Below, piece by piece: positions 1 to 64,000 of a stretch of 64,000 nt of DNA. The notes beneath the pieces are model-generated. The model was not told the DNA's origin, did not search any database, and saw only the letters and a list, made by a program, of their open reading frames with translations. Both the position numbers and the translations under genes were made by a program. The DNA comes from Marinicella sp. GTDB lineage: Bacteria > Pseudomonadota > Gammaproteobacteria > Xanthomonadales > Marinicellaceae. The DNA lies in contig OZ246001.1 of assembly GCA_965230295.1 (NCBI GenBank), positions 2,112,001-2,176,000 of the forward strand. Direction: 5' to 3'. Numbering within the stretch: position 1 is the first letter of the stretch; each line of letters begins with the position of its first letter.

Positions 1-138
1 CCGAACAGTTTGGATCGGGTCTATGATTCAAGCAAAGTCCAAAAAGAACTGGGGTGGCAGCCACAACATGGTTTTCAAAGCGTGTTAGACATGCTGGATG
101 ATGAAGTGGCTGAAGTACTACCAGTGATTAAACAATGA
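1..138 (+). CDS. 3' end of probable NAD-dependent epimerase/dehydratase (partial, starts before window)
   Basis: Frame 1 reads PNSLDRVYDSSKVQKELGWQPQHGF..., a typical epimerase C-terminus; TGA overlaps the next ATG (ATGA). Confidence 0.6.
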   Translation, partial: PNSLDRVYDSSKVQKELGWQPQHGFQSVLDMLDDEVAEVLPVIKQ

Positions 139-590
139 ATCTCTCCAACAAATACCTGATCACTGCTGCCATTGGAAGTGGGCTGGCTGCCTTGTTACAT
201 TTAGGCTGTGTGGTGTTTGGTGGTGACTGGTACCGATTTCTAGGTGCTGGTGAAGCGATGGCACAAATGGCTGAAGCGGGTCATATTTATCCAAGCCTGG
301 TTACTTCAGCAATGGCCTTGATGCTGTTAATTTGGGGTATGTATGCCCTGTCAGGTGCCGGTTTGATCATGCGTTTGCCGCTGTTGCGTTTGGGCCTGAT
401 TGTGATTGCCGGGATCTATTTATTGCGAGGGTTGGCCTTTGTGTTTTTGATGCCGATGTTTCCGGACAATGGCCTGACTTTTTGGTTGGTCAGTTCAGGC
501 ATCTGTTTATTTATGGGTTCCATGTATGTCATGGGATTACGGCAGGCATGGCCGCTGTTGAAACAAAGATCAGGAGTCATTAAAAAATGA
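135..590 (+). CDS. Hypothetical integral membrane protein
   Basis: 151 aa, about 4 hydrophobic segments, translationally coupled on both sides. Confidence 0.8.
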   Translation: MNLSNKYLITAAIGSGLAALLHLGCVVFGGDWYRFLGAGEAMAQMAEAGHIYPSLVTSAMALMLLIWGMYALSGAGLIMRLPLLRLGLIVIAGIYLLRGLAFVFLMPMFPDNGLTFWLVSSGICLFMGSMYVMGLRQAWPLLKQRSGVIKK

Positions 591-1150
591 AATGTTCAGT
601 GTTTATTGCCACCAGTGTGGACGGCTACATTGCTGCTGAGGATGGTGCGGTTGATTGGTTGTATACAGCAGGCAATCAACAAGCTGATTTGGGTGATGAT
701 GTTGGGATGGGGTTTCAACAATACATGGCATCGGTCGATTGTATGATCATGGGTCGAGGTTGTATGGAAATCTTGGCTGGGATGCATTTGACGGCCGAAG
801 CCTGGCCATATGGCAACTTGCGGGTGATAGTCCTGAGTCGCAGCATCACTGAACCACCTGCTTCATTACCGGGACCGGTTGAAATCTATTCTGGTGACAT
901 TCCCGGTTTGATCAAAACTTTAGAGACCGATGGATTCAAACATGCTTATGTCGATGGCGGCGCCACCATCACCTCATTTTTATCGCTGGGTTTGATCAAC
1001 GAAATGACCATCACCAAAGCGCCGATCATTCTTGGCAACGGGATTCCTTTATTTGGTCAGTTGAACCAAGCCATCAATCTAGAAAAAACCACAGCCAAAG
1101 TATTTGCCAATGATTACATTCAAGAGACATACCGGGTATCAGGTCGCTGA
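587..1150 (+). CDS. Dihydrofolate reductase family (RibD C-terminal-like) protein
   Basis: FIATSVDGYIA, IMGR, YVDGG, PIILGNGIPLF motifs. Confidence 0.9.
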   Translation: MKCSVFIATSVDGYIAAEDGAVDWLYTAGNQQADLGDDVGMGFQQYMASVDCMIMGRGCMEILAGMHLTAEAWPYGNLRVIVLSRSITEPPASLPGPVEIYSGDIPGLIKTLETDGFKHAYVDGGATITSFLSLGLINEMTITKAPIILGNGIPLFGQLNQAINLEKTTAKVFANDYIQETYRVSGR

Positions 1151-1312
1151 TCAACCCTTTATATCTTCAACAGTTTTCTCAGGCAGCTGTACCTTGAGGT
1201 AAAATTGTATCAATCCACACCAACAGTAAACGCATGAATTCTGATTTAAACCGAATTGCATTTTTGGCCGGTATGATCTTCTTGGTGGCCAAACCCTTGG
1301 TCAGTAGTCGCC

Positions 1313-1714
1313 GTGATCACAACTGAACAATCAGCATGGGTTGTGCAAGCCGTAATGGCGTGGCCATTTCTGATCCTCGGCCTTTCGCACATGCTACAAC
1401 CCAAGATGTGGGTTGATTTCTTTGTGTATTTACATGGTTTAGGCCTCACCGGCGTGTTGATTCGGACCTTTGCTTTGGAGCTTGTGCCCGCATTGGTGAT
1501 TGTGACTTTTCATTGGGTGTGGTCGGGCCCGGCCATGTTGATCAGCATATATGGTTGTTTGTTGGCCATTAAAATCACCTTGAGTCTGTTGGTGCCGAAT
1601 ATTGGACTGAAGTCTTTGGGGATGGCAGAACAACATAACCGCCGTGGGTTTGTGATTGCTGGTTTGGTTTTGGTGTTGTTCAGTGGCTTGTGTTTTTGGT
1701 TGGTGTGGTTTTGA
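1313..1714 (+). CDS. Hypothetical membrane protein
   Basis: 133 aa, 4 hydrophobic segments, GLSH..QP motif; start uncertain. Confidence 0.7.
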   Translation: MITTEQSAWVVQAVMAWPFLILGLSHMLQPKMWVDFFVYLHGLGLTGVLIRTFALELVPALVIVTFHWVWSGPAMLISIYGCLLAIKITLSLLVPNIGLKSLGMAEQHNRRGFVIAGLVLVLFSGLCFWLVWF

Positions 1715-1811
1715 TGAAACTGCGTGGCTAAAGACAACAAGATTCTATAGACTTTTCTATTTAAGACACAATTTGATGCCATTTCAATTCTTACAATCCT
1801 TTGTCACACAT

Positions 1812-1961
1812 TAAGGAATGTTCTTGGGGCTTCATTCACTTTTGTTTCTGACAAAAGTGAAAGCGACCACGGCGAACATGACATGCTACCTCGCGCTTTT
1901 CGCCTCTGATTCGCAAGGCTCACCAACCGGCTCGGCGGGTCAAGCTGCTCAGCAGCTTTCC
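1812..1961. repeat. Short (150 bp) copy of a dispersed structured element
   Basis: Six blocks collinear with 55563-56196; internal hairpin TTCACTTTTGT-TTCTG-ACAAAAGTGAA; terminal palindrome AAGCTGCT-C-AGCAGCTT. Confidence 0.9.
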
Positions 1962-2103
1962 ATAGCAGCCAAATTGGTGCTGTTGTTTGTGACAGTTTGT
2001 CTGGTCATTGTTAGGCTGAGTTTGAGTGCGCACAGCCACATGTTTTATGTCTGTCCATGGGTGATGTAAAATCACTGCTGTTCCATTGACAAAACGAGCC
2101 ATC

Positions 2104-2577
2104 ATGAAAGCACTCCAATTACTGATTTTCTTGTCAGCCCTGTTCACGTGGGTTGACAGCACATTCGCCAAGGATCAACCGAGCCGTTCAACTGAATTTT
2201 TGAATTCTGCTGCACACCTACAGTCCGATTTACCTTTTTCCCAAGCCGTGCGGGTTGGTGATGTGTTGTTTTTATCGGGTCAAATTGGCTACGACTACGA
2301 GCAAAAACTTTTGGTAAAAGGTGGCATCAAAGCAGAAACCAAACAAACCATGAACAACATCAAAGACGTATTAGCCGCCAATGGATACAAGATGAGCCAA
2401 TTGGTTAAATGTACCGTGATGTTAGATGACATTGCTGAATGGCAGGCCTTCAACGAGGTCTATGTCACTTACTTTGAAAAACCATTTCCGGCCCGCAGTG
2501 CATTTGGGGCGGATGGTTTGGCCCTGGGGGCTAAAGTGGAAGTCGAGTGTATCGCCGCAATAGGTAATCGACAATAA
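2104..2577 (+). CDS. RidA/YjgF/UK114 family protein with N-terminal signal peptide
   Basis: PFSQAVRVGDVLFLSGQIG, FNEVY..YF..PFPARS, VEVECIA; start moved to ATG 2104 (MKALQLLIFL...). Confidence 0.9.
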   Translation: MKALQLLIFLSALFTWVDSTFAKDQPSRSTEFLNSAAHLQSDLPFSQAVRVGDVLFLSGQIGYDYEQKLLVKGGIKAETKQTMNNIKDVLAANGYKMSQLVKCTVMLDDIAEWQAFNEVYVTYFEKPFPARSAFGADGLALGAKVEVECIAAIGNRQ

Positions 2578-2593
2578 ATGATTAATTCTTAGC

Positions 2594-2881
2594 ATGTCGC
2601 TGGCTACATTTAACTACATTGAATCGGGATTGTGGTTTGTGTTTGCATTGATCATGCAGTTTCATGTATATCGGGTGGGCACGGAACATAAGCTGTTCAA
2701 AGTCACATGTATGGCATCACTGGCCTTTTTGTTGTTTGGCATCTCCGATGTGATCGAAGCCCAGACCGGTGCCTGGTGGCACCCCTTTGGGTTGTTGTTG
2801 CTCAAAGTGGGTTGTGTGCTGACCTTAGCGGGGTGTTATGTCTGGTACAGGTTAATCATAAAGGGTGAAGAACGTGACTGA
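2594..2881 (+). CDS. Small hypothetical membrane protein
   Basis: 95 aa, three hydrophobic helices, FGISD.IE..TGAWW.P motif. Confidence 0.75.
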   Translation: MSLATFNYIESGLWFVFALIMQFHVYRVGTEHKLFKVTCMASLAFLLFGISDVIEAQTGAWWHPFGLLLLKVGCVLTLAGCYVWYRLIIKGEERD

Positions 2882-3284
2882 TGACCGTCACATTGTTATC
2901 TTCGACGGGGTGTGTAATTTTTGTAATGGGGCAGTTAATTTCATCATCAAGCGAGATCCCAAAGGCTTGTTTGTGTTTACCCCGATGCAAACTGAACTGG
3001 CCCGGCAATTGATGCAAAAACACCATATCTTCAATGTGGGGATCGATACGTTTTTATTGATCAGGAACGACCGCTGTTTTGTGTTTTCTACTGCTGCTTT
3101 GGAAATCGCCAGAGATTTGACTGGTGGTTGGTTCCTGTTCAATGGGTTCAGGATCATCCCTGCCTTTATGCGTGATTTTTTTTATAAATTGTTCGCTCGC
3201 AATCGCTATGCATTATTTGGACGAACAGAACACTGTATGGTGCCATCCGAAGAGCTGAAGTCCCGATTCATTGGTTTGGGATGA
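2865..3284 (+). CDS. Thiol-disulfide oxidoreductase DCC family (DUF393)
   Basis: FDGVCNFCN (DxxCxxC) and RD.FY..FARNRY..FGR...C motifs. Confidence 0.9.
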   Translation: MKNVTDDRHIVIFDGVCNFCNGAVNFIIKRDPKGLFVFTPMQTELARQLMQKHHIFNVGIDTFLLIRNDRCFVFSTAALEIARDLTGGWFLFNGFRIIPAFMRDFFYKLFARNRYALFGRTEHCMVPSEELKSRFIGLG

Positions 3285-3309
3285 TGTTTAGTTTTGTCAT
3301 CTTGATTAA

Positions 3310-3463
3310 CGTGAACTGAAGTCCACGCTCCAAGTGTATCGTCATTCCGGCGCAGGCCGGAATCTAACACCTTTCTTAAGGTGTCAACATAAGAAACAAT
3401 TCGAATGGAGAACAAAACATATGGCCTACTAAGATTATGGATACCGGCCTGCGGCGGTATGAC
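3310..3463. repeat. REP-like cluster: CTGAAGT-core palindrome plus inverted pair of GTCATTCCGG-type repeats
   Basis: CGTGAACTGAAGTCCACGCT (3310-3329); GTCATTCCGGCGCAGGCCGGAATCT (3341-3365) and inverted GGATACCGGCCTGCGGCGGTATGAC (3439-3463), between convergent genes. Confidence 0.85.
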
Positions 3464-3500
3464 AGAACTTCAATATCCATCGTCAAACCAATTGATTGAT

Positions 3501-5138
3501 TTACCTCCTGGCTTCGGCCTCCACTTCATCCAAAAAGGCGGGTTTGATACCAGTCATTTCCCAAGTACTTAGGGTAATGGGAATGGAGCCAATGGCATTG
3601 AGTTGATCAAAGAAGCCTTTGAGTGTGAACTCATGACCTTGTTCTTCGTCAATTTTGGCTTTTTGAGCCATGGCATGGTCGAGCAGGGCTTTGCCTGTGA
3701 CGTAACTGGTACCATATCCTGGTTGGCGCAAATACAAATGTTGCTCAAAGATCAACAGTTCTTTTTCAGTTTTCATCCAGCCTCTGGGGGTGTAGTTCAT
3801 GTGTATTTCCCCGGCTTTTTCCATGGTCATTTGATTGGCATGGGCATACAAAGAACCAAGGCCTCTGGCAGCTCTTTGGGCCAACATGATGTAAACAATC
3901 TCTCGGCCACGTGGGTTGTGGTCATACAAACCCGCATGCATGAAAATTTCTTCTACCGCGGTGGCTGTGCCTTCATTGCGACTGTCAAAGATGTTGTACA
4001 ACAGGGCGTTTTTTCTGATCAATCGAGGATTGGGATCGTGTTCCATGATGGCCAATTCAAACCAGTGGTAAAAATGCGAAAACAATGGTGTAGGGTCGAG
4101 GTGTGAGCCAATGTAAAAGAAATGACGGGTGGCTTCCGGGACAAAACTGCCTTTGTGTCGGTCCAGTGCCGGTTTGAAATAATCGGCCACTGTAACGATG
4201 TCTTTTTTATCTAGCCAGTTGATGAAATGGTCTGCTGAGCGGTTGGCCAAAGCTTCGTATTCTTCTTGGTTTTTGGCCGAAACCAATTCAGGTAAGTCTC
4301 GATTGCGGTGTTCTTCCAGTTTGAGTGAGGTCCAGGCCCGATCCAATTCACGTCTTAACAGGCGTTCTTCATCGGCCCAATCCATCGGTACCAGATGGAC
4401 ATGTTGCTGATACCAGCTGTAGTTTTCGATGCCCAGACCTGAAGCGCCTGTTTTGTTGTCACTTTGTTGTTCCAGCCACTGAGCAAATGCGGCTGTGGAT
4501 TCGGTGGCTTGATGCAGTGTCTTGATCAATGTGACATTTTCTGTGGCCTCAATAGAAGCTTGCAGATCGGTCAGGACTTGGTGTTGGCGTTTGATGTCGC
4601 GGATGCCCGCTATCCACAGTTCTTTGGCATTGCCGATGAGGTTTTCTCTGGCTTGTTGTTGTAAAGGTTTGATGCGTGCCAAATCGCTGTTCAACCTGAT
4701 TTGTTCGGCGTCACTTAATGGAAAATCGTAGGTCCACAGTTCGGTGACAAAATGTGGTGTGGGGCCTTCATGTGCGGGTACATCGCTTTTATAGGTCCAT
4801 ACTTGTTTGTAAAAGGCCGGGTCTCGTTGCCAGGGTTTCAGAATCCGTTGGTTAAAATCATACCCGTTGATCTCAGCCAACATCACAAACCAATCAATCT
4901 GTTCTGGCACGGACCATGCGGAACGATCAAATGCCATCAGTTGGGCCTTGAATTTGCTCCATTGAGGACGGCGTTCTACAAATGTGGCTTGGCGATAATC
5001 AGGTGCCATGTTATGCAATGGTGGCACCTCAAAGGCACGCCATTCGATGAAGAGTTGTTCCAGTTGTTTGAAGTCAGAGGATGGGTGGGCACTGGCTGTG
5101 AATAACAACAATGTCAGTGTGAGCAATCGAATGTTCAT
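3501..5138 (-). CDS. DUF885 family secreted protein (putative metallopeptidase-like)
   Basis: Signal peptide; NEG.ATA.EE, RAAR, YLRQPGYGTSY..GK, F.LKGFFD motifs. Confidence 0.75.
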   Translation of the reverse strand: MNIRLLTLTLLLFTASAHPSSDFKQLEQLFIEWRAFEVPPLHNMAPDYRQATFVERRPQWSKFKAQLMAFDRSAWSVPEQIDWFVMLAEINGYDFNQRILKPWQRDPAFYKQVWTYKSDVPAHEGPTPHFVTELWTYDFPLSDAEQIRLNSDLARIKPLQQQARENLIGNAKELWIAGIRDIKRQHQVLTDLQASIEATENVTLIKTLHQATESTAAFAQWLEQQSDNKTGASGLGIENYSWYQQHVHLVPMDWADEERLLRRELDRAWTSLKLEEHRNRDLPELVSAKNQEEYEALANRSADHFINWLDKKDIVTVADYFKPALDRHKGSFVPEATRHFFYIGSHLDPTPLFSHFYHWFELAIMEHDPNPRLIRKNALLYNIFDSRNEGTATAVEEIFMHAGLYDHNPRGREIVYIMLAQRAARGLGSLYAHANQMTMEKAGEIHMNYTPRGWMKTEKELLIFEQHLYLRQPGYGTSYVTGKALLDHAMAQKAKIDEEQGHEFTLKGFFDQLNAIGSIPITLSTWEMTGIKPAFLDEVEAEARR

Positions 5139-5285
5139 GTTTGATCCATAAATTCAATCAGCATAATATAGCAGAATCTGATTGATAAATTCTCACATAA
5201 GAATGATCTGGCCAACTGTTGGTAGAAGAGGGTGACTGCTGTGAATTTACGATTAGTTGCGACCATTTGCTTGTGACTGTCGTCT

Positions 5286-5310
5286 TATATAGTACGAATC
5301 GGACTAAATA
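5286..5310. promoter_or_regulatory. Imperfect 25-bp palindrome, candidate PadR operator
   Basis: TATATAGTACGA-A-TCGGACTAAATA (10 of 12 pairs) immediately upstream of the protease RBS. Confidence 0.45.
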
Positions 5311-5320
5311 GGAAAAACCA

Positions 5321-6520
5321 ATGAAACATTCAAAATACACATACCGCTACATATTGTTCATTTCAATTTTTACCATTCACCTTATGCCAGGCGCCATTAA
5401 TCAGGTCAAATCGAAGCCCAGACAAGTGGAAGAACAGCCAGCTGCCCTGGGGGACTTTGATTTCCCGGGAAACCGTTTGGTGTTGAAAACCACTCATTCT
5501 GGCCCTCATCCGAAGGTGGTTGTTGATTTAGGTGATGGAGAAACTTACCATTTCATTGTTGACACGGGTGCTTCAGTCAATGTGATGGATACGACCATTG
5601 CTGAAAAACTGGGTTACAACGTGATTGGCAGTACTGAAATCGGGGCACCTGGTGGGCCACAAGTTGCTATGGATATCGTTAAAGTTCCGCTTGCCAAGAT
5701 TGATGCTGGCGAAATTACAGATGCAGAATTCTTATTGATGGACATCCAGAAATTCAGTATGGGAACCATGCATGGTGTCATTGGCATGGGTTTATTCAGA
5801 GAGTATTTACTCACATTTGATATGGGTGAGGGCTTGATAACCATTTCCAGAGAATCCTTATCAATTGATGATCCAACTGTGATCACTTATCAACCATCCA
5901 ATGGCCACATCATGATTGAAATGGATGTGGCAGGGACCCCTGTAGATGCCCATATTGATACCGGTGCCATGGGTGGGTTCATGTTGCCAGGAGAGTCACT
6001 TCAGTCTTTTCCAATAATGGGTGAACCACAAGCAGGTCGCAAAGCCCGCTTGGTGGGTGGGGAACGAGACATCACCAGGGCTCAAATTAATGGATCCATT
6101 CGATTTGGTGGCTTTGAATTTAAAAATGAAACGGTCTCTTTCATGACACCGTCCACTGGATATGGCAACATTGGAGGTGATGTGTTCAGTCAAATGGTGA
6201 TGCCAATTGACCAAAAGAATCATTTAATTGGCTTTCGCAAACCGACGAAGAAAACAGGGACACTCACAGGTAAACCACGACGGTTGGGTGTTGAATTTCG
6301 AGGTATGGGAGGAGGCGGTGATTTGGCCATTGGCATGATTGAAAAAGGTTCATTGGGTGAGTCCGCAGGTTTTCAATCAGGTGATAAGATGGTCTCAGTG
6401 AATGGGCGCAGCATCAAAGATGTGGCCATTCAAGAATTAGGCGCCTTGATTCAAGGTAAAGAGTTGTTGGAATTTGTGGTGGAACGTAAGGGTCAATTGA
6501 CTCACATCACAGTGAAGTAA
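5321..6520 (+). CDS. Secreted aspartyl protease (two retropepsin-like domains) with C-terminal PDZ domain
   Basis: FIVDTGAS and HIDTGA catalytic motifs; RLGVEF...GS.GE.AGFQSGD....VNG PDZ signature. Confidence 0.85.
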   Translation: MKHSKYTYRYILFISIFTIHLMPGAINQVKSKPRQVEEQPAALGDFDFPGNRLVLKTTHSGPHPKVVVDLGDGETYHFIVDTGASVNVMDTTIAEKLGYNVIGSTEIGAPGGPQVAMDIVKVPLAKIDAGEITDAEFLLMDIQKFSMGTMHGVIGMGLFREYLLTFDMGEGLITISRESLSIDDPTVITYQPSNGHIMIEMDVAGTPVDAHIDTGAMGGFMLPGESLQSFPIMGEPQAGRKARLVGGERDITRAQINGSIRFGGFEFKNETVSFMTPSTGYGNIGGDVFSQMVMPIDQKNHLIGFRKPTKKTGTLTGKPRRLGVEFRGMGGGGDLAIGMIEKGSLGESAGFQSGDKMVSVNGRSIKDVAIQELGALIQGKELLEFVVERKGQLTHITVK

Positions 6521-6531
6521 GGAGGAGTTTT

Positions 6532-7077
6532 TTGCGAAAATTAAGCGAATTAGAAGGCGTGTCTTTAGGCATCATTCATCATTTTCAGCCATGTACAGCC
6601 TATTTTGTACGTTGTCAGCTCAGGGATTCGCCTTCTACACTTTGGCAGGCATCTGCAGGATCGGTTTATCCTTTGGTGTCCAGGTTAGAAAATCAAGGGT
6701 TAATAAAGGCCACTGAAGACGGTGATAAACGTGGTAGAAAAAATCTGACACTGACTGAACGGGGTGTGTCTGATTTGCAATCGTGGGTATTAAATGGTTC
6801 TGATCAATCGAAAGTTGCTGCGATCATGGACCCATTGCGTAACCGGATTGCATTCTTATCCGTGTTGGATGATCAAACACAAATGATTTATTTGGATCAG
6901 TTATTGGTTGAGATGAAAGTGTTTTATGAAGTAACCAAAAAAAGGCTTGCTGACAGCCCAAAATCTGATGACCTTTACAAACACATGGTGGCTTTGGGTG
7001 CCATGCAATCCACCCAAAGCCGTTTGAATTGGTTATCTGAGGTTAAGCAATTAATCATTGAAAAGCATGCCAAATAG
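6532..7077 (+). CDS. PadR family transcriptional regulator
   Basis: WQASAGSVYP.VSRLE..GLI and RK...LTE.G motifs; GGAGG RBS before TTG. Confidence 0.9.
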   Translation: MRKLSELEGVSLGIIHHFQPCTAYFVRCQLRDSPSTLWQASAGSVYPLVSRLENQGLIKATEDGDKRGRKNLTLTERGVSDLQSWVLNGSDQSKVAAIMDPLRNRIAFLSVLDDQTQMIYLDQLLVEMKVFYEVTKKRLADSPKSDDLYKHMVALGAMQSTQSRLNWLSEVKQLIIEKHAK

Positions 7078-7199
7078 AGTGCCTGATGAAGATCGGTAGT
7101 ACAACTGCGCAGCGCGTGACAGAAAAGTGATTATTTGAAGAAGAAGCTGTGAGATTGACTGTTCATAATGGAAACACAGTTATTAAACCGGACAGATCA

Positions 7200-7691
7200 A
7201 TGAATAAAATTTTACTTTTTATGTTGCTTTCACACATAACTTTATCAGTGATGGCACAAAACCACTCGCCGATGGAGAAAAAACCACTGATTTCGGTCAA
7301 TGATGCTGGTGTGGCCATCAATGGTTTCGATACAGTGGCTTATTTTGAGCAAAACAAGGCGGTCAGAGGCAGTCAGGAATTTAGCTGTGATTACAAGGAG
7401 GCTACTTGGTACTTTACTTCTGCTGAAAACAGGGACAGGTTTTTACAAAACCCAGAAAAATTTGCACCACAATATGGCGGTTACTGTACGCATGCTTTGG
7501 CAAAAAATCAACTGATCAATGCCCAACCGGATGCTTTTGTGATTAACAACAATCAGCTCTATTTATACAGCAAAAAGACTTTTGCTCAAGAATCCAAGTT
7601 CACTTTTAAACAAGAACAACGGGTTCGTGAACAGAATTGGCTGAGTTTTCATAAAACTTTTTCTTGGCCAAGGTCATCGTTGGCTAAGTAG
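7200..7691 (+). CDS. YHS domain-containing protein (Cys form), secreted
   Basis: GVAINGFDTVAYF, W.F.SAENRD.F..NPEKFAPQYGGYC; start ATG 7200. Confidence 0.85.
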   Translation: MNKILLFMLLSHITLSVMAQNHSPMEKKPLISVNDAGVAINGFDTVAYFEQNKAVRGSQEFSCDYKEATWYFTSAENRDRFLQNPEKFAPQYGGYCTHALAKNQLINAQPDAFVINNNQLYLYSKKTFAQESKFTFKQEQRVREQNWLSFHKTFSWPRSSLAK

Positions 7692-7696
7692 GGCTT

Positions 7697-8182
7697 TTAT
7701 TCTTGTTCATGGCCTTCAGTATTCAATTCAATTTTGCGTTGTAACAGCACCGGGCCTGATTGATCTTCACCCAATTCGTCCTCGGGATTGTACAGGGGGC
7801 AGGCTTTCAGGGATAAACAACCACAACCGATGCAACTGGTGAGGTTATCACGCAATGCGGTCAGTTGCATGATCTTGCGACTCAAATCATCATTCCATTG
7901 TTTTGAAAGGCGCTGCCAATCACTTTTGTTGGGCGCTCGGTTTTTCGGCAGAAATGACATGGCATGATTGATGTTCTTCAGGCTGATGCCTACCTTTTGT
8001 GCAGCCTTGATTACACTGATGCGACGTAGCACGTCTTTGTTGAAACGGCGTTGGTTGCCGGCATTTCTGACCGAGTGAATCAACCCCTTTTCCTGATAAA
8101 AATGCAACGTGGACACCGACACACCACTGCGTTTGGCCACGTCACCAACCGACAAGTTGGCTGGTTTGATTTTTTTTGCCAT
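7697..8182 (-). CDS. soxR: Redox-sensitive transcriptional activator SoxR
   Basis: MerR HTH (VGDVAKRSGVSVSTLHFY), RNAGNQRRF, [2Fe-2S] motif CIGCGCLSLKACPLYNP; start ATG 8182. Confidence 0.97.
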   Translation of the reverse strand: MAKKIKPANLSVGDVAKRSGVSVSTLHFYQEKGLIHSVRNAGNQRRFNKDVLRRISVIKAAQKVGISLKNINHAMSFLPKNRAPNKSDWQRLSKQWNDDLSRKIMQLTALRDNLTSCIGCGCLSLKACPLYNPEDELGEDQSGPVLLQRKIELNTEGHEQE

Positions 8183-8187
8183 TGTTC

Positions 8188-8218
8188 TTGACCTCAAGTT
8201 AACTTGAGGTTTTATTAT
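8188..8218 (+). promoter_or_regulatory. SoxR box within a MerR-type 19-bp-spacer promoter
   Basis: Perfect palindrome ACCTCAAGTTAACTTGAGGT (8191-8210); -35 TTGACC (8188-8193), -10 TATTAT (8213-8218), 19-bp spacer. Confidence 0.95.
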
Positions 8219-8260
8219 GGGCACTTAATCTTGAATGAGCAAGTGCTCAGGAGTATTTTT

Positions 8261-8674
8261 ATGATCCGATTAGAACATGTCAACCTGGTAGGAAAAGACC
8301 TCGAGCGCAGCCTCAGTTTTTACCGGGCTGCTTTTCCCCATTGGCGCATCCGTGCGGAAGGCGGTGGCGAATGGTATGGGAAACCCAGGCGTTGGTTACA
8401 CTTTGGTGATGACTACCAATACCTGGCGTTGAGTGACTTTGGTGAAGGTAACAACCGCGATTTGGCTGGGCACAGTGTAGGGCTGGCCCATTTTGCATTT
8501 GCAGTGGACAATCTGGATGCGCTGATCAAACGGTTGAATGAGGCGGGTTATCCCGTTTTCAAAGCCGGCGCCGATTCGCCTTATCGCAAAAACATCTACT
8601 TTCTGGATCCAGACGGATTTGAAGTGGAGTTCACTGAATACCTCACCGATGTCCCCAAAGAACGCAATGCTTAG
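8261..8674 (+). CDS. VOC/glyoxalase family protein
   Basis: LEHVNL, LAHFAFAV, YFLDPDGFEVEF; AGGAG RBS before ATG 8261. Confidence 0.9.
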   Translation: MIRLEHVNLVGKDLERSLSFYRAAFPHWRIRAEGGGEWYGKPRRWLHFGDDYQYLALSDFGEGNNRDLAGHSVGLAHFAFAVDNLDALIKRLNEAGYPVFKAGADSPYRKNIYFLDPDGFEVEFTEYLTDVPKERNA

Positions 8675-8683
8675 GAGCCAGTT

Positions 8684-9109
8684 ATGAACCTCAATCAAAT
8701 CACCATACAGTCCAACAACGTGAATCGTGCCTTACAGTTTTATCTGAAGTTGGGTCTGCAATTGATCGTAGATTCCAGCCCGCGTTATGTGCGCCTGGCC
8801 TGTCCAAAAGGTGACAGCACCTTTTCCATCAATCACAGTGAAAACCGAGTCAATGACAGCACAACTTTGTATTTCGAAGTGACAGATGTGGATCGGATCA
8901 GTGAGCAACTGCAGCAACAGGGCATCGTGTTCAAGACATCGCCGAAAGACCAACGCTGGTTGTGGCGTGAAGCCGATCTGGTCGACCCCGACGGTCACCA
9001 CCTCAAACTTTACCATGCTGGCGAAAACCGCAAAAACCCGCCCTGGCGGGTCAGAAAAAAACACTGGTTCGAACACATCAGCGACAGTCCTTATAACTTG
9101 ATGAAGTGA
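8684..9109 (+). CDS. VOC/glyoxalase family protein
   Basis: MNLNQIT, FY.KLG, LYFEV.DVD, WLWREA.L.DPDG. Confidence 0.9.
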   Translation: MNLNQITIQSNNVNRALQFYLKLGLQLIVDSSPRYVRLACPKGDSTFSINHSENRVNDSTTLYFEVTDVDRISEQLQQQGIVFKTSPKDQRWLWREADLVDPDGHHLKLYHAGENRKNPPWRVRKKHWFEHISDSPYNLMK

Positions 9110-9131
9110 TGGTTTAATTATCGTCTATTTT

Positions 9132-9316
9132 GGAGATTGCATCGTTGCTACGCGCCACGCAATGACCAGTTTGATGGGTCGTAGGCTTCAGACCACATTT
9201 AAGCTTCGGACCCACCAGTTCACTTCGACTCCGCTCAGTGAACGGATTGATTCGTTGGCTGAGCGGAGTCGAAGCCCTGTATAAAATACTCATTAAGAGC
9301 GCGGACTTCAGTCCAC
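9132..9316. repeat. Mosaic REP-like cluster (three families)
   Basis: GGAGATTGC...CGCAATGAC (9132-9166); inverted pair CACTTCGACTCCGCTCAGTG (9221-9240) / GGCTGAGCGGAGTCGAAGCC (9257-9276); GGACTTCAGTCC-core copy at 9298-9316 and degenerate copy near 9177-9196. Confidence 0.85.
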
Positions 9317-9401
9317 ATTTCTGAAACATTTCCTTATTCTTTTGTGATGTAAAAAACATGGATCCCTTATAATAAGCCCCATCTGAAATCCACACAAAAT
9401 C

Positions 9402-10445
9402 ATGGCTGAAGAATCGATCACCATAACCCAACCTGATGACTGGCATGTGCACTTGCGCGATGATGCCATGTTGCAACAGGTGGCCCATTACACTGCGCGA
9501 CAATTCGGTCGGGCCATCATCATGCCAAATTTAACACCGCCAGTGACTACGGCTGCGATGGCAGCGGCTTACCGTGATCGAATCAAAGCAGCGACCCAAG
9601 AATATCCAGGTTTTAAGCCATTGATGACGGCTTATTTAACCGACGACATGGATCCGGCAGAAATTGTCAATGGCCATGCGGATGGGGTGTTCACAGCGGC
9701 CAAATTATACCCGGCCAATGCCACCACCAATTCAGCAGCAGGTGTCACCGATGTGACCAAGATCTATCCAGTGCTAGAAGCCATGCAACACCATGGCATC
9801 CCATTGTTGGTACACGGTGAGGTGGTCAGTGATGACATCGATGTGTTTGATCGCGAAGCTGCGTTCATTGATCAAATCATGCAGCCCTTGCTCCAAGCCA
9901 TGCCTGAGTTGAAAGTGGTGTTTGAACACATCACCACCAAGGATGCTGCTGATTTTGTGGCCGCTGGTCAAGACAATCTGGCTGCCACCATCACAGTGCA
10001 TCATTTACAGATCAACCGCAATGACATGCTGGTTGGCGGGATCAAACCGCACTTGTATTGTTTGCCGATTGCCAAACGCGAATTACACCGACAGGCGTTA
10101 AGAAAAGCAGCGACATCTGGTTCCGCTCGATTCTTCTTGGGCACCGACACCGCACCACATGCCATTGGCGATAAAGAAAGCGCTTGTGGATGTGCCGGAA
10201 TCTTCAGTGCACCGCATGCTTTGGAAAATTATGTGCAGGTGTTCGAAGAAGAAGGTGCTTTAGACCAATTTGAAGCCTTTGCGTCACTCAATGGGCCAGC
10301 CTTTTATGGTCTACCGGTTAACAACAAAACCATCACTTTAGAAAAACTCAGTCAACCAGTACCAGCTTCAATTGGTCACGGTGCTTTGTCTATATCACCC
10401 TATCGAGCAAGCGAAACCATTGCTTGGCGACTGAAGGATGAATGA
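9402..10445 (+). CDS. pyrC: Dihydroorotase (type II)
   Basis: [44 protein letters not shown]. Confidence 0.97.
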
Positions 10446-10463
10446 AGACCCAAGAACATTCCT
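10440..10463 (-). repeat. Solo left-end motif of the 1812/55563 element
   Basis: Reverse complement AGGAATGTTCTTGGGTCTTCATTC, 23/24 identical to 1814-1837; overlaps pyrC stop. Confidence 0.8.
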
Positions 10464-10477
10464 CTAATTGGACTGTT

Positions 10478-11122
10478 TCAGCTGGTTTGAAGCTGTAGGT
10501 GGTAGTCAAAAAATTTTCGGCGATTTGGACCATATTCATTGGAGCTGATTTTGTTCGGGTGTTTGATGTCTTTCCAGGCGGTGACCATGCGCCCGGTATT
10601 TACATGAGGGAAATCCAAGCCATCCTTGCCATCCATTCCTAAAAACCGCAGCAATGCGGTTAAAGCACCCGCTTGGCTGACATCGATGCCAAGAACATCA
10701 TCTCGGCCTGCGAAATAAGAATGGATGTTGTGTTGGTGTTGTTTGAAGCATTCAGTGAGGTGGTCTTCAGATGTTGTCTCATTGACTGATTCCAGTTGAA
10801 ACGTTTCATTAAAACAACGTTTGATGATGGGATTGAAATGGCTGTCTGGTTGCAAATATTGACTGATTTTGGACAACAGCATTTGCATGGATGGTACCCA
10901 GTCTGCCAATGCTCGATTTAAGTAAATAAATTTTGAGCCAGGGAACAGGGAATCCAGATGTGGGTAGTCACAGTAACAAGGCGTGTCAGCCACCACATCC
11001 GCCAGGGTAAAGGTTTGTTGGGTATAGGCGGTGTGGGCCACTTTTAACCCTTGATCCAATAATGCGACACAGACACTGGTGGTGCCGGTTCGGGGTAAGC
11101 CAATGATGAACACTTTATTCAT
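10478..11122 (-). CDS. Sulfotransferase family protein
   Basis: KVFIIGLPRTGTTS PAPS-binding loop; FPGSKFIYL.R....W..S. Confidence 0.85.
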   Translation of the reverse strand: MNKVFIIGLPRTGTTSVCVALLDQGLKVAHTAYTQQTFTLADVVADTPCYCDYPHLDSLFPGSKFIYLNRALADWVPSMQMLLSKISQYLQPDSHFNPIIKRCFNETFQLESVNETTSEDHLTECFKQHQHNIHSYFAGRDDVLGIDVSQAGALTALLRFLGMDGKDGLDFPHVNTGRMVTAWKDIKHPNKISSNEYGPNRRKFFDYHLQLQTS

Positions 11123-11300
11123 GGTGTACCAGTATGTCTTGATTCGTATCTGGCGTCAATACACCTTAACTGCCGCCATTAAATCTCAAGAGCTGGTACC
11201 TTTTGGCTTGGGTTTCCGCTAAACTTACTGGCGTAAATACAGACTGGTATGAATGGATGTCCCATCACTGCTGGCTTAACAACAATCATTAAATCCTGTT

Positions 11301-13181
11301 ATGAATCAAATCGATAAAGTGTACCGCCCAGAAATCGATGGCTTACGTGCCGTCTCAGTATTGGCCATTTTACTGTTCCATGGTGGTTTTGAATGGGCCG
11401 GTGGTGGATTTGTTGGGGTGGATGTGTTTTTTGTGATTTCAGGTTATTTGATCACCCGCAACATCCGCCATGACTTGGCCTTACAAAGGTTCAGCATGGC
11501 TGAGTTTTATGTGCGTCGAATTAAACGCCTGTTTCCTGCTTTGCTGTTTACTTTGGCGCTGGTGTTGCTGGCTGGTTTGTGGATGTTTGCACCGGCTGAT
11601 TTGGAACGTCTGGGTCGGTCACTGCAGTACGCCATAGTGTCCTTGTCGAATTTTTTCTTTTGGTCTGAAGCCGGATACTTCAATGATGCATCAGAACTGA
11701 AACCATTGTTGCACACCTGGTCGTTGGCTGTAGAAGAACAGTACTACTTACTGTGGCCGGCTTTGTTGGTGGGTGTGTCGTTGATCAAAAAACGCAGTGC
11801 CTTGGTGGTGTTCCTGTTGCTGTTGATGGCACTGTCTTTGTTATTGAATTTTCTATTCCTGAAAAGTCATCCGTCAGCGGCGTTTTTCTTGTTGCCATTT
11901 CGGGTGTTTGAATTTGCGTTGGGTGCTTTGTGTGTCTCGTTGTATCCCCTCAAATTGCCACACAAATGGATGTCTGAAGCATTCACTGTACTGGGTCTGG
12001 CCATGATCATCGCAGCGGTTGCGTTGTATAACCAAAAAACCGATTTTCCAGGATTCGCTGCTTTGTTGCCCTGTGTGGGTGCTGCGTTGATCATTGTGGC
12101 CAAGCAATCTCGTTTAGGACATTATGGGTTAAGCAATGGTTTGATGCTCAAAATTGGTTTGGCTTCCTATTCCATCTATTTGATACATTGGCCCTTGCTG
12201 GTGTTCTATAAGTATTGGAAGTTCACACCTGTTACTTTGACCGAAACCATCAGTCTATTGGTTGCCTCGATTGTGATCGGCCTGATGATGTGGCGATGGA
12301 TTGAGCAACCCTTTAGAACTTATCAAGAGGGGATGAACAAAAAGCTCTTTTTCATTAAATTCTTTGCGGTGGTTTCAGTGTTCTTTGCGATGGCCTTTTT
12401 GACGCATAAAAATGAGGGATGGCCACAACGCTTCCCTGCAGAATATTTCATGTCGAAAGCAGAGATCAAAGAAAATCGCGATCGCTATTGGTCTTATTTT
12501 GCTGAAGAAAATAAACCTGAAAATCATGTGCAAGGTCGTAAACATGTGGTGGTGATGGGTAACTCGCACGCAGTAGATTTGGTTTATGCCTTGCGTGAAA
12601 ATGACGCTCAATTGAACATAACTTTTTTCAATTCCTGGCACCAATGTTACCACTTTGGCACCCCCTTGGCTCCCGAGGTCAAAGAAACCTGTGACAACCG
12701 CTTGACCAGACATTTAAACAGTCCGGTATGGAAAACGACAGATGCGGTGTATTTGCATGATCATTGGCCAAAGTTGGACTTAAAGGACCTCAAGAGGAGG
12801 TTGGATGAAATCCGTGCCATTACAGCCGCACCCATTTATGTGTTTGGACCCAAAATGTCTTACTACAAAAGGGTGCCTGACATCATTCTGTCACACATGC
12901 GAATGTCTTCTATGAATGAATATGCGATGCAATTTACTCACAAACCCTACCTCAGTAACCTCAACCACATGGTGGCTAAGATGATTAAAAAACTGGAGGT
13001 GGAAGGTATGAATTACGTTGACCTATTGAAAGTTCAATGTGGTGAGGAAATTGATGTTTGTGATGTGGTTTCTCCGGTTGATGGGAACTTCTTGTATTTC
13101 GACTTCAGTCACTTTACTTTACAGGGAGCCAGGGAATTTGGAGCTAAATTGAAAGAATCACACCCTGAAATTTTTCAGTGA
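11301..13181 (+). CDS. OafA/OatA-like O-acyltransferase (acyltransferase-3 plus SGNH domain)
   Basis: YRPEIDGLRA, GVDVFFVISGYLIT, HTWSLAVEEQYY; GNSHA and DFSH catalytic motifs. Confidence 0.92.
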   Translation: MNQIDKVYRPEIDGLRAVSVLAILLFHGGFEWAGGGFVGVDVFFVISGYLITRNIRHDLALQRFSMAEFYVRRIKRLFPALLFTLALVLLAGLWMFAPADLERLGRSLQYAIVSLSNFFFWSEAGYFNDASELKPLLHTWSLAVEEQYYLLWPALLVGVSLIKKRSALVVFLLLLMALSLLLNFLFLKSHPSAAFFLLPFRVFEFALGALCVSLYPLKLPHKWMSEAFTVLGLAMIIAAVALYNQKTDFPGFAALLPCVGAALIIVAKQSRLGHYGLSNGLMLKIGLASYSIYLIHWPLLVFYKYWKFTPVTLTETISLLVASIVIGLMMWRWIEQPFRTYQEGMNKKLFFIKFFAVVSVFFAMAFLTHKNEGWPQRFPAEYFMSKAEIKENRDRYWSYFAEENKPENHVQGRKHVVVMGNSHAVDLVYALRENDAQLNITFFNSWHQCYHFGTPLAPEVKETCDNRLTRHLNSPVWKTTDAVYLHDHWPKLDLKDLKRRLDEIRAITAAPIYVFGPKMSYYKRVPDIILSHMRMSSMNEYAMQFTHKPYLSNLNHMVAKMIKKLEVEGMNYVDLLKVQCGEEIDVCDVVSPVDGNFLYFDFSHFTLQGAREFGAKLKESHPEIFQ

Positions 13182-13274
13182 ACCGAGCCTTATTCCACGA
13201 AAACAACGGTATTTAACAGAAATTACACCTCATCTTTGGTATAAACAGTGTATTCAACTTGAGTTGTTGTCATC

Positions 13275-13697
13275 ATGAAAAAAACACTGCTGATCATTCT
13301 GATATTGTCATTATCTGCTTGTAAAACCAATGAACGCAAAAGGGTTGACTATGCAGCTTTCATTGAAGCACAAGAATTGGTGGCCAAAAATCGCGTCACA
13401 CAATTTCGTTTTCAGGGATGGCAACCCCTGGATGAACGTCATTTGGTTCTCAGGGGCAACCAACGTAAAAGTTATTTGATTAAATTGAACACCTTTTGTA
13501 CCGATCTTCCCTATGCCCAATCCATCCAACTGGACCAAAGCACCAGTTTGTCTTTGGTGGCTAAGTTTGATGCAATCAAGGTACCAGGGCAATTCTCACA
13601 AAGATGCGCCATTGATGCCATCTATGTAATGGATAAAGTACAGAAACAAGCCCTCATGGACTTGAAGAGACCAAACGCTGAGAAAATGATTGAGTGA
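13275..13697 (+). CDS. Lipoprotein, DUF6491-like
   Basis: Lipobox LSAC; W..LD..HL...YL..L...C..L and C.I..IY pattern. Confidence 0.7.
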   Translation: MKKTLLIILILSLSACKTNERKRVDYAAFIEAQELVAKNRVTQFRFQGWQPLDERHLVLRGNQRKSYLIKLNTFCTDLPYAQSIQLDQSTSLSLVAKFDAIKVPGQFSQRCAIDAIYVMDKVQKQALMDLKRPNAEKMIE

Positions 13698-13848
13698 TCG
13701 TACCTAGAAAGATAACCGCTTGTTAAGTCATCCCAGGCTGTATTAGAATAATGTATAAAAGCGTACCTCAAAAGACCAATGGTTTGCGGGTTTGATTATT
13801 CATGATTTCTTCCGCAACGTTGTTAGTTAACTTGCCTAGGAATTGATT

Positions 13849-16104
13849 ATGAAACCTGTTACTGCTCTATCCGAAATTAAAAGCTTGAGCTGTTATGCCA
13901 TCAATGTGTTGTTTGCATTGTCTTTGGTATTCAGTGTCCAAGTATCTGCCCAATCCAATGATGAAGACGAGTCTTTGGTGCTTGAAGAAGTGATTGTTAC
14001 CGCACAAAAACGACCTGAGGATGCACAAAAAGTATCCAAATCAGTATCTATCATGTCCGGTGAAAAATTAGATACGCTGACTTCTGGCGGGATGGACATC
14101 CGGTTTTTGAATGCCCGTTTACCCAGCTTACAAATTGAATCATCTTTTGGGCGTGCTTTTCCAAGGTTTTATATCAGGGGATATGGCAACACCGATTTTG
14201 ATGTGAATGCCTCACAGCCTGTTTCTTTGGTTTACGACGAAGTGGTTCAGGAAAATGCGGTGTTAAAGGGTTTTCCAGCTTTTGATTTAGAGCGAATAGA
14301 GATGTTGCGTGGGCCTCAAGGCACTTTGTTTGGAAGAAACACGCCTGCCGGTATTGTGAAGTTTGATTCTGTTAAACCATCGCAAGATCAGGAGGGTTAT
14401 GCACAAGTTGGGTATGGTACATTCAATCGCATTTCCTTTGAAGGCGCCATGGGTGGGGCCATCACCGATGCTGCCTCGGGACGATTTTCATTGCAGTACC
14501 AACGTCGTGACGATTGGGTTGATAACGGTGGTTTTGTTGATCAACGCAATGTTTTGGAAGGTTATGATGAGTTGGCTTGGCGTGGTCAGTTACGCCATGA
14601 AAGTGATGATTTGGACATCTTGTTTAATTTACACGGTAGAGACAATGAGGGTTCTGCCCGTTTATTCAGGGCCAACATCATTGAACCGGGTACCAATAAT
14701 TTAGTCCAAGGGTTTGACATCGATGACGTGTTCACCGATGGCCTCAACGAACAAGAGCTGGAACAAATTGGCTTTAACTTGCGCATCACCTATGACAGGG
14801 GTGATTACACCTTCACTTCTGTGACCGGCTATGAAGATGTGGAAGTGTTTTCCAGGGGTGACATTGATGGTGGGTTTGGTGCCAGTTTTATTGGTGTATT
14901 TGGACCAGGGTTCATTCCGTTCCCATCTGAGTCTGCTGTCAGTGTGCCAGACCATCAACAAATCACCCAAGAATTCCGGATTGCTTCGAATGACATTGGT
15001 GCTTTTGATTGGCAAGGTGGCTTGTTCTACTTCAGTGAAGACATCACCATAGATAATTTCGGTTATGATTCTCTGGCGTCAGGTAACCCCAGGAACATTG
15101 TTGCACAACAAAAGCAAGACACAACGGCATGGGGTGTATTCATTTCTGGTGACTATGATGTCAACGATCAATTCAGACTGCAAGCAGGACTGCGGTATTC
15201 TAATGATGAAAAAGATTTCGTTGCCTCACGTTTTGAGTCACCATTTGCAGACCCCATTGGGCCATTGGTAGAAAACCCGGAAGATGATGAGATCTCATGG
15301 GATTTGAGCGCCACTTATGAATTCAGTGATGATGTGAATGTCTATACCAGAGTGTCAAAAGGTTTCCGAGCACCCAGTGTTCAGGGTCGCATCTCGTTTG
15401 GTGACACCACCTCTGTGGCAGATTCAGAAACCATATTGTCATGGGAAGCCGGTGTTAAATCCACATTGTTGGATCGTCGATTGCGTTTAAATGCTTCGGT
15501 ATATAGTTATACCGTTGATGATTTGCAATTAACGGCCGTGGGTGGAGTCAGTAATGTAACGGAATTGTTGAATGCCGATAAAGCCAAAGGCAACGGTTTG
15601 GAATTAGAGATTGAGGCCTTATTGTCTGAAAATTTATTACTGACGGCTGGTTACTCCTACAATGACACTGAAATTGATGACCCCAATCTTTACGTCGCTG
15701 GGTGTGGTTCAGGTTGTACCGTTTTGGATCCTGAGAATCCAAATAATCCTGGCCAGTTCTTGATTGATGGCAACAGCTTGCCACAAGCACCAGAGAACGT
15801 GTTCAACATGACTTTGCAATATGCCAGAGACATTGGACCCGGTGAGTTTTTCGTTTTTGCTGATTATGCTTACCGTGATGAAGTCTCGTTCTTTTTGTAT
15901 GAATCCATTGAATACACGGGCAAGAGTCTTGCAGAGTTGGGTTTGAGAACTGGCTATCGCTGGGGACAGTGGCAAGAATTGGCCTTGTTTGTGCGCAACA
16001 TGACAGATGAACAGGTCATAGTCGGAGGGATTGACTTCAATAATTTGACTGGATTTGTGAATGAGCCAAGAACGTTTGGTGTTGAATATAAATATCAATT
16101 TTAA
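13849..16104 (+). CDS. TonB-dependent receptor
   Basis: LEEVIVTAQKR TonB box, DLERIEMLRGPQGTLFGRN plug, C-terminal PRTFGVEYKYQF. Confidence 0.95.
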   Translation: MKPVTALSEIKSLSCYAINVLFALSLVFSVQVSAQSNDEDESLVLEEVIVTAQKRPEDAQKVSKSVSIMSGEKLDTLTSGGMDIRFLNARLPSLQIESSFGRAFPRFYIRGYGNTDFDVNASQPVSLVYDEVVQENAVLKGFPAFDLERIEMLRGPQGTLFGRNTPAGIVKFDSVKPSQDQEGYAQVGYGTFNRISFEGAMGGAITDAASGRFSLQYQRRDDWVDNGGFVDQRNVLEGYDELAWRGQLRHESDDLDILFNLHGRDNEGSARLFRANIIEPGTNNLVQGFDIDDVFTDGLNEQELEQIGFNLRITYDRGDYTFTSVTGYEDVEVFSRGDIDGGFGASFIGVFGPGFIPFPSESAVSVPDHQQITQEFRIASNDIGAFDWQGGLFYFSEDITIDNFGYDSLASGNPRNIVAQQKQDTTAWGVFISGDYDVNDQFRLQAGLRYSNDEKDFVASRFESPFADPIGPLVENPEDDEISWDLSATYEFSDDVNVYTRVSKGFRAPSVQGRISFGDTTSVADSETILSWEAGVKSTLLDRRLRLNASVYSYTVDDLQLTAVGGVSNVTELLNADKAKGNGLELEIEALLSENLLLTAGYSYNDTEIDDPNLYVAGCGSGCTVLDPENPNNPGQFLIDGNSLPQAPENVFNMTLQYARDIGPGEFFVFADYAYRDEVSFFLYESIEYTGKSLAELGLRTGYRWGQWQELALFVRNMTDEQVIVGGIDFNNLTGFVNEPRTFGVEYKYQF

Positions 16105-16145
16105 TGTTATGCTTTTACCATACAAAAAATGACTGAAGGAAGCCT

Positions 16146-16709
16146 ATGATTTTGATGGTGGGTGGCTTGTTGTTGTGGACCTTGATTCATTGGACACCTT
16201 CACTGTTTCCAGGTTTGAAGCGCGGTTGGCGCAGTCAATTAGGTGCTGGTGGCTATCAAGGCAGCTTTGCCTTGTTGGTGTTAGCCGGATTGGTGCTGAT
16301 TGTGGTTGGGTGGAGGCAAACCCCTGCCACCCATGTGTATGCGCCACTTTCAATGTTGAAGCACCCAGCCATGGCCCTGGTGGTGGTCGGCTTCGTTCTG
16401 ATGGGAGCAGCCAATTACGGTTCTCGCATTAAACGCTTCATCAGACACCCACAATTGACCGGTTTTTCTCTCTGGGCGGTGGCCCATTTGTTGCTCAATG
16501 GAGACAGTAAATCCGTACTGGTGTTTAGCTGGTTATTGGTATGGGCCATCAGTGAAATCATTCTGATCAACCGCAGAGATCCTGAATTCACGCCACCTGA
16601 GATCGTCAGTTGGTCCAAAGAAGCGGGGGGGCTGGTGATCAGTTTAGCAGTGGTGGCGTTGTTTGTTTGGTTACATCCTTATATTTCTGGTCGCTATCTG
16701 ATTTATTGA
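16146..16709 (+). CDS. NnrU family membrane protein
   Basis: RHPQL.GF.LWA.AHLL.NGD and WLHP motifs. Confidence 0.85.
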   Translation: MILMVGGLLLWTLIHWTPSLFPGLKRGWRSQLGAGGYQGSFALLVLAGLVLIVVGWRQTPATHVYAPLSMLKHPAMALVVVGFVLMGAANYGSRIKRFIRHPQLTGFSLWAVAHLLLNGDSKSVLVFSWLLVWAISEIILINRRDPEFTPPEIVSWSKEAGGLVISLAVVALFVWLHPYISGRYLIY

Positions 16710-16753
16710 AGTGAATCAGATTTTTCATCTGAATGCAGATTTGAAATGAATAT

Positions 16754-16846
16754 GGGTCGACTGAAGTCGACTACCCTTTAAGCATTTATCCATCGAATTG
16801 ATGGCATGTCTTCATTGGATTGGGTGGTTGATTGACTTCAGTCAAC
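16754..16846. repeat. Inverted pair of GACTTCAGTC-core REP-like palindromes
   Basis: GTCGACTGAAGTCGACTACCC (16756-16776) and TTGACTTCAGTCAA (16832-16845) preceded by GGGTGG. Confidence 0.75.
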
Positions 16847-16969
16847 GCCAGGTTGGCTGTGAACAACGCGCCGTTGTGAAGATTGATATTGGCTTTATTT
16901 GTGCTAAGTGGTTAACTTTATCTTTATTAGATTTGTGTTAGCATGCCAATTTTACCTGCTGTATCGATC

Positions 16970-17500
16970 ATGAAAAAACTGTTTATCCTTATCCTGCTGT
17001 TTGGTGCTGTTGCGAGTGCTACGGCCAAGTCAAAACAAGAAATCAACATCACGGCTGATGCCACCATAGAACGTTTTAAAAAAGAAGTGGTCGGTGGACA
17101 ACAATTCCTGGATCAGGCCACTGCCGTTTTGGTGTTTCCTCAGGTGTTAAAAGCCGGTCTTGGTATTGGTGGTGAGTATGGTGAAGGGGTTCTGCGCCAA
17201 GGCGGCAACAACTTGGCCTATTACAGCACCGCAGCTGCCTCGATAGGCTTCCAGGCAGGTGCCCAGTCAAAGTCTGTGGTGGTGGTTTTCATGACTCAAA
17301 ATGCATTGGATAACTTCCGCAGTAAGAAAGGCTGGAAGGCCGGTGTGGATGGCTCTGTGGCCGTGATTAAATGGGGCGTTGGTGAAGACATCAACACCCT
17401 GGACATCAAAGACCCGGTGGTGGGTTTTATCTTCAGTAACAAAGGTTTGATGTTTAATTTAACCTTGGAAGGTTCGAAGTTTACTGAGATCAAGCGATAA
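16970..17500 (+). CDS. YSC84/SYLF lipid-binding domain protein, secreted
   Basis: VLVFP.V.KAG.GIGGEYGEG, SIGFQAGAQ, GLM.NLTLEGSKF. Confidence 0.9.
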   Translation: MKKLFILILLFGAVASATAKSKQEINITADATIERFKKEVVGGQQFLDQATAVLVFPQVLKAGLGIGGEYGEGVLRQGGNNLAYYSTAAASIGFQAGAQSKSVVVVFMTQNALDNFRSKKGWKAGVDGSVAVIKWGVGEDINTLDIKDPVVGFIFSNKGLMFNLTLEGSKFTEIKR

Positions 17501-17550
17501 GATGAGGTAAATATTAGCCACACAGACGCCAAGCGTGTTTGCTCCGCAAA

Positions 17551-17763
17551 CTGGATCCCGGATCGGAGTCTGGGATGACGATTCTTTCCGGTTCGAAGTT
17601 TACGCTTCAACAAGATCACTGTCATTGCGAGACTTCGAAGAAGTCGTGGCAATCTCCTGGTTCTTGGGTTGAGTTTTCAAAAATTTTACCTTTTAAAACG
17701 AGGACTGAAGTCCTGGCTCCGAAACATTTCAGGTCAAATCGATTGGGCTGAACTACACGCTCC
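17551..17763. repeat. Mosaic REP-like cluster (three families)
   Basis: CTGGATCCCGGATCGGAGTCTGGGATGACG (17551-17580); GTCATTGCGAG...GTGGCAATCTC (17621-17656); AGGACTGAAGTCCT (17701-17714); degenerate copy near 17744-17763. Confidence 0.8.
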
Positions 17764-17949
17764 GATTTGTTTTTCGACTTCGTTTTTATAGACCTGGCCA
17801 CCCTTCATCACAAAGCCCACCTTTTCGAGGGGTTTGATGTTTGCCAAGGGGTTGTCTTTGGCAGCAATCAAGTAGGCTTTGGCCTTGATGGTAACGGTCA
17901 CTGCATGGGCCATTAAGCTGCAGAAAACAAAGCAAAACATTAACTTCAT
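17734..17949 (-). pseudogene. Internally deleted amidohydrolase remnant
   Basis: Signal peptide plus TVTIKAKAYL fused in frame to IAAKDNPLANIKPLEKVGFVMKGGQVYK, the typical amidohydrolase C-terminus; catalytic barrel absent. Confidence 0.7.
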
Positions 17950-18085
17950 TGACTGTTATCCTTAATATTAGATTCTAGATTGTATCTGAGTAAGGGTATC
18001 CCTTGAGTGTTATCAACGGTCACATCATGGCTGAAATCTGATTGAGTTTGTTAGATAATAAGTGTCAATGAACTTCAGGAATCTC

Positions 18086-18634
18086 ATGAAATACCTCACT
18101 TTACTTTTCATTGTGTTCAGCTTTCATTCTCTGGCTGATGACTCAAACCAACCTTATTCAGGGTTGCTGCCTTTGGTAGGACATTGCTGGCAGGCCACTT
18201 TTCCAGATGGCAAGAAAATTGACACACACTGTTTTTCTTCGGTTTATGACGGTGCTTTCATCAAAGACCAACACGTGGTTTGTGGAGAAGGTGCTCCCTA
18301 TTATGGAGAAACCTGGTACAGCCATGATCAGACTTCAAAATCGGTTCAATACAGGTATTACAATTCATTGGGCGGGGTCAGTGATGGTTCTGTGAAATTC
18401 CAGGATAAGCGCTTGGTGTTTCCTGATGAACATTATGAGAACAATGGTCAGCAAATGACCTACCGAACCCATTGGGAGCTGTCAGAGGGGCAATACGTGT
18501 CAACCATGTGGCAAAAGGATGACTCCGTTGAAGGCGGCTGGAAAAAAGTTTGGCACATGTTGTTCAAACAGGTGGATTTGAGTCAGCAGAACGTGGTTCA
18601 GTTTAACCACCAGCACGTACTGCATTGCCATTAA
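18086..18634 (+). CDS. Secreted hypothetical protein (probably beta-rich)
   Basis: AGGA RBS, signal peptide ending SLA, LVGHCW...F....DTHCF motif. Confidence 0.8.
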   Translation: MKYLTLLFIVFSFHSLADDSNQPYSGLLPLVGHCWQATFPDGKKIDTHCFSSVYDGAFIKDQHVVCGEGAPYYGETWYSHDQTSKSVQYRYYNSLGGVSDGSVKFQDKRLVFPDEHYENNGQQMTYRTHWELSEGQYVSTMWQKDDSVEGGWKKVWHMLFKQVDLSQQNVVQFNHQHVLHCH

Positions 18635-18638
18635 TGAC

Positions 18639-19004
18639 ATGCAGCTGATCACAGGGTTGGTGGTATTGGTTGTTTACGACCAGCTTGGTCGGTGGTTAAT
18701 GCGTTCACTTGAATGGCCCATCCCTGGTTCCGTAATGGGATTGTTATTGCTGTTATTAACACTGATGGTGGTCAAGCAACCACCCAAACCTGTGGTGCAG
18801 GCATCAGAGTGGCTGTTACGTCATTTGGCGTTCTTTTTCGTGCCTGCAGGTGTTGGCATCATGATGTTGTATGATTTGATTGCTGATGAATGGTTGGCAA
18901 TGTTGGTCAGCATGGTTGTCAGTACACTCATATCCTTGATGTTTACAGCATGGATGATGCAGTGGTTGATCAAGCAAGTTACAGGGCTGAAAGATGAGGC
19001 TTGA
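18639..19004 (+). CDS. CidA/LrgA family protein
   Basis: PIPGSVMGL and LL.HL.FFFVPAGVG motifs; precedes LrgB. Confidence 0.92.
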   Translation: MQLITGLVVLVVYDQLGRWLMRSLEWPIPGSVMGLLLLLLTLMVVKQPPKPVVQASEWLLRHLAFFFVPAGVGIMMLYDLIADEWLAMLVSMVVSTLISLMFTAWMMQWLIKQVTGLKDEA

Positions 19005-19722
19005 GTGGTTAGAGGGGTGGCTTAAATGGCTGCCTGATAACCCGCTGTTGGGTCTGTTGCTAACTTTGGTGGTGTTTTATGCGGCCAATAAGCTCTATCA
19101 AAGATGTCAAAATTGGCCAGGTTTACATCCCGTGCTGATCAGCCTATTGGTGATCATGGGCTTGTTGTTGTGGTTGCAGATCGATTATTCGGATTACATG
19201 TCTGGTGGGCAGTTGATCCATTTCTTTTTGGGGCCGGCCACAGTGGCTTTGGCCTGGCCTTTATATCAAAATCTGCAGACCATCAAAAAACTCATGTTAC
19301 CCATCATTGCCTCAGTCAGTTTTGGTATCTTGATGGGGGCCACCGTTGCCATATACCTGGCAAAATGGTTTGACGCCAGTTTATTGACTCAGTTGTCATT
19401 GGCACCCAAGTCTGTGACCACACCAGTGGCGGTTGTGGTGGCTGAACAATTGGGTGCATACCCCTCTTTGACGGCTGGTTTTGTGATCATCACCGGCGTA
19501 CTTGGTGCCATGTTTGGTGCACAGGTTTTTCGTTGGATGGGTACCGATGATCCAAGGGTGATGGGGGTGGCCATGGGTGTTTCCGCACACGGTGTGGGTA
19601 CCGCCAAAGCCTGGCAACTGGATCACACCATGGGTGCCTACTCAGGATTGTCCATGACATCAGCAGCTGTGTTGGTGGCCTTTGTATTACCGCCGTGGTT
19701 ACAGTTACTGGGCATTTTATAG
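18994..19722 (+). CDS. lrgB: LrgB family protein
   Basis: LGPATVALA.PLY, SLAPKSVTTP, G.SAHGVGTAKA. Confidence 0.93.
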   Translation: MRLEWLEGWLKWLPDNPLLGLLLTLVVFYAANKLYQRCQNWPGLHPVLISLLVIMGLLLWLQIDYSDYMSGGQLIHFFLGPATVALAWPLYQNLQTIKKLMLPIIASVSFGILMGATVAIYLAKWFDASLLTQLSLAPKSVTTPVAVVVAEQLGAYPSLTAGFVIITGVLGAMFGAQVFRWMGTDDPRVMGVAMGVSAHGVGTAKAWQLDHTMGAYSGLSMTSAAVLVAFVLPPWLQLLGIL

Positions 19723-19797
19723 AGTCTCTTTCGTAGTTTTGCTTTACAGCCTGAAAGGATGGGTGCTACAATTTTTTAATTGACAGCGGTGTGGCGC

Positions 19798-20979
19798 ATG
19801 AATGAACAAAACATAAGAAAACGCATCGAATCCTTAGATGTCTTGCGTGGCTTGGTCATCATCTTGATGGCGGTTGATCATGTCAGGGATTTCTGGTCCC
19901 TGGAAGCCTTTCGACCGGAAGATTTAACCCAAACCACACCGGAGTATTTTTTCACCCGTTGGATCACTCATTTTTGTGCCCCCATCTTTGTGTTTTTGGC
20001 TGGTACGGCTGCCTTTTTATACCAAACGAAAATCAATGACAAGGCCAAATTAAGTCAGTTCTTATTGAGTCGTGGGCTTTGGTTGATCTTGATCGAAGTG
20101 GTCGTGATCAACTCCAGTTGGTCGTTGGGGTTCTTTTTAACCAGCTGGGGATTCTTTTTACAAGTTATTTGGGCCATTGGGGTGTCGATGATTGTGTTGG
20201 CAGCATTGGTTTGGTTGTCAGATACCATGATTTTGATCATTTCACTGTTGATGATATTTGGTCACAATGCATTTGATTTCATCGTGCCTGCTGATTTTGG
20301 ATCTTTGTCATGGATATGGACCATTTTGCATGAAGGTGGTTGGGTTGCCTTGAATGCAAAGGGCAATTGGGGCATGTACATTGCTTATCCTTTGATTCCC
20401 TGGATTGGGGTGATGGGAGCCGGCTATGTGTTTGGAAACATCATGTTGCAGACAGCAGAGAAACGCACCACCTGGCTTTATCGTTTAGGGCTTACTGCCT
20501 TGATCCTGTTTGTGTTGCTGCGTTTCAGTAACCTCTATGGTGATGCGACTGACTGGGAAACTCAGAAGAACACTTTGTATACGTTCATGTCCTTCATCAA
20601 CACTGAAAAATACCCACCCTCGCTGTTGTTTTTGCTGATGACTTTGGGACCGGCTTTCTTGTTGTTGATCTTGTTTGAGAAAAAAACATGGGGTTGGCTG
20701 GGTTTTCTGAAGGTGTTTGGGCGGGTGCCTTTTTTCTTTTATGTACTGCACTTCATCGTCATTCATTTGAGCTCAATGCTGTACTTCAAACTGGTCTATG
20801 GTCAGTGGTTTGATTTGGCCAACAACCAAAGTGCTAAAAACTGGCCTGACTTTTATCAACCGTCCATTCTCAGGCTTTATTTGGCTTGGGCTGGCACTGT
20901 GGTGGTGTTCTATTTTCTGTGTCGCTGGTATGACCGCTATAAATCAACTCACAAGCAATGGTGGCTGAAGTTTTTGTGA
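19798..20979 (+). CDS. DUF1624 / heparan-alpha-glucosaminide N-acetyltransferase-like membrane protein
   Basis: RIESLDVLRG..IILMA.DH, TRWITHFCAP.FVFLAG, KYPPSL, GRVPFFFY.LH. Confidence 0.85.
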   Translation: MNEQNIRKRIESLDVLRGLVIILMAVDHVRDFWSLEAFRPEDLTQTTPEYFFTRWITHFCAPIFVFLAGTAAFLYQTKINDKAKLSQFLLSRGLWLILIEVVVINSSWSLGFFLTSWGFFLQVIWAIGVSMIVLAALVWLSDTMILIISLLMIFGHNAFDFIVPADFGSLSWIWTILHEGGWVALNAKGNWGMYIAYPLIPWIGVMGAGYVFGNIMLQTAEKRTTWLYRLGLTALILFVLLRFSNLYGDATDWETQKNTLYTFMSFINTEKYPPSLLFLLMTLGPAFLLLILFEKKTWGWLGFLKVFGRVPFFFYVLHFIVIHLSSMLYFKLVYGQWFDLANNQSAKNWPDFYQPSILRLYLAWAGTVVVFYFLCRWYDRYKSTHKQWWLKFL

Positions 20980-20990
20980 TTGGTTTTATA

Positions 20991-21202
20991 GAGCATTGAC
21001 TTCAGTCAACGTATTTTCTGGTGCATAATGAGACAACAAAATACGTGAACTAACGTCCCTGATCTACAGTCATTGCGAGCGAAGCGTGGCAATCTCCAAA
21101 AGCTTTTGAGTTCAATCCAATAACAAGATTTCCGACCACATGATGGGATTGCCACAGCCTGCACTCAACTTGATTGGGTGTCGCTATGCTCCTCGCAATG
21201 AC
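20991..21202. repeat. Mosaic REP-like cluster
   Basis: TTGACTTCAGTCAA (20996-21009); GTCATTGCGAGCGAAGCGTGGCAATCTC (21069-21096) and interrupted inverted partner GGGATTGCCAC...CTCGCAATGAC (21145-21202), between convergent genes. Confidence 0.85.
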
Positions 21203-21224
21203 AATTTTTCATTTCGACAGAGAA

Positions 21225-22289
21225 CTACTCCACAGCAGAATGCGTAAACGGTGTGGCCAAAGTCAGGCCATGCTCTTTTTGTAGGTCAAAAGCTGCGCGG
21301 TTGAGTGCGAAGCGGGCTTGTTTGATGCGGTAGACTGATTCAACCCGGTAATTCAAACGCCACAAAATGGCATGATCGCCCGGGTTGGCCAACACCAAAC
21401 GGGGTGTTTTTTCTTCATCCAACTGTTTTTCCATTTCACAGGCTTTGGCCCAGACGGCTTGGACAAACGTTTCTACCTGTTCTGAGGGTGTATCATAACC
21501 AATGTTGAACTCAACATAATCGTTCCAGTAGGGTGAATCTACTTTGTTCAAAACTTCAACTGGTACGGCACGAATCTTTGAATTGGCCACGATGATGTTG
21601 TGCTTTTGGATCACATCGTGGAAGGTGGTTTCAGTCAGCGACATCCTGCGAACCACGCCCAAGATATCCATGGATTTGATGCGACAGACCACACCAGGGG
21701 CGATTTCTCCTTGGTGGAGCATGATTAAACCGCTGACCGCATCATGGGCCCAAGCTTCTTTGGTGCCAAACAAAATCACCAAAATACCACCAATCACTCC
21801 GGTGGCTTGTAACCATGAGGTGACTTGCCAGATGTTGATCAACAGCAACAGCGAAACCGCGATGGTGATCAACAAAATGATGATGTAGCCCATCTCAGAT
21901 TGATAGGTTCGGGTTTTGGTTTCCTTGCCATCAATGGTGCGCTCTTTGCCGTACTTCTTGATGGTCCAAGAGTGCGAGAACTGAGTGAATAAATAACCCA
22001 AGAGGAACACCAGGCCGGTTTGAGATACGCGCACAAAAAATTCACTGTGCTCCACATCGGTTTTAAAGATGACGTAGTTCCACAACCAGTCAAACAAATA
22101 AATAGATAACAACAGGATGTTCATCAGACGCAACAACCTGGCGCGTTTTTTGTTTAAGACATCTGATCCCGATGGAACAATTTTCTTAAACAAGAAACCG
22201 GCAATGAAAAACAAACTGAAATTCAATACCACAGCCACTTTGCCAAATACAGACAAAGTGAGGAAATAAGTGGCCAGTGAATCAATCAT
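21225..22289 (-). CDS. Mechanosensitive ion channel (MscS family) protein
   Basis: Several TM helices then D.VSG, G.V..M.L.ET, N.K, IGYD, LATP; 4-bp overlap with upstream gene. Confidence 0.8.
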   Translation of the reverse strand: MIDSLATYFLTLSVFGKVAVVLNFSLFFIAGFLFKKIVPSGSDVLNKKRARLLRLMNILLLSIYLFDWLWNYVIFKTDVEHSEFFVRVSQTGLVFLLGYLFTQFSHSWTIKKYGKERTIDGKETKTRTYQSEMGYIIILLITIAVSLLLLINIWQVTSWLQATGVIGGILVILFGTKEAWAHDAVSGLIMLHQGEIAPGVVCRIKSMDILGVVRRMSLTETTFHDVIQKHNIIVANSKIRAVPVEVLNKVDSPYWNDYVEFNIGYDTPSEQVETFVQAVWAKACEMEKQLDEEKTPRLVLANPGDHAILWRLNYRVESVYRIKQARFALNRAAFDLQKEHGLTLATPFTHSAVE

Positions 22290-23371
22290 TGTTTAACGAC
22301 ATGTATGTTGTGTTGAGTTAATTCAGAAAAAATAGGGTCAAACCAGGATTTATTCTGACCTATGATTTCCGGAGGCAAAACACCTTTAGGCAAGTCATCA
22401 TGAGACAACATCAGACGCACCCCGGCCGCACAGGTATAACCTGTGGTGCGGGCCATTGATGAGACATTGTTGGTGTGGTCATAATGATCGATCAATTGGA
22501 ATGTTTCTGCTATGGGTTGGCCATTTTTAGAACCTGATGCCGATATTTCCATCACCGTTAAGTCCGGTTCATTTTCGCCAAATTGCCATTGTTCTAACAA
22601 CACCTTGGCTGTGGCATCACGGTGTTCAGGTTTAAAGAATCCAGCATCCAGAAGCTGTTGGATTAAGCCGGCATGTCCATTGTATCTTACGGTTTTCTCA
22701 GCCATGGTAGGGATGTTGACGGTTTGTAACAACGATCTGAGGCCATCTGTATTAAAGGCTTCCATGTGACCCACACCTTTGAAATAGAGTGACTCAATTT
22801 CACTCATGGCTGGTAATATGATGTCTTTGCCATCGCGTCGCATTCTGGCAGGACGGGTGTATTCTTCAATCACATCCAATGGTGCAAAGGGTGCTTTGTA
22901 CTCAAATGGTTTCAATCGCTCAACGGGTACTCCACCCACTTTACAAGCAAAGGCATCAACTTGATCATACTGATCAACAAAATGTCCGGCATATAAGTTT
23001 GAAATACCAGGTGCCAAGCCAAAATCTACCAGCGCAGTGACGTCGTTTTGTTGTGCCAACTCATTCAGGGCCAAAGCATCTTCGGCGAAAAAAGAAATGT
23101 CTACGATGTTCTTTTTCAGTTCGATCAAAGCCCGCAATCGGTCAAAGCCTAACAAACTGGGTAGGGCGCCGACCACCACATCAAAAGGTTCAACCAATGA
23201 TGTCAGTGCGTGATCATCACAGGCATTGGCAGCCACCAATTGGCAATCTCCTCGAAGGTGTGACAAATGGTCGATGCTTAAATCAGCCAAAGTCACTTCG
23301 TGGTCAACGCTCAAATTTTTTGCGATGGCTGCACCGATGCGACCACCACCCAATACCAATACTTTTTTCAT
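22286..23371 (-). CDS. Saccharopine dehydrogenase / lysine 6-dehydrogenase family
   Basis: LGGGRIG Rossmann motif, DFGLAPGISN, EEYTRPA, EAFNTDGL, MARTTGY. Confidence 0.9.
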   Translation of the reverse strand: MKKVLVLGGGRIGAAIAKNLSVDHEVTLADLSIDHLSHLRGDCQLVAANACDDHALTSLVEPFDVVVGALPSLLGFDRLRALIELKKNIVDISFFAEDALALNELAQQNDVTALVDFGLAPGISNLYAGHFVDQYDQVDAFACKVGGVPVERLKPFEYKAPFAPLDVIEEYTRPARMRRDGKDIILPAMSEIESLYFKGVGHMEAFNTDGLRSLLQTVNIPTMAEKTVRYNGHAGLIQQLLDAGFFKPEHRDATAKVLLEQWQFGENEPDLTVMEISASGSKNGQPIAETFQLIDHYDHTNNVSSMARTTGYTCAAGVRLMLSHDDLPKGVLPPEIIGQNKSWFDPIFSELTQHNIHVVKQ

Positions 23372-23850
23372 GTACTCCAGCTCACTACAACCATTAACAC
23401 AGCCCAGGCAAACAGGCCGGCAATCACATCATCAATCATGATACCAAACCCACCTTTGACTTTCTTATCCAACCATTTTATCGGAAATGGCTTAACGATA
23501 TCAAAAAACCTGAACAACACAAAACCCAGCAACACCCAGTACCATTGATTGGGGATCAAAAACAGCGTCAGCCACAGGCCCACAAATTCATCCCAGACAA
23601 TGCCACCATGATCATGAACACCCAGATTTTGACTGGCTTGTTCACACAGGTAAATACCCAACACAAAGGTAACCACCAACACCATCAAGTAAAAAGGCCA
23701 AGTCAACAAGGCCATCAGGTAATAAATAGGAACGGCAGCCAAGGTACCAAATGTGCCAGGTGCAAAAGGTGCCAAACCACTGCCAAAGCCAAAAGCCAAA
23801 AAGCCAGTGGGGGTTTTCAATGCCACATCAAGGGTGGAGGTCTTCTTCAT
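23368..23850 (-). CDS. pgpA: Phosphatidylglycerophosphatase A
   Basis: GFGSGL.P.APGTFGTL, IVWDEFVG, FRFFDI.KPFPI, GIMIDD. Confidence 0.96.
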   Translation of the reverse strand: MKKTSTLDVALKTPTGFLAFGFGSGLAPFAPGTFGTLAAVPIYYLMALLTWPFYLMVLVVTFVLGIYLCEQASQNLGVHDHGGIVWDEFVGLWLTLFLIPNQWYWVLLGFVLFRFFDIVKPFPIKWLDKKVKGGFGIMIDDVIAGLFAWAVLMVVVSWST

Positions 23851-24770
23851 CTCTTTTTCTCAAAATGTTCAAAACCAGAAAAACCAGTTTCTATGGGTTG
23901 ATGGTGATGCAACACCACCACCTGGCCAGTCTGGTTTGGGTTGGCTTCAATGATTTGTCCTATGATGTGACACCCTTCTGGCAACAGCTCTTCATCATCC
24001 AAGTTGATGGTGAAACACAGTTGATAATCATCGCCACCTGCCAAGACATACTGCATCCAGTTATCGTCACTTTTGATGATTGGGTTGATCGGGATTTGAG
24101 CCAATTCAATGACAGCTGCCACCTCACTGGCCGCACAAATATGAGACAGGTCAGCCAATAAACCATCTGAGACATCAATCATGGCATGGGTGAAACCTTT
24201 AACTTGTTCTGAGACATCTAATCGAGGTTCGGGTTTCTTCAGCTGTAAATTACAAGCCTTGTTTCTTTTTGGGTGTTGTAGCGCAAAGGCAGCAGCACCT
24301 AAATCGCCACTGATGACAACCAAATCACCTATCCTTGCTCCACTGCGACAGATGGCCTCGCTGGTTTCACCGATGGCTGTGACCGTAATAGACAGGGGGC
24401 CTTGGGTGGTGTCACCACCGATCAATTGGACTCGATGTTTTGCCAGCAGTTGTGAAAATCCTTTGATGAAACCATTGATCCATGGTTTTTTAATTTCAGG
24501 CAAAGTCAGGTTCAACAAGACCCATTTTGGGGTTGCTCCCATGGCAGCCAGGTCACTCAAGTTGACCGCCAAGGCTTTGTGCCCAATCGAATCGGCTGAA
24601 TCTGAGGCTTTAAAGTGTACACCAGCCACCAGTGTGTCAGTTGATACCACCAGCTGTTTTTGCGGATCAGGTTGGATGATGGCTGCATCATCGCCAATGC
24701 CCAACACCGTCCCTGTAGTTTGGCTGGTGCATTGTTTTCGGACTTGTTGAATCAGATCAAATTCTTTGAT
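23847..24770 (-). CDS. thiL: Thiamine-monophosphate kinase (start placed at ATC 24770)
   Basis: GIGDDAA, NLSDLAAMGA, LIGGDT, IDVSDGL, GGDDY; conserved EFDLI lies 5' of the first GTG. Confidence 0.93.
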   Translation of the reverse strand: MKEFDLIQQVRKQCTSQTTGTVLGIGDDAAIIQPDPQKQLVVSTDTLVAGVHFKASDSADSIGHKALAVNLSDLAAMGATPKWVLLNLTLPEIKKPWINGFIKGFSQLLAKHRVQLIGGDTTQGPLSITVTAIGETSEAICRSGARIGDLVVISGDLGAAAFALQHPKRNKACNLQLKKPEPRLDVSEQVKGFTHAMIDVSDGLLADLSHICAASEVAAVIELAQIPINPIIKSDDNWMQYVLAGGDDYQLCFTINLDDEELLPEGCHIIGQIIEANPNQTGQVVVLHHHQPIETGFSGFEHFEKKR

Positions 24771-24790
24771 GAGATCACCGCTTAAACAGG

Positions 24791-25267
24791 TTAATCACAT
24801 TCGCCGGAGTCAGCTGCCATTTCAATCTTTCGTGTAGCAGCAGCCACATGGGTCAAAACCCCATTGACAAAAATATGCCCGCCTTCTGCACCAAATTCGG
24901 TGGCCATCAATATGGCTTCGTTGATCACGACCTTGAATGGCGTTTCCGGGTGGTTCAACAATTCATAAGTGGCCATGGTCAGGACTGCATACTCAACGGC
25001 ACCCAGAGAAGATTTTTCTCTTCCCAAATGTGGGTCAATGTGTGCTTCAATTTCATCTTTGTTGGTTTCAATGTAACGCAAAGCAGATTTAAAAAACTCG
25101 GTATCAACTTTTTTAAAGTCCTGCTCTTCCAAGAATTGATCAATCACAACCCGTGCGGTCATGTCGTTGTAATGCATTTGGTACAAAGCTTGTACCAGGC
25201 GTTTGCGTGCCCGATGCTTCCTGGCCAATGGCTCGGGGAGTCTTTTGTTTTTTTTGTGTTCATTCAT
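24791..25267 (-). CDS. nusB: Transcription antitermination factor NusB
   Basis: RAR..LVQALYQ, P.KVVINEA, FG...H.FVNGVL; start ATG 25267. Confidence 0.95.
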   Translation of the reverse strand: MNEHKKNKRLPEPLARKHRARKRLVQALYQMHYNDMTARVVIDQFLEEQDFKKVDTEFFKSALRYIETNKDEIEAHIDPHLGREKSSLGAVEYAVLTMATYELLNHPETPFKVVINEAILMATEFGAEGGHIFVNGVLTHVAAATRKIEMAADSGECD

Positions 25268-25287
25268 TGAATTGGCTCGCTTGGTGT

Positions 25288-26541
25288 TCAGCCGTAAACC
25301 GGAAATTGACGACACAATTCAGTGACCTGTGCTTTGACCTGATTCACCACGTCATCATTTTCCATGTCATCAAGGATATCACACATCCAATGGGTCATGT
25401 TCGAGAATTCGGCTGTCCCGAAGCCACGGGTTGTGCCCGCAGGTGTGCCTAATCGCAACCCTGATGTAACAAATGGTGATTTCGGGTCATTGGGAACCGA
25501 GTTCTTATTGACCGTAATATGGGCCTCACCCAGGCGTGCTTCGGCATCTTTACCGGTGATGTCTTTGTCCACCAGATCCAGCAAGAACAAATGATTTTCA
25601 GTGCCACCTGAGACTACATTGTAACCACGTTCCAAAAATACTTTGGCCATCACTTGGGCATTATCAACCACTTGTTGTTGGTACGTTTTGAAGGCGGGGT
25701 CCAGGGCTTCTTTGAAAGCCACGGCTTTGGCCGCTATCACATGCATCAAAGGACCGCCCTGGATACCAGGGAAAACCAAAGAGTTGAGTTTCTTTTCAAT
25801 TTCCGGGTTTGACTTGGCCAGGATGATGCCGCCCCTGGGACCACGCAACGTTTTGTGGGTGGTTGAGGTGGTGACATCAGCAATGTTGACTGGAGAAGGG
25901 TAGACATCAGCAGCTATCAAACCAGCGACATGTGCCATGTCCACCATAAAATAAGCACCCACTTCATCAGCAATGTCACGGAACTGTTGCCAGTCAATGC
26001 GTTTGGAATAGGCCGAGAAACCGCCGATGATCATTTTAGGCTGGTGTTCCTGTGCCAGTCTTCTGACTTCTGCAAAATCAATTTCGCCGGTTTCATCATC
26101 AATGCCATATTGAACGGCGTTGAACAGTTTGCCTGATACATTCACTTTGGCACCATGGGTTAAATGACCGCCATGTGCCAGTGACATCCCGAGGATGGTG
26201 TCGCCAGGCTGTAACAGGGCCAAGAATACGGCCTGATTGGCTTGAGATCCAGAATGTGGTTGGACATTGGCGTAATCGGCATTGAACAGTTGCTTGACTC
26301 GAGCAATGGCCAATTCTTCGGCCACATCCACGTGTTCGCAACCACCATAGTAGCGTTTGCCGGGATAACCTTCTGCATATTTATTGGTCATTTGTGAACC
26401 TTGGGCCTCCATCACCGCCGGTGAGGTGTAGTTTTCCGAGGCAATCAATTCGATGTGGTCTTCCTGACGCTGGTTTTCTGCTTCGATGGCAGCTTGCAAT
26501 TCAGGATCAACTTGAGCGATTTTTTTGGTTTTATCAAACAT
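25288..26541 (-). CDS. glyA: Serine hydroxymethyltransferase
   Basis: [39 protein letters not shown]. Confidence 0.99.
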
Positions 26542-26712
26542 AATGTTCAGTTACGTATTGTGGCGAAAAAAGCGGTATTTTACCTTAGGTGAACAGGGTG
26601 TGACGTGCTTAGTGAGTCAAAAATTGATAATTATTCGTGATATCACACAGCACAACACCAATGACAGGCTAACTATATGACCAAATGGGATCGACCATTA
26701 AGGTAAAAAAAG

Positions 26713-27144
26713 TCAAAATGGTTTGGCTAAGACCAAGTAAATCACCACCAACAAAATGACCGCAGGGACTTCGTTGAAAACCCGAAACCATACATGGGAG
26801 CGGTGTTCTGTCTGGCCTTTGAAATTGTGGTGGATTTTGATGCACCAAAAGTGATAAAAAACCAACAGCCCCACCAAGGCCATTTTTGCCACAAACCAAC
26901 CTTGTTGGATGTAGACTTTCCACTGATCCTGGGCAATGACGTAGACCAAGGCTACAGCCGATATGACAGTGCCCCAAAAAGTAAAGCGCATCATTTTGAT
27001 CAGGCGGTTCTCCATACCAGTTAACAAGTCCAGTTCTTTGCTGTCTTCAACCATGGCATGGTTGACAAACAACCGTGGTAGATAAAACAAACAAGCAAAC
27101 CAACTGACCACAAAAAACACATGGAAAGATTTGATCCAAAGCAT
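26713..27144 (-). CDS. hemJ: Protoporphyrinogen oxidase HemJ (CopD/UPF0093 family)
   Basis: LWIKSFH...VVSWFA.LFYLPRLFV.H and RVFNEVP...KPF. Confidence 0.9.
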   Translation of the reverse strand: MLWIKSFHVFFVVSWFACLFYLPRLFVNHAMVEDSKELDLLTGMENRLIKMMRFTFWGTVISAVALVYVIAQDQWKVYIQQGWFVAKMALVGLLVFYHFWCIKIHHNFKGQTEHRSHVWFRVFNEVPAVILLVVIYLVLAKPF

Positions 27145-27241
27145 TTAGTTTTCCTCGCTTTACATACACATTAAATATTGCCAGATTTTGGTTGAAAGCA
27201 ATCGCCTTTCAGTCGTGCTTAACCAGAACCTACAGCGCCAG

Positions 27242-27250
27242 TGGTATAAT
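27242..27250 (+). promoter_or_regulatory. Extended -10 promoter candidate
   Basis: TGGTATAAT about 30 bp upstream of the 27280 gene. Confidence 0.5.
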
Positions 27251-27279
27251 GCCGCTTTTTTTAAAAAACAACAAGTGGC

Positions 27280-28041
27280 GTGGACATCAAAACTCCGAAA
27301 TATGTGATCAGGCAAGTGGATGAAAAACCCTCGTTCATCAGACAACACTGGGTGATTTTTTCCCTGATTGGTTTGGCAATCCTGACATTTTTAGTCGGGA
27401 GGTACAGCAATTTGGATGTGTTGAATGCCTTCAAAGGACAAAAACAAACCTGGAGTGAAATTAACCAGCAATTAAGTGATGAAAATGAAATCAGTAAAAA
27501 GTCCATCAGTTTGCTGAGCACAGAAGTCAAAGTCAAAGAGCAGGCCATCATCGAACTACAAAAAAACATCACTTCATTGTCGCAAGAGAATTCAAGCCTG
27601 AAAGCAGAGTTGGCATTTTATGCCAATTTACTGAGCCACAAAGATGACATAAAAAAACTGCGCGTGTTTGAAATTTCAGCAGCAACCATAAAGGGCATGG
27701 TGGAGTTGAAATTGGTGCTGGCCCAAAAGCTTGAAAAGGCACGGCTGGTATCAGGTGAATTGCAATTGAAGCTGAAAGGCATCAAAGACAACCAAGGTGA
27801 AACCATTGATTTGATTGAACAATTTGAATTAGACAACAATTTTGAATTCAAATATTTTGAAATCATTAAGTTCACAATCAGTTTACCCAAAGGTTTTAAT
27901 CCAACCACGCTTTTAGTAGAATTGAAAAGCAGTAATAAGAAAGAAAAGGTGGTTTCAGAATCATTCCAATGGTCTGAAATCATGGACAATTCATTATCAG
28001 AGAACACAATTGGTGACGCTGAACCTCCCAATGGGGGTTGA
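27280..28041 (+). CDS. DUF6776-like protein (TM anchor plus coiled coil)
   Basis: L..ELAFY and F.FKYF motifs, position upstream of bactofilin-erpA. Confidence 0.75.
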   Translation: MDIKTPKYVIRQVDEKPSFIRQHWVIFSLIGLAILTFLVGRYSNLDVLNAFKGQKQTWSEINQQLSDENEISKKSISLLSTEVKVKEQAIIELQKNITSLSQENSSLKAELAFYANLLSHKDDIKKLRVFEISAATIKGMVELKLVLAQKLEKARLVSGELQLKLKGIKDNQGETIDLIEQFELDNNFEFKYFEIIKFTISLPKGFNPTTLLVELKSSNKKEKVVSESFQWSEIMDNSLSENTIGDAEPPNGG

Positions 28042-28117
28042 GTGGTCGCTGTAATTTATTGAGAACGGTCAATCAGCACCAATACAAAGGCAATGGCCCA
28101 TAGAAATTGGAGTAAAC

Positions 28118-28552
28118 ATGTTCAGTTCAAAAAACGACAAAGACAAAGAAAACATTATGGCTAACAACAATCAAACGCAAAATTTAGACACCTTTACCGG
28201 TCAAAACACCGCCATCAAAGGTGATGTCTCTTTCTCAGGGTTGATGCACATCGATGGCAGTGTAGAAGGGTCCATCGTATCAACAACTGAAAACGACACT
28301 TTGATCATCAGCGAAACCGGCAAAATCAGCGGTACAGTCAAATCAGGTAACCTGGTAATCAACGGTATCGTTGAGGGTGATATTACAGCCTCAGGCAAAA
28401 TAGAAGTGGCATCCAAGGCACGTGTGAATGGCAACATTTATTATGTGAATATTGAGATGGAAGCGGGTTCTCAAGTCAATGGCAAATTGATTTACCAAGG
28501 CGGTGAAGTCACACCGATGATCAATAAGAAAGCTGAGAAAGATGGCAAGTAA
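28118..28552 (+). CDS. Bactofilin (polymer-forming cytoskeletal protein)
   Basis: [31 protein letters not shown] repeats. Confidence 0.93.
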
Positions 28553-28877
28553 CCAAGTTCAACTGTCAGCTTCTGCCGCAGGTAAAATCCAACAATTGGT
28601 GTTGGAAGAAATGAATCCTGATTTGAAATTCAGGGTCTATATCATTGGCGGCGGGTGTTCAGGTTTTCAATATGGCTTTGCTTTTGAAGAAGAGCAGACC
28701 GAGGGCGACATGATCATGGAAGACCATGGGGTCTCTATGATGATTGACCCAATGAGTTTTCCATATCTGATTGGCTCGACGGTAGACTATCTTGAGGACC
28801 TTCAGGGGTCTCGTTTTGTGGTCAGTAACCCCAATGCCAAATCTACCTGTGGTTGTGGCAGTTCTTTTGCCATATGA
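28542..28877 (+). CDS. erpA: Iron-sulfur cluster insertion protein ErpA
   Basis: [25 protein letters not shown]. Confidence 0.95.
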
Positions 28878-29758
28878 GCCCTGACCAAATTTATTTCATC
28901 AGAACTGAGTTGGATCGATGTGCCAACATGCGTGAACAAAAACAGCGCATCAAGCAATTGAAAAAATTCAAAACTTGCCATTATGTCCCGGTTTACCGAG
29001 GTAACCACATATATCCCGACTCAGATGACGCTTTTTATATTTCAGAAGCACCGTTGGGTGCTGAAAAAATGCAAAGCTTTTTGGGGATCTTGAATGATGA
29101 GTTGTGGTTCAGTTGTGGCTTGACCGAAAAAGAGGCCCTTGCCCTTGAAACCCAGCTGGATTGTCAGTTTGAGTCGATCAGGCAGTATGCCATGGCCTTG
29201 GCCGATGATTTGGCTCACATCGCACTGTATTCCAGGGGGTTGGATTTGTGGCAACGCAAGAATAATTTTTGCCCCATTTGTGGCACCTCCAACCATTTAG
29301 AAAGCTCCGGGCATAAGATGGTCTGTGAAAATGGCCATGAGCATTTCCCTCACATTGAGCCTGCTGTGATTGTGCTGGTCTCCAAAGGTGATCAATGCCT
29401 GTTGGGGCGCAAGCATTCCTGGCCACCCAACGTGTATTCGACTTTGGCCGGTTTTGTGGAGGCTGGCGAATCGATTGAGGATGCGGTGCACCGTGAAATC
29501 TATGAAGAATCCAACGTCAGAATCAAAAACGTGACTTACTTTGGGTCACAACCCTGGCCATTCCCGTCTTCATTGATGCTGGCTTTCAACGCCGAGGCTG
29601 TTTCTGATGACATTCGCCTGGATGATGAGATGGAAGACGTGCGTTGGTTCAACAAACAAGACCTGCTGAAATGGGCCAAAGAAGGCTCAATCATCCTGTC
29701 ACCGAGGTTCACCGTCGCCAACAATCTGATCAGTAACTTCTTAGGCAAGAGGATATAA
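28874..29758 (+). CDS. nudC: NAD(+) diphosphatase / NAD-cap decapping NudC
   Basis: FCPICG zinc ribbon, Nudix box [28 protein letters not shown]; ATGA overlap with erpA. Confidence 0.93.
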
Positions 29759-29797
29759 GTTTGTTTTTACAAGCTTTGATCAAGCCTGGAGATCCCG

Positions 29798-30613
29798 TTG
29801 CCTGAACTGCCAGAAGTCGAAACCACCCTGCGTGGTATCCAACCCCATGTGGTAGATCAAAAGATTGGCGCTGTCAATGTCTATAACCCTTCGCTCAGGT
29901 GGCCCATCCCAACTGAAGTCAATGAGCTGACTGGGCACACCATCCGTAATGCCTATCGCCGCGCAAAATATTTAATTCTTGAACTCTCAAACCAGCAACA
30001 TTTGCTGCTGCATTTAGGCATGTCAGGTGTTATCAGGGTGGTCCCGGCTGATACCGAGTTGGAAAAACATGATCACTTTGAAATGGTGATGGCTGACGGC
30101 CTGGCCATGCGATTGAATGATCCCAGAAGATTTGGTTGTGTGTTACTGACCGGTGAAGACCCAAGTCAACATAAATTATTGAATCAGTTAGGGCCCGAGC
30201 CTTTGACTGATGATTTCGATGGCCAGTGGTTGAAAAAAATATCAGCCAACAAGCAAATCGCTGTCAAAAATTTCATCATGAACAACCAGGTCGTGGTGGG
30301 TGTGGGCAATATATATGCCGCCGAATCGCTGTTTTTATCAGGCATCCACCCCAAACGGCCAGCCAAAAACATTTCCTTAGATCGCTATCAAAGATTGGCT
30401 AAGCACATCAAAAGCGTCCTCAAGAACGCCATCATGGCTGGCGGCACCACTTTGAATGATTTCAGAAACACCGAAGGCAAACCTGGTTATTTCAAGCAAG
30501 AGTTGTTTGTTTATGGTAGGGCGGGCCAGCCATGTATGCATTGTGGTACCACCATAAAAAACTTGGTTATTGGCCAAAGAGCCAGTTGTTTTTGCCCAAA
30601 GTGCCAAAAATAG
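29798..30613 (+). CDS. mutM: Formamidopyrimidine-DNA glycosylase
   Basis: MPELPEVET, HLGMSG, GVGNIYA.E.LF, C-terminal zinc finger. Confidence 0.98.
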   Translation: MPELPEVETTLRGIQPHVVDQKIGAVNVYNPSLRWPIPTEVNELTGHTIRNAYRRAKYLILELSNQQHLLLHLGMSGVIRVVPADTELEKHDHFEMVMADGLAMRLNDPRRFGCVLLTGEDPSQHKLLNQLGPEPLTDDFDGQWLKKISANKQIAVKNFIMNNQVVVGVGNIYAAESLFLSGIHPKRPAKNISLDRYQRLAKHIKSVLKNAIMAGGTTLNDFRNTEGKPGYFKQELFVYGRAGQPCMHCGTTIKNLVIGQRASCFCPKCQK

Positions 30614-30818
30614 TCATTTTTCTATGGATCAAATGATGGCTGAAAATTAAGAAGCCTTGTTTCACTGGGGTTAGACGGCCTTTCTTGAATTGCATCATGT
30701 AATTAGTTACTATCTTTAAGATGTACGGGTGTGTATTAAGTAGTTTTCCAAAGCCTACTTTCATTGTTGTCTCAGACATGAGTGGAACGGACTGGCGTGC
30801 GGCCAGTGTTGGGTTCGC

Positions 30819-33584
30819 ATGGAGTCGAGGTTGAAGGCCTTTGCCAAATGGGCAGCCATCAACCTGACAGTTGGTGTATTTTATGCGTTGTGTTGCTACT
30901 TGGCACACCGTTATATGGTTCGCCCTTCCTTGTCAGTCACCATTTGGCCATCTGCGGGGATTGGTGTCGGTCTAGTCATGGTTTTGGGCAAGCGAATCAT
31001 TCCTGCCATTGCCATTGGTGAATTGATCAACAGTGTGGTTTTGTATCGAGTCCATATTGATTTTGCCTGGGATCGCATGGCCGTATATGATGCATTGTTG
31101 TACCTGACCAATGTATCTAGACCCGTTTTTGCTGCCTATTTGGCTCGCTATGTGGTGGGTTCCCAACCACAACTCATTCAATTCAAAAACATCATTAAGT
31201 TTTTCACTTTTGCAGCGGTGCTGCCATGTTTGCTGACCACCACCTTATTTACCGTTTTGTTGACAGGAGCCGGGCATTATACGGCCGAAGATTTCTTAAC
31301 CAAAGGCTTATTGTGGTATATGGGTGACCTGATGAGTGTGATGATATATACCCCAGTGGTGATGTCCATACTGGCAGAGCCACGTAAGGTATGGCGGCCT
31401 CGCATTTTCAGCGTATCGCTGCCCATCATGGCTGCATTTTTATTGGTTTTTATATTGTTTAATTCCTTCAAGTCATATGAAGAAAGGCGGATCAATGAAA
31501 TCATCAACACCCACCTTGACTATCTAGTACAAACCACCCTACAGCAAGATTTTGATGTGCCTCAGTTGATTGGTTTTTTACAAGCCAATGCAGAAAGGTT
31601 GAAGTTGAATCGATATAAGACTGAGCTAGATAAAAGCACTGATTCGGGCTATGAATCGATTTATCGAAATACCGATGTGTTGACTTCAAGGTATCAGAAT
31701 CACATCATTTCAAGGGAGCTCGAGGTCAATAATCAGTTGCACAAACTCACCATCACTCCCACCAATGCCTATTTTGCTGAAGAATCTTCCTGGAGTTTGT
31801 GGCTCACTTTATTCATCGCCCTCAACTTCACCGGGTTTGTTGGTGTTGGGATGTTGGTGTTGACGGGTAGACATGTTTTGACAGCCAAAGAAGTCGACAG
31901 AAGAACCATCCAGCTAAAATTACTCAACCAACAATTGCATGAAAGTAATCAAAATTATAAGCGAATCATTGAAAAGCAGCCGGTAATATTTTGGAAAGTG
32001 AATTTGGGTTTGGATAAGGTCACCTATGTCAGTCAAGAAGCTGAAGCCATATTGGGTTACTCAGTAGATCAATGGTTAACGGAACCTCATTTTTTTTCTA
32101 AGAAGATCCATCCTGATGACCTTTCAAAGGTCAAAGACAACATGCATCTGGATGATCTGCATGAGAAACATGTAGAAATTGAATACCGCATCCGTCATGC
32201 CAGTGGCACCTATCGATGGTTCAGAGATGTGCTATACATTCCTGATGACTTTGCCGATTCCAATGAAGTGATGGGGATGTTAATAGACATCACAGACAAA
32301 AAGAATGACACTGAAAAGATCCAGCATTTGGCATTTCATGATTATTTAACACAGTTGCCCAATAGACAAAAGTTTCAGACAGCGCTCAATGACATGATTA
32401 ATCAGGCTTTGAATGAGCAAAAATTCGGTGCTGTGTTATTTCTGGACATGGACCGTTTCAAAGTTTTGAATGATGCATTGGGACATCATTTTGGTGACCA
32501 ACTCTTGTTAAAAATTGCTGAACGATTACGCCGGTATGCGGATGATTTTAAAGTGATCGCGCGGTTTGGGGGCGATGAGTTTGTGTTGGCGACTGATTGT
32601 GAGTATCCCAATGCCAATGACGCTGCTGTCCAGATCATCATGATGGCGGAACAAATCATCCAAAGTTTAGCTGAACCCTACAAAATCAATGACAACCAAC
32701 ACATCTGTACAGTCAGTATGGGCATCACCATTTACCCCAATGAATCGGCAACTGTGAATGACATCATTCGGCAAGCCGATGTGGCAATGTATCGATCCAA
32801 AGAGCAAGGCAGGAACAAAGTCACCATGTATCACCACAGCATGAAAAAAGAAAATGACAAAATGCTGTATGTTGAACAGGTACTCAGAAATGCGGTCAGT
32901 AATGACAGTTTTATACTGAAGTACCAGCCCATTGTTGACGCGAATAGAGAGGTGGTTTGTTTCGAATCCCTGATCAGGATTTTCAATAAACAACAAACAA
33001 TTTTTCCGGATGAATTCATACCCGTCGCTGAAGATACAGACCTGATCCAACCTGTTGGTAGGTGGGTCATTTCGCATGCCTGCCTGAAAATAATGGATTG
33101 TGACCACAGCGTTTCAGTCAATGTCAGCACCAAGCAATTTCACCAACAAGGCTTCATCATGTACATTGATCAAATCATGAAGCGATTTGCGGTCGGTGCA
33201 GGGAAGTTAACCATCGAGTTGACCGAAGGCGTGGTGGTAGGTAACCTGAACGAAATTCAGTACAAGTTCCAGCGTTTGAAGGACATGGGTGTGTTGATTG
33301 CCATTGATGATTTTGGCACAGGGTATTCTTCGTTGGAATATTTGCGGCAGCTGCCCATTGATTATTTAAAAATAGACAAGAGCTTTGTCTCTGATCTGAA
33401 CACCAACAACAGCTCGCAAGTGATCATTGAAACCATCATTTCTATGGCCAAGCACTTGGATTTAGAAACTGTTGCTGAAGGGGTTGAGACTGAAGAGCAG
33501 TTTTCTATCCTCAAATCCATCGGCTGTGACTATTTTCAGGGTTATTTATTTGGTAAGCCCGGGGACCTGATGGCCATTGAATAA
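30819..33584 (+). CDS. MASE1-PAS-GGDEF-EAL diguanylate cyclase/phosphodiesterase
   Basis: N-terminal multi-TM region, IHPDD/EYRI PAS, RFGGDEF, ESLIR, DDFGTGYSS, VAEGVET. Confidence 0.93.
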   Translation: MESRLKAFAKWAAINLTVGVFYALCCYLAHRYMVRPSLSVTIWPSAGIGVGLVMVLGKRIIPAIAIGELINSVVLYRVHIDFAWDRMAVYDALLYLTNVSRPVFAAYLARYVVGSQPQLIQFKNIIKFFTFAAVLPCLLTTTLFTVLLTGAGHYTAEDFLTKGLLWYMGDLMSVMIYTPVVMSILAEPRKVWRPRIFSVSLPIMAAFLLVFILFNSFKSYEERRINEIINTHLDYLVQTTLQQDFDVPQLIGFLQANAERLKLNRYKTELDKSTDSGYESIYRNTDVLTSRYQNHIISRELEVNNQLHKLTITPTNAYFAEESSWSLWLTLFIALNFTGFVGVGMLVLTGRHVLTAKEVDRRTIQLKLLNQQLHESNQNYKRIIEKQPVIFWKVNLGLDKVTYVSQEAEAILGYSVDQWLTEPHFFSKKIHPDDLSKVKDNMHLDDLHEKHVEIEYRIRHASGTYRWFRDVLYIPDDFADSNEVMGMLIDITDKKNDTEKIQHLAFHDYLTQLPNRQKFQTALNDMINQALNEQKFGAVLFLDMDRFKVLNDALGHHFGDQLLLKIAERLRRYADDFKVIARFGGDEFVLATDCEYPNANDAAVQIIMMAEQIIQSLAEPYKINDNQHICTVSMGITIYPNESATVNDIIRQADVAMYRSKEQGRNKVTMYHHSMKKENDKMLYVEQVLRNAVSNDSFILKYQPIVDANREVVCFESLIRIFNKQQTIFPDEFIPVAEDTDLIQPVGRWVISHACLKIMDCDHSVSVNVSTKQFHQQGFIMYIDQIMKRFAVGAGKLTIELTEGVVVGNLNEIQYKFQRLKDMGVLIAIDDFGTGYSSLEYLRQLPIDYLKIDKSFVSDLNTNNSSQVIIETIISMAKHLDLETVAEGVETEEQFSILKSIGCDYFQGYLFGKPGDLMAIE

Positions 33585-33657
33585 GTACAGAGGCTTGTAA
33601 TTAAGACCGGATCTTGCTTAAGATGTGCGACTTTTCTATTCCATTAATCTAAGAACT

Positions 33658-35637
33658 GTGCTCAATCACCCACAACAACAAGCAGTCAAGGAAACCGATC
33701 ATCCCTTATTGGTTCTGGCCGGTGCGGGTTGTGGAAAAACCAGGGTGATCACTGAAAAGATGGCTCACTTGGTTAACCAGGGGTTTTGTCGCCCAGAGGG
33801 TGTCTACGCCATAACCTTCACCAACAAAGCAGCCAAAGAAATGAAAAGCCGTGCCATGCAAATGGTAAAGGGTGGGGAATCATTGAACATTTCTACGTTT
33901 CATGCATTGGGTTTGCGGCTTTTACAGCAAGAAATCAAACACACCCAATTCCAACGGGGTTTCAGTATTTTAGATACCACTGAATGCCAGAAAGTCATTC
34001 AAGGCTTATTGCCCAAAGGCATAAAAAAAGATGTTTGTAACCAGCTACAGTGGCAAATGTCTGGATGGAAAAATGCAGCATTAAAACCCCATGAAGTGAG
34101 CTCAAAGGTACCCATGGCTGTGGATATTTATCAACAGTATCTGGACTACATGATCAGCATCAATGCCATGGATTTTGATGATTTGATCTTGCAGCCACTG
34201 TGGTTGCTCACCACCAATCCGGAAGTACAGCAACGCTGGCTACAGCAAATCAAATACCTGATGGTTGATGAATACCAGGATACCAATGGCAGCCAATATG
34301 AACTGTTGAAACTGTTGGTGGGCCAAGGTAAACACCTGACTTGCGTCGGAGACGATGATCAATCCATATATGGTTGGCGTGGCGCACAAGCTGAAAATTT
34401 ACAGTTGTTACAACGGGATTTTCCTGCTTTGAAAGTCATTAAGTTGGAACAAAATTACCGGTCTAACAGCACCATCTTAGATGCAGCCAATGCAGTGATT
34501 CAACACAACCCTCATCCTTTTGAGAAAAAAATCTGGAGTGATCTGGGCCAAGGCGACCCGATTCAAATCTTACCTTACCCCAATGCTGAAACTGAAGCAC
34601 AACAGGTGGTGGCTGACATCAATTTTCACAAACAAGTCAACCACAAGAACTTTGCTGATTTTGCCATCCTTTACCGTTCCAATCACCAGGCTAAATTGAT
34701 AGAACAAGAGCTGCGAATCAGTAATTTGCCTTACCAAATGTCTGGTGGCAGGTCGTTTTTTGATTACAGTGAAATCAAAGATCTAATGGCCTACATCCGT
34801 TTATTGGTCAACCCCAAAGACAATGCCGCTTTCTTGCGGGTGATCAATACACCGAAACGTGGTATTGGGATGCAAACGGTTCAGCAAATTTCTGCGGTTG
34901 CTAAGCGCACAGGTAAAAGCATGTTCATCACTTGCTGTCAGTCAAATCTGCTTGGTGAATTGTCAGACATGGCACAGTCCCGCATCAAGACATTCGTTAA
35001 CTTAATTCAAAAGCACCAAAATATGAACTCGTCAGCGGAGCAGGTGGTCTCTTCGTTGATCAGACAAATTGATTACCTGGATTACGTCAATTTGTCATCC
35101 AACAACAGGCTGGCAAAAATCAACAAAACCAAACTCGTTAAAGATTTCATGAAATGGATCGATGCGTTGGGCAGTAAACAGCATTTGCCCTTGGACGAAC
35201 TGTTGAATTATCTGTCCTTACAAACCACCCAGGAAGAAGACGCCAGTGAAGATGCCATTCGAATGATGACTTTACATGCGGCCAAAGGATTGGAGTTTGA
35301 ACATGTGTATCTGATTGGTGTTGAAGAAGGGATTCTACCACATGCCAACTCTTTGGCCGATGCTGAAGTGGAAAACAGTGCAGTAGAAGAAGAACGTCGA
35401 TTGATGTACGTTGGAATGACCCGTGCCATGCAACAATTGAAGATTTCTTATGTTAAAAAGCGCAAAAAACGGTTTCCAGAAGAGACAGGCCCTACCGCCG
35501 CTGGACCCAGTCGGTTTTTGGATGAAATCCCCCATTCATTGACCAGTGGCCACCCGGGTCAAAAACGCACAGAGGCCGAACAAGCTGCCAACAACAAGAA
35601 AAACTTTGCGGCCATCAAAGCCCTGCTGGGTGATTGA
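33658..35637 (+). CDS. rep: Rep/UvrD family DNA helicase
   Basis: LAGAGCGKT, TFTNKAA, VDEYQDTN, VGDDDQSIYGWRGA, LEQNYRS, HAAKGLEF; start probably GTG 33658. Confidence 0.85.
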   Translation: MLNHPQQQAVKETDHPLLVLAGAGCGKTRVITEKMAHLVNQGFCRPEGVYAITFTNKAAKEMKSRAMQMVKGGESLNISTFHALGLRLLQQEIKHTQFQRGFSILDTTECQKVIQGLLPKGIKKDVCNQLQWQMSGWKNAALKPHEVSSKVPMAVDIYQQYLDYMISINAMDFDDLILQPLWLLTTNPEVQQRWLQQIKYLMVDEYQDTNGSQYELLKLLVGQGKHLTCVGDDDQSIYGWRGAQAENLQLLQRDFPALKVIKLEQNYRSNSTILDAANAVIQHNPHPFEKKIWSDLGQGDPIQILPYPNAETEAQQVVADINFHKQVNHKNFADFAILYRSNHQAKLIEQELRISNLPYQMSGGRSFFDYSEIKDLMAYIRLLVNPKDNAAFLRVINTPKRGIGMQTVQQISAVAKRTGKSMFITCCQSNLLGELSDMAQSRIKTFVNLIQKHQNMNSSAEQVVSSLIRQIDYLDYVNLSSNNRLAKINKTKLVKDFMKWIDALGSKQHLPLDELLNYLSLQTTQEEDASEDAIRMMTLHAAKGLEFEHVYLIGVEEGILPHANSLADAEVENSAVEEERRLMYVGMTRAMQQLKISYVKKRKKRFPEETGPTAAGPSRFLDEIPHSLTSGHPGQKRTEAEQAANNKKNFAAIKALLGD

Positions 35638-35639
35638 GT

Positions 35640-36314
35640 TCAGTTCAATGGGTGGCTGTCAAACAAGTCTTCCCATTGGGCGAATAAAAATTGTGGTTTA
35701 CTGATCAAGTTGATTTTTAAATCACCTTTGCGACTGGCCAAACATTGGTGGCCTGATTCGCCCCCTACATTTTCTTGAGTCAAGTTGATACATGGGTCAT
35801 TGTTGGCCATTTGTTCTAAAGTTTCGGTAAATTCAACAGGAGCAATGATGTTGGCTACCTGATTACGCAAAGTACTTGAGCACCCTGACTCGCTCTTTTC
35901 ACAGGCAGCAAAGTTGATGTTACTCGGAGCCACCATCAGGGTTTCTCGCTGTAATAACCTCACTTCTTTAGCCGTTTCTTGTCGATAAATGGGGTGTGCA
36001 TACGCCCACAATAACATGGGTTTTAATATGCGTTGCTGGGCTGCATTGTACTGGTGAAAGTTCTTGATCAGCTGTTGGCTGTGACTGAGCAGTTGATAAG
36101 GCTCATCGCTGACAGCTAACAAGTACAAGTCTATGATCTGTTGATTTTGTTGGTTGAGTTTAAGCCGAGAATTTGCGGCCACTATTTTATTGTGATCCTG
36201 GGCCACCAAGGCCGCAATGAGCAATCCATTTTGACTGTTTTTTCGTTGATTGCCTGGGCTACCGCATGCGGCCAATAATGCAGTGAAAATAAGGAATAAG
36301 CCAAATTTATACAT
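35640..36314 (-). CDS. Hypothetical lipoprotein
   Basis: Lipobox LAAC, 224 aa. Confidence 0.75.
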   Translation of the reverse strand: MYKFGLFLIFTALLAACGSPGNQRKNSQNGLLIAALVAQDHNKIVAANSRLKLNQQNQQIIDLYLLAVSDEPYQLLSHSQQLIKNFHQYNAAQQRILKPMLLWAYAHPIYRQETAKEVRLLQRETLMVAPSNINFAACEKSESGCSSTLRNQVANIIAPVEFTETLEQMANNDPCINLTQENVGGESGHQCLASRKGDLKINLISKPQFLFAQWEDLFDSHPLN

Positions 36315-36394
36315 AAAAACTCTCTATAATACTGAACAAGTAGAATCGTCAGATTAAAGCTTAAGCCATAAACGCGTGTTATTTTTTTGAATTT

Positions 36395-36423
36395 TGTAAC
36401 AAAATTGGAATTAATACGTCCTA
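36395..36423 (+). promoter_or_regulatory. Candidate ECF-sigma autoregulated promoter
   Basis: TGTAAC-N16-CGTCCTA, the AAC/CGT pattern typical of ECF promoters, directly upstream of the ECF gene. Confidence 0.7.
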
Positions 36424-36451
36424 ATGGTTGAAAAGTAAACATTTAAAATGC

Positions 36452-36943
36452 ATGAATATTTGGTATCGCCTACAAGTTAGTAAGAACCAGCATGGACTGT
36501 ATGCCTTGGCATACCAAATGTTAGGCAACCAATTAGAGGCTGAAGATGTGGTGCAAGACACCTTCATTAAATTGTGGCAACGCAAAGAAAAAGGTGGCGA
36601 TTATGAAAAGGCTTGGTTGTATAAAGTAACCAGGAACCACTGCTTAGATATCCTGCGCAGGCGTAAACATGTGTATGAGTATCAGGTTGCACAAGCCGTA
36701 GGCAGCGATGTGGCACCTTCAGCCAGTGATGCTGTTTTGAATGAAGAACTTTCTGGCGAAATAGGTAAAGCCATCAGCCAACTGGAAGAACCTTACCAAT
36801 CACTGCTGGTGATGCGTGAGGTCAATGGATTAAGTTACCAGGTGTTGGCAGACGCGTTGGAATTGAGTTTATCGCAAACCAAGGTTTACCTACACAGGGC
36901 CAGAAAACAATTGAAAGAAAGTTTGGAAAAAACATATGCGTAA
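36452..36943 (+). CDS. ECF RNA polymerase sigma-70 factor
   Basis: AEDVVQDTF..LW, WLY.V.RN.CLD, GLSY..A..L....KV.LHRAR. Confidence 0.93.
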   Translation: MNIWYRLQVSKNQHGLYALAYQMLGNQLEAEDVVQDTFIKLWQRKEKGGDYEKAWLYKVTRNHCLDILRRRKHVYEYQVAQAVGSDVAPSASDAVLNEELSGEIGKAISQLEEPYQSLLVMREVNGLSYQVLADALELSLSQTKVYLHRARKQLKESLEKTYA

Positions 36944-37316
36944 GCAAAGAATTGAACAACAGGTGTCAGCAGAACTGACCAGCTATTTTGAACAAGCTCG
37001 CAAGGCCAAGTGTCCACCGAGTATGAAACAAAAACTGTATGAAAAAATTGGCATCCAACAGAAGAATGCCTGGTTTAAACCAGCCATGGCATTTTCTATG
37101 GTGGCTGTATTGTCTTTGGGTTTGGTTTGGCAAAATCACCAACAGACTCAAAGCGAACAGTTGGCCGCTGCTGAAAGAGACATGCAGATTGCGATGCACT
37201 ACATGCAAAAAATAAGTGCCAAGACCTTGCAAGACACCAATACCCATGGCATTAAACCAGCCATTATCGTACCCGTTTCCAAGTCAATGTCACAAATGGC
37301 CATGGCACAGATTTAG
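36936..37316 (+). CDS. Putative anti-sigma factor (single TM)
   Basis: Overlaps ECF gene, one TM segment. Confidence 0.65.
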   Translation: MRKQRIEQQVSAELTSYFEQARKAKCPPSMKQKLYEKIGIQQKNAWFKPAMAFSMVAVLSLGLVWQNHQQTQSEQLAAAERDMQIAMHYMQKISAKTLQDTNTHGIKPAIIVPVSKSMSQMAMAQI

Positions 37317-37328
37317 TGGAGTGAAAAA

Positions 37329-37844
37329 ATGAAAAAAACCATACTATTTACCAGTCTATTATTGCTGTCTTTTCAGCTCAGGGCCCAAGACGTGATGAAT
37401 CAGTTACAATCGATGATTGGGGTTGAACCCTCAGTTGAGATCAATCTGGGCTCTGCCATGCTGGGCTTGCTCAGTGGCATGACCAGTGAAGAAAAGCAGG
37501 TTTCTGAAATCATGAAAAACTTGACTGAAATTTCTGTCCGGGTCTATGACCTGGACGATGGGGACTTCAAAGGAGACCTCAAACAAGTCAAATCTTTCAT
37601 CAACAGTACAGCGGGCGAAATGAAATCGCTGGGGATGCAACAATTGGCAGCCATCCGAGAGGATGATTCCACTGTTTACATCATGGCTGAAATGGGCGAT
37701 GACAACATGAAAGGCCTGTCAGTGATGGCTTTGGATGACGATTCAGAGCTGGTGGTGATAAAAATAGGTGGTCAAATCATGCTCAAAGATTTGGCGGGTT
37801 TGATGAATCGGTTTGATGTTGACCTCAGTGACATTGATATGTGA
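37329..37844 (+). CDS. DUF4252 family secreted protein
   Basis: Signal peptide; V.INL...ML and ELVV..I.G.I...DL motifs. Confidence 0.8.
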   Translation: MKKTILFTSLLLLSFQLRAQDVMNQLQSMIGVEPSVEINLGSAMLGLLSGMTSEEKQVSEIMKNLTEISVRVYDLDDGDFKGDLKQVKSFINSTAGEMKSLGMQQLAAIREDDSTVYIMAEMGDDNMKGLSVMALDDDSELVVIKIGGQIMLKDLAGLMNRFDVDLSDIDM

Positions 37845-37877
37845 ATGAAATTGATATAAAAAAAGTGCAAAGCAGGC

Positions 37878-37914
37878 TTTACATTCACTATACATGGCAT
37901 TAAAATACGCCGTC
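37878..37914 (+). promoter_or_regulatory. Sigma-70 promoter with GC-rich discriminator
   Basis: TTTACA-17 bp-TAAAAT-ACGCCGTC upstream of the L31 gene. Confidence 0.7.
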
Positions 37915-37943
37915 TTGTTTGATACAGAACATTGGAAACAGTT

Positions 37944-38189
37944 ATGAAAAAAGATATTCATCCAGAATACAGAGAAGTGGTATTTCAAGACGCCGGTGCT
38001 GATTTTGCATTTTTGACGCGTTCTTGCATACATTCTAAAGATACCATTAAATGGGAAGATGGTAATGAGTATCCGTTAGTTAAGATCGAGATTTCATCTA
38101 AATCACACCCTTACTACACTGGCCAACAAAAAGTGGCTGATTCGGGTGGACGTGTGGATCGATTCAAGCGCAGATACCAAAGAAAATAA
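37944..38189 (+). CDS. rpmE2: 50S ribosomal protein L31 type B (zinc-independent)
   Basis: [36 protein letters not shown]; no CxxC pairs. Confidence 0.95.
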
Positions 38190-38226
38190 GCCTGATTCAG
38201 ACAGGCACCCCGAAGAAACAAAAATT

Positions 38227-38251
38227 AAACCCGATACATTCGGGTTTTTTT
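38227..38251 (+). terminator. Rho-independent terminator
   Basis: AAACCCGA-TACAT-TCGGG followed by T7. Confidence 0.85.
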
Positions 38252-38423
38252 GTGCCCGCATGGATACCAGCTTGGCAAACACCGAGACCAGGTCATCAGC
38301 TAAACTGCTTTAATATATATGCACTAAAGTGTAAAATGAACGATTGTTTGAATAACAAAAACGCACAGCTGGAATCAAGCCGTGACTGAGAATAATAAAA
38401 GACCCTAAATTGGAGAGTTTTAG

Positions 38424-39713
38424 ATGAGTGAAGATGTCGTAAAAGTCATTACCCCGGACGGACAAACAGCTGAATTACCAGTGATTCGAGCTGAGATGGG
38501 CCCACCCACATTTGATATCAAAACCTTACATAAGCAAACAGGCTATTTCACATATGATTCAGGTTTCGCAGCCACGGGTGCTTGCAAAAGTGACATCACA
38601 TTCATTGATGGTGGCAAAGGCATCTTGTTATACCGTGGCTATCCCATTGAACAATTGGCCGAAAGCAGTAACTTCATGGAAGTGACTTATTTGTTGATGA
38701 ATGGTGAATTGCCCAATGCACAACAATACGATGACTTCAATCAACTGATCACTCGCCACACCATGGTCCATGAAAAAATCAGGTCATTCATGAAAGGCTT
38801 TCAATACGACGCGCATCCTATGGCAATGATGATGAGTGTGATTGGTTCATTCTCAGCCTTTTACCATGATGGGGTGAATGTCAACAACCCAGAAGACCGA
38901 AAAATGGCAGCGATCAGATTGATCGCTAAGATGCCGACAGTGGCTGCAGCGGTGTATAAAAATTACGTTGGACAACCATTTATGTACCCACAAAACAAAT
39001 TGGGGTTCACAGAGCGTTTGTTGCACATGATGTATGGTGTTCCAGCTGAACCTTATGAAATCAATCCGGTGGCTGCTAAGGCATTGGATTTGTTGTTTAT
39101 CTTGCATGCCGATCACGAACAAAATGCCAGTACATCGACAGTGCGTTTGGTGGGATCTACTGGAGCCAACCCTTTTGCCTGTATTTCAGCAGGCATTGCC
39201 TCTCTGTGGGGACCGGCACATGGTGGTGCCAATGAAGCGGTGTTGAATATGTTGGATGAGATTGGTGATGTCAGCCAAATTGATAAATATGTGGCCAAAG
39301 CCAAAGACAAGAATGACCCGTTCAGGTTGATGGGCTTCGGTCATCGTGTTTATAAAAACTTTGACCCCAGGGCCACCATCATTCGCAAAGCATGTCACGA
39401 AGTGCTTGAAGATTTAGGTATACAGGATCCACAACTGGAATTAGCCATGAAACTGGAAGAAATTGCTTTGAAGGATGAGTATTTTGTGGCCAGAAAACTG
39501 TATCCAAACGTTGATTTCTACTCAGGCATTATCTACAAAGCATTAGGCATTCCGGTGCAAATGTTCACAGTGATGTTTGCCATTGCCAGGACTGTTGGTT
39601 GGACTTCTCAGTGGTTGGAACAATATGAGACACCTGATACACGCATCGGTAGACCAAGACAAGTGTATGGTGGTGCTCAAACCAGAGATTATGTGAGTAT
39701 CAACAATCGATAA
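38424..39713 (+). CDS. gltA: Citrate synthase (type II)
   Basis: [41 protein letters not shown]. Confidence 0.99.
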
Positions 39714-39825
39714 TTCCAATTTCGACGAAAAGCTACAGCGGCATTTACTCCGGCTTGGGGTCGACTTAATTGCGATCAATAAGCAGCTGCCCAAAAACCT
39801 GACCCTGTCATTACAAGATGGGGTT

Positions 39826-40419
39826 TTGTGTTTATCAACCACAGAAAACCCACAAAGTGTCTTGAATGTTGATTTTTTGGGTGGGGCATTGTCTTACCGA
39901 AGTCAACAACACTTGGGAGGAGAAAACTTGATCAAAGCCTGTCGAATCAAGGGCCGAGAGCACATCAAGATTCTGGATGGAACCTGTGGATTAGGTACCG
40001 ACAGCTTCTTATTACAGCAGGCGGGGTTTGTGGTGACTGCCACTGAACATAATCCAATCATTCAAGCATTATTGGCCGATGGCATCCAGCGTTTCCAACA
40101 ACAAAGAGGCCCCTGTTTTGAGCTGTTGTTTCAAGACGCAAAACAATTGATGGCTGAAAAAGCATTCGAGGTCATATACCTGGATCCCATGTTTCCAGCC
40201 AAAACCAAATCGGCCAAAACCAAAAAAACCATGCAGCTGTTTCAAGCCATTCATCAGGAGGCCACTGATCAGGCAACCATGCTGTTGGATCAAGCTTTAA
40301 AAAGCCAATGTAGCCGGGTTGTGATCAAAAGGCCCAGTAAATCTCCATTGTTGACTCACTACAAACCGACCTTCCAAGTCAGTGGCAAAACTTGTCGGTT
40401 TGATGTTTATCAGATTTAG
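39826..40419 (+). CDS. rsmJ: 16S rRNA m2G1516 methyltransferase RsmJ-like (true start probably further upstream)
   Basis: VDF..G, ILDGTCGLG.DS, VIYLDPMFP, RVVIKRP, RFDVY. Confidence 0.85.
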   Translation: MCLSTTENPQSVLNVDFLGGALSYRSQQHLGGENLIKACRIKGREHIKILDGTCGLGTDSFLLQQAGFVVTATEHNPIIQALLADGIQRFQQQRGPCFELLFQDAKQLMAEKAFEVIYLDPMFPAKTKSAKTKKTMQLFQAIHQEATDQATMLLDQALKSQCSRVVIKRPSKSPLLTHYKPTFQVSGKTCRFDVYQI

Positions 40420-40567
40420 GCATGAGCCTTATGGGCGAAAATAACGCCCAATAGCATAAAAATATACAAAAAATGTTAATTTTGGCACGAAATTTTACAT
40501 TTTTATATGCTCACTTCTTTGAACATTTTATATAATAAATGAGTGTAATTAAAAAAGTGTGTATAAA

Positions 40568-41119
40568 ATGAAAAAAACCAGCAATAGCAAGTCCGCTATG
40601 AGCGGATCCGTTTCTTCGGTCGCCAAAATTATGGCGAAAGCCACCTTACAAAATGACTTTCCATACAAAGAATTTATGGAATTTTACAAAATGCATATGG
40701 TGAGGTTGGCCAAGCAAGAAAAGAAAAAATCAACTGTGGTCGAGATTTCAGCCCGTACCGGTATTGATCGCCGATTCATAGCGCCGTACATCAACAGTGA
40801 TGAAATCACCATCAAACCATCAAAAGTAGCCAAGGTATATGCCGATGTGTTGGCATTCTGTGAGAAAAACGACACCAAAAAGATTTTAAAGAATGATGAC
40901 AAAAAGTCTTTTGAAGTGCTGTGTCAAAAACACGCCAATGGCAGCTTAACACCCAAAGCGATTTACACTGAATTGTGGCGCTTAGGTTTGATGAAAGATG
41001 TGGGAACTCATTATAAGTTGAAGAAAGCATCGACCTCAGAGAAGAAAATAGCCAAAGCCACCAAGCGCATGAAAGCCTTGAGTGAAGACATTGAAAAGGC
41101 AGCCAAGGATCACCTATAA
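40568..41119 (+). CDS. Basic hypothetical protein, DUF6502-like
   Basis: Lys-rich; EISARTGIDRR and SFE.L......P..I..EL..LG patterns. Confidence 0.6.
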   Translation: MKKTSNSKSAMSGSVSSVAKIMAKATLQNDFPYKEFMEFYKMHMVRLAKQEKKKSTVVEISARTGIDRRFIAPYINSDEITIKPSKVAKVYADVLAFCEKNDTKKILKNDDKKSFEVLCQKHANGSLTPKAIYTELWRLGLMKDVGTHYKLKKASTSEKKIAKATKRMKALSEDIEKAAKDHL

Positions 41120-41132
41120 ATACCTGAACCAT

Positions 41133-41156
41133 TGAATGGTCCAAACGGACCATTCA
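41133..41156. terminator. Hairpin between convergent genes
   Basis: TGAATGGTCC-AAAC-GGACCATTCA, 10-bp stem without a clear U-tract. Confidence 0.5.
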
Positions 41157-41179
41157 TTGAGTGTTAACAGGCCCTGGGG

Positions 41180-42658
41180 TTACTTTGACATATAACGACT
41201 GAGGTGTCGGTCCATCTTGTTGTCTATAAAACCGCTTACATGAGTTTTCACCAGATGCCTGGAAACATAATGGTACAGTGGTATGACAGGAGTATTCAAA
41301 GCGATGATGTGTTCGGCCTTGTTGATTAACAGGGCCCTTTCAGATTGATCATGGCTCTGTCGCAACTGAGATAAGGTCTGATCGTATTCTGCGTCAACAA
41401 ATGCGTAGAAGTTAAAGTGAGATTGGCTGTGGAACAGTTCCAGGAAGTTCAAAGGGTCATGATAATCAGCTATCCAACCAGAACGGAAAACTTGTTTTTT
41501 CTGTCCCTTCCTGGTGTTAACAAACACTTTCCATTCTTGATTTCTTAACTGACTTCGGATGCCTAAATTCTGTCGCCACATGGCAGCCACTGCTAAGGCC
41601 ACTTTCTTTTGGTTATCGCTGTTGTTGTATAAAATTTCCAAACGATCGGTGGCCACGTTAAAAGCACTTTCTTGTAACAGTGATTGGGCAGCAGCGGGAT
41701 CAAACCCAGTATCAGAAGATCGGGAATCAGCAGCAGGTGGAATGATTTGGTTGGCAGGTACTTGTCCGGTTTTTAAAACTTTATCTACCAAAATACGGCG
41801 GTCAATGGCCTTACTGAGGGCCCTTCTCAGTTTTCCATCCCTGAGGTATTTGTTGTTTAAGTTCAAGCCCAAGAAAAAAGTTCCATAATAAGGAGAGATG
41901 CGTAATTCTTTGGCCAGGTGCTTCTGGAGCCATGTGATTTTGTTGTCAGGGATGGTTTCAGTGATGTCCAGTTCACCTGCGCGAAACTTCAACAATTCAC
42001 TGTTCTGATTTTCTGTGACCCAATAATTAACACCTTCAAGCAAAACCTCAGAGCTGGTATGAAAGTAAGGATTTTTAGCGAGTATAATGCGTTCTTGAAT
42101 GTCCCATTTTTGCAGATAAAAAGCGCCGTTGCTGACCAATGGCTGATCACTGTGTGTGGGTGTGGGGTAAAAGATCGGTAACACCAATTTATCTAACAGG
42201 CCAGCATCAGGTTGATTCAATTGAATTTTGATGTGGTGATCGTTATCACTGCTGACATTCAAAGTTCCCTGATTGATCAAGTTGTCAAACAACTGTCTAT
42301 ATGGCGCTGCGGTGGCAGGTGCCACAGCAACATGCCATGCACTGATGAAATCATTGGCAACGACAGGTTTTCCATCACTCCATTTGGCCTGTGGTTTTAA
42401 TTGAAAATCCCAAAGGGTATAGTTTTCACTGACCTGATGATCCATCGCCACCCCGTAAACCGGTCGCCCATAGGCATCCAGGGTCATCAGGCCTTCATAC
42501 ATGTCAAACAATACATTATGACTGTTCAACCCTTGTGCTTGATGTATGTTGAGGGAATCTGGTTCTGCGCCGTTGCCTCGATTGAGGTACGGGCCTGTCA
42601 ACTGGGTGGCAGTAAGGATCTCACACCACAGCAAACAGATCAGGATCATTGATTTCAT
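41180..42658 (-). CDS. Oligopeptide ABC transporter substrate-binding protein (OppA-like)
   Basis: RGNGAEP.SL, YEGL, KWSDG.PV.A.DF, VSNG.F.L, NQEWK.F, GWIADY. Confidence 0.9.
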   Translation of the reverse strand: MKSMILICLLWCEILTATQLTGPYLNRGNGAEPDSLNIHQAQGLNSHNVLFDMYEGLMTLDAYGRPVYGVAMDHQVSENYTLWDFQLKPQAKWSDGKPVVANDFISAWHVAVAPATAAPYRQLFDNLINQGTLNVSSDNDHHIKIQLNQPDAGLLDKLVLPIFYPTPTHSDQPLVSNGAFYLQKWDIQERIILAKNPYFHTSSEVLLEGVNYWVTENQNSELLKFRAGELDITETIPDNKITWLQKHLAKELRISPYYGTFFLGLNLNNKYLRDGKLRRALSKAIDRRILVDKVLKTGQVPANQIIPPAADSRSSDTGFDPAAAQSLLQESAFNVATDRLEILYNNSDNQKKVALAVAAMWRQNLGIRSQLRNQEWKVFVNTRKGQKKQVFRSGWIADYHDPLNFLELFHSQSHFNFYAFVDAEYDQTLSQLRQSHDQSERALLINKAEHIIALNTPVIPLYHYVSRHLVKTHVSGFIDNKMDRHLSRYMSK

Positions 42659-42730
42659 GCCTAGATTTAAGCATAACTGCAGCATTGATAACAATGTTTT
42701 GAATTTATTTTCTGCTGGTAAGTGACACAG

Positions 42731-42846
42731 TGGAGAGCTGATGATCAGCTCGACCAGCGCAGGTCATGAGAATTTGACGGCTTACCGTGGTCTCGGTCTC
42801 TGTTCCCGACTCGACCCTAACACCGCTGTCCATAGCGGCGGCTTTC
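42731..42846. ncRNA. Structured small RNA candidate (from memory similar to proteobacterial sRNA sX9)
   Basis: GC-rich island in an AT-rich spacer; hairpins GAGCTGA-TGA-TCAGCTC, GACC/GGTC and CCGCTG-TCCA-TAGCGG; family and strand not verified. Confidence 0.5.
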
Positions 42847-42868
42847 ATTTTTGTTAAGAACATATAAT

Positions 42869-42892
42869 GAATGAAGACCCAAAAGCATTCCT
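42869..42892 (-). repeat. Solo left-end motif of the 1812/55563 element
   Basis: Reverse complement AGGAATGCTTTTGGGTCTTCATTC, 21/24 identical to 1814-1837. Confidence 0.7.
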
Positions 42893-42944
42893 TTTTTGGT
42901 AAGATTCATACACTGCCTACGGAACCAGTTTTGACACATTATTC

Positions 42945-44303
42945 ATGACCATGAAAAACCAGACACCGATCAACAACAAACAAGATCTCATTGACTACAT
43001 TGCTGCCGGATGTAAACCCAAAGCTGAATGGAAAGTGGGCACTGAACATGAGAAATTTGGTTTCCACCGTGGCAACCTGGAACCCTTACATTATGATGAG
43101 CCTGGCGGGATCAGAGATATATTGACAGGCTTGGCAGATCAATTCAACTGGCAACCAGAATATGAAGGAGATGATGTCATTGCCTTGAAACGTGATGGTT
43201 GTTCGATCACTTTGGAACCCGGCGGACAACTGGAATTGTCAGGGGCTCCTTTGGCGGATGTTCACCAAACCTGTAGTGAAACGGGGTTACATTTAAAAGA
43301 AGTCAAAGCGGTGGCCGAGCCTATGGGCAGCGCATTCTTAGGTATGGGTTTCCACCCTAAAGCCACCCGTGAAGACATTTCTTACATGCCCAAAGGGCGT
43401 TATAAAATCATGAGTGAATACATGCCCAAAGTAGGAAAATTGGGTTTGGATATGATGAAAAGGACGTGTACCATCCAAGCAAACTTGGATTTTTCGTCGG
43501 AAGCAGACATGGTGAAGAAATTCAGGGTGTCTCTGGCCTTACAGCCAATAGCCACGGCTTTGTTTGCCAATTCACCATTCACTGATGGACAAGGCAATGG
43601 TTTTGTCAGCTACCGTTCACACATTTGGACCGATACCGATGATGATCGATGTGGCATCATCCCATTCGTATTTGAACCGTCAATGAGCTTTGAACGTTAT
43701 GTAGACTACATGTTGGATGTACCCATGTACTTTGTTTACCGTGATGGCAGGTACATCAATGCTGCCGGTTTGTCATTCCGCGATTTTATGCGCGGTGAAT
43801 TGTCGGTGGTGCCTGGTGAATTACCGACCATCAAAGATTGGGAAGATCATTTAACCACCGCATTCCCGGAAGTCCGATTGAAGAAATTTCTTGAAATGCG
43901 CGGCGCTGATGGTGGACCATGGCGTCGAATATGTGCTTTACCAGCTTTGTGGATAGGGCTTTTGTATGATCAGCAACAGTTGGATATTGCCAGTGACTGG
44001 GTCAGTGATTGGACTTTGGAAGAACATGAACATTTACGCAGCAGTGTGCCTAAATTGGGTTTAAACACCCCATTCAGAGGACACACCGTGCGAGAGTTGG
44101 CCTTAAAAATGCTGTCCATGTCACGACTTGGTTTAGAGAAGCGTGCCATCCGTTCTAGTTGTGGTAAAGATGAAAGCATCTATTTAGAGCCACTACAAAT
44201 CATCGCTGACACTGATGTAACGCCTGCAGAGCGAAAACTGGGCAAATACCACGGGGTGTGGAACAAAGACATCGATGAATTATTTCGTGTTTATGCCTAC
44301 TGA
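42945..44303 (+). CDS. gshA: Glutamate--cysteine ligase (GCS2, plant/alphaproteobacterial type)
   Basis: [49 protein letters not shown]. Confidence 0.93.
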
Positions 44304-44315
44304 TTGAATCAGTTC

Positions 44316-44349
44316 AAAAAAAAAGCCAGGCTAATGCCTGGCTTTTTTT
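44316..44349. terminator. Bidirectional Rho-independent terminator
   Basis: A9-GCCAGGC-TAAT-GCCTGGC-T7 between convergent genes. Confidence 0.92.
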
Positions 44350-44361
44350 AACTAATGGTCA

Positions 44362-47300
44362 TCAATGTTCCCGAAGGAGTGTCATGATCTTGATGTTGTT
44401 ACGAAGCCATCGACCGCCTTCAGCACCTTGGTAGGTCACATCAATTGAGTTGGTGCCGTCGGTATCTAAATCCCGAAACGTATTAGATAGATTCAATGTC
44501 ATGTTGCCAGATGGAATCGTGGTTCTGTCAATCATCGGCTGGGTTCGGCCATAACCAAACACATCATTCATAGGAACAACGATGTCTTGTTCTTTGGCAA
44601 ACCCACCGGTGGCGCCAGTCGACCAACGAGGGTTGCCGAGGGCATCGTAGTAAAACAGGAATGCAATGATCACATCACCGGTTTGGGCCAGCGAGTAACC
44701 CCATCCGTTGTCTTCTATCCCTGCCCACCAGGCAGTACCAAAATCTGGTTCAGGTCTGGATGGGTTGTCAATCAAAGGTTCAATACACCATTCTTGAGTG
44801 ATGTTGTCTATTTTGAATGTTGCCAAAGCAACAAAGTCCAATTGACGTGAGGTGCCATCTTGACAAGCAGCGTGGTTGCGAACATCTTCGCTGTTAAAAT
44901 CAATACTCAGTCGACCATCTGTTAGTGTTGGATCTGGTACCAATGGATCTACCTGGGTTGGATCTACGTTGTAATTGTAGTTAAAACGACCCAAAGATTG
45001 CGCATTAAAATCAGGATTCAACACCCCGTTTGAAAGTGGTGTGAGTGAGGCATACCATTCAGGGTCTCCAGAATCGTCATAGGTATAAAACAAGGTGTAG
45101 AACAATTCATTCGCACCAAAGGCCTCAATGATGAATCCATGGCCATCATGGGCTGGGTCATACCACAGGCCTTTGAGCGGAACTTTGCTGTTGTTGTCAC
45201 TGATACAAGCATCGCAACTGACCTCATCATTGGTGAAAACATGGGTGATGGCAATGTCATCCAGCCAAAACCCTTCTTGAGCTGCTGAACCATCAGAGAT
45301 CATGCGGAAACGAATTTTGGCTGTTTTTCCCACATAGTCAGTACCCAGATCAACCGAGGTTTCACGCCAGGTCAGTTGGGTACCCGACCAGGCAAACTGT
45401 GCTTGGGCGGTGTTGTTGGTGTATAACTGTCCATCATAAGGTACGGTACTCAAGTAGCCAATATCGAACCAATTGTCGGTTCCTTTGAGCCGCATTTCGA
45501 GTACCAAGCCATCCCAACGTTGAAAGCTGTCTCCTTCGGTGTCATAGGACATGGCAAAGCTCAAGACATTGCCACCACGGTCAAATGTTAACCAAGGAGT
45601 GACCAGAGACTTGTCTGAATAGGAACTTTCGTCAGTGGTAAACCAACTGCTGGAACCAGAATTGAAACTGTCAGAAGCCTGGATCCATCCATCAGCACCC
45701 AATGCCAATTCGGTTGTCATGCGTGAATCCACATCTTCAGCACCATCTGAAAATGTACCATTGTTTGTGGTCAGATTGGCAGCGGTTAACAGCGGTATTT
45801 CAGTGTTGTATTCTCCTGCGATAGAATTGATGGTTACAGGAATGCTGATATTGGCCAAACAGCTGGCCTGGCTACTTAAACGGGTATCCACAGCAATGGA
45901 TTGGGTTGAGAATCCAGTCAGGTTAACAATCTGACTGGCACTTGGAATGTCAATAAAATTGGGTTCGTTAAAAGTTAAAGTCACGTTGCCTAAATCTTTG
46001 GCTGAGTTGTTTTTCACTTGAATGATCAACTGACCCGCTTCACCACGATCCAAAACATTGTCCAAGTCGCAACTGGAATTCGTGCCGATGAATTTCACCA
46101 ATGAAAGTTCAACCGGGTTTCTACTTGCTATATAGGTACCACGGCCATGGGTGCCAACATATAAGTTGTCGTTGTTCCATACCAGATCTATCACACGGGT
46201 CAAAGCTGGGCCATAGTCAAACTGTGTCCATTCAAACGTGTTGCCAGTGCGTGTACCTACCCAAAGGCCCAACTCGCTGCCCAAATACAAAGTGTTGGCA
46301 TCAGCGGGATCATTGATCACTTGATACAGCGGTATTGCAGGCAGGTTATTGGAAATACTGTCCCATGAGCTACCACCATCAGTTGATCGTAAAATGCGGT
46401 TGGTTGCATAGTCACCAAAAGTGGCATAGATGGTGTTGCCTGAAGTGTCGAACAGATCAACTTTTATGTCAGTCACCACAGCAGTTGGTGTTCCTAAACT
46501 GGTGGCAGGTGCAACATCAGTCACTTGATTGCTGCTACCCAATCCAGTGATTTTAATGATTTGATTGGTGCCTGCTGTGTTCGAATTACTCATGCCAGCA
46601 TAAGCAATGGTGCTTTGGTGTGGGTCGAATGCCAAGGCTGAGATACCTGTGCCATTGATGTTACCTGATACATCACTCCAGGTGGCACTTCCTAAGGACC
46701 GTGCGTTGTTGGTATAAAAAACATTGTCAGTTCCAACCAGCATGCGGTTACCATCGTTTTCATCCAACACAAACGGCTGAATGAAACGGGCACCATCAGT
46801 GTCTGGCAGATCCATGTTCTCGGTGGAAAAACCCCCATTGTTAGAACCATACATGGCACCATTGACGAATGATCCATAAACAAAATTGTCTTGCTGCTGG
46901 TCCCAGGCACTGTAGCCGCCATCTCCACCACGCCATTCCAGCCAGGCTTGCTCGTCACCAAAAAACAGTTGCGATCCGTTGTCCTGGGTTCCGGAAGTAA
47001 CCCGTTGACCATCCGGGCTGACAGCTATGCCATAGCTTTGAGAGATATTCAGTCCGTTGTTTAAACTGAAAAAGGAATCACCGCCATCTTCAGATTTTGA
47101 CACACCGCCATCGCTGACCACATAAAAATGATTGCTGTTGAAAGGACTGAAAAAATAACCATGGTGATCGGCATGGATGTATTGCGCCACATTATCAGCC
47201 AAACTGCCTAATGTCCACAGTGAGGTTTTATTGATGGTTGTTCCACCATTGGTGGTGGCATATTGATCAACGGCACCCATGATGACATGGTCCGAATCGT

Positions 47301-48870
47301 TTGGATTCACAGCAATGGCCAAGTCATACCAGCCCTGTCGCTCAATGAAGTTGGTGTTAGATGCAGTTTTTTCAAAAAAAGTGTTGTTGGTGCCAATGGA
47401 GCGATATAAGCCGAGGGTACCATTGGTGGTGCCGTTATCAAATTCTTCTGTGGGTTTTGAAACGGCAATGTAGGTTTTGCCGTCAGAACCAAAAGCGATT
47501 TCCATGCGATCAACATCCAGGTCGGGTAAGCCATGGTTATCTAAAGTGACCCATAAATCACCACCATTGGTCGAACGCATGATGAAGCGATCTAAGTTGA
47601 TTTCTTCAGTACCTTGAATGGTGATGTTAACCGGTGGCACGTCGATTCTTAAGAAATCGCCCAGGACTTTAGAGATCATCACTGATGGAATGTTGATGGC
47701 CGGATCGTCACCACCCATGCTGAACGGGTCATCCGAAGAATTCTGGAACACCACTACAGCAATGGCTCCTGCATTCTGAGCATTGACTACCTTGACAGTG
47801 AAATTACATGAACCCCGCTCAATCAAGGCAATTTTACCAGTGATGTCATTGGTGATGGCTTCGCAGCCATCACTTGTGGGGTTGGTGCCATCATCGACCA
47901 GTAACAATTCACCGCTGATTCCAGCACCCGGGATACTGGGACCAAATTGAGCCGGAATTGAGGCATAAGTTCCGGAGACTGTTGACGGTGGAGAAACATT
48001 GAAGTTGAAAGATACGCTGTTGGCTTCACCATAATAATAAGCCAACATGTGATTGGGGTCGGTCGGGTCAATTTTTAAATCAGTGAATCCACGGTCATTG
48101 TCATCCACATCCACACCAGACACCTCATTCCATAGTTCTCCGCCATCATTGCTTTTGAATAGGCCTTTACTGGTGGCAGCTAAAATCACATTGCTGTTGG
48201 GTATTTTTGCCAGGCGATTAACGAAATCAAAGTTGGTTTGGTTGGTGGAGCCAAAACGATCCCAGGTTTCACCAAAATCTTCCGTGACAAATATGCCATT
48301 CCCCTGGGCAGCATCAAAGTTAAAAAAACCTTCACCGGTGCCGACATAGACAACCTCTGGGTTGTCTGGGTCAATCAGCATGCTACCGATGGCGATGCTG
48401 GCCAAAAAGTCAGTTTTAGGCTGCCAGGTTTTACCATCATCTGTTGATTTCCAAACACCGCCTGATACACCACCAGCCAGCAAATGTCCTTCACGCTCCG
48501 GGTGCATCACAAAACCCCTGATGCGACCACCAAAAATGCCTGGACCAATTTCATCAAATTGTAAAGCCGGTAAATCTTGATTGGCACGCACTGCCTTGTT
48601 GGCTTTGGCTTTTTCCAATTCATTCAAATAAGATAAATTCAATTGGGCAGGGGATGTGCCTTTAGGTGCCCGACGCATGGATGCCAACCATTCGGCGGCT
48701 TTGTCTGGCTGGTCATATTTTTTGGGTGTTTTAGCGCCTTTTTGAATGTTTTTACTGATGATGGTTTGTTGGTGTAAAGCATCAGTGGTAAGGGGTTGAA
48801 TGTATTTTTGGTTCAGAACCACGATGGCTATGAAAACCAACATCACGATCAAAGATTTGATGAGTTGCAT
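44362..48870 (-). CDS. Large secreted BNR/VPS10-like beta-propeller protein with inserted PA domain
   Basis: Asp-box repeats (STDDG.TW, SNDGG.LW, STDGG.SW), PA motif GKIALIERGSCNF..KV.NAQ.AGA.AV, GTHGRG, tandem C-terminal W..GF...FY.YD..G.P.W domains. Confidence 0.88.
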   Translation of the reverse strand: MQLIKSLIVMLVFIAIVVLNQKYIQPLTTDALHQQTIISKNIQKGAKTPKKYDQPDKAAEWLASMRRAPKGTSPAQLNLSYLNELEKAKANKAVRANQDLPALQFDEIGPGIFGGRIRGFVMHPEREGHLLAGGVSGGVWKSTDDGKTWQPKTDFLASIAIGSMLIDPDNPEVVYVGTGEGFFNFDAAQGNGIFVTEDFGETWDRFGSTNQTNFDFVNRLAKIPNSNVILAATSKGLFKSNDGGELWNEVSGVDVDDNDRGFTDLKIDPTDPNHMLAYYYGEANSVSFNFNVSPPSTVSGTYASIPAQFGPSIPGAGISGELLLVDDGTNPTSDGCEAITNDITGKIALIERGSCNFTVKVVNAQNAGAIAVVVFQNSSDDPFSMGGDDPAINIPSVMISKVLGDFLRIDVPPVNITIQGTEEINLDRFIMRSTNGGDLWVTLDNHGLPDLDVDRMEIAFGSDGKTYIAVSKPTEEFDNGTTNGTLGLYRSIGTNNTFFEKTASNTNFIERQGWYDLAIAVNPNDSDHVIMGAVDQYATTNGGTTINKTSLWTLGSLADNVAQYIHADHHGYFFSPFNSNHFYVVSDGGVSKSEDGGDSFFSLNNGLNISQSYGIAVSPDGQRVTSGTQDNGSQLFFGDEQAWLEWRGGDGGYSAWDQQQDNFVYGSFVNGAMYGSNNGGFSTENMDLPDTDGARFIQPFVLDENDGNRMLVGTDNVFYTNNARSLGSATWSDVSGNINGTGISALAFDPHQSTIAYAGMSNSNTAGTNQIIKITGLGSSNQVTDVAPATSLGTPTAVVTDIKVDLFDTSGNTIYATFGDYATNRILRSTDGGSSWDSISNNLPAIPLYQVINDPADANTLYLGSELGLWVGTRTGNTFEWTQFDYGPALTRVIDLVWNNDNLYVGTHGRGTYIASRNPVELSLVKFIGTNSSCDLDNVLDRGEAGQLIIQVKNNSAKDLGNVTLTFNEPNFIDIPSASQIVNLTGFSTQSIAVDTRLSSQASCLANISIPVTINSIAGEYNTEIPLLTAANLTTNNGTFSDGAEDVDSRMTTELALGADGWIQASDSFNSGSSSWFTTDESSYSDKSLVTPWLTFDRGGNVLSFAMSYDTEGDSFQRWDGLVLEMRLKGTDNWFDIGYLSTVPYDGQLYTNNTAQAQFAWSGTQLTWRETSVDLGTDYVGKTAKIRFRMISDGSAAQEGFWLDDIAITHVFTNDEVSCDACISDNNSKVPLKGLWYDPAHDGHGFIIEAFGANELFYTLFYTYDDSGDPEWYASLTPLSNGVLNPDFNAQSLGRFNYNYNVDPTQVDPLVPDPTLTDGRLSIDFNSEDVRNHAACQDGTSRQLDFVALATFKIDNITQEWCIEPLIDNPSRPEPDFGTAWWAGIEDNGWGYSLAQTGDVIIAFLFYYDALGNPRWSTGATGGFAKEQDIVVPMNDVFGYGRTQPMIDRTTIPSGNMTLNLSNTFRDLDTDGTNSIDVTYQGAEGGRWLRNNIKIMTLLREH

Positions 48871-48906
48871 GATTAATTGATGATTTGGAAAGCTAAAAAT
48901 TTTAGC

Positions 48907-48943
48907 AAAAAAAAAGCGGCTTGGATATGAATCAAGCCGCTTT
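48907..48943 (-). terminator. Rho-independent terminator of nhaB
   Basis: GCGGCTTG/CAAGCCGC stem with A9 on the + strand. Confidence 0.85.
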
Positions 48944-48963
48944 AGCTACGAAAGTAACAGTCT

Positions 48964-50436
48964 TTATTGGAATATATAACCCACGATGGTTAACACCACG
49001 GTATAAGGTAAAGCCATATACACCATCCTCATGTAACCCAGACGGATGGCTGGTGCCAATGCTGAAGTCAACAAGAACAAGAATGCGGCTTGCCCGTTAG
49101 GGGTGGCCACACTGGGTAGGTTGGTACCCGTGTTGATTGAAACTGCCAATGCATCAAAATGTTCCCGGCTGATGTTCCCGGCATCAAATTGGGCTTTGAC
49201 TTCGTTGATGTATACGGTTGCCACAAAGACGTTATCACTGATGGCTGACAAGATTCCATTGGCCAGGAAGAAAGCTTTGGGTTGTTGTTCAATGGGAAGG
49301 GCCAACACCCATTCAATAACGGGCGTGAATAAATGTAAGTCATGAATCATGCCAACAATCACAAAGAAAATACACAGTAACGAAACGAAAGGTAATGACT
49401 CTTCAAATGCGTGTCCGATGCGGTGTTCTTCATTGATGCCGGTAAAGGCTGTCACCAACACCAACAACATCAAGCCGATCAATCCGGGTTGCATGATGTG
49501 TAAAGCCAAGGCGGCAATTAACAGCAAGCCACTGACCGCCTGAACGATCAAAGCATAGGTTTCTTTTTTGCTACGTTTGGCGTCTTCTTCATGCAAGTAG
49601 TTTTCTAAAATCTTGCGTACGCCGGGATCCAGTTGCCCGCCAAATCCGAACTTTTTGGTGACCTCTAGAACAATCACAGTTAATAAACCGGCGATGACAG
49701 CTGGGAAGGTGACATGTGCCATTTCAGCAGCAAATTGAAGAAAATTCCATCCCATTTTTTCACTGATCAACAGGTTCTGTGGTTCGCCAACTTGAGTACA
49801 TACACCACCCAATGCAGTACCTACAGCACCATGCATCACCAATGAGCGAAGGAAAGCACGAAATTCTTCAAGGGTATCGCCACCCATCTGTTCACGGTCT
49901 TTGATTGCATTGTCATCGTAATCAATATTCAAGGTGGAATGAACCTTTTCATAAACACCATACAGTGCGACAAATACAGTGATCAACACTGCCATCACTG
50001 TCAGGGCGTCTAGGAAGGCAGACAGTACAGCCGCAGAAACGGAGAACATCAATGACAACACAATTTTATTTTTTACTTTAAGCAGAATCTTACCGAAGAT
50101 AAAGATCAGCAGCGGTTGCATGAAGTAAATAAAACTCACCATAAACACCAACAGCATGATAACGCCAAGATTGGTTTGAATTTCATACCACACTGTTTCC
50201 GGACTGGTCAGCCCTAAAGCCAATGCCGCAATGGCCAACAAGCCACCTGATTGCAGGGGGTAGCATTTCAATGCCAGTGCCAGCGTCATGATAAACATGG
50301 CGATAAAAGCCCAACCCATGATGGTCTCTCCCAACAACAGGGTCAATGGGTAACAGGCCAGTAAGAAAGCGATGATGGCGTTTTTAAACCACCTTGGGCT
50401 GTTGCCTAAAAATTCAGCATAAAAGGTATTCAGCAT
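48964..50436 (-). CDS. nhaB: Na+/H+ antiporter NhaB
   Basis: LKCYPL, LSAFLDALTV, VGEPQNL, INTGTNLPSVATPNGQAAFLFLLTS. Confidence 0.96.
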   Translation of the reverse strand: MLNTFYAEFLGNSPRWFKNAIIAFLLACYPLTLLLGETIMGWAFIAMFIMTLALALKCYPLQSGGLLAIAALALGLTSPETVWYEIQTNLGVIMLLVFMVSFIYFMQPLLIFIFGKILLKVKNKIVLSLMFSVSAAVLSAFLDALTVMAVLITVFVALYGVYEKVHSTLNIDYDDNAIKDREQMGGDTLEEFRAFLRSLVMHGAVGTALGGVCTQVGEPQNLLISEKMGWNFLQFAAEMAHVTFPAVIAGLLTVIVLEVTKKFGFGGQLDPGVRKILENYLHEEDAKRSKKETYALIVQAVSGLLLIAALALHIMQPGLIGLMLLVLVTAFTGINEEHRIGHAFEESLPFVSLLCIFFVIVGMIHDLHLFTPVIEWVLALPIEQQPKAFFLANGILSAISDNVFVATVYINEVKAQFDAGNISREHFDALAVSINTGTNLPSVATPNGQAAFLFLLTSALAPAIRLGYMRMVYMALPYTVVLTIVGYIFQ

Positions 50437-50716
50437 GATTGCTCCAAAAATATCATATGATAGAGATGTTTAAACCCAGCGGCTTAAACAAACCAACCGC
50501 CATCCATGTACTTATAGGATTTTGGTAAAAACAAAGCCCTGCATTTTAGCATGAGAATAACAAAATCATACCCATGTTGAAACGAAAATTTAACCCCAAA
50601 TGCCCATGATACGTACTTATTATTGCGATTTTTTGGTGATTTCTCCAAAGCTGTATCAAAGGATAATGCTTCACATCAATAGACAGTTGTTCAAACCGTT
50701 GGGTTAAAATAGCCAA

Positions 50717-51721
50717 ATGCGTTCTGTTGTAGACTTTATTCCTGGCATTTTATGGGTTGGCTTGCTGGCATTTTTGGCAGTATTATTGGCCGGTTATTTT
50801 AAATTCAGTGAGACTTTGGTGGCCATTTTATTGGGCTTTGTCTTAGGGAATGTATGGCGTCAGCCTGAATCGATGGTCCCCGGTATTCATTGGTCGGAAT
50901 GTCAGGGCTTGTCCATTGCCGTGGCGTTATTGGGGGTGCAATTGAATGCCAACATTTTGACTCAAATCAATGGAGCCACATTGGTGTTTATAGCAGTGGC
51001 CATGTTGTTCACTTTTGTAGTTACTGTGTTGTTGGCCAAATGGTGGCGGATACAAGGCAATCAGGCTTGTTTGTTGGCCAGTGGTCAGGCCATATGTGGT
51101 TCAGCGGCAGTGATGGCAACCCAAAACATTGTAAAAGCACCGGCTGCCCAAGTCGGTATGACAGTCGGTTTGGTTAATTTTCTGGGTTTTTTGGGGATCT
51201 TTATCACGACTTGGATGGCCACATATTTTGACTTCAATACAGCCGTAGACTCTGGGTTGTTGATCGGGAATACATTGCAATCTATGGGGCATGTGGTAGC
51301 TGCTGGGTTCAGCATCAGTGATGAAGCGGGTCATGCAGCGGTGTTGGTAAAAATGTGCCGCATTTTGTTTTTGGTGCCGGTGCTGTTGATACTGATAGTC
51401 ACGATGAATCCTCGAAAAAAGTCAGGAATTAAGACGGGCCACGATGGACAAGACCAAATCCACTGGTTGAAACTGGTTCCATTGTTTATCTGGGTGTTCT
51501 TATTGCTCAGTTTTTTGTCCAGCATGGGTTGGGTGCCCAACGCTTTACAAGCCCAAATAAATCTGGTCAGTGATGCCATGTTTGTGATGGCTATGGTGGC
51601 CATTGGTTTGAACATCAGTATCAATGAAATCAGACGACAAGGTCGTCAATTATTGTTGCTGGGTGGGGTGGTGTTTATTTTACAACTTGGATTTACGACC
51701 GTTTACTTATTTAACTTCTAA
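50717..51721 (+). CDS. YeiH / putative sulfate exporter family membrane protein
   Basis: G.AICGSAA.MA, HVVAAG, VKM.R motifs, about 10 TM. Confidence 0.88.
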   Translation: MRSVVDFIPGILWVGLLAFLAVLLAGYFKFSETLVAILLGFVLGNVWRQPESMVPGIHWSECQGLSIAVALLGVQLNANILTQINGATLVFIAVAMLFTFVVTVLLAKWWRIQGNQACLLASGQAICGSAAVMATQNIVKAPAAQVGMTVGLVNFLGFLGIFITTWMATYFDFNTAVDSGLLIGNTLQSMGHVVAAGFSISDEAGHAAVLVKMCRILFLVPVLLILIVTMNPRKKSGIKTGHDGQDQIHWLKLVPLFIWVFLLLSFLSSMGWVPNALQAQINLVSDAMFVMAMVAIGLNISINEIRRQGRQLLLLGGVVFILQLGFTTVYLFNF

Positions 51722-52519
51722 GCGCTGTCCAACACGCATTTGTATGGGGGTTGAGGGGCTGTTGTTGGTCATGCCATTGATGCCAAACACGGCTTTATTT
51801 TGGTGAGAAAACCGATTCTTCAAAGTTTTCAAGACTTCGGAGCCTGTCATTTCACCGGTGTCTTGGTTGACCCCGGTCATGACACATCGTGCACAAGGTT
51901 TAACCAATTGTATAATTTGACCACTTGAGTTTATCAATTGTTGCCATTGCAGTTCATTCCAGGCCGGTTGGGTGGAACAGACCACAATGTTGGGACGAAA
52001 TCGCTCCATGCCTATGGGTGCAGAGAGGACTTCATTCAACTGCTCCAGTGATGCTTCATGTGTCACTAAAATCGGGTAGCCATCGGCGAATGCCACTGCT
52101 TGTCCTTGTTGGGCAAAGTCAGGATCAATTTGTCTAAAGCTTTGTTGGCCATAATGGACCAGATGAACCGGAATTCCTAAGTAATCTGTGAACCATCGGT
52201 CAACTTCTTGGCTGAATGTATCAGCCATTAAGCTGTCTTGCCAAACTTTGACTTCGGTGGTGCCATGGTTGCCTTGTAAATCGATTGTTAATGAACGCAT
52301 CCCCGGGGCATTCAGGATCAAGTTTTCTGTGGTGAGTCGGGGCTGGACCAATGCCAATGTAGGGTGCTTTCTTTGACTTAAAAACAAACCGTCAGAGTCT
52401 ACCAACATCCATTGACGGTCTCCCACTAAGCCCAAAGCATCAATGACAACAGATTCATGGCTGATGCCAGCACATGATTTGATTGGATAGCTGATGAGTT
52501 GGGTGATTTTAACTGACAT
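51707..52519 (-). CDS. MOSC domain protein (YcbX-like)
   Basis: YPIKSC, DRQWM, FADGYP, RFRPNIV, KPCARC; start ATG 52519. Confidence 0.92.
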
Positions 52520-53204
52520 ATCTTGTTGGGTCCGGTAGGTTGGCTTCAGCGAATCCTTTTTTGCGGTAATGGCAGGAGTCACAAACGCCACAGGCAGCGC
52601 CACTGGCATCGGCGTTGTAACAACTGACAGTTTGGCTGTAATCAAAACCCAGTGAGTCGCCGAGTAGGATGATTTGTGCCTTGTCCAAATCTATCAACGG
52701 TGTGATGATGTGAAGCTGTTGACCTTCTACACCCGCTTTGGTGGCCAGGTTGGCCATGGTTTCGAAGGCACTGATGTATTCTGCCCGGCAGTCTGGATAG
52801 CCTGAATAATCAACAGCAGTCACTCCAATAAAGATGGCTTGGGCACCGACCACTTCCGCATAAGCAAGGGCGGTGGAAAGAAAAATGGTGTTGCGGGCTG
52901 GGACATAAGTGACTGGGATGACATCATCTGTCGAACCATATTCTGGAACTTCAATCTCTGCATCAGTCAGGGCAGAACCACCCATAGAATCCAAGTTGAT
53001 TTGGACCACTTTGTGTGGGTTCTTGGTCATGGACTGGGCTATGTTTGCTGAAGCATTCAATTCTGCCAAATGTCGCTGACCATAGTCAATCGACAGGGTA
53101 TAACAGTCATAGCCCTGGTCTTTGGCCACAGCCAAACAGGTGGAAGAATCCAAACCGCCAGACAGCAAGACCACACATTTATTTTTGTTTGATGATTTTG
53201 TCAT
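52509..53204 (-). CDS. queC: 7-cyano-7-deazaguanine synthase
   Basis: [26 protein letters not shown]...CGVCDSC; start ATG 53204. Confidence 0.97.
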
Positions 53205-53215
53205 AGTCTTAATAA

Positions 53216-53872
53216 TCAGGTTCCGGGTTGATCGCCCCACAAGTGTTTGTGCAACTGAATTTGAAAACGTACAGGTAAATGGTCCTTTAATATCCATTCA
53301 GCCAAAATTTTTGGATTCAGCACATCGGCAACAGGAGAAAATAAAACCTGGCAATGCGATGACAAGTTATGTTCAGCCAAGATGCCTTTACTCCACTGAT
53401 AATCATGTTCATCCGCAATCACAAATTTGACTTGGTCATTGGGGGTTAACAAAGGCAGGTTTTCATAACGGTTTTTGTTAACTTCACCGGAACCTGGTGC
53501 TTTCAAATCGACCACTTTCATGACCGCTGGATTGACGTCATCAATGGGCAATGAGCCTGCGGTTTCCAGACTCACCCTGAAACCTTCTTCAACCAATAAA
53601 TCCAACAAACCCAAAACGCGTTTTTGTGCCAGTGGCTCGCCACCGGTGACACAAACATAGGGTGTTTTGTGTTGTTTGATGGCCAACAGGATGTCATCGA
53701 AATGCATCCATTGTCCGCCATGAAAAGCATACTCGGTATCACACCAGGTACAACGCAGAGGACAGCCGGTCAGGCGGACAAATACTGTGGGCAGGCCAGA
53801 CAAGCTGCTTTCACCTTGTAATGAGTGAAAGATTTCATAAATTTTAAGTTGCTTGTCACGTGATTCGTTCAA
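53216..53872 (-). CDS. queE: 7-carboxy-7-deazaguanine synthase (radical SAM)
   Basis: [27 protein letters not shown]. Confidence 0.96.
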
Positions 53873-54729
53873 TTAATTTTACCTTCCCGCTTGAGTAAGT
53901 TCAGCCGGTTTTGTGCCAGCCTGGATACTGATTCATTGGGGAACGAGTCGACCACCTTATTCAGCGCTTGTTCGGCCTGTTGGTAGTCTTCCAATTCATG
54001 GTAAGTGTAACCAATCTTCAGCAAGGCGTCTGATAATTTACTGCTCAGGGGGAATTGTTGTTCCAGTGACTGGAATGCTGACAGTGCCAAAGGGTAATTG
54101 CGAGTCACATAGTATGATTCGCCCAACCAATAATATGAATTGTCAGTCAGTTCATGGTTGGGATGTTGTTGAATGAAGTCTTCAAACAGCCTGGCAGATT
54201 CATTGAATCGACCGGCTTTCAATTGCGTAAAAGCGGATTGATACATTTGCTCAATGGCTGGATCTGTGGTGGTTGATTGTGCATTGATGTTTCCTTGGTT
54301 TAAGGTATTGGTAGACAATTGCGCATCCACTGACTCCCGAACAACCGGTGCAGCCAGGGTTACACTTTGGGTTTGAGCACCCGTATCCTGAATGGCACTG
54401 TCTACAACCAATTCATTTTTTGGGGTATTGGATTGTGACAAGGAATTGGTTTCTAGTTGAGCCAGGCGGCTGTCCATATCTACATAGAGTACTTTCTGAC
54501 GTTCTTTCAATTCATTGATTTGAAAGTTTTGTTCTTCTATGGTGCCCTGTAGTTGAGCGATTTGTGTTTGCAACTGCTGAATTTGGATGACCAAATCAGC
54601 CACGTTGGTGTTGTTTTGTAGACCGGCTTGTTGTTCCAGTTTCTGGATGCGGTCTTGAATGGACATCTTCTGTGCCGTGGCCAGTTGACCGAACAACAGG
54701 ATAAAACAAGTGATGATGACGTGTTTCAT
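53869..54729 (-). CDS. cpoB: Cell division coordinator CpoB (YbgF)
   Basis: Signal peptide, coiled coil, TPR (YYWLGESYY, DALLKIG); downstream of pal. Confidence 0.93.
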   Translation of the reverse strand: MKHVIITCFILLFGQLATAQKMSIQDRIQKLEQQAGLQNNTNVADLVIQIQQLQTQIAQLQGTIEEQNFQINELKERQKVLYVDMDSRLAQLETNSLSQSNTPKNELVVDSAIQDTGAQTQSVTLAAPVVRESVDAQLSTNTLNQGNINAQSTTTDPAIEQMYQSAFTQLKAGRFNESARLFEDFIQQHPNHELTDNSYYWLGESYYVTRNYPLALSAFQSLEQQFPLSSKLSDALLKIGYTYHELEDYQQAEQALNKVVDSFPNESVSRLAQNRLNLLKREGKIN

Positions 54730-54759
54730 AAGCAACCTCGTATTTTAAAATTTAACATG

Positions 54760-54787
54760 AAAAAAACCCGACATAAGCCGGGTTTTT
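54760..54787 (-). terminator. Terminator-like hairpin between pal and cpoB
   Basis: A7-CCCG-ACATAAGC-CGGG-T5. Confidence 0.7.
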
Positions 54788-54809
54788 GACCATCTTGCAG
54801 GGCTAAAGT

Positions 54810-55340
54810 TTATTCTGCAGTATAAACAATGACACCACGACGGTTTTTAGACCAACATGAATCATTGCTACAGGTGGCCTCTGGTCTTTCTTCACCATAA
54901 CTCACCACGGTGACTTGTCCGGCAGTGGCACCTTGGGCGCGCAGTAAGTTGGCTACTGCATAACCCCTTTTCTCACCCAGAGCCAAGTTGTACTCTCTGG
55001 AACCGCGTTCATCAGCATGGCCTTCAACGGTCATGCGTGCTGACGGGTTGGCTGCCAGGTATTGTGCGTGCAAGCCCAACATTTCACGAAATTCTGATCG
55101 GATGGTGGCCATGTCATAATCAAAGTAAACCACGCGTTTTGATAACAAGCTGTTTGGGTTGGTTAAATCAGCCGGGTTACAGCAGATCAGGCCATCAGTT
55201 CGAACCGGAGTGGTTTCAACCACAGTGGTGTCTGTATTGGTGTCGGTGTTGTCTACTTCTGGTTTGACTTCGTCTTTTTTACAGGCGGTCATCGCCAGTG
55301 CGAAAATTAATACGGTTGTTAATTTTGTTATTTTGTTCAT
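54810..55340 (-). CDS. pal: Peptidoglycan-associated lipoprotein
   Basis: Lipobox MTAC, VYFDYD, EGHADERGSREYNLALGE.R, SYGEERP, KNRR. Confidence 0.97.
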   Translation of the reverse strand: MNKITKLTTVLIFALAMTACKKDEVKPEVDNTDTNTDTTVVETTPVRTDGLICCNPADLTNPNSLLSKRVVYFDYDMATIRSEFREMLGLHAQYLAANPSARMTVEGHADERGSREYNLALGEKRGYAVANLLRAQGATAGQVTVVSYGEERPEATCSNDSCWSKNRRGVIVYTAE

Positions 55341-55496
55341 AGTTACTCCAAGGCTTTTTTATGAAATATCATTCAACGATGTAGTTTACATCAAATACCT
55401 GATAATTGAATGAACTTTTTGTCGAATTATCGCTGCTACAGGTATTAAAGCCCATGAATGCATTCAATACTGTGATTGAGTCGCAGTTTTATCACG

Positions 55497-55563
55497 ATTT
55501 ACCCGGCAAAACCCCACCTATATGGCTTTTTGTCACCATTGATGGGGTAGATTCTGGGTAAAT
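55497..55563. repeat. Long imperfect hairpin abutting the structured element
   Basis: ATTTACCC...ACCCCA...ATGG / CCAT...TGGGGT...GGGTAAAT nested inverted repeats. Confidence 0.6.
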
Positions 55564-56196
55564 AAGGAATGTTCTTGGGGCTCCATTCTGGTTCATGGTC
55601 TGACAGGTCTTCATATTTGCTGCGCAAATAAACCGACCTTTACAGACTATTGTTTGAGCAGTTGCTTCGCACTGCATGTCTGTTCCAGACAAAAGTGAAA
55701 ACGACTGCTTACATGGATGTAAGTATGCAGCGATAGCAGGCAGGAATTGTTCCCAACAATTCTCTGCATTCACCCCGTCCTGGGGATCGATGCGGTAGCT
55801 GCCGAGGCGAACATGACTTGCTACCTCGCACGCACTACGGCATTCAAATCGGGCTTCTTTATCTTCGATAAAACCGCCCAACTTTCATTGCCTGTGCTAT
55901 AACGCCATTCACATAAGGTTTCTTGACTTCGTCAAATCACCATATGTTCATTGGCTATTCTCTTCGCCTCTGATTGGCTTACATGGAAGTAAGTCCTCTG
56001 AGGAGGCAGGATGCCGGTATCAGAGGTGACTACATGGATGTAGGTCTGCCGCGATAGCAAGGAGCGATAGCGGCCGCAACATCAATAGCTCACGGCTTAT
56101 CGCTCATTGCATAAAGGTTCCTTTGCTTCGCAAAACCACCTTTATTCCACTCACTGCCTAACCGGCTTGGCGGGTCAAGCTGCTCAGCAGCTTTCC
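55563..56196. repeat. Long (634 bp) copy of the dispersed structured element with five hairpin inserts
   Basis: Blocks 55563-55588, 55681-55705, 55806-55829, 55960-55975, 56075-56093 and 56160-56196 match 1812-1961 in order; last block 36/37 identical. Confidence 0.92.
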
Positions 56197-56260
56197 GATC
56201 TATCACCGTTGGCGATTCATCAACCTGTTTTGAGTTGTCCCTGGATGAATCATTAGGGCT

Positions 56261-56851
56261 TCAGTATTTCTTTTTGGCTTGGGCTAGCCATGCTTGGTTG
56301 AGTCTCTTTTTGTCAGCTTCATCAAAGATAACCAGCTTGACAGGTTTTTCCCCTTGTTTGATTTTTTCCCATGTTTTGTTGGCTTTTTGTAGCCTCTTGC
56401 TGGCTTTCTTTGGGTCTTTGTCCGTTTTACTGTGCCAGTTGTTTAAACCATTCACAGGCTGGCCTTTGAATGAGCCATCCCAGAATAACAACAGTTGTCC
56501 ATCGATGATTTTATAGGATTGAGGGTTGGCTGGGGTTAATTGTCCACTGCCAGAGAGCATCAGTGAACACCAGCCACCATGAGCCGGCAAGTAGTCTTGC
56601 GGGTTGGCTTTGAACAGATCCAGTTGTTCCTGATTGGTCAGGTGGTAGGTGATGCCGTTCACTTGATGGGTAAATTCAGCCTTACCTAACTCTGCTTTGT
56701 TGTCGGTGAAATAGGAAACCGGACTGTAACCATCTATACCCAAACCATTTGAATCAATCCTGATAAATGACGCTGTATCGGTGTCAGCCTGGATGTTCGC
56801 CGTTGTAAAAATGACCATCAACATCAAGAGTTTTAATCGAATTGTGTGCAT
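56261..56851 (-). CDS. YHS domain-containing protein (Cys form), secreted
   Basis: GIDGYSPVSYF, FKANP..YLPAHGGWC, YKIIDGQL.LF; GAGG RBS before ATG 56851. Confidence 0.85.
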   Translation of the reverse strand: MHTIRLKLLMLMVIFTTANIQADTDTASFIRIDSNGLGIDGYSPVSYFTDNKAELGKAEFTHQVNGITYHLTNQEQLDLFKANPQDYLPAHGGWCSLMLSGSGQLTPANPQSYKIIDGQLLLFWDGSFKGQPVNGLNNWHSKTDKDPKKASKRLQKANKTWEKIKQGEKPVKLVIFDEADKKRLNQAWLAQAKKKY

Positions 56852-56891
56852 AAAGACCTCGTTGTAAATCATTTATTGAGCGACAATGAAA

Positions 56892-56941
56892 GGGTGAATT
56901 TCAACCCAGTGGGATGAAATTGGCTCTATCAGGGCTGAAAT
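56892..56941 (-). promoter_or_regulatory. Candidate LytTR direct-repeat binding sites
   Basis: Minus-strand ATTTCAGCCC, ATTTCATCCC and AATTCACCC at 21- and 20-bp periodicity upstream of the YHS gene. Confidence 0.5.
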
Positions 56942-56964
56942 CATTGCAGAATGATTTCAGCCCT
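56931..56964. terminator. Perfect 15-bp hairpin spanning the LytTR stop codon
   Basis: AGGGCTGAAATCATT-GCAG-AATGATTTCAGCCCT. Confidence 0.5.
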
Positions 56965-57772
56965 CATTCTGAGTCAATGAAGAAGTTTGGTCTGTTTTGG
57001 TCAGCTGGCTTTGATTCCATGCTGTCATCAATGTTTGTTTCTTGTTTTGGCTGATGGGCAGTGAGGTGCCATCTTGCATGATCACCCTTTGTGCTTCAAC
57101 TTGATCTATGTGGCTTAAGTTAATCAGGGTCGAACGGTGGATTTGGGTATGATGTGCCCCCAACAGCTCTTTGAAAGCTTTTAAGGTGCTTCTGGTTTTG
57201 TATGCTTTGTTTTTATACCAAAAATTGATGTAATTACCGCTAGATTTTAACCACATGATTTTCCGTACATCACAATTCAAATGACCCAAAGATGTCTTGA
57301 TCACCTGGGTGTCTTGATCTGCTGCATTTTGTATGGGTAGCTTCCAAGCCCAATATGCCAGACTGGCAAAATACAAGACCACCTCAACCACAATCCAACG
57401 GTAAAACAGTTCAAAATAAACCAAATAAAAAATGGCATTTTTTACTTTTTCAGGGGTGATAACCCACAGTAATACACATACAAAAAGCAAATGCACGGCA
57501 CCCAATGACAGTGCCTCCAATGAATGGATGGGCCAGCTGAAACGCATTTCCGGGTTACGCAGCCGTCGATATCCCTGCCACATACAGATGGCCAACCAAC
57601 TGTAATAGGCCACCAAAACATAAGTCAACTCTCGAAAAAAAATGTGGTTGCTGAAGCCTTGAAAATGCCAGGTTCGGAGTAAATCAATGATGATAAAGAA
57701 ACTTAAAAACAACCAAGGGATGAAGAATAAATTTTTATTGTTCCTAAGATATGAGAAAAAACCTGTGGTCAT
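56957..57772 (-). CDS. Membrane-anchored LytTR family regulator (no receiver domain)
   Basis: About 4 TM helices, then I.WLKSSGNY, R.TLK, QIHRS.LIN, LPIS. Confidence 0.88.
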   Translation of the reverse strand: MTTGFFSYLRNNKNLFFIPWLFLSFFIIIDLLRTWHFQGFSNHIFFRELTYVLVAYYSWLAICMWQGYRRLRNPEMRFSWPIHSLEALSLGAVHLLFVCVLLWVITPEKVKNAIFYLVYFELFYRWIVVEVVLYFASLAYWAWKLPIQNAADQDTQVIKTSLGHLNCDVRKIMWLKSSGNYINFWYKNKAYKTRSTLKAFKELLGAHHTQIHRSTLINLSHIDQVEAQRVIMQDGTSLPISQNKKQTLMTAWNQSQLTKTDQTSSLTQNEG

Positions 57773-57776
57773 TGGA

Positions 57777-58331
57777 TCATGACTTTACACGGATTGGACC
57801 TTGTTTTTCGGGGATTTTGCCTTTGATGTTTTCAAAAAATGCACGGATGATTTTCATGTCTTCATGGATGTCACCTGAAGGCATAAAGGCATTGCCCAGT
57901 TTTACAATTTTGTTGCCGAAATCCAAAGTCCCCATGGCGATTGGAACCCCTGCTTTATGGGCGATGTGGTAAAACCCTGATTTCCAGTATTCCAGATAAG
58001 AACGTGTGCCTTCTGGTGACATGGCCAGGATCAATTTGTCTCTGCTGTTGAAATGCTTGACCATTTGATCAACCATGTTGAGTTTTTTCTTGCGGTAAAC
58101 CGGTATGCCTCCCAAGGCTCGAAAAAACCAACCAAAAGGTGAATCAAAGAGTGCCCCTTTACCCAAATAATTGAGTTTCAGGTTTTGTGAAAACTTGGCC
58201 ATCAAACCCAGCGGAAAGTCCCAATTGCTGGTATGAGGAGCAGCAATCAATACATACTTTTTCTCATCGGGTAAGTCATTGATGACTTTCCAGCCTAGAA
58301 TTTTCAGGATAAATTTTGCTACCCAAGTCAT
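57777..58331 (-). CDS. Lysophospholipid/1-acyl-sn-glycerol-3-phosphate acyltransferase family
   Basis: APHTSNWD, PEGTR, WKSGFYHIA. Confidence 0.9.
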   Translation of the reverse strand: MTWVAKFILKILGWKVINDLPDEKKYVLIAAPHTSNWDFPLGLMAKFSQNLKLNYLGKGALFDSPFGWFFRALGGIPVYRKKKLNMVDQMVKHFNSRDKLILAMSPEGTRSYLEYWKSGFYHIAHKAGVPIAMGTLDFGNKIVKLGNAFMPSGDIHEDMKIIRAFFENIKGKIPEKQGPIRVKS

Positions 58332-58333
58332 GC

Positions 58334-60382
58334 TTATTCCTCAAAAGGCTCGGTGTTAGATGCCACCATGGTCAAAATGTCATAGGCAGCCACCACTTCA
58401 TCTTCTTGGTTAGTAGCCTGTAAATCCCACCTGACTTCACCATAGCCTTTGCCTCTGCGGTAAGATTTTTGTTTACAGGTCAATTGAATGGTGATCACAT
58501 CACCGGGGTAAACCGGTTCGGTAAATCGCAGGTCATCGAGTCCATAATTGGCGAGCACGGGCCCTTCCTCAGGGTAAACAAACAAACCGGCGGCCATTGA
58601 AACGATGAAATAACCATGAGCCACACGACCATCAAAAAATGGATTTCGAGCGGCTGCATCCTCATCCATATGGGCATAAAAATGATCACCAGACAAGTCA
58701 GCAAATTGTTCGATGTCGGCCAAAGTGATTTCCCTGCTTTCGGTGGTGATGGCTTGCCCCACCATCAGTTCTTCATAATGTAACTTGAATGGGTGCTTTG
58801 GTGGTTGAGAGGTTTTTGCTTTGGGCATGTATTTCTCAGTTAGCTTCATCAAAGTGGTGGGTGAGCCCTGAATCGCTGTGCGTTGCATGTAGTGCTTGAC
58901 CCCACGTATACCGCCCATTTCTTCACCGCCACCGGCTCGACCAGGTCCGCCATGGATCAAATGTGGCAGGGGAGAACCATGGCCTGAAGATTCTTTGGCT
59001 GAATCACGGTTGATCAACACCATGCGACCATGGAAACAAGCGGTTTTATTCACCAACTCACAAACCGCATCGTCACTGTGGCCGAATATTGAACCCACCA
59101 AAGATCCCTGACCTAAATTGGCCAATCGAGCCGCTTCATCCAAAGTTTCGTATGGCATCAAAGTTGAAACCGGACCAAAGGCTTCGATGTCATGTGCTGC
59201 GTGGTTTTCTAATGGTTTGTGGTTGATCAGTAGCATGGGTGAGACAAAGGCGCCTTGTTGGTCATCACCACCAGTGACTTCCACATGTTCTGGATCACCA
59301 AACAACAAATCACAACTTTGTCTGAGTACAGCCACCCGCTCACGCACTTCTTGCTGCTGTGCCAAACTGGCCAAGGCTCCCATTTTAACGCCTTCTTGAC
59401 TGGGGTCTCCCACCACCACGCCGCGCAACTCTTGTTCAATGGCTGCTGCTACAGCACCTGTTAAAGGCTCAGGCACAATGGCGCGTCTGATGGCGGTACA
59501 TTTCTGTCCTGATTTGACCGTCATTTCTTTCACCACTTCTTTCACAAAATAATCAAACTCTGGCGTATCAGGTTTGGCATCAGGGGTCAATATGGAACAG
59601 TTCAAAGAATCAGCCTCCATGGTGAACCTAACCGCATTTTGGGTGATGTTTGGCTTGGATTTCAGGTACTGCCCCGTGCTGGCTGAACCCGTAAAAGCGA
59701 CCACGTCCTGACAGTCTAATAAATCCAATAACGGGCCAGTAGATCCACAAATTAATTGCACAGACCCTGGAGGTAATATGCCAGACTCTATCATCGCTTG
59801 AAACATCAGTTCAGTCAGGTATGCTGTATCCGATGCCGGCTTCACAATCGCCGGAACACCTGCCAATAAGGTGGGAGCCAGCTTTTCCAGCATGCCCCAA
59901 CAAGGGAAGTTAAAGGCGTTGATGTGGATGGCCACACCTTGTAAAGAGGTACAAATGTGTTGTGCCAAGAAACTGCCATTTTTTGAAATGTGTTCGGGTG
60001 CGCCGTCCAGCAGGATGTGATGATCAGGCATTTCTCTGCGGCCTTTCCCTGAATAAACAAACAAAGTGCCAATGCCGCCATCAATGTCTATCCATGAATC
60101 CAGTTTAGTGGCACCAGTGGCCGCGGACAATTGGTAAAATTCTTTTTTCCGTGACATCAAGTACAACGCCAACTCTTTGAGCATCAAGGCGCGGTCATGG
60201 AAGCTCATTTTGGCCAGGGCAGGCTGACCGACAGTTTTGGCATAATCCAGCATCCCGGCAAAATCTAATCCCGCACTGGAAATTTGTGCAATCGGTTGGC
60301 CATTGATGGCATGGTGGCAATTTTTAAATCCTTCAGAGGCGGTGTGCCATTGTCCTTTGGCGTAACTTTTAAGTTGGTTCAT
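58334..60382 (-). CDS. paaZ: Phenylacetate degradation bifunctional protein PaaZ (ALDH plus MaoC hydratase)
   Basis: HINAFNFP.WGMLEK, GQKCTAIRR, EAFGPV, GHGSPLP, SGDHFYAH, VAHGYF. Confidence 0.95.
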   Translation of the reverse strand: MNQLKSYAKGQWHTASEGFKNCHHAINGQPIAQISSAGLDFAGMLDYAKTVGQPALAKMSFHDRALMLKELALYLMSRKKEFYQLSAATGATKLDSWIDIDGGIGTLFVYSGKGRREMPDHHILLDGAPEHISKNGSFLAQHICTSLQGVAIHINAFNFPCWGMLEKLAPTLLAGVPAIVKPASDTAYLTELMFQAMIESGILPPGSVQLICGSTGPLLDLLDCQDVVAFTGSASTGQYLKSKPNITQNAVRFTMEADSLNCSILTPDAKPDTPEFDYFVKEVVKEMTVKSGQKCTAIRRAIVPEPLTGAVAAAIEQELRGVVVGDPSQEGVKMGALASLAQQQEVRERVAVLRQSCDLLFGDPEHVEVTGGDDQQGAFVSPMLLINHKPLENHAAHDIEAFGPVSTLMPYETLDEAARLANLGQGSLVGSIFGHSDDAVCELVNKTACFHGRMVLINRDSAKESSGHGSPLPHLIHGGPGRAGGGEEMGGIRGVKHYMQRTAIQGSPTTLMKLTEKYMPKAKTSQPPKHPFKLHYEELMVGQAITTESREITLADIEQFADLSGDHFYAHMDEDAAARNPFFDGRVAHGYFIVSMAAGLFVYPEEGPVLANYGLDDLRFTEPVYPGDVITIQLTCKQKSYRRGKGYGEVRWDLQATNQEDEVVAAYDILTMVASNTEPFEE

Positions 60383-60585
60383 GTCTTTTCTAGTCTCGGT
60401 GATAACACTTATTTACTCAGAGGTTGATGGTGCATTTGGTGCCAGCTGATAAGTCGTTGTTGGCTGGCTGGCTAAGCATTTATTAGCATCGCAGGATTAT
60501 AACATGGTGACATAAATCTGGGTTAAGATAGTTAGCGCCTCCACATGGGGTTTCATTTCATTGTATTAACTGATAAAAATACCAC

Positions 60586-63500
60586 ATGACTGAAAATAAC
60601 AATCACAATCATAAAACCTATAAAAGGGGAGAAAGCAGTCACTTTCAGGTTGTTCTGCTGGCTTGTACTTTGGTGCTGTTATTCATGAGTGATTTGCGAG
60701 CCGAAGTCACCAATCAAAAATATGTCAACATCACTCGATATGATGTTTATGAAGGGTTGGCCGGTAATAAAGTGACGCACATCGAACAGGATGAAGCCGG
60801 GTATATGTGGTTTGCCACCCACAGTGGGCTCAGTCGCTTTGACAGTCAGGCATTTCAGAATTTTAAGCAAGATACACTGGCGGCTGATGTATTGCCAGCC
60901 AATGAGATTTCTTTAATCCATGGAACCTCCACTGACATTTGGCTCAGCTTGAATGACGTAGGATTGGCCCGCTACAAACGCCAAGAAAATTTGTTTCAAC
61001 TGATTCCTGTGGGTGAAGGCATCACTGACGGGATTGAACATCCGGTGGTCTTTGCCATCAATTCAGATGCCAAAGGCCGGGTTTGGATCTTTCAATTTGA
61101 TCATGGGATATCAATCTATGACCCCACCACTGATCAGTATGAACACCTTCGACCAGACAACACTGATTGGCTGTCTTCAGTGCGATTTTTTGATGCCAAA
61201 TCTGATCAAAAAGATCAGTTGTGGGTGGCATCGTTAGAAGGGCAAATCATAAGAATCGATCCGCAAAATGGTTCGGCCAAAACTTACTACATTGATTACC
61301 CATTGGATGATCAAAAAATGGGCAGAATGTATAGTTTAACGGTTGGACGCAACAATCAAATTTATGCATCAGGTTATCAAGGCGTGTATGTCTTCAATGA
61401 AGCTTCTGACCAATTCGACCTATTGATCAGCGCACAAAACATCATTGATTTGATGGGTGAACGATTGACCGCCAGAAGTTTGACCAGTGATTCAGCGGGT
61501 AATTTATGGCTGGCCACTCGCAAGGGATTGATCTTGTTCAGGAACAACCAGATCATTCCTTTGAGGTTTTTACAGCGGGGCAAGCCACAGAATCTTGATT
61601 TCAATGTCCGTTCAATCTATGAAGACAGAGAATTCAACTTATGGGTTGCGACCGATAAGAATGGAGTGATTAAACTGAGCCATGATTGGGACTCATTTGA
61701 TATTTATTTGCCTTTCAGGGACACCAATCTGATGGATAACAACATCAAAGAAGTTTTAAGTGATCATGCTTTATTGGATGATTCCTTTTGGATTTATAAT
61801 GAGGGTGCTGAAAGCCTGAACGTTTTCAGGTATCAAAAAGGACTGCTAAATTTAAATCAATATTACGATCAATCTCATCAGTTGCCAGATACTGTTTTGG
61901 ATTTGTTCCAGGATCAAGACTACCGGTTATGGGTGACCGCAGTCTCCGGTTTGTTTTATTTTGATCAAGCATTGCGACAGTTTGTTCAAGTTGAAGATGA
62001 ACTGATGCATGGGGGCATCACCGAGATTTTTGAGTCAAATGACGCCCTTTATTTAGCTGTCTATGGTGAGACAGAGTTATACCGGGTCAGCAAACTTGAC
62101 TTGAGTGTCAGTCAACATGAGAACCAATTGCTCAATGACGTGTTGAATAACCAGGAATTGGGTCCCGAAGGACAATACTGGCTGGTCGGTAATCGCGGTC
62201 TTGAGGTCTTCAATCCGGCCACCGCAGAAGCCACCACCTTGATCAGTTCAACAGAAGGGTTTCAAGACATCGCCATAGACCAGGAACAAAGTACAGTTTG
62301 GTTGTTGTCCAATGGACGGCTGTTTAAATACAATTATGTTGAAGGTGGTTTGATCAATCAAGACACCAGTGCCATCAACGCTCAAATTTCTACTGATTTT
62401 GCAGATCACATCAATATCATCGATCAACAACTGTGGTTGTCGGCTGAAAATGGATTGATTGTGATTGATCCAGAAACCAACACCTTAACCAAAAGGTTGT
62501 CGGTGGCTGAAAGTTTGCCCAGCAATGAAATAGTTGCAGTAGAAAAGTTATATGACCAGTCCATCATGGTCTTTACCAAAGCTGGAATTGTGCAAATCAA
62601 TGGAGATGTTGTAAGCAGTGAAATGACCCAACCACAGATTAATATGCTCTCTGTGATGTTGAATGACAGCACCGCATTATCCAACCATCCTCTGGATTTT
62701 AATTATGGCAGTCTGACTTTTGCGTATCAGTTGATGTCTTTCAACAACCCTGGCAGTCATTCTTACCAATATCGGCTGCAAGCAGATGCCTCTTGGGAAG
62801 ATGTCAAAGGTCAAAACAACCTGACTTTTCACCAACTACCAACAGGCCAATATGAATTTTCAGTCAGGGGCAAAACATCCAAAAGTGCCTGGTCGGAACC
62901 AGTATCAATATCGTTTGATGTGGCAGCAGCACCATGGAAGACGACTCAAGCGTATGGATTGTATGTTTTAACAGGCTTGTTGATATTGGGTGTTGTGTTT
63001 TACATATTCCGTAAACGCTGGCAATACAATGCCAGGATTTCCTACGCAACTGAAAAACAAGCCTTTGCCGAGAATCAGCTCTCATTAACCACATCTTTGG
63101 TAACCGCTTTAGATACGGCTCAATTGTTAGAAAAGATCAAGCAACAAATCAGTGCAAAAATCAGGGTCGATGAGGTGGAAGTCTGTTACTGGAACAGCCA
63201 AAATAATTATCAGATATTCAGTGATCAAAATTTAACCACCACGGAACAAAATGAACTGGGTGCTCGAGCACTGAAAATGTTTCAAGCAAACACCAGACAT
63301 TTCATTGAAAAAACTGAATTGGGAGACATTTTATGGGTCATGTTCAGCCATTCACAAGAACGATTGGGTTTGGTTAAACTGTTTCGCAGTCAGGGTGTTT
63401 TCAATGTCAGTGACATCAGCTTGGCACAAGCCTATGCCACGCAGTCATCATTGGCACTAGAAAACGCACGGCTATTTGAAGCGGTGAACGACCTGGCTGA

Positions 63501-64000
63501 ACAAGCCAATGCCTCTAATCAAGCCAAAAGTGATTTTCTGGCACAGGTGTCGCATGAAATTCGAACCCCAATGAATGGTATCTTGGGTATGAATGAATTG
63601 TTGATCGGCACTGAGCTGACTGAAGAACAGCGAATCTATGCCATGGCAGTGGCTGAGTCAGGAGAACATTTGTTACACATCATCAATGATATTCTGGACT
63701 TATCTAAAATTGAATCCGGGGAGTTGACCTTAGAAATTAGGCCTGTTAATTTGGTCTCATTGATGGACCAAATCAGTAAGTCATTCGTATCAGCCAGTGG
63801 CAAAAAGAAACTGACTTTCTGGGTTGATATCGATCCATCTTTGCCTATACAACGCATGGCAGATTCAGTGCGGTTGAAACAAATCATCATGAACTTACTG
63901 AGCAATGCTTTTAAATTCACCCACAAAGGACAAGTGTCAGCTGTACTCAAACCTGGAGAGAATGACGATGTTTTGTTCACTGTAAATGACAGTGGTATTG
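60586..64000 (+). CDS. Sensor histidine kinase with periplasmic beta-propeller/Y_Y_Y sensor and GAF-like region (partial, runs off window)
   Basis: [84 protein letters not shown]; absent from the ORF track because it has no stop in the window. Confidence 0.93.

Follow-up and report, generated by a model that had tools for sequence, protein, structure and literature searches.

Short repeats in bacterial genomes are usually explained either as miniatures of insertion sequences (ISs) with inverted ends or as REP hairpins on which a RAYT acts. The ERIC/IRU elements, which Wilson and Sharp reportedly described in 2006, measure ~127 bp and are said to exist both as short versions and as longer ones that carry inserts at specific places within them. 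The cyanobacterial SDRs, reportedly characterized by Elhai et al. in 2008, are very small hairpin units situated inside other repeats, with no target duplication. Of the known kinds of repeat, the composite BOX and BIME repeats come closest to the family analyzed here. The BOX element of Streptococcus follows a boxA-boxBn-boxC plan, with extra box modules in S. suis, as outlined in two reports (PMC3049150; PMC3184786). According to the same reports, BOX elements are 67–637 bp long, their internal modules fold on their own and leave the scaffold undisturbed, and the number of modules varies by locus (PMC3049150; PMC3184786). BIMEs are mosaics of REPs, which two further papers present as abundant intergenic palindromic units linked to Y1 enzymes that act on single strands (PMC2817692; PMC3116915). 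For ERIC-type elements, one of these reports gives inverted ends, target duplications, and a flanking TA (PMC3184786).

The window, a 64,000-nucleotide stretch of a Marinicella genome, holds a short copy of 150 nts (1812–1961) and a long copy of 634 nts (55563–56196), both on the plus strand, which are members of one repeat family. The short copy is a bare scaffold; the long copy is the full scaffold with all of its inserts, hereafter cassettes. The family is a composite structured intergenic repeat, previously undescribed, and is set apart from known kinds partly on the strength of their descriptions. Rfam returned no match at gathering score for the whole window, and at E ≤ 10 the short copy drew only miRNA-hairpin noise. 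No description of the family was found in the literature searched. The element has no coding potential worth mention. An earlier sequence-only reading of the window had taken it for a noncoding, nonautonomous, multicopy element of no recognizable described family, a view upheld here. The genome holds 124 copies of its 5′ head.

Members of the family and their common fold

Six blocks are common to the short and long copies, collinear and on the same strand. Realignment confirmed the order and orientation first reported, as well as the identities of 25/26 in block 1, 23/24 in block 3, and 36/37 in block 6, block 5 being weak; block 2 has 18/20 and block 4 has 13/13. The genome of the window is closed, 4.008 Mb in size, and 44% G+C. 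BLASTN with the two copies produced 213 and 263 HSPs there, at ~94 loci and with E values down to 1e-74 and below, well outside what chance would give. The 124 heads came from a fuzzy search, which also located 67 copies of the 3′ block; pairing heads with 3′ blocks gave 65 complete copies of the window copies' subfamily, 149–633 nts in length and 22.2 kb in sum. These fall into length classes of 149 nts (n = 14), 236 nts (n = 7), 356 nts (n = 4), and 633 nts (n = 7), with many intermediates. The remaining 59 heads mostly belong to sister subfamilies whose 3′ half has diverged, while a few are lone small hairpins. Besides the short copy, which scores 162.8 bits with the covariance model R1 and is one of the 14 copies of its length, the window contains a diverged sister-subfamily copy of the same fold on the minus strand (42732–42894; R1 50.1 bits, E 6.8e-12) and a lone 5′ head, located by the head search, with no scaffold following (10441–10464, minus strand). 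The long copy has nine other full-coverage matches in the genome at 77–96% identity, seven of them at 93–96%. Mean pairwise identity is 96.0% for the seven complete 633-nt copies, the long copy included, and 93.0% for the 14 short copies. This greater likeness among the 633-nt copies suggests that the long architecture spread recently, and as a unit.

The genome also has a tandem array of shortened units, with a 122-nt period and 4.3 copies, which sits between genes for an amidohydrolase and a nucleoside transporter and has no dedicated gene beside it. Tandem arrays are likewise present in two relatives, where they were detected as covariance-model matches. A 129-aa ORF on the minus strand (55492–55881) falls inside the repeat; such ORFs elsewhere in the genome are explained by repeat copies.

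BLAST with the short copy gave matches in 14 of 18 sampled genus relatives and in 1 of 12 genomes of other families, and BLAST with the long copy in 17 of 23 genus relatives. R1, which was built from the scaffold alignment and used for searches of the order, detected the family in 9 of 101 genomes (that of the window included) and in 3 of 48 genera. Besides the window's genome, the positives comprise all six sampled genus relatives, one sister-genus genome, and one genome of another family. The exact head 30-mer also occurs in public records of Marinicella gelatinilytica and of three metagenome-assembled genomes. In the most distant genomes, cassette-free scaffolds are present.

The scaffold, ~150 nts long, is no passive spacer but a conserved multihelix fold with covariation, found with compensatory changes in three genera or more. 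The two ends are joined by the closing helix P0 (GGAA/TTCC). The long-range helix P1 (ATGYYC/GRRCAT) pairs block 1 with block 3 and encloses a hairpin domain composed of P2a and P2. In the second domain, P4 closes an internal loop with strands YCTGAY and RCCAACC, which bears the hairpin P5, and P6 forms a terminal hairpin. The two loop strands are nearly invariant, and P5 between them varies freely in sequence. Along the plus strand of the long copy, block 1, the 5′ head (55563–55588), supplies the 5′ strands of P0 and of the covarying P1 and contains an invariant CTTGGG. The 5′ arm of P2, ACTATTGTTT, is kept at 55646–55655 and aligns with positions 27–36 of the short copy. Block 2 (55686–55705) joins the 3′ arm of P2 to GAAAACGAC, which carries the 3′ strand of P2a, an assignment that draws on the block alignment and covariation. 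The 3′ strand of P1 (GAACAT) lies in block 3 (55806–55829), with compensatory pairs to block 1. Block 4 (55963–55975) holds the 5′ strand of P4, which also covaries, and opens the invariant loop (TCTGAT). The weakly conserved block 5 (56075–56093) is placed by the block alignment, and block 6 (56160–56196) contributes the 3′ strand of P4, the terminal hairpin P6, and the 3′ strand of P0.

Independent minimum-free-energy folds of diverged members yield this same architecture. RNAalifold, applied to an alignment of 20 cassette-free members, predicted 22 pairs, of which 12 show compensatory changes. The extended structure comprises 37 pairs (P0, P1, P2a, P2, P4 with its extension, and P6), 20 of which change on both sides, a count reached by 0 of 500 shuffles that ignore relatedness. 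In this structure 89.1% of cells pair, versus 41–50% when the 3′ partners are slid by 1–3 columns, a control that is somewhat favorable, the structure having been partly built from the tested sequences. In members from another family of the order, pairs that do not vary within the genus also covary; P1, for instance, reads CCGTTC/GAACGG in place of ATGTTC/GAACAT. The 634-nt long copy as a whole folds better than its shuffles on both strands (z −6.5 on the plus strand and −9.4 on the minus strand). A pseudoknot between CTTGGG and CCAACC, both of which are invariant in the genus, was considered; sister-genus copies keep CCAACC without TTGG. The invariant loop was also compared informally with hammerhead, K-turn, and integron attC elements; it lacks the motifs that define them.

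Cassettes, their sites, and their turnover

The sequence-only reading had counted five inserts between the blocks of the long copy. These resolve into at least nine nested cassettes: I1a, I1b, the outer and inner units of I2, I3a, I3b, the Y unit of I4 with an extra 51-nt unit, and I5. The main types are an H-type of ~60–70 nts and a Y-type of ~50 nts, to which the inner units are added. Insert 1 consists of two insertions, at positions 27–83 and 94–123 of the long copy, which flank the kept 10-nt arm of the scaffold hairpin. Since this P2 arm is retained between them, site 1 records two clean insertions and no replacement. The first, I1a (55589–55645), is an H-type hairpin with 44 full-length matches, all at the junction CATTC/TGG, and the second, I1b (55656–55685), is a small hairpin in the P2 loop, with 46 full-length matches at a fixed junction. 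I2 (55706–55805) is a Y-type outer hairpin wrapped around an inner cassette (55741–55789). Insert 3 is made of two H-type cassettes, I3a (55830–55898; 36 matches) and I3b (55899–55962; 25 full-length matches), the latter occurring with or without the former. I4 (55976–56074) takes the place of the P5 tip and, like I2, contains an inner cassette; it combines a Y-type unit (56030–56074) with the extra 51-nt unit, visible as a direct repeat with 51-nt spacing, and has 33 Y-type matches, 12 of them with the extra unit. I5 (56094–56159), again H-type, has 19 full-length matches at the fixed junction GCCT/AACC. All of these lie on the plus strand.

On either strand, each of the five inserts is more stably folded than its dinucleotide shuffles (z −2.6 to −5.1 when folded as DNA, with 0–3 of 200 shuffles as good), in agreement with the self-complementarity originally attributed to them. 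Module energies favor the plus strand for some cassettes and the minus strand for others. The division into two alternating insert types also stands: inserts 2 and 4 have a 34-nt stretch in common at 85% identity, and inserts 1, 3, and 5 a hairpin core. This H-type core runs stem, CTTCTT, small hairpin, AAACCR, stem, such that the stems vary while the two loop strands are constant. A genome search for the motif yielded 165 occurrences versus 6 in a shuffled genome, with 134 of the 165 by scaffolds; as the search demanded complementarity, these numbers describe the motif and are no test of its covariation.

Junctions are identical across copies and define five fixed sites. The same cassette type can occupy two of them: of the 21 full-length I2 matches, 17 fall at site 2 and the other 4 at site 4, and the I3a type is found at sites 3 and 5. 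At site 2, cassette-free and cassette-bearing forms differ beyond a clean indel (CAC versus a sequence ending in CGA), so simple insertion cannot explain every junction. Because the cassettes are located at helix tips and junctions of the scaffold, its fold is kept. With 26 insert architectures among the 65 complete copies, the inserts are combinatorial at fixed junctions, which is the pattern that had been named beforehand as support for a modular element. The cassettes are also confined to their scaffolds. Cassette by cassette, the fraction of matches within 400 nts of a scaffold and on its strand is 38/44, 24/26, 23/25, 35/36, 28/29, 12/12, 34/34, and 27/28, and no opposite-strand match was found near a scaffold. 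Even among six apparently solo I1 matches, at least five fall inside long copies by their coordinates. Cassettes that reside almost only inside scaffolds, and on the same strand, are not free-living MITEs, and the proposal that the modules are independent hairpin elements had to be given up.

Cassettes have been gained or exchanged at exact junctions and lost by recombination between like cassettes. I1, the pair of I1a and I1b, is a case of gain or transfer. Its 42 full units have a mean pairwise identity of 97.8%, against 86.7% for the adjoining heads. The scaffolds that carry them belong to three diverged subfamilies, whose subfamily-specific bases lie 2–9 nts from the junctions. Such uniformity in diverged scaffolds argues for transfer at the level of the cassette. 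Ordinary gene conversion would be expected to bring flanking scaffold along, and the I1 pattern thus looks like cassette-only transfer. The long-copy BLAST of 23 genus relatives gave no match to I1a in other species, while relatives of I2, I3a, I3b, I4, and I5 are present there at 72–92% identity. Loss is recorded in the copy at 3441525–3441959, in which the 5′ half of I3b is fused to the 3′ half of I5 and everything between is removed; this hybrid cassette indicates loss by recombination between like cassettes. Two further copies lack the I1a core (positions 1–41 of the long copy being joined to 87–634), and one I2 lacks its inner unit (copy 2017078). The I1 transfer pattern and the hybrid cassette together substantiate the gain and loss of folded modules first proposed from the two copies in the window.

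Spread of whole units, strand bias, and candidate enzymes

Whole units have reached more than 100 intergenic sites, leaving no target duplication. When flanks were compared for duplications of 2, 3, and 4 nts at three offsets, 0–11 of the 65 copies matched, and none did at 4 nts. The element ends are complementary over 4–6 nts only (GGAA/TTCC), no complementarity between the flanks was found, and neither was an IS with matching ends. The sequence-only reading had likewise noted neither terminal inverted repeats nor an obvious target duplication. The flanks are A/T-rich, with A at position −3 in 66 of 102 heads, a weak preference that amounts to no fixed target tetranucleotide; at the other end, the fourth base after the element is G in 50 of 65 copies. 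The long copy is located near pal in the window's genome, and none of 22 genus relatives has an element within 1.5 kb of this gene. In 19 of these 22 loci the homology on the pal side stops ~70 nts or more before the element, and no counterpart of the far flank was found near pal in any of the 22, placing the long copy at a synteny break. Contigs of two public DNA runs stop at the element ends, and the apparent joints inside the element are other genomic copies with other architectures; in these contigs, which break at the element, neither polymorphism nor an empty site was seen at the long-copy locus.

Copies are intergenic. With gene context taken from crude ORF calls, they show no orientation bias: 38 of 65 point the same way as the gene upstream, and 30 of 65 the same way as the gene downstream. 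Cumulative GC skew places the origin at ~1.70 Mb and the terminus at ~3.84 Mb, and in 49 of the 65 complete copies the strand that reads from block 1 to block 6 is leading-strand sequence (p 5e-5). The same holds for 82 of all 124 heads, versus 60% for ORFs, and for 17 of the 21 copies whose neighbors are both lagging-strand genes. The sister subfamilies display a weaker bias (33/59). Since the GC skew of the element itself (−0.09) is opposite to that of the leading strand, composition does not explain this bias, which points to a replication-linked property at the level of DNA.

Several of the candidate mobilizing genes that had been suggested were searched for, among them a HUH or RAYT gene flanked by the blocks. 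The genome holds a single Y1_Tnp gene, RAYT-like in nature; against NF047646 it reaches 67 bits, short of the 80-bit cut-off. The palindromes that flank it are of another family, built on GACTGAAGTC; the 10-mer core of that family has 41 exact matches in the genome. In the sample, seven of the eight other element-bearing genomes yielded no homolog of the gene, two element-free genomes of a sister genus did yield one, and the Y1_Tnp family was found in one of five element-bearing genomes. The gene goes with a different REP family, and its occurrence does not track that of the element. The suggestion of an IS110 or reverse transcriptase gene fared no better: the genome yielded no IS110 recombinase (PF01548), reverse transcriptase, TnpB domain, or DDE_Tnp_1, and a single gene with an rve domain. 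It looks, overall, poor in insertion sequences. Nor was an autonomous partner found between facing heads or after heads, where only housekeeping genes occur (HPPK, PGI, a ParA-like NTPase, and dCTP deaminase; MipA and a two-component system). Because no mobilizing enzyme was found, the word "mobile" rests on distribution and on the similarity of copies, by which both units and cassettes would be mobile. A trans-acting enzyme encoded elsewhere, as initially postulated, is conceivable.

Competing explanations and relation to described systems

On balance, we lean toward a family of nonautonomous, selfish-looking intergenic repeats, whose unit is defined by a nucleic acid fold and not by paired inverted ends. 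Leading-strand sequence corresponds to the lagging-strand template, and the strand bias suggests that the fold may matter as single-stranded DNA exposed during replication. The element would accordingly pass through a single-stranded DNA phase, and the copying of units and cassettes could be carried out by a protein or by a replication or template-switch process. A more elaborate version, which we regard as unlikely, envisions mobility at two levels: the whole scaffold would move, the cassettes would home to fixed scaffold positions, and both processes would depend on recognition of single strands, of DNA or RNA, by a mechanism unlike those of known transposase families. Recognition or catalysis might then take place at the YCTGAY/CCAACC loop and, in the H cassettes, at the CTTCTT/AAACCR loops.

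The strong covariation, long-range helices, and invariant internal loop are what one would look for in structured ncRNA genes or cis-acting RNA elements, and the placement of cassettes at helix tips and junctions would suit expansion segments like those of RNase P or large ncRNAs. This explanation nevertheless seems rather improbable to us. No sigma-70-like promoter was found in or beside either copy and no terminator-like site for the short copy, while the one weak terminator-like site of the long copy, inside I1b, is no more than shuffles contain. Orientation is random with respect to neighboring genes, a genome carries over 100 copies, at sites that differ between species, and Rfam has no match. 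The helices also show no consistent G-U asymmetry, G-T mismatches numbering 36 against 26 A-C mismatches in one alignment and 13 against 19 in the other. A deletion-only history, in which the long form is ancestral and the shorter ones derive from it by slippage or recombination across hairpins, with no gain ever, is a still weaker contender. It accommodates the hybrid I3b/I5 cassette, the two partial deletions of I1a, and the I2 without its inner unit, and like cassettes within one element supply the homology that it needs. It is at odds with the near identity of I1 inside three diverged subfamilies up to a few nucleotides from the junctions, with one cassette type at two different sites, and with the fact that I1a was not seen in other species where the other cassettes were. 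By divergence the short copies are older than the long ones, and the most distant genomes have cassette-free scaffolds, again contrary to an ancestral long form.

Two further explanations start from known mobile elements. Single-stranded DNA transposons such as IS608 are expected to show replication-strand bias. The bias observed here, the lack of target duplication, and the presence of one Y1_Tnp gene, albeit below cut-off, are what a REPIN-like system of that gene, or a miniature IS200/IS605 derivative, would predict. We consider either very improbable: the gene is flanked by the GACTGAAGTC palindromes and not by element blocks, its homologs and the Y1_Tnp family were not found in most of the element-bearing genomes sampled, with homologs occurring in element-free ones, no TnpB was found, and the 5′ flank preference is weak, with no fixed target tetranucleotide. 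Most improbable in our estimation is the nesting of independent MITEs, each insert being a separate mobile hairpin that landed in a 150-bp MITE. The inserts are indeed self-complementary and fall into families. They almost never occur outside scaffolds, however, lie at the same junctions every time, show no target duplication, and have no opposite-orientation match near a scaffold.

Even if purely selfish, the family provides a covariance model for genome annotation and explains assembly breaks in these genomes. Were a mobilizing activity to be found, it would add to the known ways in which structured DNA or RNA is copied, and the cassette system would be a natural instance of site-specific insertion of folded modules.

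Among described systems, the family resembles BOX in being a composite intergenic repeat with scaffold ends and variable, independently folding internal modules. BOX, compared here by description only and from unrelated host lineages, varies mainly in the tandem number of one module at one place, whereas the present family has at least nine cassettes, nested and distributed over five fixed sites. Terminal inverted repeats and target duplications are moreover on record for BOX, and a candidate IS partner has been put forward; none of these was found here. With BIMEs and REPINs it shares abundant intergenic palindromic units combined in mosaics. The REPs of BIMEs alternate in orientation and are separated by short linkers, while all parts of this element are on one strand and engage in a long-range fold; unlike a REPIN, its genome's RAYT goes with a different REP family. 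The coexistence of shorter forms with longer ones bearing inserts at particular internal sites recalls ERIC/IRU, from which, by description only, it differs in that no inverted ends, target duplication, or flanking TA were found. As in SDRs, hairpin units lie within other repeats without target duplication; SDRs are ~20–30 nts long and widely scattered, and the cassettes here are 30–100 nts and confined to one scaffold family. Classical MITEs have IS-matching terminal inverted repeats and target-site duplication, neither of which was found here. A miniature IS200/IS605 element would match in its lack of target duplication and its replication orientation bias and mismatch in TnpB and a fixed left-end target, and an IS110 bridge-RNA element would call for a DEDD recombinase gene (PF01548), which was not found in this genome. 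Structured ncRNA genes share with the family a conserved secondary structure with covariation. Thriving in a genome that looks IS-poor, the family fits neither the IS-miniature nor the REP/RAYT explanation, and presents instead a ~150-nt fold with invariant loops and cassettes that are exchanged at exact junctions.

Flanks and locus of the long copy

Immediately downstream of the element, the three bases that follow its 3′ end are mostly A or T, and the fourth is a G in 50 of the 65 complete copies in this genome, as exemplified by window positions 56197-56200 beside the long copy and 1962-1965 beside the short, cassette-free copy. The same fourth-base G, judged by eye, lies 3′ of copies belonging to the sister subfamilies. 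This G is not a target duplication, and it does not pair with the 5′ flank. The long copy itself sits at a break in synteny (window 55492-56260). On the side of the adjoining gene pal, homology to the relatives stops some 70 nt or more short of the copy; on the other side lies a minus-strand gene (56261-56872) that belongs to no Pfam family, and for which a search of 22 relatives found no counterpart near pal.

Truncated, tandem and facing forms

Several loci on contig C1 of the same genome (G000) carry only part of the element. Lone 5′ heads, at 918515-918546, 205221-205252 and 3068953-3068984, self-close into a hairpin composed of AAGGAATG, 12 nt and CATTCCTT, and look like either the element reduced to its minimum or an original hairpin out of which the scaffold developed. 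At 701206-701372, a head is followed by an I1-like cassette variant (~72% identity) and then by the head's own reverse complement, such that the two heads stand face to face, 167 nt apart. Truncated units also occur in tandem at C1:1313006-1313529 (4006-4529 of locus L100), with an amidohydrolase gene on one side and a nucleoside transporter gene on the other. The array comprises 4.3 units, each 122 nt long and with the same fold as the element minus its terminal hairpin. Overlapping covariance-model matches suggest comparable arrays in two relatives, G015 and G008. About 1.8 kb from the array lies a stand-alone gene for an HNH endonuclease of 207 aa (L100:6294-6917).

IS-type genes and a separate palindromic family

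Insertion sequences seem to be very scarce in the genome: the IS-type genes found were one rve-domain gene and one RAYT-like gene, and DDE_Tnp_1, IS110, TnpB and RT gave no match. Despite this apparent scarcity, the genome holds more than 100 structured repeats. A second family of small palindromic repeats, unrelated to the element and following the pattern ..CG-NN-GACTGAAGTC-NN-CGCTCC.., is spread genome-wide, its 10-mer core having 41 exact matches; copies in the window lie at 1604-1615, 3313-3324, 9303-9314 (minus strand) and 17702-17713 (plus strand). This family also lies on either side of the sole RAYT-like gene (1300-1863 of locus L020), and together the two look like an ordinary REP-RAYT system.
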